Positions 1 to 35,636 of a stretch of 35,636 nucleotides of DNA are shown here, in pieces. The notes beneath the pieces are model-generated. The model was not told the DNA's origin. It searched no databases and saw nothing but the letters and a program-made list of their open reading frames with translations. Each line of letters starts with the position of its first letter. Positions within the stretch are counted from its first letter, which is position 1. This DNA is from Dehalococcoidia bacterium (lineage in GTDB: Bacteria > Chloroflexota > Dehalococcoidia > Lucifugimonadales > Lucifugimonadaceae): NCBI GenBank assembly GCA_028278465.1, contig JANQEF010000145.1, positions 1-35,636 on the forward strand. The letters are read 5' to 3'. The translations under genes were made by a program, and so were the position numbers.

Positions 1-317
1 CCGAACGCGCCGCAGATCGCCTCTACCATCGGGATCTGCTCGTGCAGCTCTGGATCGGTCGGAGGCCGCTGCGCCTTGTACTGCTCGAACATCTCGTCAC
101 GGAAGGTGGGCGCGCTGGTGTCGAAGGTCAGCACAACGTGCGTCGGCTTCTGTTCGCGGAGCGTGCGCAGGAAGGTGGTTAGCCAACCATAGGCACCACG
201 CGTGTCCTGGCCGGAAGATGTGCTCAGCCGCTCAGGGATGGCGAACCACGCCCGGAACACCATCGAGTGGCCGTCCATCACGAGGAGCAGAGGCTTCTTT
301 GTTGAACTGGAGGGCAT
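1..317 (-). CDS. polA: DNA polymerase I / 5'-3' exonuclease, N-terminal fragment (continues beyond window start)
   Basis: The reverse complement from ATG (315-317) reads MPSSSTKKPLLLVMDGHSMVFRAWFAIPERL...GAYGWLTTFLRTLREQKPTHVVLTFDTSAPTFRDEMFEQYKAQRPPTDPEL. This matches the conserved Pol I 5'-3' exonuclease N-domain pattern (VDG-S-AFRA-FA, FD-TFR-Y-YKA-R). It is absent from the ORF track because it runs off the window edge. Full Pol I cannot be distinguished from a stand-alone FEN-like exonuclease. Confidence 0.75.
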   Translation of the reverse strand, partial: MPSSSTKKPLLLVMDGHSMVFRAWFAIPERLSTSSGQDTRGAYGWLTTFLRTLREQKPTHVVLTFDTSAPTFRDEMFEQYKAQRPPTDPELHEQIPMVEAICGAF

Positions 318-393
318 GTTTCCGGCGATCTACCTTCACCGCTGGTCGTAGAGTTCGCCGATTATAGCTGCCGACGTATCTCGCTATCGTCTA

Positions 394-440
394 TTGACGA
401 TATACCTAGGATACCTATATATTACTAAGCGAGGTATCTA
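394..440 (+). promoter_or_regulatory. Candidate sigma70-type promoter plus repeat operator upstream of the PadR-ArsM pair
   Basis: AT-rich island in GC-rich DNA. TTGACG lies at 394-399, TATATA/TATATT at about 416-423 (16-18 nt spacer) and a GAGG Shine-Dalgarno (SD) at 431-434. ATACCTA is a direct repeat (402-408, 411-417). Inverted arms GATACCT (410-416) and AGGTATC (432-438) bracket the -10/start region. Motif reading only. Confidence 0.4.
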
Positions 441-862
441 TGGTCACGACTTCACACCAGATGACAGAGACGGCCTACTGGCAGTCGCTGAACAGGAAGA
501 GCCTGCTGCGCTTCTTCCTGTTCTCGGCGCTGGCTGAGCGGCCGATGCACGGATACGAGCTCGCGGACGCCGTCTCGGTGTGCTGCGACGGTGTGCGGCC
601 GACCGATGCCATGATCTACCCGACCCTCAAGGAGCTGGAGAAGAACGGCTACATCGTCTGCGAGATGGAGTCGACCGGTGAGCGCAAGCGGAAGGTCTGC
701 TCGCTGACGGACAAGGGTCGGACGGCGTTCAGGTCGGCTGCGCAGGCTTGGACGCAGGCGCTGCCGCAGATCGAGTCCGCTATCCATTCGGCCGGAGTGA
801 CCGAGTGCTGCGACACTCGGGAGCAGTGGCAAGAGATCGATATGAAAGGCGTTGCGAGATGA
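440..862 (+). CDS. PadR-family transcriptional regulator (winged helix) with vicinal Cys pairs
   Basis: 140 aa. The PadR signature is MHGYELADAV...IYPTLKELEKNGYIV...RKVCSLTDKGR. The stop TGA (860-862) overlaps the downstream ATG (859-861) as ATGA. Cys48-Cys49, Cys74, Cys87 and Cys123-Cys124 are present. Confidence 0.8.
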   Translation: MVTTSHQMTETAYWQSLNRKSLLRFFLFSALAERPMHGYELADAVSVCCDGVRPTDAMIYPTLKELEKNGYIVCEMESTGERKRKVCSLTDKGRTAFRSAAQAWTQALPQIESAIHSAGVTECCDTREQWQEIDMKGVAR

Positions 863-1701
863 AGTCTTTGGACGATGTCCAGGTCATTCAGAGTGGCTCG
901 ACCGGCTGCGGCGGAGGCAACTGCGGCTGCGGCGGAGATGCATCGGTACTGCAGTCGACCGATCTGACCGGCGCCATCCAGGAGCGGTACAGCGAGGTCG
1001 CAAGGCGTGGCGCAGAGAACGAGGTGATCGACACCTCATGCTGCAGCAATGCCACGGCGCTCTACTCGGAGTCGAGCCTTCAGAACGTCACGCCAGAGGC
1101 GGCCGGAGCTTCGGCAGGCTGCGGAAACCCGGTCGGCATCGCCGAGGTGAAGCCGGGAGAGACGGTGCTGGACCTCGGGAGCGGCGGTGGTATCGACTGC
1201 TTCCTTGCGGCGCAGGCGACGGGCGAAGAGGGCCACGTGTATGGCGTGGATATGACTCACGAGATGCTTAAGCTTGCTCGTTCGAACGCCGAGAAGCTGG
1301 ACGCGCAGAACGTCACGTTTCTGCTTGGCAAGATCGAGGCGGTCCCGCTGCCTGACGAAGCGGTCGACCTGGTGATCTCGAACTGCGTGATCGCGCTAGC
1401 GCCGGACAAGCAGCTGGTCTTCGATGAGATCTACCGCGTGCTGAAGCCCGGCGGCAGGTTCGTGGTCTCGGACATCGTCTCAACTACTGAGCTTCCAGAG
1501 GACGCGCGGCAGGATATGGCTGAATGGGTGGCGTGCATCGGCGGCGCCGATCTGCAGTCTCGCTACATGGATCGGATCGCAGGCACCGGCTTCGAACAGA
1601 CAGAGGTCGTGGCGGAGGAGCAGTTCAGCTCAGACAACAGCGAAGATCAGTGGCGCGCATCGCTGCGCAGCGTGACGGTGAGGGCGTTCAAGCCGGCCTA
1701 A
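859..1701 (+). CDS. arsM: Arsenite S-adenosylmethionine methyltransferase (ArsM/AS3MT family)
   Basis: The track ORF 748-1701 is trimmed to the ATG at 859, same frame, ATGA-coupled to the PadR stop. It matches remembered ArsM sequences closely: SCC...ALY, AGCGNP, ETVLDLGSGGGID, YGVDMTHEML, VISNCVIALAPDK, RVLKPGGRFVVSD, WVACIGGA. The conserved As(III)-binding cysteine positions are present. There is an extra N-terminal GCGGGNCGCGG stretch. Confidence 0.85.
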   Translation: MKSLDDVQVIQSGSTGCGGGNCGCGGDASVLQSTDLTGAIQERYSEVARRGAENEVIDTSCCSNATALYSESSLQNVTPEAAGASAGCGNPVGIAEVKPGETVLDLGSGGGIDCFLAAQATGEEGHVYGVDMTHEMLKLARSNAEKLDAQNVTFLLGKIEAVPLPDEAVDLVISNCVIALAPDKQLVFDEIYRVLKPGGRFVVSDIVSTTELPEDARQDMAEWVACIGGADLQSRYMDRIAGTGFEQTEVVAEEQFSSDNSEDQWRASLRSVTVRAFKPA

Positions 1702-1719
1702 ACAGCGTTAACGGCCCAG

Positions 1720-2406
1720 CTAGTCCGGCTTCCAGGCCGTGATGTACGACATCGGCCCGCCTCGGAGCAGCCGCCATGAGGTGTCGGGATGCATGGGCGT
1801 GCTGAGTGATACGGCTTTCATGCCCGCTCGCAGCACCGCTCGACGGGCGTGGAACATCCGCAGGTGCAGCACCTCCTGTTCGGAGCCACCTGAGAGCGGT
1901 CTCCGCGCCCAACCTCTCCACCATGTGACGCCCGGCGGAGCGAAGGGCAACCTGCTCATGCGGCCGAACCACAACATCGCCGCGCAGCCCGGCTTCAGCA
2001 CGCGGCTGATCTCCAACACGAGCGACTCGAAGGCGGCAAGGTCCGGAAGCCGGATGATCCCGTTCAGTGAGTAGATGAAGTCCAGCGACTCGTCTTCGAA
2101 CGGAAGCAGCCGGTTCTCGTTCGCCTGCTCAAACCGAACGTCGGCGGAACAGGCACGCGTTTCCTCGGCTGCTGTGGCTTCGTCGTCAACGTCGTCCAGG
2201 CCAACACCTGTGACACTGCCGAAGAAGCTCGCTGCCGCACAGAGCAACCGTCCATCGCCGAAGCCGATCTCGGCAGCCTGGGCAGTACTCGGCTTCCGAA
2301 TGAGACGCTCGATCGTTGGCGTGATGATCCGCCCGGAGAACTCCCAGAACGCGGCGTGACTATCTCTGTTCATGGGTTGAAATGCACCCAGCGGACTCGA
2401 CCCCAT
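1720..2406 (-). CDS. Class I SAM-dependent methyltransferase (specific function unknown)
   Basis: 228 aa. Motif I-like AEIGFGDGRLL, acidic loop GVGLDD, and post-motif FDFIYSLNGI...VLKPGCAAMLWF. It lies 6 nt downstream of the SDR gene on the same strand. Confidence 0.6.
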   Translation of the reverse strand: MGSSPLGAFQPMNRDSHAAFWEFSGRIITPTIERLIRKPSTAQAAEIGFGDGRLLCAAASFFGSVTGVGLDDVDDEATAAEETRACSADVRFEQANENRLLPFEDESLDFIYSLNGIIRLPDLAAFESLVLEISRVLKPGCAAMLWFGRMSRLPFAPPGVTWWRGWARRPLSGGSEQEVLHLRMFHARRAVLRAGMKAVSLSTPMHPDTSWRLLRGGPMSYITAWKPD

Positions 2407-2412
2407 GGCGCC

Positions 2413-3192
2413 CTACCAGACGCTGTAACCGCCATCGACCGGGATCGCTGTGCCAGTAACGAAATCGGAAGCACTGCTCGCCAGAAACACGGCGGTGCCG
2501 CCGAGGTCCACCGGCTCTCCCCATCGGCCGGCGGGCGTCCTGCCGACGATCATGGCGTAGCGATCCGGGAACGCCTCTTTGAACTGGTTCGTCATCTCGG
2601 TGACTATCCAGCCGGGCAGGACGGCGTTCACCTGCACGTTGTCCTTTGCCCACGCCACGGCACAGCTCTTCGTGTACTGCACTACGCCGCCCTTGCTCGC
2701 CGCGTACGCCGGAGCGTAAGCCGTCCCAAAGATCGACATCATCGACCCGATGTTGATGATCTTGCCGCGGCCTCGCTCCTTCATGTGCGGGAACGCAACC
2801 GATGTCGCGGTGTGGATGCTGGTCAGGTTGACGTCGATGACATGTTGCCAGTCCTCGTCTGAGAGCAGGTGAGGCTCGTCAGCCCGCCTGTTGACGCCGG
2901 CGTTGTTGACGAGGATGTCGAGGCCGCCGAACTCACTGACGATCTCTCCGACCGCTGCCTCCACTGCGCCGCGATCGGTGACATCGCAGTTCAGCGACTG
3001 CACCCTGCCGGAGCCCGCGACCTCTTCCAGTTCCGCCAGCGCAGAATCGAGCTTCGCCTGGCTGCGTCCGATGATGGCAACCGCGGCGCCGTGCTGAACA
3101 AAGGCCTTCGCCATTCCCAGGCCGATGCCACCGTTGCCGCCGGTCACGCACGCCACCCTTCCGGACAGGTCGAACAAACCGTTTTCGGCCAT
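2413..3192 (-). CDS. SDR-family oxidoreductase (FabG/gluconate 5-dehydrogenase-like)
   Basis: 259 aa. VTGGNGGIGLG cofactor motif, NNAG, catalytic YAASKGG, and PGWIVTEM. Confidence 0.85.
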   Translation of the reverse strand: MAENGLFDLSGRVACVTGGNGGIGLGMAKAFVQHGAAVAIIGRSQAKLDSALAELEEVAGSGRVQSLNCDVTDRGAVEAAVGEIVSEFGGLDILVNNAGVNRRADEPHLLSDEDWQHVIDVNLTSIHTATSVAFPHMKERGRGKIINIGSMMSIFGTAYAPAYAASKGGVVQYTKSCAVAWAKDNVQVNAVLPGWIVTEMTNQFKEAFPDRYAMIVGRTPAGRWGEPVDLGGTAVFLASSASDFVTGTAIPVDGGYSVW

Positions 3193-3351
3193 GAGCTACT
3201 CCGTGACTGCTGCGTCGAGTGACGTGAACGCCGTTGCGCCGGCCGGGATTATCTCAGATTCGGCTCGGTCCGCCGGAATCTCGCCTAAAATGCCCGCAGC
3301 AACCCACGATTGGACCGCGGCCAGCCGCGTCCGCCCGCCACAGGACGGCAC

Positions 3352-4581
3352 ATGGAACTACCGATTGCGCCCGGAACGCCCGAAGCTCTCAAGGGCATGA
3401 AGGTTCTTGACTGCAGCCAGATCCTGGCCGGCCCGTTCTGCAGCATGCTGCTTGCCGACATGGGCGCGGACGTCGTGAAGATAGAGAAGCCGACGGGCGG
3501 TGACGACACCCGGCGCATGGGTCCGCCGTTCATCGGCGGCGAGTCCGCCGCCTTCATGGCCATGAACCGCAACAAGCGGAGCGCGGTGCTGAATTTCAAG
3601 GAGCCCGCTGGCGTCGAGGCGATGAAACGGCTGGTCAAAGACGCCGATGTGGTGATCGAGAACTACCGCTCGGGCGTGATGGAGCGCCTGGGCCTCGACT
3701 ACAAGACGCTTTCGGAGATCAGGCCAGAGTTGATCTACTGCTCGATCTCCGGCTTCGGCAGGACAGGGCCTTATGCGAAGCGGGCAGGTTTTGACCTCGT
3801 TGCGCAGGGCATGAGCGGCCTCATGAGCTTCACCGGCGTGCCCGGGTCGCCGCCGGTCAAGGTTGGCGTCCCGATGGCCGACATGAACGCCGGGATGTTC
3901 GCCACTTACGGGATCCTGTCCGCCTACATCAACCGGCTCAAGACGGGCAAAGGACAGTACCTGGAGGTGTCGCTGGTCGAGGCGGCGTTGGCCTACACCG
4001 TGTGGGAGTCGAGCAGCTTCTTTGCCACAGACATCGTGCCGGGACCGCTTGGCTCGGCGCACCGGCTGTCCGCGCCGTACCAGGCTCTGCAGACCGCCGA
4101 CGGCTTCATCAACATCGGTGCGCCGAACCAGTCGAACTTCGAGCGGCTGTGCAGGGCGATAGGCCGTGAAGAGCTGATCGAAAAGGACGAATACAAAGAC
4201 AACGCCAGCCGGCTGGCGCATCGCGAAGAGCTTGAAAAGGACCTGGAAGACACGTTCACGCAACACCCGCGCAGCCACTGGCTGGATGTCCTCGAAAGAG
4301 AGGGCGTCCCGGCGGGTCCGATACTCGACATGGGCGAGGTGTGGTCAGACCCTCAGCTGATCGACCGCGGCATGGACGCGACAGTTGATCACCCAACAGC
4401 AGGCGAGGTGCACAACATCGGGCTCGCGGCGAAGCTGTACGGCACGCCGGGCAAGATCTACGGACCGTCGCCGCTTCTTGGCGAGCACACGGAAGAGGTG
4501 CTGCAAGAGGCCGGATACGGCGCCGACGAGATCGCCAAGCTCACAGCTTCCGGCGCGGCGAGCGCCGGCAAGACCAGCTAA
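3352..4581 (+). CDS. Family III CoA-transferase (CaiB/BaiF type)
   Basis: The track ORF 3310-4581 is trimmed to the ATG at 3352, preceded by AGGACGG. LKGMKVLDCSQILAGPFCSMLLADMGADVVKIEKP, VIENYRSG and GFDLVAQGMSGLMS are typical of this family. The exact start is uncertain. Confidence 0.85.
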   Translation: MELPIAPGTPEALKGMKVLDCSQILAGPFCSMLLADMGADVVKIEKPTGGDDTRRMGPPFIGGESAAFMAMNRNKRSAVLNFKEPAGVEAMKRLVKDADVVIENYRSGVMERLGLDYKTLSEIRPELIYCSISGFGRTGPYAKRAGFDLVAQGMSGLMSFTGVPGSPPVKVGVPMADMNAGMFATYGILSAYINRLKTGKGQYLEVSLVEAALAYTVWESSSFFATDIVPGPLGSAHRLSAPYQALQTADGFINIGAPNQSNFERLCRAIGREELIEKDEYKDNASRLAHREELEKDLEDTFTQHPRSHWLDVLEREGVPAGPILDMGEVWSDPQLIDRGMDATVDHPTAGEVHNIGLAAKLYGTPGKIYGPSPLLGEHTEEVLQEAGYGADEIAKLTASGAASAGKTS

Positions 4582-4585
4582 CTGC

Positions 4586-4843
4586 CTATCGTGACCGTCG
4601 ACGCGTCCCTCCGGCTCGCTTCCGTTTACGGCCTGAGCGCCACGACAGGTAGATCAGCCCGAGGATGATGACACCGATGCCGCCGAAGATGGCGAGTTCA
4701 TCGAAGCCAGCGACGCCCGCGCCGTGAAGCAGCACCGAAGGCAAGACGCCGACCGATAGCATCGCGCCACCACCGTGCAGGCTCGCCCCTTCTCCGATGA
4801 CCTGTTCAGATCTGCCGGTCCGTTTTCGCAGATTCAGCTTCAT
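4586..4843 (-). CDS. Small hypothetical membrane protein (C-terminal TM helix plus polybasic tail)
   Basis: 85 aa. Its ATG overlaps the upstream gene stop (ATGA, 4840-4843). Hydrophobic LAIFGGIGVIILGLIYLSW is followed by RSGRKRKRAGGTRRRSR. No family was recognised. Confidence 0.4.
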   Translation of the reverse strand: MKLNLRKRTGRSEQVIGEGASLHGGGAMLSVGVLPSVLLHGAGVAGFDELAIFGGIGVIILGLIYLSWRSGRKRKRAGGTRRRSR

Positions 4844-5838
4844 GCCTTCCGCCTCGCGACCATCAAGCCGTAGCCGCCGATCCCTGCTCCAGCAAGGCCA
4901 AGCACGACCCCGATGATGCCGATGATCAGCGCAGTCGACGCCGCGCCGTCTGCGTCGTCCGCTAGCTGTCCTGTAGACGCCAGGTCGGACTGTACGCCCT
5001 CCAGCGCGCTCTGCAACTCCCTCGACTCCCGCAGCTCGATCGGGAACTGAATCGTCCTCGAAGGCACCACTTCGTCGAACGTGTTCGGCCCTGAGGTGAA
5101 CGATTCGTCGAACGGCTCGCCGTCTATCTCGCCGAAGAACCTGAAGGTGTATGCGCCCGGCGCGGTCGGGATGAAGTCGGCCAGATATGCGCCGGGGTCG
5201 TCGACCAGCGGACGCAGGTCCATCGTGCGCTGCTCACCTGTCGGCACATGCGTCACTTCGACCTGCAGCGCCGCCGACGCACCTGTGACCGGCTCTCCGG
5301 AGACGTGTCCGGCGCCACCTTCGTGCGAGTGACCGTCACCTTCATCATGCAACCCACTGATGACCGTCATTACGGCGTCGGGTGAGGTGTTCATGAACAT
5401 CACCGTGGTGCCGGGCTGTACCGCCAGTTCCGATGGCGAAAAGCCGCTGTCGAACTGCACCATCACCGTGCCCGACATCTCGGCGCCGTGCGCGACGGTG
5501 ACCGTTCCGGACTCACCGGTCAGGTGATCGTGAAACGGGATCTCGAGGTCGTTGAGCCGCTCGCCGAACTCGAACTCGTAGCTGCCTTCCGCCTCAACGG
5601 TCCCAGATGCGAAAAGCGCGCCGTGGGTCATGATGTCCACAGTTGGACGGGTGATCTTGATGAATGCGCCGTTTGGCTGCGCCTCGAACGCCGGCTCGTT
5701 GAGGAAGCCCACCTCCAGCTCAAAGTCGCCGACCTCGCGGTCTTCGTGCGCGTTCACAGCCAGCTGCAGGCTCAGCAGAACTGCGAGGGCGGCAATGACT
5801 GGAACGAATCTACGGAAAGCTATTTGGGATCTGTACAT
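4840..5838 (-). CDS. Exported, C-terminally anchored hypothetical protein with cupredoxin-like segment and His-rich loop (possible metal binding)
   Basis: 332 aa. Signal peptide FVPVIAALAVLLSLQLAVNA, then HEDREVG, so the predicted mature N-terminus is His. ELAVQPGTTVMFMNTSPDAVMTVISG resembles a cupredoxin strand pattern but lacks the usual His. His-rich loop HDEGDGHSHEGGAGH. C-terminal TM helix plus RRKA. Confidence 0.55.
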   Translation of the reverse strand: MYRSQIAFRRFVPVIAALAVLLSLQLAVNAHEDREVGDFELEVGFLNEPAFEAQPNGAFIKITRPTVDIMTHGALFASGTVEAEGSYEFEFGERLNDLEIPFHDHLTGESGTVTVAHGAEMSGTVMVQFDSGFSPSELAVQPGTTVMFMNTSPDAVMTVISGLHDEGDGHSHEGGAGHVSGEPVTGASAALQVEVTHVPTGEQRTMDLRPLVDDPGAYLADFIPTAPGAYTFRFFGEIDGEPFDESFTSGPNTFDEVVPSRTIQFPIELRESRELQSALEGVQSDLASTGQLADDADGAASTALIIGIIGVVLGLAGAGIGGYGLMVARRKA

Positions 5839-5910
5839 CTCAGACTCCTGAACGGTGTGGATCGGGAGCGGCTGCGCGAGTGGGCGCGCCGCGTTCGATA
5901 CGGAAAACGC

Positions 5911-6321
5911 TCAGGAAAGTCGTGGCGGCTGATCGGGTACAGCCGAGAAGGGATCTGATCTATCCGTCTCAGCGACCTGCAACAGCGACGTAGTTGTGAG
6001 TTTCACGGCGCCGAACGAGGCGCCTGAAGCACCGCTGTGAACCGCCGACTGCGCAGAGTCCGAGTAGTGGCTGCCGGTGTTGACCACGTCGTGCTCAGAC
6101 TCGCCATCTGCCGCGTGGCTGTGGTTCGCGGCAGCCTCCGGCGTCAGGAAGACGTGCGAATGAGTCGGTGAAAGACTGTGTACGTCTTCGGAAATCGCTG
6201 GACCTGCGGACACCATGAGCAGAGACAGCACCGCCAGGATCGCAGTTGCGGAGAAGACGCGCTCGCGAAGCCTCGCAGAGTCGACGGCGATGTGGCAGAT
6301 GCGGTTCATCGTTCGGAACAT
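5911..6321 (-). CDS. Hypothetical exported/anchored His-rich protein
   Basis: 136 aa. N-terminal hydrophobic segment ATAILAVLSLLMVSAG. Repeated HSH motifs (THSHV, NHSHA) plus SEHD, GSHY and VHSG. No family was recognised. Confidence 0.45.
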   Translation of the reverse strand: MFRTMNRICHIAVDSARLRERVFSATAILAVLSLLMVSAGPAISEDVHSLSPTHSHVFLTPEAAANHSHAADGESEHDVVNTGSHYSDSAQSAVHSGASGASFGAVKLTTTSLLQVAETDRSDPFSAVPDQPPRLS

Positions 6322-6403
6322 GTCGAGAAAGAGTACGTATCGAAGGCGCAGTCAGACCTGATGCCGCATAGCGCTTGCGTGATGAAATCCCGCCTGAACC
6401 GGT

Positions 6404-7267
6404 CTAGTACTCGCCTTCCCGGGCGGGCCTGTAAGCAGTCTGGAGAGTCCGCAGATCGAACTCCTGCGGGCGCTCACCCATCGCGTACTCGTACAGCGCA
6501 GCCTTGAAGATGCCCTCGAGCGCCTGCACCACTGCCATGGCAAACCCGACGGTGATCAGGCCGACGACGATTCCGGCGACCGGCACGACCAGTCCGATCA
6601 GGAACGCAGGGATCGCCGCGATCAGGACCGCGATCACGTAGACGATGAAGAAGCCGAAGTTGGCGGTGATCTGTCTGCCCCACGTCTTGCGAACGAGACT
6701 CATCGAACGCCGGACGGCGCCGAACGGCCCCACGTTTTCAGAGACCAGGATCGGCACGACGAAGAAGGTCAGGAACTCCCAGACGCCGCCGACGATGTCG
6801 AGCAGTATGCGGCCGAAGGCGTTTCTCTGGTTGGCGCGCGCAAGCTGCAGGATCAGGCTCACGCTGGCGGTGATGATGGCCCAGCCGAGGATCGTGTGAA
6901 TGTGGGCCAGAGCATGGCTCAGCCCTGAGCTCACGTTGGGATCGCCGCCGCGCAGTCGCTCGAGCGCGGCAGAGACGAGCGCTGCGTTGAAGAAGATTGT
7001 CACGAAGTAGACAAGGAAGAAGGCGACGACGATCAGCACAACGTCGCCACCCTGCACCGACTCAGCCGCCTCTCCGGCGTTGGTCGCGGTGCTTTCAGAG
7101 AGCCGGTCAATGGCACCGGTAGCCGAACCGATGGCAAAGAGAAGGCCGATTACGATGGCGACACCGATCGCCGAGAACACCGGAAACCACAGTAGCTCCC
7201 GGTCCTTTTTCAGGACTCCCCAGCTCGTCTTCATCAGTTCGAACGTGTGACCGATGGTGCTGAACAT
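6404..7267 (-). CDS. Multi-pass membrane protein, DUF6159-like
   Basis: The track ORF 6404-7315 is trimmed to the ATG at 7265-7267 (MFSTIGHTFELMKTSWGVLKKDRELLWFPVFS), preceded by GAAAGAGAG. Several hydrophobic helices. The N-terminus resembles my recollection of DUF6159 proteins. Confidence 0.6.
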   Translation of the reverse strand: MFSTIGHTFELMKTSWGVLKKDRELLWFPVFSAIGVAIVIGLLFAIGSATGAIDRLSESTATNAGEAAESVQGGDVVLIVVAFFLVYFVTIFFNAALVSAALERLRGGDPNVSSGLSHALAHIHTILGWAIITASVSLILQLARANQRNAFGRILLDIVGGVWEFLTFFVVPILVSENVGPFGAVRRSMSLVRKTWGRQITANFGFFIVYVIAVLIAAIPAFLIGLVVPVAGIVVGLITVGFAMAVVQALEGIFKAALYEYAMGERPQEFDLRTLQTAYRPAREGEY

Positions 7268-7368
7268 TGCGCTCTCTTTCGTCCGTCGCCGAGCGGGTAC
7301 ATAATCGCACCGCACGCCACTGGCTTACTTGAACTCAATTCTACAGACGTGCGGAAAAACTCACATAT

Positions 7369-8433
7369 ATGAGCAAGATCAGGGTCGGCTTCATCGGCGC
7401 AGGCAGGATATCGACACTTCACGCGCTGGCGTACGAAGACAACCCCACAGGGGAACTGGTGGCCGTGGCCGACACGGATGCCGATCGCGCGGCCAGCCAG
7501 GCGGCTGCGTGGGGCGCTGGAACTGCCTACTCCGACTACAGGGAGATGCTGGAGTCGCCAGACATAGACGCGGTCGAGATTCTGCTTCCGCACAACCTGC
7601 ATCTGCCGGTGACGCTTGAGGCGCTCAAGGCCGGAAAACATGTGTCGTTGCAGAAGCCGATGTGCCTGGACATGGATGAGGCGCGACAGATTATCGAGGC
7701 GGCGGACCGCGCCGATGTCACGTTCAGGATGGTCGAGAACTACAGGACATACGAGCCGTACGAGCGTGCGAAGAGCATGCTGGAAGCCGGTGAGATCGGC
7801 GACCCGATCGGCATGCGTGTGAAGACGGTTCACGGGCTCGGCAAAGGCGGATGGCAGATCCCGAGCACGGCTATGGCGTGGCGGGCAGACCCGGCTGTGG
7901 CAGGCGCGGCAAACTCGATCCATGACTACGGCGCGCACATCACCTCGATCATCCCGTTCTTCCTCGGCGAGGTTGAGAAGGTGCATGCGATGGCCGACCT
8001 CTCGGCCGGCGCCAACAGGTTCACCGGATCGCGTTCGGTGATCACGTGGAAACAGGCCGGCAGCGATGTGTTCGGCACGTGGGATATGAACGAATCACAG
8101 GAGTTCGTGATCGAGTCGGACTACTACCCTGTCGATGAGTGGGTCGAGATCACGGGCACTCGCGGGATTCTCTGGCTGACGCGCTGTACGGCGCGCATGG
8201 CAGACCTGCCGCCGCTGATGATGTTCCGTGAAGGCAAGACGCAGTCGTTCGAGGACATGGAGACCGACTGGGGTGATAGCTTCCGGCGCGCCGGTCACGA
8301 GTTCACGAACGGGATCACGGCTGGCACGCAGCCGCAACTGACCGCCAGGGAAGCAGCCCACACACTGGCGATCAGCCTCGCTGCGGTGAAAAGCGCGGTC
8401 GAGCACCGTGAGGTCTCGATCAGCGAGCTGTGA
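7369..8433 (+). CDS. Gfo/Idh/MocA-family NAD(P)-dependent oxidoreductase
   Basis: 354 aa. IRVGFIGAGRIS Rossmann start, VAVADTD, DIDAVEILLPHNLH, and LKAGKHVSLQKPM. Confidence 0.85.
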   Translation: MSKIRVGFIGAGRISTLHALAYEDNPTGELVAVADTDADRAASQAAAWGAGTAYSDYREMLESPDIDAVEILLPHNLHLPVTLEALKAGKHVSLQKPMCLDMDEARQIIEAADRADVTFRMVENYRTYEPYERAKSMLEAGEIGDPIGMRVKTVHGLGKGGWQIPSTAMAWRADPAVAGAANSIHDYGAHITSIIPFFLGEVEKVHAMADLSAGANRFTGSRSVITWKQAGSDVFGTWDMNESQEFVIESDYYPVDEWVEITGTRGILWLTRCTARMADLPPLMMFREGKTQSFEDMETDWGDSFRRAGHEFTNGITAGTQPQLTAREAAHTLAISLAAVKSAVEHREVSISEL

Positions 8434-8442
8434 GGCGGGGCG

Positions 8443-8784
8443 CTAGTTCAGCGCTACCTCGTCGCGCTCACTCGTCCTGATCCGGTAGACCTCGGTGACC
8501 TCTCGCACGAAGATCTTGCCGTCACCAACGTTGCCGGTCCTGGCCGCGCCCATGATGGCCTCGACAGCGGTATCGGAGAGGTCGTCCGGGACAACGACGT
8601 CTATCCGCGTCTTCGGCACGTACTCGACGCGGTACTCGATTCCCCTGTAGGTATCAGTCGAGCCGCCCTGCGAACCGAAGCCGCGGGCATCGGTGACGGT
8701 CATTCCGTGCACACCGGCGGCTGACAGGGCATCGCGCACAGGACCGAGCCGCACTGGCTGGATGATCGCAGTTATCTCTTTCAT
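8443..8784 (-). CDS. glnB: P-II nitrogen regulatory protein (GlnB/GlnK family)
   Basis: 113 aa. MKEITAIIQP, T-loop GFGSQGGSTDTYRGIEY with the conserved Tyr, B-loop TGNVGDGKIFV, and RIRTSE. GGAGG lies 9 nt upstream of the ATG. No amtB or glnA is adjacent. Confidence 0.9.
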   Translation of the reverse strand: MKEITAIIQPVRLGPVRDALSAAGVHGMTVTDARGFGSQGGSTDTYRGIEYRVEYVPKTRIDVVVPDDLSDTAVEAIMGAARTGNVGDGKIFVREVTEVYRIRTSERDEVALN

Positions 8785-8954
8785 AGCGCCTGACCTCCAG
8801 TCCGTGGCCCGTGTCGCCGGGCAGTGAAGCGAGTTCCGCAGATCATACTCGGTCGACTGCCGCTGTTTTGTCTGCGTTCTCTCAGCATAGGTGAAGCTGA
8901 CGCCCCGGCATCGGAAAGACGTGACATCTACATGAGGCCGGTAACGTACGGCTT

Positions 8955-9791
8955 CTAGCCGAGAGTGACGTTGTCGATCAGGCGAGCGGTTCCGACGCGC
9001 GCGGCCAGGGCGAGGGTCGCGCCGCTCTGCGCCTCGCCGGAAATCTCTTCGAAGGTTTCCGGGTTCACCACGCTTACGTAGTCGAGTCTGATCAGGGGCT
9101 CCTGCTTCAGCAAGTGGAGAACGTGGTCTCTGATCGCATCGGCCTGTCGTTTTCCGGACTTCCAGAGTACCTGGCCCGACATCAGTGATCGATACAGCGC
9201 TGGCGCCGCCGCGCGTTCGGCCTCGCCCAGGTACCGATTGCGGCTGCTCAGGGCGAGGCCATCGGGCTCGCGGACCGTCGGGATGCGCTCGATCTCGACC
9301 CCGAACACCAGGTCGCGGTTCAGGTTCTCGATGATCCTCAGCTGCTGCGCGTCTTTCTCTCCGAAAGTGGCGATGTCAGGCTGGATGATCGAAAACAGCT
9401 TGGAGACGACAGTTGCCACGCCGACGAAGTGTCCCGGTCGGTGAGCGCCCTCGAGAATGGTCCCGATCTTCCCCGGGTCCACGCTTGTGCTGGCCCTGGT
9501 CGCGTACATCTCAGATTTCGGCGGAGCGAATACGGCCGCAGCTCCGTGCTTCTCAAACAGCGCCAGGTCCTGGGCACGGTCGTGCGGATATGTGGCGAGG
9601 TCTTCTGAAGCCGAGAATTGGGTCGGGTTCAGGAACAGTGAGCCTATCGTGACGTCAGCGATCTCACGCGCCCTGACCAGGTGAGCCTCATGCCCGGCGT
9701 GCATGCCGCCGAGAGTCGCCACCAGCGCAACCCGATCGTCGACCTCGCGCCTGTACTGCCGCATCTCGCGGACTGTCTCGATGATCCGCAT
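8955..9791 (-). CDS. panC: Pantoate--beta-alanine ligase
   Basis: 278 aa. VATLGGMHAGHEAHL (HxGH-type motif), FLNPTQF, FGEKDAQQ, ALSSRN. Confidence 0.9.
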   Translation of the reverse strand: MRIIETVREMRQYRREVDDRVALVATLGGMHAGHEAHLVRAREIADVTIGSLFLNPTQFSASEDLATYPHDRAQDLALFEKHGAAAVFAPPKSEMYATRASTSVDPGKIGTILEGAHRPGHFVGVATVVSKLFSIIQPDIATFGEKDAQQLRIIENLNRDLVFGVEIERIPTVREPDGLALSSRNRYLGEAERAAAPALYRSLMSGQVLWKSGKRQADAIRDHVLHLLKQEPLIRLDYVSVVNPETFEEISGEAQSGATLALAARVGTARLIDNVTLG

Positions 9792-9802
9792 CTACGTGAG
9801 AT

Positions 9803-10675
9803 CTAGTCCCGAGAACCGTACGGTCCGGACAGCGAAGGAGTCTCTTCCGATTTCGCCGGCTGCCTGTCCAGGTGGAACGACTGGGCGGCCGTAGGGAACT
9901 CGCCGAGCTTCACGTCTTCGGCGTACCGCTCAAGCGCGTCGCGGGCCGTCTCGCCGAGGCTGGCGTAGTTACCGGCATGCTTCGGCTTGAAGCCGAGCCC
10001 GAGGCCAAGCATGTCGTAGAGCACCTGCACCTGGCCGTCGGTGTCCGGCCCTGCGCCGATGCCTATGGTCGGAATGTCGAGTCTCTCGGTGATCTCCGCA
10101 GCCAGCTCCGCCGGGATCAGCTCCAGGACGATGGCGAACGCACCGGCTTCCTGCAGCGCCAGCGCATCCTCGATCAGCTCGTCTGCAGAGCGATCGGTCT
10201 TGCCCTGCACCCGGTAGCCGCCGAGCTTGTGCACAGACTGCGGAGTCAGGCCGATGTGCCCCATCACCGCCACACCGGCGTCGGTCAGCCGCCTGATGAT
10301 CGGAGCGACGGGCTTTCCGCCTTCCAGCTTCACCGCCTGCGCTCCGCCTTCCTGCAGCAGCCGGCCAGCGTTGCGTAGCGCGGTCTCCGCATCCACCTGG
10401 TAGCTCATGAAAGGCATGTCCACCACGACGAGCGGGGTTTCGGCACCGCGAACCACCGCCGCCGAGTGACGGATCATGTCCTCGACAGTTACAGGGATGG
10501 TGGAATCGAATCCGAGAACAACGTTGCCAAGGCTGTCGCCGACGAGAATCATCGGGATGCTGGCTGCTTCGACGATCTGGGCCTGTGTGTAGTCGTAGGC
10601 GGTCACCATCGGGATCCGCTCGCCTCGGGCCTTCATCGCCTGGATCTTGTGTGTAGTGATCCTGCGCGGTCGCAT
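9803..10675 (-). CDS. panB: 3-methyl-2-oxobutanoate hydroxymethyltransferase
   Basis: IPMVTAYDY, LVGDSLG, VVDMPF, VKLEGG, GHIGLTPQ. The start is set at ATG 10673-10675, preceded by AGGAGG. The track ORF extends to a GTG at 10729 that overlaps the upstream stop, which is the alternative start. Confidence 0.9.
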   Translation of the reverse strand: MRPRRITTHKIQAMKARGERIPMVTAYDYTQAQIVEAASIPMILVGDSLGNVVLGFDSTIPVTVEDMIRHSAAVVRGAETPLVVVDMPFMSYQVDAETALRNAGRLLQEGGAQAVKLEGGKPVAPIIRRLTDAGVAVMGHIGLTPQSVHKLGGYRVQGKTDRSADELIEDALALQEAGAFAIVLELIPAELAAEITERLDIPTIGIGAGPDTDGQVQVLYDMLGLGLGFKPKHAGNYASLGETARDALERYAEDVKLGEFPTAAQSFHLDRQPAKSEETPSLSGPYGSRD

Positions 10676-10725
10676 GAATACCTCCTGCCGATCGGCTGCC
10701 TGCGGCTCACCGTCGGACTTACCGT

Positions 10726-11667
10726 TCACGCCTCTTCTATCTTGCCACAGCTTTCCTGGAGCGTGGTCCTCAATATATGTTTGATGCTTTGCTCCACCTC
10801 CGGGGTCAGGTTTCCCTGTTCCCGGGCGATGTGCAGGGCAGCGTTCGCCAGCGCCGAATAGGCCGCTCCCATTTCGGCGGAGACGTCCGACGTCGCCTGC
10901 AGGTGCGCTCGGACGGTCTCTGCATCACCTCTAACATACGGGCCGGTCAGGGCGTTCGGAAGGCCGTTTTCCGCCAGTGAGTTCGCGGTCGTTTTCACAA
11001 GCGGCGTGAGCGATTCGAGCGCCTTTTCTCTCGAGATGCCACCTGCCGAGGCCCACACCTCAGCGGCGAGTCCGGTCAGGCCGGCGAGGAGACCGCAGGC
11101 CATGACAGCGGCGGTGTGGTAGGCGGCGCGACGCTCGCTGGTGAGCTCATATGTCCAGCCGTCGAGTTCGTTAGCGAGTGAGGAGAGCCACTCAAACAGA
11201 GCAGGGTCGGGAGACTCGATCCCGAATGCGATCTGTCGGAGGGAGTCGGCTGAGTCAGGAGTCGGAAAGGTCTGCATCGGGTGGAAGCCGCCGATTGCCG
11301 CGCCTGACGCAGCGGCGGACTCCAGCGCAGAGAGGCTGACGGCGCCTGAGCAGTGGACAACGGCCTGTCCAGGCCTCCAGCGAACTGATTCGGCCACTTC
11401 GCGAACGGCGCTGTCCGAAGTAGTGACGAAGACGATGTCTGACTCGGCGGAGACTTCGTCGGGCCCGGCGTGGACCGCCGCGTCGGGAAGCCGTGACTGC
11501 AGCCATCGACGATGGTCGGCGCGTCGGCTGGAAAGGGCTACTACTCGGTATCCGGCTCTATCAAGGGCGATTGCGAGGCTGGAGCCAAGACGTCCGGCTC
11601 CGACAAAACCGATCGCACTGCTCCTGTCGAAGCTGCCTGACCGGTGAGTGGCGGTTTCCTCAGCCAT
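10726..11667 (-). CDS. Rossmann-fold NAD(P)-binding protein with DUF2520-like C-terminus; possible ketopantoate reductase role by operon context
   Basis: IGFVGAGRLGSSLAIAL dinucleotide-binding start. The start is set at ATG 11665-11667, overlapping the upstream stop by 8 nt. The track ORF extends to 11763. A gene of this family sits next to panC in mycobacteria, as I recall. The function is inferred. Confidence 0.6.
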   Translation of the reverse strand: MAEETATHRSGSFDRSSAIGFVGAGRLGSSLAIALDRAGYRVVALSSRRADHRRWLQSRLPDAAVHAGPDEVSAESDIVFVTTSDSAVREVAESVRWRPGQAVVHCSGAVSLSALESAAASGAAIGGFHPMQTFPTPDSADSLRQIAFGIESPDPALFEWLSSLANELDGWTYELTSERRAAYHTAAVMACGLLAGLTGLAAEVWASAGGISREKALESLTPLVKTTANSLAENGLPNALTGPYVRGDAETVRAHLQATSDVSAEMGAAYSALANAALHIAREQGNLTPEVEQSIKHILRTTLQESCGKIEEA

Positions 11668-12670
11668 TCCAGCGTTCCATGAGCCGTTCGCCCATCGGCA
11701 GGTCTCGCACGGCCTGTACGCCTCCCAGCGAGGTGGCGCTGAACATCCCGTCAAGGATCGCACCGGCTGTCGCCTTCAGCGCGGCAGCGTGCAACGCGTC
11801 GATGTTGCCTTCAACATCGCTCTTTCCTGTTGCGAGGGCGAAAACGCTGTCGCCGTCGTTCTGCGTGTGAGACGGCCGGACCGCCAGCGCGATGCCGTCC
11901 TGCGATGCGATCGCCAGCCGCGATGCTCCGATCTTGTCCAGCTTCGCATCGGTGGCGATCACGCCGATCACGGTGTTGCGAAAGAAACCGCGTGAACGCG
12001 GTGGCGTATTGACCAGGAGTTCAACCGTGCTCTCGCAGCCGTCTCGCTCTTCGTTGAGGGGTCCGGCGATCGCCTCGCCGTCTGCCGGGTCGAACACATC
12101 GCCGACGGCGTTGACCGCGAACAGCGCGCCGACCGTCGTTCCGTCGCTCAACTTGACGGACGCCGTGCCGACGCCTCCCTTAACGGACCGCTCAGTGCCG
12201 AGCATCTTCCCCACCGTGCAGCCGGTGCCGACCCCGACGGAGCCTCGCTCAAACTCCTTGCTGGCGCTGGCGGCCGCGGTGTAACCGTTCTCCGCAGTGG
12301 GGCGAACGGCGAAGTTTATGAAAGCAAGGTCGAAGATCACCGCAGCGGGCACCAGCGGAATGTTCATCCGTCCGAACTGCAGGCCGACGCCGTTCTCTTC
12401 GAGATAGCGAATCGTCCCGCCCGGCGCGTCGAGGCCGAAGACGCTGCCTCCGGTCAGCATGGCGCCGTTGACCCACTGCGCGGCGGAAAGCGGGTGAAGA
12501 AGCTCTGTTTCCCTGCTTCCCGGCGCAGCTCCTCGCACTTCGACTCCGGCCGTTGCAGGGCCGTCGCTGAGGACGATCGAGCACCCGGTGCCGTTTTCGG
12601 TATCGGTGTAGTGACCCACCGCGATCCCGGCCACGTCGGTGATCGAGCCGTCTGTGCTGGTGAAGTTCAA
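11660..12670 (-). CDS. Peptidase family S58/P1 (DmpA/BapA-like Ntn aminopeptidase homolog)
   Basis: 336 aa with a TTG start. ITDVAGIAVGHYTD, GCSIVL, GVEVRGAAPGSRETELL, LTGGSVFGLDA, NTVIGVIATDAKL, NDGDSVFALATG. Confidence 0.7.
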   Translation of the reverse strand: MNFTSTDGSITDVAGIAVGHYTDTENGTGCSIVLSDGPATAGVEVRGAAPGSRETELLHPLSAAQWVNGAMLTGGSVFGLDAPGGTIRYLEENGVGLQFGRMNIPLVPAAVIFDLAFINFAVRPTAENGYTAAASASKEFERGSVGVGTGCTVGKMLGTERSVKGGVGTASVKLSDGTTVGALFAVNAVGDVFDPADGEAIAGPLNEERDGCESTVELLVNTPPRSRGFFRNTVIGVIATDAKLDKIGASRLAIASQDGIALAVRPSHTQNDGDSVFALATGKSDVEGNIDALHAAALKATAGAILDGMFSATSLGGVQAVRDLPMGERLMERWNG

Positions 12671-13040
12671 CGAGTTAGATTCCGTGTTTGGTGTCGATGT
12701 GGTCTGAACTTGCGACTGTGCTCTGGCGCGAGTGCACTGAACCGCGCTCGATTATGCATCACCGGCCAGCGGCAGGCTGAGTAGGCTCAACTATTGCCCG
12801 CTGCGCCTGCTCGACCACCGGCGCCGCGACTGAAAAATCTCATCCTCTCGAAACACCAAATCACTTGACGGCGGGCGTATACTTTTCTGAATTTTTCATG
12901 TGCGGAATTCGTAGAGGTGGGCGACACTTCCCCGGACCGGTCTAAGTAGCCGGTCTACGGGATAAAACGTACACTGCACGGGAAGCGATCAGCGGCTCGG
13001 CAGTCAGGGGCCGGCAACGGCTGAAAAGAGGTAACTCAAG

Positions 13041-14183
13041 TTGGCCCGAGAATTCAAAGAGCTCCGACCCGCCTACGGATTCGACGACGTGGCAATCGTC
13101 CCCGGCGATATCACACTGAACCCTGAACTCGTGGACATCTCGACCAGCATAGACGGCGTTGGGATGGAGATTCCGTTCATGGCTTCCGCCATGGACTCGG
13201 TTGTCGATACGAATTTCGCAATCGAGATGAGCAAGGCCGGCGGCATGGCCGTCATGAACATGGACGGCATCCAGACCCGTTACGACGATCCGGAGCCGAT
13301 CTACCAGGAGATTGCCGAGACGCCGCGTGAGGCAGCCACCGCGCTCATGCAGAAGATCTACTCGCAGCCGATAAAGAACGAACTGGTGGGCAAGCGGGTT
13401 GAGGACATCAAGAAGGGTGGCGGCACCGCCGCCGTCTCGTTCGTTCCGGCAAGCACCAAGAGGCTGGCTCCGCTGGCCGAAGAGGCCGGCGCCGACGTGA
13501 TCGTCGTGCAGGGAACAGTCGTCACTGTCCGCCACAACTCACGCTCCCTCGAAGGGCTGATCCTCTCGAAGCTGGTGAAGCAGCTCGACGTGCCGGTGAT
13601 CGTAGGAAATACCGTCACTTATGACGTCGTGAAGGAGATGATGGCTGAAGGCGTTCACGGTGTGCTGGTCGGGGTGGGCCCCGGCGCCGCCTGTACCAGC
13701 CGCGAGGTGCTTGGCATCGGCGTGCCGCAGGTCTCGGCGACGATCGAGTGCGCCGCAGCCAGGGACGACTACTTCGAAGAGACCGGACGCTACGTGCCGA
13801 TAATCACAGACGGCGGAATTCGCACCGGTGGCGATGTCTGCAAGTCTTTCGCGGCCGGCGCAGACACCGTGATGATCGGCTCTCCCTTTGCGAAGACGAC
13901 CGAGGCGCCCGGTCATGGCAACCACTGGGGCATGGCGACTCCCCATGCGTCGCTCCCTCGAGGCACCAGGCTCTCGGTGGGCACCGACTACTCGCTCAAC
14001 CAGCTGCTCTTTGGCCCTTCCTCTAAGACCGACGGAACGGAGAACCTTGTCGGTGCGCTCCGGGTCTCGATGGGATATGTTGGCGCCGAGACGGTCCGTG
14101 AGATGCACAACGCCCGCATGATGTACGCGCCGGCGATCAAGACGGAAGGCAAGATCTACCAGATGGCCGGACTCGGCAGCTAA
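13041..14183 (+). CDS. guaB3: GuaB3-type IMP dehydrogenase-related protein (no CBS insert)
   Basis: 380 aa. TTG start after [55 protein letters not shown]. The length and the absence of a CBS pair fit the GuaB3 subgroup. Confidence 0.75.
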
Positions 14184-14235
14184 GTCCCGCCGGTCCATCC
14201 TTCCACGTCAGCCCCGTCCGCGCGTAGCGCCGTCG

Positions 14236-15528
14236 ATGGCGCGCACCCAGCACATGTTTAAGAAGCCCCGTGGCACGCAGGACATACTGCCTTCGGACCA
14301 GGCCTACTGGAACTACGTCCGCAAGACCGCCCGCGCCGTAGCGGCCGAGTTCGGATACGGCCGGATCGACACCCCGATGTTCGAGTCGACCGACCTGTTC
14401 CAGCGCGGCGTCGGGGATGAGACCGACATCGTGCAGAAGGAGATGTACTCCTTCGAGGACCTCGGCGGCGATTCGCTCACCCTGAGACCGGAAGGCACCG
14501 CATCGGTCTGCCGTGCCTACATCGAGAACGGCCTGCACAACCTCCCTCAGCCGGTGCGGCAGTTCTATCTCTCTCCGATGTTCAGGTACGAGAGGCCGCA
14601 GGCGGGACGTCTGCGTCAGCACAACCAGTTCGGCGCGGAGGCGATCGGCGATGGCTCGGCTGCTGTGGACGCCGAGGTCATCGAGCTCGGATTTCGCTAC
14701 ATCCGGGAGCTCGGCATCACCGATTTCACGCTTCGGCTGAACTCCATCGGCGACCCGGAAGAGCGAGTGCCGTACCTGGCGAAGCTGCGTGACCACTTCT
14801 CCCGGTATTCAAGTGAGCTGCCGAAAGTTGACCTGGCGCGACTGGACCGTGCCCCGCTTCGGCTCCTCGACTCCAAGGACGAGAAGACTCGCAAGATCGG
14901 CGAGGACGCTCCAAGGGCGGTCGACCACCTCGGACCCGAGTCGCAGGCACACTGGGACGAGTTGCTGAGCCTGCTGGACGGGCTGAGGCAGGTCTACCCG
15001 GAGTTCAGTTACCAGGTGGACCACAGGCTGGTCCGGGGTCTCGACTACTACAACAGGACCGTCTTCGAGTTCGAGCCGAAGGATGCCGGCAGCCAGGGCA
15101 CGATCCTGGCCGGTGGCCGCTACGACCCGCTGATCGAGATCCTGGGTGGGCCGCCGACGCCCGGAATCGGCTTCGGGTCGGGCATCGAACGCATAGTCAT
15201 CGAGCTGCGGTCGCAGGAGATCCCGGTGCCATCACCGGATCCGCTCGCGGTGGTGATCATCAGCGCTGGATCGGCGCGGGCCGCGGCGGCCAGGCTCGCA
15301 GCCGAACTCAGGTCAAACCGCATCTCCACCGTCCTGGCCCCTGAGAGGTCGTTCAAGGCGCAGATGCGCTACGCCAACCAGGCAGGGGCCGTTCAGGCCT
15401 TGATCCTCGGAGAGCGGGAACTGGAGTCAGGCAACGTGGCGCTGAAGCCGATGCAGGACGATTCCCCGCAGGTGGAGATCGCGCTGTCCGAGATCGCCGC
15501 GCACCTCGGCAGCAAGCCAGCGGATTAG
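14236..15528 (+). CDS. hisS: Histidine--tRNA ligase
   Basis: 430 aa. PRGTQDILP, KEMYSFEDLGGDSLTLRPEGTA, FRYERPQAGRLRQHNQFG, GGRYD. An alternative start is Met7 (14254). Confidence 0.95.
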   Translation: MARTQHMFKKPRGTQDILPSDQAYWNYVRKTARAVAAEFGYGRIDTPMFESTDLFQRGVGDETDIVQKEMYSFEDLGGDSLTLRPEGTASVCRAYIENGLHNLPQPVRQFYLSPMFRYERPQAGRLRQHNQFGAEAIGDGSAAVDAEVIELGFRYIRELGITDFTLRLNSIGDPEERVPYLAKLRDHFSRYSSELPKVDLARLDRAPLRLLDSKDEKTRKIGEDAPRAVDHLGPESQAHWDELLSLLDGLRQVYPEFSYQVDHRLVRGLDYYNRTVFEFEPKDAGSQGTILAGGRYDPLIEILGGPPTPGIGFGSGIERIVIELRSQEIPVPSPDPLAVVIISAGSARAAAARLAAELRSNRISTVLAPERSFKAQMRYANQAGAVQALILGERELESGNVALKPMQDDSPQVEIALSEIAAHLGSKPAD

Positions 15529-15588
15529 CTGCTCTCGCGCCAGCCGCTCACGAGGGCCGTCCAGTTCGGCCCGTGCTATTCTCGAACG

Positions 15589-16674
15589 ATGCAAGAATCG
15601 ATGTTGAGCCGCCTCAGCGAGATCGCCGACAGGCACGCTGAGGTCGAGCACCTGATGTCACAGCCTGAGACGGCGCAAGACCCCAACGCCATGCGCCGTC
15701 TCGGTCGCGAGCACAGCGACCTTCAGAACGTCGTCGACCTCTGGCGCGAGTACGAATCCGTGAGCAAGGATCTCGAAGAGGCGAGGTCTCTGCTGGCAGA
15801 TGAGACGGACGCAGAACTGCTCGACATGGCCCGTGCGGAGGTCTCGGAACTCGAAGGCCGAATGGAGCCGCTGGTCGAGCAGATCCAGAACGCGCTCATC
15901 CCGCGCGACGCCACCGAGCATGCCGACGCCGTGATCGAGATCCGCGCAGGCGCGGGCGGCGACGAGGCCGGGCTGTTCGCATCTGACCTGCTCAGGATGT
16001 ACCAGCGATATGCGGAGACGAACAGCTGGAAGTTCGATGTTCTCGACAGCAGCGAAACCGGCGTGGGTGGCGTCAAGGAGGTGGTCTTCGAGGTGTCGGG
16101 TGACGGCGCATTCCGGCGGCTGAAGCTGGAGAGTGGCGTTCACCGGGTGCAGCGCGTTCCGGCCACTGAATCGCAGGGTCGAATCCACACTTCAACCGCC
16201 ACGGTTGCCGTGCTGCCGAAGGCGGAAGAGGTGGACGTTGAGATCAATGACAGCGATATCCGCACCGACGTCTATCACTCCGGCGGCGCAGGCGGCCAGA
16301 ACGTGAACAAGGTGGCGACGGCGATCAGGCTGACGCACATTCCTACGGGGATCGTCGTCACCTGCCAGAACGAGCGGTCGCAACTGCAGAACCGGCTCAA
16401 GGCAATGGAGATCCTGCGTTCTCGTCTCTGGGATGAGCAGATCAGGCAGCAGCAGAACGAGATTGCGGCCGACCGCAAGGCGCAGGTCGGAACGGGCGAC
16501 CGGTCCGAGAAGATCAGGACCTACAACTTCCCCCAGAGCCGGGTGACCGACCACCGGATCGGCTTTACGAGTCATCAGTTGGACCGCGTGCTGGCCGGTG
16601 AGATCGACGAGTTCATCGACGCTTTGCTGGCCGAGGAGCAGGCTCGCAAGCTGGCGGCCGTAGCGACCGGCTGA
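15589..16674 (+). CDS. prfA: Peptide chain release factor 1
   Basis: 361 aa. PATESQGRIHTS (the PxT tripeptide of RF1) and SGGAGGQNVNKV (the GGQ motif). Confidence 0.95.
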   Translation: MQESMLSRLSEIADRHAEVEHLMSQPETAQDPNAMRRLGREHSDLQNVVDLWREYESVSKDLEEARSLLADETDAELLDMARAEVSELEGRMEPLVEQIQNALIPRDATEHADAVIEIRAGAGGDEAGLFASDLLRMYQRYAETNSWKFDVLDSSETGVGGVKEVVFEVSGDGAFRRLKLESGVHRVQRVPATESQGRIHTSTATVAVLPKAEEVDVEINDSDIRTDVYHSGGAGGQNVNKVATAIRLTHIPTGIVVTCQNERSQLQNRLKAMEILRSRLWDEQIRQQQNEIAADRKAQVGTGDRSEKIRTYNFPQSRVTDHRIGFTSHQLDRVLAGEIDEFIDALLAEEQARKLAAVATG

Positions 16675-17624
16675 TGGCGCGGCACAAGTCCGGGGTTGAT
16701 GGCGAGTCGGATGGGCGCGCGGCGACTGCCGGTCCTGGTGGTAGCCAGCGGCTGCTCGACGGCGTCTCGACCGCCCGCGAGGCACTGTCGCAGGCAACGC
16801 AGCTTCTCGCAGACCACGAGATTCCGGACACGCCACTCGAAGCCAGGACACTTGTCCGCGCTGCGCTTGGGGTCTCGCAGGCTGAGTTGCTCACGAGTCC
16901 CGGTTCGCCCGTGACGCCTGAACAACTGGACGAGCTAGGTCGCTTCATGGAGCGCAGGCTGGACCGGGAGCCACTCCAGTACATCATCGGCGAAGTCGAG
17001 TTCTACGGCCGTCAGTTCACGGTAGACGAACGCGTGCTAATCCCGCGCCCGGAGACAGAATTGCTCGTGGAGCAGGCGCTTCTGCGCACCAGCGAGTGCG
17101 ACATTCAGACGCCGAGCGTGCTGGACATCGGAACCGGCAGCGGAGTGCTGGCGGCCACGCTGGCGAAGGAGCTTGCGTCAGCAAAGGTTGTGGCCACGGA
17201 TATCTCGCAGGCCGCGCTGGACGTAGCGGCCGAAAACGCTCACCGCCAGGGCGTTTCCGGGCAGATCGAACTCCGTCGGTGCTCGCTGGCCGAAGGAGTT
17301 AGCGGCCCGTTCGACATCGTGGTCTGCAATCCGCCGTATGTCCGCTCGGGCTTCCTGGACGGACCTGACGTTCAGCCCGAACTTGCCAACGAGCCAAGGC
17401 TGGCTCTTGATGGCGGTGCGGATGGCATGGACGTCTATCGCCCGCTCTTCGCTGCGCTGCCAGCATTGCTGTCCGACACCGGCGCGGCGTACATCGAGAT
17501 CGATCCGCCGGTCGCTGAGGGCTGCGTGAGCCTCGCTAAGCAGCACATGCCACGGGCGAGCGCGTCGGTCCTCACCGATCTAGCCGGTCTCGAACGATGT
17601 ATGGCCATCGAACTCGCCTGCTGA
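16674..17624 (+). CDS. prmC: Release-factor glutamine N5-methyltransferase (PrmC/HemK)
   Basis: 316 aa. The ATG overlaps the prfA TGA by 1 nt. PLQYIIGEVEFYG, LIPRPETE, DIGTGSG, VCNPPYV. Confidence 0.9.
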   Translation: MARHKSGVDGESDGRAATAGPGGSQRLLDGVSTAREALSQATQLLADHEIPDTPLEARTLVRAALGVSQAELLTSPGSPVTPEQLDELGRFMERRLDREPLQYIIGEVEFYGRQFTVDERVLIPRPETELLVEQALLRTSECDIQTPSVLDIGTGSGVLAATLAKELASAKVVATDISQAALDVAAENAHRQGVSGQIELRRCSLAEGVSGPFDIVVCNPPYVRSGFLDGPDVQPELANEPRLALDGGADGMDVYRPLFAALPALLSDTGAAYIEIDPPVAEGCVSLAKQHMPRASASVLTDLAGLERCMAIELAC

Positions 17625-17630
17625 AAAGAA

Positions 17631-17659
17631 AAAGCACGCCCGGATGTCGAGCGTGCTTT
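17631..17659 (-). terminator. Intrinsic terminator of the rplM-rpsI unit (partly bidirectional, also follows prmC)
   Basis: 9-bp stem AAAGCACGC (17631-17639) pairs with GCGTGCTTT (17651-17659) around an 11-nt loop. On the minus strand the hairpin is followed by UUCUUUUCAG. It lies 33 nt after the rpsI stop and 6 nt after the prmC stop. Confidence 0.75.
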
Positions 17660-17692
17660 CCGTTCGTCTTCAGGCTGCTCTAAAGAAGCGCT

Positions 17693-18088
17693 CTAGCGTT
17701 TCGTGTACTGCGGCGCCTTGCGAGCCCGCTTGAGACCGTACTTCTTGCTCTCCTTCATACGAGAGTCACGGGTCAGCAGTCCAGCCTCGCGAAGCGGCTT
17801 CTTCAGGTTCTCGTCCATCACTGTCAGCGCACGGGCGATGCCGTGGGACACTGCGCCGGCCTGCGAGCCAACGCCTCCGCCATGAGCCTTGACCGTAACT
17901 GTCACATTGTTGGCAAGCTGGGTGACGGCCAGTGGAGCGACGGCCATCTGCGCCCAGGCCTGCTGAGGAATCGCCTCTTCGAGCGGCTTGCCGTTGATGG
18001 TCACGCCGCCGGGCGTGTTGTAGACCCGCACTCGTGCGATCGAGGTCTTGCGCCGGCCTGTTCCGTAGTAGTACTGCTGCTGCGTCAA
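17693..18088 (-). CDS. rpsI: 30S ribosomal protein S9
   Basis: 131 aa. YYGTGRRKTSIARV...GGGVGSQAGAV.HGIARAL...QYTKR. Confidence 0.95.
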   Translation of the reverse strand: MTQQQYYYGTGRRKTSIARVRVYNTPGGVTINGKPLEEAIPQQAWAQMAVAPLAVTQLANNVTVTVKAHGGGVGSQAGAVSHGIARALTVMDENLKKPLREAGLLTRDSRMKESKKYGLKRARKAPQYTKR

Positions 18089-18102
18089 AAGATAGCTCCG
18101 GG

Positions 18103-19101
18103 CTACTTGTCACCCCTGGCGGTGGTCGTCTTCTTCCTCGTGGTCGTGCGCTTTGCGGCGGGTTTCTTTGCCGCTGCCTTTGGCTTTGCGGTCGCTTTGG
18201 CGGTGGACGACTCGGCCTTGCTGCTGGCCGCCTTCTTACGAGTCGAGGTGGTGGCCTTCTTGCGAGTTGTGGTCGATTTCGTGGCCGACTTCGCCGTGGC
18301 GGTCTTCGCAGTACTGCGACGCCTCGTCTCCGGCTTCCTGGCGGGGGCCTTCTTCGGCTCCTCTTCTGCTTCAGCCACATCCGGCTCTGCAACTACTGCT
18401 TCGGCAGCTTCAGCAGTTTCGGCCTTCGCCTTCGCGGTGGTTCGACGTCGCCTCGTAGCAGGCTTCTTTGCGGGAGCTTCGTCAGCCGCCTCTTCCGCTG
18501 CCGCATCCGCCACTTCTGCTACTTCCGGCTCGGCCTCGGCTGCTGCTGTCTTCGCTGCCGCCTCAGCCGCTATCTTCTTGCGCTCCGCAGCCCTCTGCCG
18601 GGCGGCTGCTCTCTTCTTCGCCGCTTCTTCTGCAGCCGCAGCAGCTGCTGCCTCCCGCTCAGGACGCTTCTCGGTCCAGATCAGCTGCGACGCGTGCGGA
18701 TGCTCTTCTCCGGCATAGACCTTGAGCCGTCGGATCATCCGCTCACCGAGCTTGTTCTTCGGGAGCATTCCGCGCACGGCATGTTCGATGATCCGCTCAG
18801 GCATGCGCGCCTGCACCTGCCTGTACGGAATCTCCTTCAGCTTGCCGGGCCGCTGGCTGTGGCGCTTGTAGACGATCTGGTCGGCCTTGTTGCCGGTCAC
18901 CTTAACGTCGGCGGCGTTGATGACAACGACGAAATCGCCCGAAATGAGATGTGGCACGTAACCCGGGCGGTGCTTGCCCATGAGAAGGGTCGCCGCTTCG
19001 CTGGCCAGTCTGCCGAGGACCTTGCCCCTGGCGTCGATCACGTGCCAGTCTGCCTCCAGCTCGTTAGCGCTGGGATTGTACGGCTTTATCTTTGTAACCA
19101 T
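18103..19101 (-). CDS. rplM: 50S ribosomal protein L13 with ~187-aa low-complexity C-terminal extension
   Basis: 332 aa. Residues 1 to about 145 are canonical uL13 (WHVIDARGKVLGRLAS, GDFVVVINA, KVYAGEEHPH). The same frame then continues without a stop through an A/E/K/T/R-rich tail to 18103. rpsI starts 14 nt downstream. Confidence 0.9.
   Translation of the reverse strand: MVTKIKPYNPSANELEADWHVIDARGKVLGRLASEAATLLMGKHRPGYVPHLISGDFVVVINAADVKVTGNKADQIVYKRHSQRPGKLKEIPYRQVQARMPERIIEHAVRGMLPKNKLGERMIRRLKVYAGEEHPHASQLIWTEKRPEREAAAAAAAEEAAKKRAAARQRAAERKKIAAEAAAKTAAAEAEPEVAEVADAAAEEAADEAPAKKPATRRRRTTAKAKAETAEAAEAVVAEPDVAEAEEEPKKAPARKPETRRRSTAKTATAKSATKSTTTRKKATTSTRKKAASSKAESSTAKATAKPKAAAKKPAAKRTTTRKKTTTARGDK
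18106..18666 (-). other. Low-complexity Ala/Glu then Lys/Arg/Thr-rich tail region of rplM
   Basis: Contains the basic modules KKPATRRRRTTAKAK, RKPETRRRSTAKTA and KKPAAKRTTTRKK, separated by AE-rich acidic spacers. All three plus-strand frames are also open here, a composition artefact. Confidence 0.8.
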
Positions 19102-19155
19102 CTGTCTGTGAACCGCCTGGATGCCCGGTAGCCGGGCCGATGTTCGGACAACCTG

Positions 19156-19932
19156 TTAATTGTACTCAGTTTCGCCTGAGAATGGCCCGTCTTTCCCGTA
19201 TTCGATTCTGCTCAGACAGAGACCTTCCGGAGATAGGGGCCAGCCTGCGGCGCCTCGCCGGGGGTTGCTGAGCAGATCACGGACTTCTGCGACCGTCAGT
19301 TTGCCCGTCCCGACCTGCACCAGCGCGCCGGTCATTCGCCTCACTTGCTGATGCACAAAGGCGTTACCGGTGATAAGCACTCGATATCTGCTTGCCTCGT
19401 CTTGCTTCACCTCTGCGGCGAAGATCTGCCGGACAGTCGACGCATCATCTGGGGTCGCCGGTCCGGCGAACGAGGCGAAGTCGTGGCTTCCAACGTAGAG
19501 CGCCGCCACCGACTTCATCTCTTCGAGGTTCTGTAGCTTTTTCGTCCTCACTTCGTGTCTTCGCCTGAGCGGTGATCTCGACGGGCCATCGTTTATCGAG
19601 AAGACGTACTCTCGTTTCTCGGCATGCCTGCGCGGGTCAAAGTCCTGCGCTACCGCTTCTACCTCTTTCACTGCGACATCGTCGTCGAGGTGATAGTTCA
19701 ACGCTTCACGCAGTGTTGCGCTATCGTGGCGTTCGTCGGCATCAAAGGCCGCAACCTGGCCCAGCGCATGAACACCTGTGTCTGTCCGCCCTGCCATACT
19801 CAGACGCGTCGGCGAACCGTAGATCCGGGAGATGGCCGCTTCCAGTTCTCCCTGGACGGTGCGCACGCCTTTTTGCAACTGGGAGCCGTGGAAGCCGGAC
19901 CCGTCATACTCGGCGAGCAGAGCGTAACGCAT
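19156..19932 (-). CDS. truA: tRNA pseudouridine(38-40) synthase
   Basis: 258 aa. YDGSGFHGSQLQ, GRTDTGVHALGQV, FVHQQVRRM. Confidence 0.9.
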   Translation of the reverse strand: MRYALLAEYDGSGFHGSQLQKGVRTVQGELEAAISRIYGSPTRLSMAGRTDTGVHALGQVAAFDADERHDSATLREALNYHLDDDVAVKEVEAVAQDFDPRRHAEKREYVFSINDGPSRSPLRRRHEVRTKKLQNLEEMKSVAALYVGSHDFASFAGPATPDDASTVRQIFAAEVKQDEASRYRVLITGNAFVHQQVRRMTGALVQVGTGKLTVAEVRDLLSNPRRGAAGWPLSPEGLCLSRIEYGKDGPFSGETEYN

Positions 19933-19961
19933 GGCGCGTCATCCGCTTCGTTTCGGCGGCT

Positions 19962-20312
19962 TCACACCAGTTCGATCAGGGCCATCTCGGACGCGTCGCC
20001 CTTGCGCGGGCCGAGCTTGGTCATCCGCGTGTAGCCGCCCGGCCGGTCCCTGTAACGGTCGGCCAACTCGTCGAAGACGTCACGAACAACCGCATCCTCG
20101 GTGATGTACGCGGCGGCCTGGCGACGGGCATGAAGCGTGCCGTTTTTGCCAAGCGTGATCATCTTCTCGGCGATCGGCCGAGCCGAGCGCGCCTTGGCGG
20201 CGGTCGTCTTCACATGCCCGTGCTTCAGCAGGTCGGTGACCAGCGTGCGGAACATCATCTTCCGGTGACCGACCGACCGGTCAAGCTTTCGTCCCGAGAC
20301 CCGATGTCTCAT
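19962..20312 (-). CDS. rplQ: 50S ribosomal protein L17
   Basis: 116 aa. MRHRVSGRKLDRSVGHRKMMFRTL. ATGA overlap with the rpoA stop. Confidence 0.95.
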   Translation of the reverse strand: MRHRVSGRKLDRSVGHRKMMFRTLVTDLLKHGHVKTTAAKARSARPIAEKMITLGKNGTLHARRQAAAYITEDAVVRDVFDELADRYRDRPGGYTRMTKLGPRKGDASEMALIELV

Positions 20313-21367
20313 TTCTCTTCGTCTCCCGCGTCCTCGCCAGCGGCGGCAGCGACCTCTTCACCGGCCTCGCCTTCTTCGACCTCGCTGGTGACGCCCTCGG
20401 GCAGAAGGTCCTTCTCAGACAGCTTGTCGTACAGCTCGTCCAACGACTTCTGTCCGAAGTTGCGGATCTTCAGCAGCTCGGACTTTGGCATCGAAAGCAC
20501 TTCGCCGACCCGGTTGATGCCGGCGCGCTTGAGACAGTTGAGCGTGCGGGCCGAGAGGTCGAGCGTCTCGACCAGCGTGTTGTAGATCTCGGGAGAAATC
20601 CCGAGTCCCGCGGCGGGCCCGGCCTCTTCCACGGGCTCCTTGTCGAGCGTCGAGAAGAGGTAGAAGCGCTCCATCAGGCGGTTGGAGGCTGTCTGGATCG
20701 CCTCAAGCGGGGTGATCGTGCGGTCTGTCCAGACCTCCATGATCAGCCGCTCGAAGTCGTCTCTCTGGCCAACGCGAGTCCCTTCGACACGGAAGTTGGA
20801 CTTCCGCACTGGAGTGAATACGGCGTCGACCGGCAGGATCCCGATGGGAAGCCCTTCGTCGTGGGCGGCAGGCCTGTAGCCGGTGCCCTGCTCGACATTG
20901 AACTCCACCGAGAGCCTGGCGCTCTGCGAGTCGAGCGTGGCGAGGTGGTGTTCGGGGTTAACGATCTCGAAGTCGGCGGTCGCCATGATGTCGCCGGCGC
21001 GGACCTCGCCCTCGCCGTCGATCTCAAGCCGCAGCCGTCCCGGCCTGTCAGCCAGCGAACGCAACCGCACGCCCTTCACATTGAGCAGGAACTCACTCAC
21101 CTCTTCCCGCATGTTGTCGACAGTCGAGTACTCGTGGAGCACGCCGTCGACCTTGACCCAGGTTATGGCGGTTCCCGGCAGCGAGCTGAGCAGCGACCGC
21201 CTGAGCGGGTTGCCCAGCGTTACACCCCAGCCGCGCTCGAGCGGCTCGGCGACAAAGCGGCCGAACTCCTCGTCAGCTTCGAGAATCTTGACGCCCAGGG
21301 AAGGCACCTCTACCTCGGGAGGCGGCAACTCTTCTCGGGGAGTGATGCCATACATGCGCTCTAGCAC
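20309..21367 (-). CDS. rpoA: DNA-directed RNA polymerase subunit alpha
   Basis: 352 aa. EPLERGWGVTLGNPLRR. C-terminal domain LDLSARTLNCLKRAGINRVGEVL. Short acidic C-terminal tail. Confidence 0.95.
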   Translation of the reverse strand: MLERMYGITPREELPPPEVEVPSLGVKILEADEEFGRFVAEPLERGWGVTLGNPLRRSLLSSLPGTAITWVKVDGVLHEYSTVDNMREEVSEFLLNVKGVRLRSLADRPGRLRLEIDGEGEVRAGDIMATADFEIVNPEHHLATLDSQSARLSVEFNVEQGTGYRPAAHDEGLPIGILPVDAVFTPVRKSNFRVEGTRVGQRDDFERLIMEVWTDRTITPLEAIQTASNRLMERFYLFSTLDKEPVEEAGPAAGLGISPEIYNTLVETLDLSARTLNCLKRAGINRVGEVLSMPKSELLKIRNFGQKSLDELYDKLSEKDLLPEGVTSEVEEGEAGEEVAAAAGEDAGDEEK

Positions 21368-21370
21368 GGG

Positions 21371-21967
21371 TTACCTCCTTGAGTAGTACTCGACTATCTG
21401 ACGGGTGTCGATGCCAACCTCGCCCTCCATCGGGTTTGGAGCGGCGGCCACTTCACCGGTGGCGTCGTCTGGGTTGACACGGAGCCAGCTCGGGACCTGG
21501 GTCGTCTTGCCCATTCCGGTGCTGGCGGATATGACTTCAAATGCCCCGCTACTGCGTGACTTCTCTTTCCACGCGATCTTCTGGCCGGGACGGACCTGGT
21601 AAGAAGGGATGTCGACTTTCTTGCCGTCGACCGTGATATGGCCGTGGTTGACAAGCTGCCTGGACTGCCTTCGGGTGGAGGCGAAACCGAGCCTGTAGAC
21701 CACGTTGTCGAGGCGAGACTCCAGCAACTGGATCAGGTTGTCGCCGGTCACGCCTGACCGTCGTGCCGCCTCGCGGTAGTAGTTCCTGAACTGCCGTTCC
21801 AGGACGCCGTACAGCAGGCGAGCCTTCTGCTTCTCCTGGAGCTGGATGCCGTACTGGGACTGGCGGCGTCGCGGCGCTCGCTGAGGACCGCGTCCCCTCG
21901 TCCGTTCCTGCGCCACCATCCCCAGCGCCTTCATTCTCTTATGTACCGGGCCGGTATACCGTGCCAT
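21371..21967 (-). CDS. rpsD: 30S ribosomal protein S4
   Basis: 198 aa. MARYTGPVHKRMKALG, YGIQLQEKQK, LESRLDNVVYRLGFA, GHITVDGKKVDIPSY. Confidence 0.95.
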   Translation of the reverse strand: MARYTGPVHKRMKALGMVAQERTRGRGPQRAPRRRQSQYGIQLQEKQKARLLYGVLERQFRNYYREAARRSGVTGDNLIQLLESRLDNVVYRLGFASTRRQSRQLVNHGHITVDGKKVDIPSYQVRPGQKIAWKEKSRSSGAFEVISASTGMGKTTQVPSWLRVNPDDATGEVAAAPNPMEGEVGIDTRQIVEYYSRR

Positions 21968-22075
21968 CGAACTCCCTGTTCGTCCCGCAACGAGCCTGTT
22001 CTGCTTCGTGCGGCCACTCTTGCCTCAATGGATAGACGCCCCGGTCGCTCTGCCGGGACATGCAGTCAGATCTGG

Positions 22076-22462
22076 TTAGACCCTCCGCTTTTTCGGTGGA
22101 CGACAGCCGTTGTGCGGAATCGGCGTGATGTCCTTGATGCTGACCACCCGAATGCCGGCGGCCTGCAACGCCCTGATAGCGCTCTCTCGACCCGATCCGG
22201 GCCCTTTGACAAACACATCCACGGTGCGCAGTCCGTGCTCCATCGCAGACCTCGCCGCTGTGTCGCCTGCGCGCTGTGCAGCGAACGCGGTCGACTTGCG
22301 AGAGCCGCGGAAACCCATTCCTCCGGCGCTGTTGTGCGCGATCACGTTGCCCTGCGGGTCAGTCAGCGTAATCAGCGTGTTGTTGAACGTCGCGTTGATG
22401 TACGCCCTGCCCTGGGGCACGAACTTCTTCTCACGGCGGCGAGTGCGAGGCTTACGTGGCAT
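22076..22462 (-). CDS. rpsK: 30S ribosomal protein S11
   Basis: 128 aa. [48 protein letters not shown]. Confidence 0.95.
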
Positions 22463-22523
22463 CTACTGTTTCTAACTCCCAATACCCGGAGTAAGTCCGG
22501 GGCATGCTGGTGTGAAAGCCGGT

Positions 22524-22907
22524 CTAGTGGCCTGGAGTCTTCTTCTTGCCCGCCACGGTCTGGCGGCGACCACGCTGGGTCCGAGCGTTTGTCTTGGTGC
22601 GCTGGCCATGTGCAGGTAGACGCTTGCGGTGCCTGATGCCGCGATAGGACTGGATATCGGTGAGACGCCGGATGTTCATCTGGGTCTCACGCCTCAGGTC
22701 ACCCTCGATCAGCATGCCGCTCCGGTCGATGGCGCTGCGGACACGGGCAAGGTCTTCCTCGGTCAGGTCCCTGACTCTCGGGTTTTCTGCAAGGCCGACT
22801 TCGTCGAGCACTCGCTTCGAGGTGGTCCGGCCGATCCCGTGGATGCTGGTCAGTGCAACCTCGAGCCTGCTGTTGTCAGGAATGTTCACACCGGAGATGA
22901 TCGCCAT
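22524..22907 (-). CDS. rpsM: 30S ribosomal protein S13
   Basis: 127 aa. MAIISGVNIP...ALTSIHGIGRTTS, YRGIRHRKRLPAHGQRTKTNART. Confidence 0.95.
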   Translation of the reverse strand: MAIISGVNIPDNSRLEVALTSIHGIGRTTSKRVLDEVGLAENPRVRDLTEEDLARVRSAIDRSGMLIEGDLRRETQMNIRRLTDIQSYRGIRHRKRLPAHGQRTKTNARTQRGRRQTVAGKKKTPGH

Positions 22908-22925
22908 AGTTAATCCTGCCTGGTC

Positions 22926-23039
22926 CTAGCCCTGGGCCTGCTTGTGCTTGACGTTGGTGCAGAGCACGCGCACCGTCCCCCGACGGCGGATGACTTTGCA
23001 CTTCGGGCACATCGGTTTTACCGAGGCTCGAACCTTCAT
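22926..23039 (-). CDS. rpmJ: 50S ribosomal protein L36 (Zn-ribbon type)
   Basis: Not in the ORF track because it is too short. The reverse complement translates as [37 protein letters not shown] followed by a stop. It sits at the canonical position between infA and rpsM. Confidence 0.9.
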
Positions 23040-23092
23040 ATCACCAGTCTCCAATCGAATCTCGCCGCGAGCGGCGTTCTGTGGCGCCAGGC

Positions 23093-23311
23093 CTACTTGA
23101 ACCGGTAGGTGATGCGGCCACGAGTCAGGTCGTAAGGCGAAAGCTCAACCAGCACGCGGTCCCCGGGGAGGATTCGAATGAAGTTCTTTCGAATCTTGCC
23201 GGAGGCGTGAGCCAGGACCTCGTGCTTGTTCGGCAACTCAACGCGGAACACCGCGTTCGGGAGCGCTTCGTCGACCAGGCCTTCGACCTCGATTGCCTCT
23301 TTTTTAGCCAT
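23093..23311 (-). CDS. infA: Translation initiation factor IF-1
   Basis: 72 aa. [13 protein letters not shown]...FRVEL...[35 protein letters not shown]. Confidence 0.95.
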
Positions 23312-23506
23312 CTATCTCCAGATCACTCGGGCAGCAAACGCACGAAAATGCCGGCTGATTTCGCTAAACGTTTGGCGAGAGACGCGACAATCCGCCCGAA
23401 TCGAGCCTCTTTTCCAGTTCGCTGACCAGTTCGAACGAGCCAGTTTTCCGGAGTTTGAAGCTGCTGAAACCGGGCGGTGCATTCACTGCAACTTCGACTG
23501 TATACG

Positions 23507-23536
23507 ATTGTAACTCAAGTTTCCGAGTATTTGTAA
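23507..23536 (-). promoter_or_regulatory. Candidate sigma70-type promoter for infA-rpmJ-rpsM... (minus strand)
   Basis: The minus strand reads TTACAA (23531-23536), an 18-nt spacer, then TACAAT (23507-23512). This is a rare AT-rich patch, 44 nt after the adk stop and about 195 nt upstream of the infA ATG. Motif reading only. Confidence 0.4.
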
Positions 23537-23579
23537 CCCGCGAAAAAGGATTTGCCTCAGTTTGAGCGGAGTTCGCCGG

Positions 23580-24140
23580 TCAGGAGCCGGACTCGACCGC
23601 AGCGACAAGCCTCTGGAACACGTCGTCAGGCGTGCCGGTCCCGTCGATCTCGATCACCTTGCCCGATGAGTTGTAGTAGTCGAGAACGGGAGCGGTCTGC
23701 TCCTCGTAGACATCCATTCGTCGGTTGATCGTCTCCAGCGTGTCGTCGGACCGTCCCTGCTCGGCGGCGCGGTTCAGCAGACGGTTCACCAGCTCGTCGC
23801 GATCGACCTTGAAGTAGATCGTCTTGTCCAACGGCATGTTCGCCTGCCGGAGAGCGTCGTCGAGCGCCTGCGCCTGGGCGATCGTCCTCGGAAACCCGTC
23901 CAGCACCATGCCGCTTCCACCGGTCAGTCGAGACTGGATCATCCCGATGATCAGGTCGTCTGGGACGAGGTCTCCGCGGTCCATGAACTGCTTTGCCTGG
24001 TTGCCTAGATCGGTTCCCCCTGCGACTTCGGCTCGCAGCATATCGCCGGTGGCAAGGTGAGCGATGTTGAGCTTCTCGGCCAGGCGCACGCCCTGCGTGC
24101 CCTTCCCGGCTCCGGGAGGGCCGAATATGGCAATTCTCAT
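23580..24140 (-). CDS. adk: Adenylate kinase (short-lid form)
   Basis: 186 aa. MRIAIFGPPGAGKGTQG, TGDMLRA, VLDGFPRT. Confidence 0.95.
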   Translation of the reverse strand: MRIAIFGPPGAGKGTQGVRLAEKLNIAHLATGDMLRAEVAGGTDLGNQAKQFMDRGDLVPDDLIIGMIQSRLTGGSGMVLDGFPRTIAQAQALDDALRQANMPLDKTIYFKVDRDELVNRLLNRAAEQGRSDDTLETINRRMDVYEEQTAPVLDYYNSSGKVIEIDGTGTPDDVFQRLVAAVESGS

Positions 24141-24153
24141 TCGGGTGCCGCGC

Positions 24154-25515
24154 CTACCTGATGAAGCCTTCGTAGTTACGCATCAGCAGCTGCGCTTCCA
24201 GCTGGCGCATGGTGTCCAGGGCGACGCCAACCATGATCAGCAGGCTGGTGCTCTGAACGATGCTTGTGGCCGCGTCGAGGTTCGTGATCAGGCCTGCGAT
24301 CCACGGCATGATGGCGATAAAGCCAAGGAAGAGCGCGCCACCCCACGTGATACGCAGCACGACGCGCATCAGGTACTCACGAGTCGGCTGGCCCGGCCTA
24401 ATGCCCGGGATGAACCCGCCGTTCTTCTGCAAATTTTCAGCCAGGTTCTGCTGTGAATGCGTCACGAGCGTATAGAAGAACGTGAAGCCGACAACCATGA
24501 TGAAGATCGCGATCCAGTACGGCGTACTGGTGACGCCAAGGTTGTCGTTGAACCACTGCGCGGCAAGCGCAGGGAAGCTGTCAGAGCGCGGGTCGAGGAA
24601 GAAGCTGGTCAGCACCGTCGGAAGCGTGATCAGCGAGAAGGCAAAGATGAGCGGGATCATTCCAGCCGCGTTAACACGCAGCGGCAGGTGCGATGCGCCC
24701 GATTGCCGGTACATTCGGCCGCCTCTGAACACCGATCTGCCGTACTGGACAGGAACGCGCCGCTGCGCCTCGTTGAAGTAAACGATCAGGTAGACGATCG
24801 CCAGGCCAATGGCTAACAGCATCGCCACCTGGAACTCCTGGTCACGCAACAGCCATAACTGACCCACGACCTGCGGCAGAGTCGAGACAATACCGGCGAA
24901 GATGATCAGCGACAGGCCGTTGCCTATGCCCTTCTCCGTCACCAGTTCACCAAGCCACACCAGCAGCATCGTGCCGGCGGTCATGGCGACGAGGATCGAG
25001 ACGGTGTTGAGGATGTTGTCGCTGCCGAAGCCGATGCCGGAGATGGCGCCGTCTCCGAACGAGCCGGCGAACAGGTTGATCTGACCGTATCCCTGCAGAA
25101 GAGCCAGCGGCACGGTCATGTAGTGCGTGTAGCGGTTGATCGTCTTCCGGCCAGCTTCACCCTCTTGCGAGAGCGCCTTCAGGCTCGGGATGATCGGCGT
25201 CAGTATCTGCAGGATGATCGACGCGGTGATGTACGGGTAGACGCCGAGCGCGGCGATGCTCAGGTTGCGCAGCGCGCCACCGCTGAACAGGTCGAGGATG
25301 CCGAGGAACGGGTTGGCCTCGAACGCTGCGTCCAGCGCGGCACGGTCCACGCCGGGAACTGGCACGTGGGCGATGAACCGGAACAGGACGAGGATGGCGA
25401 GCGTGAAGAGGATGCGGTACCGGAGGTCCGGTATCCGCATGGCGTCGATCATCGCCTGCAGCAGCGCTGGCCGTCCCGAGCCCTCGCTCCGCTGGGCCTG
25501 TGCCTGCCTCATCAT
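24154..25515 (-). CDS. secY: Preprotein translocase subunit SecY
   Basis: 453 aa, multi-pass. LRYRILFTLAILVLFRF, GALRNLSIAALGVYPYITASII, GGFIPGIRPG. Confidence 0.95.
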   Translation of the reverse strand: MMRQAQAQRSEGSGRPALLQAMIDAMRIPDLRYRILFTLAILVLFRFIAHVPVPGVDRAALDAAFEANPFLGILDLFSGGALRNLSIAALGVYPYITASIILQILTPIIPSLKALSQEGEAGRKTINRYTHYMTVPLALLQGYGQINLFAGSFGDGAISGIGFGSDNILNTVSILVAMTAGTMLLVWLGELVTEKGIGNGLSLIIFAGIVSTLPQVVGQLWLLRDQEFQVAMLLAIGLAIVYLIVYFNEAQRRVPVQYGRSVFRGGRMYRQSGASHLPLRVNAAGMIPLIFAFSLITLPTVLTSFFLDPRSDSFPALAAQWFNDNLGVTSTPYWIAIFIMVVGFTFFYTLVTHSQQNLAENLQKNGGFIPGIRPGQPTREYLMRVVLRITWGGALFLGFIAIMPWIAGLITNLDAATSIVQSTSLLIMVGVALDTMRQLEAQLLMRNYEGFIR

Positions 25516-25523
25516 GGTCTAGA

Positions 25524-25985
25524 TCAACCGCCTTTCGCAGTGCCGATGACTGTCACGGTGCCGCCCGCCTTCTCGATCTTCTCCCGTGCAGTTTGACTGA
25601 AGGCATGAGCGGAGACGTTGATCTTCTTCGTGAAGTCACCGCCTCCGAGGACTTTGATCAGGTCTTTCTTGCGCCTCACAACCCTGCGCTCGTGCAGGAT
25701 CTCAGGCGTCACATCGTCTCCGGACTCGAAAAGCGACTCCAGCTTCGCCAGGTTAACCGGCAGATACTCAACTCTGTTGAGCGGAGTGAAGCCGCGCATG
25801 TGGGGTAGCCGCTTAATCAGCGGCAACTGACCACCCTCGAACAGGTACGGCACCTTGCCTCGCGCGGCCTGGCCCTTGTTACCCTTGCCCGAGTACGTGC
25901 CGCGACCGCTGCCATCGCCGCGGCCAACTCGACGGCGAGGCCGCTTCGAGCCTCGCGCCGGTTTCAGTTCGTGAAGTCCTGTCAT
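25524..25985 (-). CDS. rplO: 50S ribosomal protein L15
   Basis: 153 aa. LHELKPARGSKRPRRRVGRGDGSGRGTYSGKGNKGQ. Confidence 0.95.
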   Translation of the reverse strand: MTGLHELKPARGSKRPRRRVGRGDGSGRGTYSGKGNKGQAARGKVPYLFEGGQLPLIKRLPHMRGFTPLNRVEYLPVNLAKLESLFESGDDVTPEILHERRVVRRKKDLIKVLGGGDFTKKINVSAHAFSQTAREKIEKAGGTVTVIGTAKGG

Positions 25986-26024
25986 ATCAGTGCTTTGATT
26001 CCGGTCTTGCCTGTGCAGGCGCGA

Positions 26025-26207
26025 CTACTTCTCGGGTTCGACGTGGACCAGGTGTCCCACTTTTTTCAGCATGCCCTCGATCGCGGGCGACTCTTCCTGG
26101 ACCACCTGGTGCCGGATGCGCTTGAGACCGAGCGCTTTCAGAGTAGCGCGCTGCCGCGGCTTCGTGCCGATGGAGCTTCTGACCTGCGTTATACGAATCT
26201 TGGCCAT
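26025..26207 (-). CDS. rpmD: 50S ribosomal protein L30
   Basis: 60 aa. MAKIRITQVRSSIGTKPRQRATLKALGLKRI. Confidence 0.9.
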   Translation of the reverse strand: MAKIRITQVRSSIGTKPRQRATLKALGLKRIRHQVVQEESPAIEGMLKKVGHLVHVEPEK

Positions 26208-26226
26208 GAGTAGTTCGTCGGCCCGG

Positions 26227-26760
26227 CTACGCCTGGGCGGTGGCCGCCTTGCGCTTTGCGATCTCGGCCTGTGGGTCTCGGAGCTGCTTCAGCGCCTCGA
26301 GCGTCGCCTTAACAACATTGATCGAGTTGGAGGAGCCGAAGGACTTGGTCAGGACGTCTTTCACACCTGCCGCCTCAAGCACGGCGCGCACGCCGCCGCC
26401 GGCTATTACGCCGGTTCCCGGCGCCGCGGGCTTAAGCAACACCGACGATCCGCTGAACCTGTAGGTCACCTCGTGCGGGATGGTCGTGTCCTTCAGCGTT
26501 ACGGGGATCATGCTCTTGCGGGCGTTGGCCGTGCCTTTGCGGACGGCGTCCGGAACCGCGCCGGCTTTGCCGAGCGCGATGCCCACATTGCCAGCACCGT
26601 CGCCGACCACCACCATGGCGTTGAAGGTCAGGTTGCGGCCGCCCTTGACCACCTTGGAGACGCGGCGGATCTTCACGACCTGCTCGACGTATGCCGAGTC
26701 TTCCTGGTCGTCCCGTCGTCGGGGTCCGCCTCGCCTGTCCTGTCTCTGATCAGTAACCAT
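26227..26760 (-). CDS. rpsE: 30S ribosomal protein S5
   Basis: 177 aa. [37 protein letters not shown]. The ATG abuts the rplR stop. Confidence 0.95.
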
Positions 26761-27114
26761 CTAGAAGTTCAAACCTCCGGAGCGTGCGCCCTCGGCGAGG
26801 GCCTTCACCCGGCCGTGATACTTGTAACCTGCGCGGTCGAATACGACCTGCTTGATGCCGGAGTCGATCGCGCGCTTTGCGATCGCTTCGCCAACGGAGT
26901 TCGCGTCGACCTTCTTGTCTTCGCCCTTGCCGGACTCGAGGCTGGACGCAGCGGCCAGCGTGTTGCCTGCCACGTCGTCTATCACCTGCGCGTAGACCTG
27001 CTTGTTGGACCGGAAGACCGAGAGGCGCGGACGGTCAGCGGTGCCCGACACCGCCTTCCGGACGCGGCGATGGCGTATAGACCGTCTTCCTGGATCAAAT
27101 CTTCTGCTCGCCAT
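26761..27114 (-). CDS. rplR: 50S ribosomal protein L18
   Basis: The track ORF 26761-27246 is trimmed to Met45 (ATG ending at 27114), 4 nt after the rplF stop. [34 protein letters not shown]. Confidence 0.9.
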
Positions 27115-27118
27115 CGAA

Positions 27119-27667
27119 CTAGACTCCCTTGCCGCCGGCTGCCTTGCCTGCCTTGCGCCGCACGACTTCGCCTTCGTACACAATTCCCTTGCCTGAGTAG
27201 GGGTTCGGCTTCCTGATCTTCCTGATCCGTGCCGCCTGCTCGCCAACGAGCTCCTTGTCCGGCCCGCTCACGACAACCCAGGCCTGCCCATCAGCCTTAA
27301 GCGTGTTGCTGCCGAGCGGCTCTACGGGAACGGAGTGCGAAAAGCCGAGGCTCAACTCCAGCCCGTTGCCTCGCTGCTGCACCCTGTAACCGGTCCCGAT
27401 CAGCTGCAGTCGCTTCTGGAAGCCTTCGCTCACACCGACGACCATGTTGTTGACAAGGCTGCGTGTCAGGCCGTGCAGGGCGCGGCTCTCCGGCTCGTCA
27501 TCCTGCCGGGTGACGTTCAGCACGCCGTTGTCGAGCTTCAACGCCACTTTTGGCGAGAAGCTGCGGCTCAGCTCGCCGAGCTTGCCCTTAACCGACACGG
27601 AGTTGTCGTCGATCTTGACGTCAACGCCGGACGGCACATCTATGGGTGAGAATCCTATCCTCGACAT
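27119..27667 (-). CDS. rplF: 50S ribosomal protein L6
   Basis: 182 aa. [19 protein letters not shown]...[26 protein letters not shown]. Confidence 0.95.
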
Positions 27668-27685
27668 CTTCTTATCTCTCTGCGG

Positions 27686-28090
27686 CTACCAGACGTAGAA
27701 CAGCAGCTCGCCGCCAACGCCTGTTCTGCGCGCCTCGCGGCCGGTCATAACGCCGTTTGGCGTCGACATGAACGACACGCCAAGCCCACCGAAGTAGCGC
27801 GGGATCTCGTTCTTACCGACGTAGACCCGCAGTCCCGGCGTGCTAACGCGTTTCAGGCCCTGGATGACCGGCTCGCTGTCTTCGTAGTAGTTGAGGCTGA
27901 CGCGGAAAGATTCAGGCTTCTTGGCCGTCTTCTCGACGGTCTCGTAGCTCTTGATGAACCCCTCGGTCTGCATCAGCTTCAGCAGTTCGCCGCGCATACG
28001 CGACGCGGGCACGTCGACGGTTTCGTGACGCACCTGTACGGCGTTACGAATCCGGGTCAACATGTCTGAAATTGGGTCTGTTACTGGCAA
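27686..28090 (-). CDS. rpsH: 30S ribosomal protein S8
   Basis: 134 aa. TTG start after GGAGA. TDPISDMLTRIRNA, GGELLFYVW. Confidence 0.95.
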   Translation of the reverse strand: MPVTDPISDMLTRIRNAVQVRHETVDVPASRMRGELLKLMQTEGFIKSYETVEKTAKKPESFRVSLNYYEDSEPVIQGLKRVSTPGLRVYVGKNEIPRYFGGLGVSFMSTPNGVMTGREARRTGVGGELLFYVW

Positions 28091-28114
28091 ATCTGTCTCC
28101 GCGTCCGGGCAGGG

Positions 28115-28420
28115 CTAATGGTTGCCTTTTCGTACGCCCGGCAACTGGCCTTTCAGCGCAAGGTCACGCACTGCGATCCTCGAGAGGCCGAAGAACCTCA
28201 GGTAGCCGCGTGGCCGTCCGGTGATCTCGCACCTGTTGCGAACCCTCACCGGGCTGGAGTTGAGGGGCAGCATCGCAAGCTGCTGTCGCGCCTGCATGCG
28301 CTCTTCAACCGGGCGGCCAAGGTCTTCGGCGATCGCCTTCAGTTCGGCTCGCTTTTCGCCGAACTTCTCGACCAGCCGCTTGCGTCGATTGTTCTTTTCA
28401 ACTGCAGATTTCTTAGCCAT
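28115..28420 (-). CDS. rpsN: 30S ribosomal protein S14 (long, non-zinc form)
   Basis: 101 aa. MAKKSAVEKNNRRKRLV, RVRNRCEITGRPRGYLRFFGLSRIAVRDLA. No CxxC pairs. It ends ..PGVRKGNH rather than the ..KASW I remember as typical. Confidence 0.9.
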   Translation of the reverse strand: MAKKSAVEKNNRRKRLVEKFGEKRAELKAIAEDLGRPVEERMQARQQLAMLPLNSSPVRVRNRCEITGRPRGYLRFFGLSRIAVRDLALKGQLPGVRKGNH

Positions 28421-28428
28421 ACCTGAAC

Positions 28429-29340
28429 CTAAGCTCCGACCAGGCGAGGGTCATCGAGTCGTACAAACGGAACTCCGAGGAGTTCGAGCAGCCTGCGGCC
28501 TTCTTCGTCGGTGCGTGCAGACGTAACCAGGATGATCTGGAGGCCGCGCAGCCTGTCGATCTGATTGTAGTCAATCTCAGGGAAGACAGCCTGGTCTGAG
28601 AGGCCGAGTGTGTAGTTGCCGCGGCCGTCGAACGAGTGGCGAGGCACGCCCCGGAAGTCTCGGACTCTTGGCAGCGCGATATTCACGAGCCTGTCGAAGA
28701 AGTCCCACATGCGGTTGCCACGGAGGGTGACGGAAGCGCCGATGGTCTGGCCTTCGCGCAGCTTGAACGCAGCGATCGACTTCCGCGCCTTGTTCTCCCG
28801 GGCCTTCTGACCGGTGATGATCGAGAGGTCGCCAAGTGCAGCGCTGAGAGCGTTCGACGAGGTCAGAGCCTCACCGAGTCCGATGTTCACGACCACCTTG
28901 GTCAGTTCGGGAGCACGCATCCGGTTGTCGTAGCCGAACTCCCGCATGAGGACGGGGTGGACCTCGGTCCTGTAGCTGTCGAGCAGGCGAGGAACAGCGC
29001 CAGCGCCGTTCTGCGAGGCGCCGTTGGTCGAAACCTTCGGCACGGCTTTCTCAGCCGCCGCAGCGGGTTTCCTGGCTGCCGATCTCCTCGATGAGGACCG
29101 CTTCGCAGCAGGTTTCTTTTCTGCTTCCGGCTCCTCGGCTTCTGTCGCCTCAGCTTCGGCTGCCTTAGCCGGTTCTTTCTTGGCGCGCGAGGTCTTAGCC
29201 CGTGTACGTCGAGCGGGCTTTTTGGCCGCGGGCTTCGCGTCGTCAGCGGATTCGGGCTTTTCAGAAGCCTCTTCAGCTTCCGAAGCCGCCGTCGCTTCCT
29301 CGGCCTCGTTTTTCACTTCTTCGTCAGGAGCGTTTGCCAC
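28429..29340 (-). CDS. rplE: 50S ribosomal protein L5 with low-complexity N-terminal extension (start uncertain)
   Basis: Canonical uL5 ([37 protein letters not shown]) begins near residue 137 of the 323-aa track ORF (28429-29400). Candidate in-frame starts are GTG 29340 (GGGTGG upstream, overlaps the rplX end), GTG 29316 (7 nt after the rplX stop) and GTG 29043 (which would leave a ~280-nt gap). The first is listed. Confidence 0.8.
28993..29340 (-). other. Low-complexity acidic/basic extension region of rplE
   Basis: [93 protein letters not shown]. It has the same KKPA-x-RR-(S/T) module type as the rplM tail. Confidence 0.65.
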
Positions 29341-29635
29341 GCTTAACCACCCGGACCTTGCGTCCGTCCTCCAGGAACTTGAACTCCGCCCGCCCGGCAA
29401 CCTGTGTGTCGCTGTCGACCAGCATCAGCTTGCTGAGCGAGATAGGTGACTCACCGTGGACGATCCCCGTTTGAGTCACTCCCTGTTGCTGCTTGATATG
29501 TCGCGTCGCCACGTTCACGCCCTCAACGACCGCCGTGCCCTTCTTAGGCTCGACCCGTATCACCTCTCCGCGTACTCCGCGGTCTTTGCCGGATATCACC
29601 AGCACCGTGTCGCCCTTTTTGATCCGTTGCGCCAT
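29324..29635 (-). CDS. rplX: 50S ribosomal protein L24
   Basis: 103 aa. [21 protein letters not shown] (KOW motif). Confidence 0.95.
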
Positions 29636-29638
29636 CGG

Positions 29639-30007
29639 CTAAAGCACCTCGGGAGCCAGCGAGATGATGCGCATGAACTCGCGGTCGCGTAGCTCGCGTG
29701 CGACCGGGCCGAATATGCGCGTGCCACGCGGGTTGTTGTCGTCGCCCAGCACCACGCAGGCGTTGTCGTCGAACCGGATGTAGGAGCCGTCGCGCCGACG
29801 AATCTCCTTCGCTGTCCTGACGATCACCGCCTTAACGACCTGGTGCATGCGCACGGCGCCGCCCGGCAGCGCGTCTTTGACGGTGCAGGTGATCACATCG
29901 CCCAGCGTGGCCGACTTGCGCGCGCTTCCGCCCACGATGTTGATGCAGAGCACCTCTCGTGCGCCGGAGTTGTCGGCTACTTTCAGTCTCGACTCTCGTT
30001 GAATCAT
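29639..30007 (-). CDS. rplN: 50S ribosomal protein L14
   Basis: 122 aa. [46 protein letters not shown]. Confidence 0.95.
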
Positions 30008-30027
30008 CTCAGCGTGCGGCTTGCGGC

Positions 30028-30357
30028 CTATTCCTCTTCACTCTCGGTGCTGTCGCCAAGCGTTTCGCCGGGCATGCGGTCGATCTCGGCCGGCTGCACC
30101 TCGGCAACGTCGATCTTCTCGACGATCTCGACGAGCCGCCACCTCTTGGTGCGCGAGATCGGCCTCGACTCCTCCAGTAACACGCGGTCGCCCACCGACG
30201 CCGAGTTGGACGGGTCATGCGCAACCAGCCGCGTCAGGCGACGGCGGTTCTTCTTGTAGATCCTGTGCCTCTGCAGCCACGAGACCCCGACGACGATCGT
30301 CTGGTCGTTCTTGTCACTCAGGACGGTCCCAAGCTGCCTTCTGCGGTTGCCTGCCAA
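30028..30357 (-). CDS. rpsQ: 30S ribosomal protein S17 (acidic C-terminal tail)
   Basis: The track ORF 30028-30420 is trimmed to the TTG at 30355-30357, 22 nt after the rpmC stop. It reads (M)[24 protein letters not shown]....HRIYKK....[30 protein letters not shown]. Confidence 0.85.
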
Positions 30358-30379
30358 GCTATTACCTGCTCTTCCTGCT

Positions 30380-30592
30380 CTACTCGTCGTCGTCCATCTC
30401 GGCGACGATCTCGCGTTCACGCAGCACCGTGTTGATGCGTGCGATGGTCTTCCGCGTCTTGCGGATCTCGGTGAAATCTGAGAGCTGCATGGTCGCTCCC
30501 CGGAAGCGCAGGTTCATCAACGAGCGCTCCTGGTTTTCGAGCTCCTTCTCCAGCTCATCGTTCTTCAGTTCTCTTACTTCGCTAATTCGCAT
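30380..30592 (-). CDS. rpmC: 50S ribosomal protein L29
   Basis: 70 aa. [38 protein letters not shown]. Confidence 0.9.
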
Positions 30593-30598
30593 CTTCGA

Positions 30599-31015
30599 TC
30601 ACAGTGTGTCGCTGCGGCTGACAATCGTTGTGGGCACCGAAAGCTTGCGTGCCGCACGGCGCAACGCCTCTCGCGCCACTTCTTCCGGCACATCGGACAT
30701 CTCGTACATCATCCGGCCTCGTCTGACGACGGCGACCCAGTGGTCAACCGCGCCCTTGCCGCCGCCCATCCTGGTCTCGGCCGGACGTGCCGAAACGGGC
30801 TTGTCCGGGAAGATCCTGATCCAGATCTTGCCGCCACGCCTCACGTAACCGGAAGCCGCTCGCCGGGCTGCCTCGATCTGCCTGGCGCTCACCCAACCGG
30901 GACCGACGGCCTTGAGTCCGTAGTCGCCGAACGCCAGCGTCGAACCGGTCGTGCGCGCGCCCTTCATCCGGCCGCGGTGCTGCTTTCTGAACTTTGTCCT
31001 GCGCGGCTGTAACAT
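30599..31015 (-). CDS. rplP: 50S ribosomal protein L16
   Basis: 138 aa. [37 protein letters not shown]. Confidence 0.95.
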
Positions 31016-31881
31016 CAGTTGCTCTCCGCCGGCGCATCGGCGCCGTTTGAGGGCGTTTCGGTCGCCGCTGCTGGCTGTGGCTCGGGAGATTCGGTAGTCC
31101 GTGCACGACCGCTTCGAGAGCCGCCGCGGCCGCCTCTGCGTCTCTGTCCCCCGCCACCAGAGTCTCCGCCTCCGCTGCCGCGCTGCTGCTCGGGTGCGGT
31201 GCCGAGTGAGAGCCTCGCCATCGACCTGGCGCGCAGGTTCTCGGCGGACGGCACAACGTCGCCCCTATAGATCCACACCTTGATGCCGATGGTGCCGTAC
31301 GTCGTACGTGCTTCGGACACTGCGTAGTCTATTTCGGCGCGCAGCGTGTGGAGCGGCACCTGGCCGTCCATCTGCTTATCAGTTCTTGCGATGTCCGCGC
31401 CGCCGAGACGGCCCGAGACGACGACCTTGATGCCCTTGGCTCCGGACTGCATGGTGCGCTGCATCGCCAGCCGCACGGCCCGTCGATAGGCGACACGCCG
31501 TTCGATCTGCTCCGCGATGCTTCGTCCGACCAGCGCGGAGTCGAGTTCCGGCTGGCGCACCTCCTGGATGTTCAGGCGAGCCCGCTTCTCGGTCATCTTT
31601 TCCAGCTCGGCGCGCAACTCGTCAACGCGCTGTCCGCCCCGACCGATGATGATTCCAGGGCGAGCCGTGTTGATCGTCACGACAAGGTCCTGCGGGCCGC
31701 GCTCGATCTCGATCTTGGAGATGGCGCCGCTATCGCCGAACTGCCCGAGGATCAGCTCGCGTATGGAGTGGTCTTCCGCAGTCAGCCTACGGTACTCACC
31801 GCCGCGGTGCGCAAACCAGTGAGCCTGCCAGTCCATCACGCCGCCGAGGCGAAACCCTATTGGGTGCGTCTTCTGTCCCAT
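31015..31881 (-). CDS. rpsC: 30S ribosomal protein S3 (Arg/Gly-rich C-terminal tail)
   Basis: The track ORF is trimmed to [13 protein letters not shown] (ATG 31879-31881, TAATG overlap with the rplV stop). KH-domain [10 protein letters not shown]. The tail reads ..[30 protein letters not shown]... Confidence 0.95.
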
Positions 31882-32219
31882 TAGTCGTTCCTCGCCTCTG
31901 CGACTTCGATCGTGAGATGGCACATCGGGTGGTTCCGGGCGCCGGCCCGGCCACGAGACTTCGGTATGTACCGCTTCAGCACCGGTCCCTGGTCCGCCGT
32001 GATGCGAACGATCTTCAGATCGTCCCTGTTGAGATAGTCGTTGTTCTCGGCGTTGGCCGCGGCTGACCGGACCGTCTTCAAGACGACTGCAGCCGCAGGG
32101 CTGGTCATGTACATCAAACGGCTCTCGGCTTCGGCCACGGAAACACCGCGCACCTGGTCGATCACCAGCCTCATCTTGTACGGCGAAATGCCTATGTTCT
32201 TTGATCTTGCGACTGTCAT
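31881..32219 (-). CDS. rplV: 50S ribosomal protein L22
   Basis: The track ORF 31881-32360 is trimmed to Met48 (ATG ending at 32219), 7 nt after the rpsS stop. MTVARSKNIGISPYKMRLVIDQVRG. Confidence 0.9.
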   Translation of the reverse strand: MTVARSKNIGISPYKMRLVIDQVRGVSVAEAESRLMYMTSPAAAVVLKTVRSAAANAENNDYLNRDDLKIVRITADQGPVLKRYIPKSRGRAGARNHPMCHLTIEVAEARND

Positions 32220-32226
32220 CTGACCG

Positions 32227-32505
32227 TTACCGAACCGCGCTCGACCTGTCCGACCGGTGACCGCGGAACATGCGCGTCGCCGCGAACTCGCCGAGCCTGT
32301 GGCCGACCATGTTCTCTGTGATGAGAACCGGCACATGCTGCTTGCCGTTGTGAACGGCAATCGTCAGGTTCACCATCTCCGGCATGATCATCGAGGACCG
32401 CGACCACGTCTGGATGACCTGCCGGCCACCGGAGTTCTGCGCGGCGAGCACCTTCTTCATCAGTTTCGGGTGGACCCACGGTCCTTTTTTGATCGACCTG
32501 CTCAT
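32227..32505 (-). CDS. rpsS: 30S ribosomal protein S19
   Basis: 92 aa. [42 protein letters not shown]. Confidence 0.95.
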
Positions 32506-32517
32506 ATCGGATTCTCG

Positions 32518-33345
32518 TTAGCGCTGGTGCCTGCGGCGGAGGATGAACTTGTTGGTTCGCTTGTTCTTGCGAGTGCGGTAGCCGAGCGCCGGCTTGCCCC
32601 ACGGCGTCTTGGGACCCGCCATGCCAACAGGCGCCTTGCCCTCACCACCGCCGTGCGGGTGAGCGGCCGGGTACATGGCCGAGCCTCGGACCTGCGGCCG
32701 GCGTCCGCGGTGGCGGTTGCGTCCGGCCTTGCCGAGCTTGGTGTTCTTGTGGTCTGAGTTAGATACCTGGCCGACGGTCGCCATGCACTCGCTGAGGAGC
32801 TGTCTCATCTCGCCGGAGGGAAGCCGCACCAGCGTGTAGTCACCCTCATGCGCCATCACCTGCGCGGCCACACCGGCGCTCTTGACCAGTTGGCCGCCGC
32901 GGCCGGGATGCGTCTCCAGGTTGTGGACAGTCGTGCCGGTCGGCAGGCTGCCGAGCTTCATGGCGTTGCCGGTCGAGATCGCGCCGGACTCCTGGCTCTG
33001 GATAACCGAGCCAACCTTCAACCCTTCCGGCGCGACGATGTAGCGCTTGGTGCCGTCTTCATATCGCACGAGAGCGATGCGGGCCGTGCGGTTCGGGTCG
33101 TACTCGATCGACTGCACAGTTGCAGCGCCGGCCTTGTCACGCTTGAAGTCGACGATGCGATAGCGGCGCTTGTGGCCGCCGCCGCGGTGACGCGTCGTGA
33201 TACGCCCGTGGTGGTTGCGGCCGCCGGTCTTCTTCATCGGAGCCAGGAGAGACTTCTCTGGCTTCGACTTCGTGATATCGCTGAAGTCGTCCGCGATGGT
33301 GTCGCGGCGACCGGGCGTTGTTGGCTTGTATTCCTTCAGTCCCAT
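32518..33345 (-). CDS. rplB: 50S ribosomal protein L2
   Basis: 275 aa. [42 protein letters not shown]. Confidence 0.95.
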
Positions 33346-33358
33346 CTCTTACTCGCCT

Positions 33359-33649
33359 CTAAACGGCAGCGCCCTCAAATAGCTGAATCGAATCGCCGCT
33401 CTTAAGCGTCACGATCGCCTTCTTCGTGTCCGGCAACTGCGACCTGTTGCGGCCGTAGGTCTTCACCTTGCCATGCGTGCGAAGCGTGTTGACCGAAGTC
33501 ACCTCGACGTTGAACGCCGCCTCGATCGCGTGCTTTATGTCCCACTTCGTGGCCTTGAGGTCCACCTTGAAGACGTACTTGCCCTGCTCCTGCAGCGCGG
33601 TCGACTTCTCTGTAACGACAGGGCTTTTCAGCACCTGGGACATCTTCAT
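33359..33649 (-). CDS. rplW: 50S ribosomal protein L23
   Basis: The track ORF is trimmed to MKMSQVLKSPVVTEKS (ATG 33647-33649, ATGA overlap with the rplD stop). An alternative ATG is at 33643. Confidence 0.9.
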   Translation of the reverse strand: MKMSQVLKSPVVTEKSTALQEQGKYVFKVDLKATKWDIKHAIEAAFNVEVTSVNTLRTHGKVKTYGRNRSQLPDTKKAIVTLKSGDSIQLFEGAAV

Positions 33650-34281
33650 GACGACGCTCCATTGCCCCACAGCTCGTTTACCGACTTCACCGCGTCCTGC
33701 GTGATGACAAGGTTCGGATACGAGGTCGCCTGCAGCGCGCTCAGGTTGCGGGCTTCAAGCGTGGAGACTCCGCTGGTGTTGGCGCAGGAAGTCATCACGT
33801 TCTCATTCACATCTGTGGTCACGATCAGAGTGCGGCCGTTCAGCTCCAGCGCCGAGACCATGTCGATGATCGAGCGCGTCTTCGGCTCGTCGAATTCCAG
33901 TGAGTCGAGCACCACGACCGACTCGCTGCGAACATGGTTGGCGAGGGCGATCCTGAGCGCCTGCCTGCGCATCTTCTTTGGCAGCCGCTGCCTGTAGCTC
34001 CGCGGATGCGGGCCGTGCGCGACTCCGCCGTGCCGCAGGTTCGGCGACTTTCTGCTGCCGAGGCGCGCCCGGCCGCCGCCCTTCTGAGCACGCAGCTTCC
34101 GGGTCGAGTAGCTGACCTCGGCGCGGGTCAGCGTGTCCTGCGTCCCTTGCCTTCGGTTGGCCTGTTGAGCCACGACGGCCTGATGAAGGAGCGCGTCGTT
34201 AGGCGCGGCGCCCCATACGGCGTCGTCAGCCTCGACGTTTCCGACAACCTTGCCGGTTATGTCCTTGACCTCGAGATCCAT
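33646..34281 (-). CDS. rplD: 50S ribosomal protein L4
   Basis: 211 aa. QKGGGRARLGSRKSPNLRHGGVAHGPHPRSY. Confidence 0.95.
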   Translation of the reverse strand: MDLEVKDITGKVVGNVEADDAVWGAAPNDALLHQAVVAQQANRRQGTQDTLTRAEVSYSTRKLRAQKGGGRARLGSRKSPNLRHGGVAHGPHPRSYRQRLPKKMRRQALRIALANHVRSESVVVLDSLEFDEPKTRSIIDMVSALELNGRTLIVTTDVNENVMTSCANTSGVSTLEARNLSALQATSYPNLVITQDAVKSVNELWGNGASS

Positions 34282-34285
34282 CTGG

Positions 34286-35524
34286 CTACGCCTGCTTCTC
34301 GATTCTCACTATGCTGTTCCTGTGCCCGGGCACGGAACCGCCTATCAATACAAGGTTCTGCCGAGCATCGGCGAGCACGACCTGGAGGCCGCGCTGCGTG
34401 ATGCTGGCGGCGCCGTAGTGGCCGGCCATCTTGGTTCCGGGCCAGACACGGCCGGGCGAGCTGCCCGCGCCGATCGATCCCGGCGCGCGGTGCCTGTCGG
34501 ACTGGCCGTGCGTCTTGGGGCCGCCTGCAAAGCCGTACCGCCGAACACCGCCGGCGAAACCACGGCCTTTCGATATTCCAGAGACCTTGACCTTGTCGCC
34601 GGTGTCGAAGAGGTTCGCGAGTATGGTCTGGCCAACCTCAAATTCGCCGAGGTCCTTGACGCTGAACTCCTGCAGGTGGCGGAACCTCCCGCCGGAACGC
34701 TCAAGGTGGCCCGCCATCGGCTTGTTCAAATTCTTGGCGGCGAGGAAGCCGACCTGAACAGCTTCGTATCCGTGCCGCGCCTCGGTCTTCACCTGGGTCA
34801 CAACACACGGGCCGACCTCGATGGCGGTCACCGGTACGGCTCGGCCATCATCTGTGTAGTAGGTCGTCATTCCGATCTTGCGTCCGAGGAGTCCGGCGAT
34901 CTCCGGCGCCTCTGCCAGCTCTTCTTCCGGCTCTGGCTCGGTGGCTTCCTCTTCGGACTGTTCTTCTTCGTCCTGCTCTGACGTTGCTGCCGGCGTTGCA
35001 GGCTCCGAGGATGATTCGGCCTCTTCGGTTTCCTGTTCGGCCTCAGCTACTGCGGGTTCAGGTTCGCCAGTTTCGTCTGCGGACTCACCTTCAGATTCTT
35101 CGCTCGCTGCAGGAGCGTCGGCCTCCGACTCCTCTGCAGCGGGTTCGGCTTCTTCATCGCCGGTGTCAGCGGCCGGCTCTTCAGCTGCGGGAGCGTCTTC
35201 GGTCTCGCCGGCGGGAGCTTCGGTTGCGTCTGACTCGGACTCGTCCTCAGAAGCGCCTTCATCAGACGACTCTTCGGCCGCGCTGGCCGCCGGCTCGCCA
35301 GCAGATTCAGCCTCTGCGGAGTCTGCGTCATCAGACTCTGTGGCGGGTTCTTCAGCTACAGGAGAGTCTTCGGTCTCTGCCGCGGCGGCATCAGACTCCT
35401 CGGTTGCGGGCTCTTCTGTCGCAGCTTCCGATGACGACTCAACCTCTGCCTCAGCGGTGGTCTCCTCGTTCTTTTCTCCGGCGTCTTCCTGCTCGGAGTT
35501 GTCGCGTCGCTCTTGCTCGTCCAT
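34286..35524 (-). CDS. rplC: 50S ribosomal protein L3 with ~208-aa polyacidic N-terminal extension
   Basis: 412 aa. Canonical uL3 (GLLGRKIGMT...PVTAIEVGPCVVTQVKT...GISKGRGFAGGVRRYGFAGGPKTHGQSDRHRAPGSIG) starts near residue 211. The ATG at 35522-35524 lies 4 nt after the rpsJ stop. No in-frame ATG/GTG/TTG occurs between Met1 and the Met inside KIGMT. Confidence 0.85.
   Translation of the reverse strand: MDEQERRDNSEQEDAGEKNEETTAEAEVESSSEAATEEPATEESDAAAAETEDSPVAEEPATESDDADSAEAESAGEPAASAAEESSDEGASEDESESDATEAPAGETEDAPAAEEPAADTGDEEAEPAAEESEADAPAASEESEGESADETGEPEPAVAEAEQETEEAESSSEPATPAATSEQDEEEQSEEEATEPEPEEELAEAPEIAGLLGRKIGMTTYYTDDGRAVPVTAIEVGPCVVTQVKTEARHGYEAVQVGFLAAKNLNKPMAGHLERSGGRFRHLQEFSVKDLGEFEVGQTILANLFDTGDKVKVSGISKGRGFAGGVRRYGFAGGPKTHGQSDRHRAPGSIGAGSSPGRVWPGTKMAGHYGAASITQRGLQVVLADARQNLVLIGGSVPGHRNSIVRIEKQA
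34901..35524 (-). other. Polyacidic low-complexity N-terminal region of rplC
   Basis: The composition is almost only E/D/A/S/T/P/G. My hand count gives about 85 Asp+Glu against 3 Arg+Lys in about 208 residues. Degenerate (A/T)EEPA(T/A)E..D units recur. Confidence 0.8.
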
Positions 35525-35528
35525 CTCT

Positions 35529-35636
35529 CTACAGCTTTATCGCGATGTCAACGCCCGCGGGCACGTTGAGCCGGGTCAGCGAGTCGATCGTCTTCGAGCT
35601 TGGCTCCAGGATGTCGATCAGGCGCTTGTGCACGCG
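35529..35636 (-). CDS. rpsJ: 30S ribosomal protein S10, C-terminal fragment (continues beyond window end)
   Basis: The reverse complement reads [35 protein letters not shown] followed by a stop. This matches the conserved S10 C-terminus (HKRLIDI..P....V..L..L.LP.GVD..I). Confidence 0.9.

Follow-up and report, generated by a model that had tools for sequence, protein, structure and literature searches.

Acidic, flexible elements that are tethered to the large ribosomal subunit and carry a conserved distal end are known from the stalk proteins, bL12 and its archaeal and eukaryotic counterparts P1/P2. These are stand-alone proteins, with folded domains, at the factor-binding stalk, where they recruit GTPases, and they have no homology to the uL3 tail described here, which is fused to uL3 and probably lies on the solvent side; the two may be alike in placing a conserved distal segment (19 residues in the uL3 tail) on a variable linker. 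Polyanions are also attached to bS6, to which RimK adds a poly-glutamate tail of a few residues after translation, and are supplied to basic proteins by separate acidic chaperones, such as Rrb1 for eukaryotic uL3 and prothymosin-alpha for histone H1. The bS6 tail, Rrb1, and prothymosin-alpha serve only as functional analogies for the uL3 tail, each bringing a polyanion to a basic nucleic-acid-binding protein, and none is homologous to it.

A survey of low-complexity regions in ribosomal proteins (Ntountoumi et al. 2019, NAR; PMC6821194) listed L3 among the bacterial proteins with at least 20 orthologues containing such regions, mostly A/E-rich. The vast majority of the regions surveyed were C-terminal, and the A/E-rich class was defined by a threshold of 70% Ala plus Glu. 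The uL3 tail resembles them in being a terminal low-complexity segment rich in Ala and Glu, surface-located in the survey and probably so here, but its clade, its N-terminal position, its anchor-spacer-anchor layout, and its total lack of basic residues are all absent from the survey; in addition, its A+E content of 55% places it below the class threshold, and its length of 208 aa is extreme. A literature search for an acidic uL3 extension in Chloroflexota returned nothing beyond this survey. The survey raised the question of what bacterial ribosomal protein tails do, to which the literature searches found no answer, and the uL3 tail offers a testable entry to the role of lineage-specific disordered tails on bacterial ribosomes.

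Solved ribosomes show that additions to uL3 are tolerated at both ends, with N-terminal extensions in chloroplasts and mitochondria (uL3c and uL3m; 5mlc_E, 305 aa, and 6z1p_Ad, 439 aa) and a C-terminal extension in Mycoplasma pneumoniae (7ood_b, 287 aa, core 2-207). These proteins, compared by length only, share long added termini with the uL3 studied here; the organellar extensions differ in that they include transit peptides or structured contacts, and that of M. pneumoniae in being C-terminal. Three bacterial uL3 proteins of 512, 459, and 432 aa (P0249, P0255, and P0268) have N-terminal low-complexity extensions of 140-300 aa, but these are K/S/E/P-rich and roughly balanced or net positive (e.g., 52 D/E versus 72 K/R), and they precede a different core (GLFAFKMSMT) in an unrelated uncultured lineage.

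The window, that is, the whole 35,636-nucleotide stretch analyzed, carries rplC on the minus strand, a point left unstated in the sequence-only reading made before this analysis.

35529 to 35636, minus strand: 3' end of rpsJ (uS10), which leaves the window (translation; S10 Pfam matches directly upstream of rplC in relatives).
34286 to 35524, minus strand: rplC, encoding uL3 of 412 aa, stop codon included (ORF list, PF00297, TIGR03625).
34286 to 34894, minus strand: canonical uL3 core, residues 211-412 and the stop codon (TIGR03625, identity to solved chains, AlphaFold2).

The rplC product matched PF00297 (Ribosomal_L3; E 3.5e-15, 56.3 bits versus a cutoff of 22) and, over residues 211-408 only, NCBIfam TIGR03625 (L3_bact; E 3e-74, 249.1 bits versus a cutoff of 142.9), with model positions 1-201 of 202 covered. 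On these profile matches, the core is a bacterial uL3, above the curated cutoff over the whole model. It opens with the motif GLLGRKIGMT at G211, contains the rRNA-penetrating loop at residues ~320-373, shares 45-60% identity with bacterial uL3 chains of known structure, and was modeled by AlphaFold2 with pLDDT values of 87-95 outside an internal loop. A typical bacterial uL3 has ~205-225 aa and an N terminus at GLxGxKxGMT, a range that the present protein exceeds; this excess length is the anomaly itself, and the family membership of the core is unaffected. The order rpsJ-rplC-rplD of the S10 operon is found in the window, with uL4 at 33646-34281, 4 nt downstream of rplC, and likewise in relatives. 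Between the rpsJ stop codon TAG (35529-35531) and the rplC start lies a 4-nt spacer, AGAG (35525-35528), the junction reading ...AAGCTGTAG AGAG ATG, and GCTGTAG plus 4 nt plus ATG was also found in L001-L006 and L106-L111. The earlier description of the gene was borne out in each of these respects: a protein of about double the usual length (solved bacterial chains mostly have 204-223 aa), a conserved uL3 start near residue 211, an ATG separated by 4 nt from the end of rpsJ, and, by codon inspection, no in-frame ATG, GTG, or TTG ahead of M219. Both the start codon and this spacing are kept in relatives.

The segment singled out by that reading, 34901 to 35524, corresponds to residues 1-208, and its hand count of about 85 acidic and 3 basic residues agreed exactly with the recount of 85 D/E and 3 K/R (R6, R7, and K18). 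The composition is E68 A47 S24 D17 P16 T14 G7, so that Ala and Glu make up 115 of the 208 residues and the remainder is mainly Ser, Asp, Pro, Thr, and Gly; the segment includes 3 Val, 1 Leu, and 1 Met but no aromatic residues, and the net charge is about -82. The tail divides into three parts.

35468 to 35524, minus strand: distal motif at the N terminus, codons 1-19 (MDEQERRDNSEQEDAGEKN; conserved in P0001-P0025).
34937 to 35467, minus strand: hypervariable polyanionic spacer, residues 20-196 (length variation; no K/R/H).
34895 to 34936, minus strand: conserved junction motif, residues 197-210 (PEPEEELAEAPEIA), abutting the uL3 core (alignment A1).

At the junction, P207 was invariant and A206 nearly invariant in alignment A1, and the wider clade has an equivalent motif, (V/I)P(D/E)AP..M(S/P). 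From residue 19 to residue 208 there is not one K, R, or H, versus ~9 expected from position-specific base composition (P(0) ~1e-4), and ~8% of one-step nonsynonymous mutations would yield K or R. Tryptic proteomics is blind to the tail, since no K or R occurs in residues 19-214; trypsin would release residues 19-215 as a single peptide of ~197 residues. GC3 was 0.56 over residues 1-208 versus 0.79 in the core, and it was lower in the extension (0.41-0.56) than in the core (0.58-0.79) in all seven genomes compared; gene calling based on GC3 can discard or shorten rplC here. The degenerate repeat units reported earlier stood only as weak, in-register repeats (64-93% identity, all spacings multiples of 3), and Tandem Repeats Finder detected no array in the tail. 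Tandem repeats or a recent duplication were consequently rejected as the origin of the extra length.

It is highly probable that the tail is real, translated, clade-conserved, disordered, acidic, and under compositional selection. Frame 0 was the sole stop-free sense frame in 13 of 13 homologous genes, all gap runs had lengths in multiples of 3 when the DNA was aligned codon-blind with MAFFT, and mononucleotide shuffling of these bases gave a stop-free frame of 208 codons in just 0.4% of cases. Frame and start were also kept in 13 independent assemblies, complete chromosomes among them. The open frame, the gaps in threes, the conserved ATG, and the conserved ends around a hypervariable middle together indicate translation, as the sequence-only reading had argued from the gene itself. 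With a 45-sequence alignment as input, AlphaFold2 gave residues 1-205 pLDDT values of 40-56 and no DSSP elements; this low confidence and the scarcity of order-promoting residues predict an intrinsically disordered region, consistent with the earlier proposal of a disordered polyanionic arm on uL3.

Homologs showed the extension to be shared by the clade, acidic, and in frame, with a variable length of 45-208 aa. The cluster of uL3 core sequences that includes the window has 28 members, 27 of them with acidic N-terminal extensions (median, 89 aa; maximum, 208 aa, in the window), and identity to the window's core averages 86% within it. The nearest relatives, uncultured Dehalococcoidia, have acidic N-terminal tails of 45-139 residues, and the extensions of the relatives contain 15-58 D/E versus 1-7 K/R/H. 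At the protein level, the tail is conserved over ~19 residues at its start and ~12 at its end, whereas the acidic middle is hypervariable and not alignable, the spacer being the source of the length differences. Acidic N-terminal extensions with the same AP junction end, but of 25-71 aa, also occur in a second cluster (n = 40; 69% core identity), and a cluster at just 54% core identity has a similar start, M-(D/N/E)-E-x-(D/E)-K-Q. The uL3 proteins of a sister cluster in Chloroflexota (n = 23; 67% core identity) have no N-terminal extension; their acidic tail is C-terminal, 46-131 aa long, with 27-57 D/E versus 1-5 K/R (e.g., L112:10001-10930; P0066-P0095). These C-terminal tails share the composition and the junction, spacer, and distal-end layout of the N-terminal ones and differ in terminus and anchor motifs, their conserved junction being EAxPVLFGVLP and their distal end being conserved as EEDKEDEEKETTS or DGEKASS; no clear likeness was seen when the N-terminal and C-terminal distal motifs were compared. 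The tail is kept acidic and devoid of basic residues even though both its sequence and its length vary. The novelty claimed for it was overstated, given the 45-139-residue versions in the closest 28 homologs and the A/E-rich L3 regions listed in PMC6821194; the acidic uL3 tail is of a kind already known, of which the window has the longest purely acidic N-terminal example found.

The best overall explanation, to which a probability of about 0.5 is assigned, combines a real, selected tail with the action of a charged brush. The tail would consist of the conserved distal motif (residues 1-19), an E/A/S/D/P/T-rich spacer (~20-196) grown by in-frame expansion, and the conserved junction (197-210), with a normal uL3 core behind it. 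Both uL3 termini probably lie within the globular domain on the solvent side of the 50S subunit, from which the tail would project into solvent; such a surface location is suggested by the uL3 fold and by the solved uL3 proteins with terminal additions. Repelled by rRNA, the tail may form a surface-tethered electrostatic or entropic brush and may also serve as a cis-acting acidic buffer or chaperone, transiently shielding uL3's own strongly basic rRNA-binding loops until assembly, as well as the Lys-rich tails, histone-H1-like in relatives, on neighbors such as uL13 and uL5. Such shielding would limit nonspecific binding to nucleic acids or other ribosomes, and the target of selection would be charge and disorder rather than sequence. 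That charge is under selection at the uL3 site is suggested by the conservation across the clade, the purging of basic residues, and the C-terminal mirror image in the sister clade, and about 200 extra residues with a charge of about -82 on every 50S subunit would be costly and are unlikely to be inert. The specific brush or charge-buffer mechanism is put forward only tentatively.

A rather unlikely alternative is neutral low-complexity expansion, in which replication slippage or unequal recombination in GAR/GCN-rich DNA would have produced a translated and tolerated but functionless exposed terminus. The spread of 45-208 aa despite 86% average core identity, the unalignable middle, the degenerate in-register repeats, and the occurrence of many other tails in the lineage (on uL13, uL5, uS3, and uL30) are all consistent with such a history, and the GC3 depression in seven of seven genomes fits relaxed codon selection; weak constraint would also give the same pattern of depressed GC3 and hypervariable length. 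Against it stands the complete lack of K, R, and H in residues 19-208, since E-to-K takes a single transition, together with the acidic composition kept in all relatives and the conservation of both tail ends. The mirror-image tail that the sister clade independently has at the opposite uL3 terminus argues for selection on a uL3-attached polyanion and not for neutral drift, and the ~200 added residues burden one of the most abundant proteins of the cell.

It is also possible, though unlikely, that the tail is a selected second acidic arm on the 50S solvent face, which would have had at least two origins in Chloroflexota, one at the N terminus and another at the C terminus, and would recruit a partner through its distal motif or chaperone the Lys-rich, histone-H1-like tails of these ribosomes. 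In either role it would affect how ribosomes assemble, how they are spaced, or how they hibernate in these slow-growing and uncultured Dehalococcoidia. Low-complexity tails on two neighbors are encoded in the window.

18106 to 18666, minus strand: C-terminal low-complexity tail of uL13, ~187 aa, within the gene at 18103-19101, 332 aa (sequence, charge count).
28996 to 29340, minus strand: N-terminal low-complexity extension of uL5, ~115 aa, within the gene at 28429-29340, whose GTG start reads VANAPD.

uL3 contacts uL13 on the 50S subunit (interface, PMC4881015). Acidic and basic blocks are mixed in the uL13 tail, whose net charge of +21 is far smaller than the -82 of the uL3 tail, and the uL13 tails of relatives match the histone-H1-like family PF07382. 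The GTG start of uL5 is kept in L028, L033, L047, L030, L035, and L113. Among nine contig-matched genomes, no covariation between the uL3 and uL13 tails was found in presence, length, or charge: uL13 tails of 139-187 aa accompanied uL3 extensions of anywhere between 4 and 208 aa. Where uL3 has a tail (eight genomes), the uL13 tail had a net charge of +9 to +26; in the ninth genome, whose uL3 has none, this charge was -6. L047, L030, L035, and L007 lack a uL3 extension yet have long uL13 or uL5 tails, which therefore do not require an acidic uL3 tail. A metagenome scan with uS5 for loci spanning uL13 to uL3 yielded only relatives without the acidic uL3 tail, which served as negative controls. 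The electrostatic pairing of uL3 with the uL13 and uL5 tails that had been suggested from the sequence accordingly found no support in covariation.

The conservation of the distal 19 residues, but not of the spacer, would also suit a flexible tether that offers the peptide MDEQERxDNSEQEDAGEK to a partner, by analogy with P-stalk/bL12 tails or the C-terminal tips of SSB, the acidic spacer merely setting the reach. The similar start in the cluster at 54% core identity and the conserved distal motifs of the C-terminal tails point the same way. The tether is nevertheless doubtful: no partner could be identified, the N-terminal and C-terminal motifs lack a clear likeness, and the conservation may reflect constraint on RNA or on initiation, given the excess of synonymous conservation and a possible hairpin. 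Synonymous-codon identity over codons 1-19 was 0.80; the core gave 0.44, and the starts of uL4, uL23, and uL2 gave 0.40-0.59. The following element withstood an explicit count of pairs.

35476 to 35498, minus strand: candidate small mRNA hairpin, CUCCG.GC / GC.CGGAG, within codons 9-17.

In 13 sequences, 83.5% of cells in the candidate hairpin were paired, versus 34-53% with slid partners, and two pairs had changed on both sides. In contrast, RNAalifold predicted no pairs on the 13 sequences, conserved mRNA structure over -50 to +85 of the start was not detected (z-score, -0.67), and Rfam gave no family at gathering thresholds, and only chance-level matches at E <= 1, at the rpsJ-rplC junction and inside the extension. 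The evidence for the 7-bp hairpin is weak to moderate, and the conservation of the distal motif may in part be an RNA-level constraint.

Cleavable N-terminal extensions are known from bL27 of Firmicutes. By analogy, the uL3 tail could be an acidic propeptide that is translated and then removed, or needed only in 50S assembly, leaving mature ribosomes without it. uL3 is an early assembly hub (PMC4881015), and the conserved junction just ahead of the core could serve as a processing site. The C-terminal tails of the sister clade would, however, demand a separate processing system, and 208 aa is a costly propeptide, which makes this origin improbable.

An artefact, whether an untranslated spacer behind a miscalled start, an indel introduced in assembly, or global "salt-in" acidification, is strongly disfavored and very improbable: although the only Shine-Dalgarno-like sequence is a GAGAG abutting the ATG, with no canonical one at optimal spacing, the codon usage of the extension is atypical, and the cytosolic proteins of the window are moderately acidic (pI 4.4-6.4), the frame and start persist across the independent assemblies, the indels are all multiples of 3, no tandem repeat able to collapse or expand in assembly is present, and the other ribosomal proteins of the window are strongly basic. 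Halophile-type acidification was rejected on the last of these grounds, as the other ribosomal proteins, uL29 excepted, have pI values of 9.5-12. The nonribosomal proteins have pI values of 4.4-6.4 and a D/E content of 10-18%, except for one protein with pI 9.1 and 7% D/E. A 94-aa ORF at 35047-35331 was likewise rejected as a competing gene, with stops in that frame in 11 of 13 genes; its GC3 of 0.83 is genome-like only because the frame-0 codons start with G.

The uL3 protein of the window has 412 aa, whereas most solved bacterial uL3 chains have 204 to 223 aa. Its gene and the parts of its N-terminal extension are as follows.

34286-35524, minus strand: rplC, encoding uL3 (412 aa)
34901-35524, minus strand: acidic N-terminal extension of uL3, residues 1-208
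35468-35524, minus strand: conserved distal motif, residues 1-19
about residues 20-196: hypervariable acidic spacer
residues 197-210: conserved junction, with A206 near-invariant and P207 invariant

Residues 1 to 208 consist of E68, A47, S24, D17, P16, T14, G7, Q5, V3, R2, N2, K1, L1, and M1, and therefore contain 85 acidic and 3 basic residues, the latter all within the first 18. The curated bacterial uL3 model TIGR03625 spans residues 211 to 408 end to end (E, 3e-74), and a match to Pfam PF00297 is also present. The rplC ATG follows the rpsJ TAG after 4 nt, and there is no in-frame ATG, GTG, or TTG upstream of Met219. All factual elements of the sequence-only reading, namely, the unusual length of uL3, the acidic extension of about 208 residues, the late onset of the conserved core near residue 211, and the lack of an alternative start, were thereby confirmed. 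A stop-free frame of 208 codons arose in 0.4% of shuffles.

Homologues of uL3 were taken from a protein database and from contigs at one genome per species. The nearest relatives were all uncultured Dehalococcoidia/Chloroflexota MAGs, including some complete chromosomes of 3.3 to 3.5 Mb, and they kept the rpsJ junction (GCTGTAG, 4 nt, ATG) and the start codon at the DNA level. In a codon-blind MAFFT alignment of 7 genes, every gap run was a multiple of 3 (3, 6, 9, 12, 15, 18, 21, 36, 42, 45, 57, and 96, with longer runs of 129, 132, 135, 141, 384, and 441), and sense frame 0 alone was stop-free in all 13 genes. This comparative evidence supports the earlier proposal that the extension is most likely translated, and it effectively excludes that the start was miscalled, that the region is a spacer without translation, or that it arose in assembly.

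All length variation lies in the spacer, which is not alignable among relatives. The 25 closest proteins had N-terminal extensions of 45 to 139 aa; almost all began with MDEQE(R/K)xDNSEQEDAGEK, and in most the extension ended near EEELAxAPxI(S/A), followed at once by GL(L/I)GRK. The position and acidic charge of the extension were thus clade-wide, and its length was variable. Because five relatives with about 70 to 75% core identity (loci L007, L008, L010, L012, and L013) lack the extension and begin with MGIE/MTIA-GLLGRK about 20 to 25 nt past rpsJ, the tail is, by this comparison, a lineage-specific gain and no gene fusion. A broader cluster with 69% core identity (n = 40) carried a shorter acidic extension of 25 to 71 aa (MTTQEQ...VPEAPQSMP) with the same AP junction end, so that the lineage of the window appears to have enlarged a short ancestral extension. 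The 208 aa of the window make the longest purely acidic extension among 266 homologues, the next being 136 to 137 aa. TRF found no tandem array in the extension; the repeats were only degenerate, with spacings in multiples of three. AlphaFold2 (45-sequence alignment) gave residues 1 to 205 pLDDT values of 40 to 56 without secondary structure, in agreement with the suggested disordered arm, and predicted the core confidently save for the long internal rRNA-penetrating loop.

Several observations speak for selection on the charge of the tail. Residues 19 to 208 contained no K, R, or H, versus about 9 expected from position-specific base composition [P(0), about 1e-4], although K or R would result from about 8% of the nonsynonymous changes that a single step can produce. 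The extensions of relatives had 15 to 58 D/E versus 1 to 7 K/R/H. Most telling, a sister cluster of 23 uL3 proteins with 67% core identity, one of them annotated as “Chloroflexi bacterium,” had a normal N terminus and an acidic C-terminal tail of 46 to 131 aa, with 27 to 57 D/E and just 1 to 5 K/R.

L112:10001-10930 (a sister Chloroflexota locus; also proteins P0066-P0095): uL3 with an acidic C-terminal tail

The junction of this tail, E-A/V-x-P-V/P-L-F-G/T-V/I-L-P (EAxPVLFGVLP), and its distal end, EEDKEDEEKETTS or DGEKASS, were conserved, and more distant clusters had further acidic tails, N-terminal or C-terminal. Because the same kind of tail occurs at either terminus across lineages, a polyanion anchored to the uL3 globular domain is suggested to be what matters.

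We consider it highly probable (about 0.9) that the tail is translated, clade-conserved, disordered, polyanionic, and compositionally constrained, on the surface domain of uL3. A mechanism can be offered tentatively, as possible rather than probable: the tail would extend into solvent, pushed away by rRNA, and act as an electrostatic or entropic brush, and it may be a cis-acting acidic buffer that would shield the basic loops of uL3 itself before assembly and the Lys-rich tails of the lineage thereafter.

An expansion that is neutral and tolerated is the next reading, and a doubtful one. GC3 in the window was 0.56 in the extension versus 0.79 in the core and 0.78 to 0.84 in neighbouring genes; in all 7 genomes (the window and tailed relatives L001 to L006) it dropped to 0.41 to 0.56 from 0.58 to 0.79 in the core, and GAA, GCA, GCT, and TCT were commoner in the extension than elsewhere in the operon. 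Possible causes are relaxed codon selection, rapid turnover, and avoidance of mRNA structure or slippage. Weak constraint at the sequence level fits this lowered GC3 and the hypervariable length, but pure neutral slippage is hard to square with an acidic tail at either terminus in different lineages.

A tether on which a partner would bind the conserved distal motif is unlikely, given that the conservation of the motif may in part lie in the mRNA. Codons were identical at 80% of conserved-residue positions in the first 19 codons of rplC versus 44% in its core; the corresponding values for the initial 19 codons were 59% in uL4, 40% in uL23, and 53% in uL2. The same segment contains a candidate structure.

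35476-35498, minus strand: candidate 7-bp mRNA hairpin, CUCCG.GC/GC.CGGAG

Its positions were 83.5% paired over 13 sequences versus 34 to 53% in controls with slid partners. Two of the pairs were compensatory, and the rare Gly codon GGA was kept in 10 of the 13 sequences. RNAalifold did not predict the hairpin on the 13-sequence set, and the region had no match in Rfam. Because of the excess synonymous conservation and the candidate hairpin, part of the N-terminal “peptide” conservation may be an mRNA or initiation constraint, and the first 19 codons may form an initiation/coupling element or a regulatory site. A propeptide, cleaved or serving in assembly only, is quite improbable. Artefact or halophily is barely credible: global halophile-type acidification is contradicted by pI values of 9.5 to 12 for the other ribosomal proteins except uL29 and by just moderately acidic cytosolic proteins.

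The window holds a normal S10-spc-alpha ribosomal protein cluster, in which several other proteins have low-complexity tails or acidic ends.

18103-19101, minus strand: uL13, 332 aa, with a C-terminal tail of about 187 aa (18106-18666)
28429-29340, minus strand: uL5, with an N-terminal extension of about 115 aa (28996-29340) of mixed acidic and basic blocks
31015-31881, minus strand: uS3, with a C-terminal tail of about 60 aa (about 31018-31200), Gly/Arg-rich and then acidic
20309-21367, minus strand: rpoA, with an acidic end of about 25 aa, EVEEGEAGEEVAAAAGEDAGDEEK
30028-30420, minus strand: uS17, with C-terminal STESEEE
30380-30592, minus strand: uL29, with C-terminal EMDDDE

Short acidic C termini thus recur in this operon (rpoA, uS17, and uL29). 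The uL13 tail has a net charge of +21 (27 D/E and 48 K/R), with A/E blocks alternating with A/K/R/T blocks; nearly all retrieved Chloroflexota uL13 homologues had 205 to 327 aa, and several of their tails matched PF07382 (histone-H1-like). uL5 begins at a conserved GTG (“VANAPD”) with a 17-nt overlap with the rplX 3' end; the mechanical ORF list stretched it too far, to a TTG at 29400, and its extension in relatives included purely Lys-rich versions. The true start of uS3 is likely the ATG at 31881, not the GTG at 31923, and its relatives had 295 to 337 aa with similar tails. At the L112 locus, uL30 has 125 aa and ends in a Lys-rich tail, and uS3 has 337 aa.

In the 50S subunit, uL3 is an assembly hub and contacts uL13 (PMC4881015). 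The proposed pairing of the uL3 tail with the basic uL13 and uL5 tails is conceivable but was not supported. In a small sample of uL3 and uL13 homologues, assigned to the same genome by the length of their contigs, no covariation of tails was detectable: eight genomes with uL3 tails of 96 to 208 aa had uL13 tails of 139 to 187 aa with net charges of +9 to +26, trendless, and L007/P0376, without a uL3 tail, had a 148-aa uL13 tail with a net charge of -6. Further relatives that lack the uL3 tail had long (PAAKK)n, histone-H1-like tails on uL13 and uL5, and because of these the Lys-rich tails are, on the present comparison, of earlier origin than the acidic tail of uL3 and more widely distributed.

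No solved bacterial ribosome has a long uL3 N-terminal extension; among solved structures, organellar uL3 alone resembles the window in this respect, and the extension of Mycoplasma pneumoniae uL3 is, in contrast, C-terminal. Literature searches found no description of the tail seen in the window. Low-complexity regions are frequent in bacterial ribosomal proteins, with L3 among the proteins having at least 20 orthologues that bear them; they are mostly A/E-rich, terminal (C-terminal mostly), and on the ribosome surface, and their function was left unknown (Ntountoumi et al. 2019, PMC6821194). An exhaustive profile search found other uncultured lineages with still longer N-terminal uL3 extensions (140 to 300 aa, mixed K/S/E). 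Homologues P0249, P0255, P0268, P0194, P0235, and P0219, from an unrelated uncultured lineage with the core motif GLFAFKMSMT, had extensions of 118 to 301 aa (the whole P0249 protein reaching 512 aa) that were K/S/E/P-rich and of mixed charge, unlike the purely acidic one of the window. The tail is an extreme case of a known, uncharacterised kind of ribosomal protein tail. As far as was found, the anchor-spacer-anchor layout with basic residues wholly excluded and the N-terminal/C-terminal mirroring of acidic tails across Chloroflexota are new. The sequence-only interpretation was essentially right: the feature is real and its novelty moderate.

Two long spurious ORFs cross the extension, one of 94 aa in the +1 frame (35047-35331, minus strand) and one at 34250-34981 (plus strand). 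The former has a genome-like GC3 of 0.83 merely because E, D, and A codons begin with G, and a GC3-based gene filter dropped rplC and kept this ORF, which makes it a trap for gene callers. Standard tryptic proteomics is blind to the uL3 tail.
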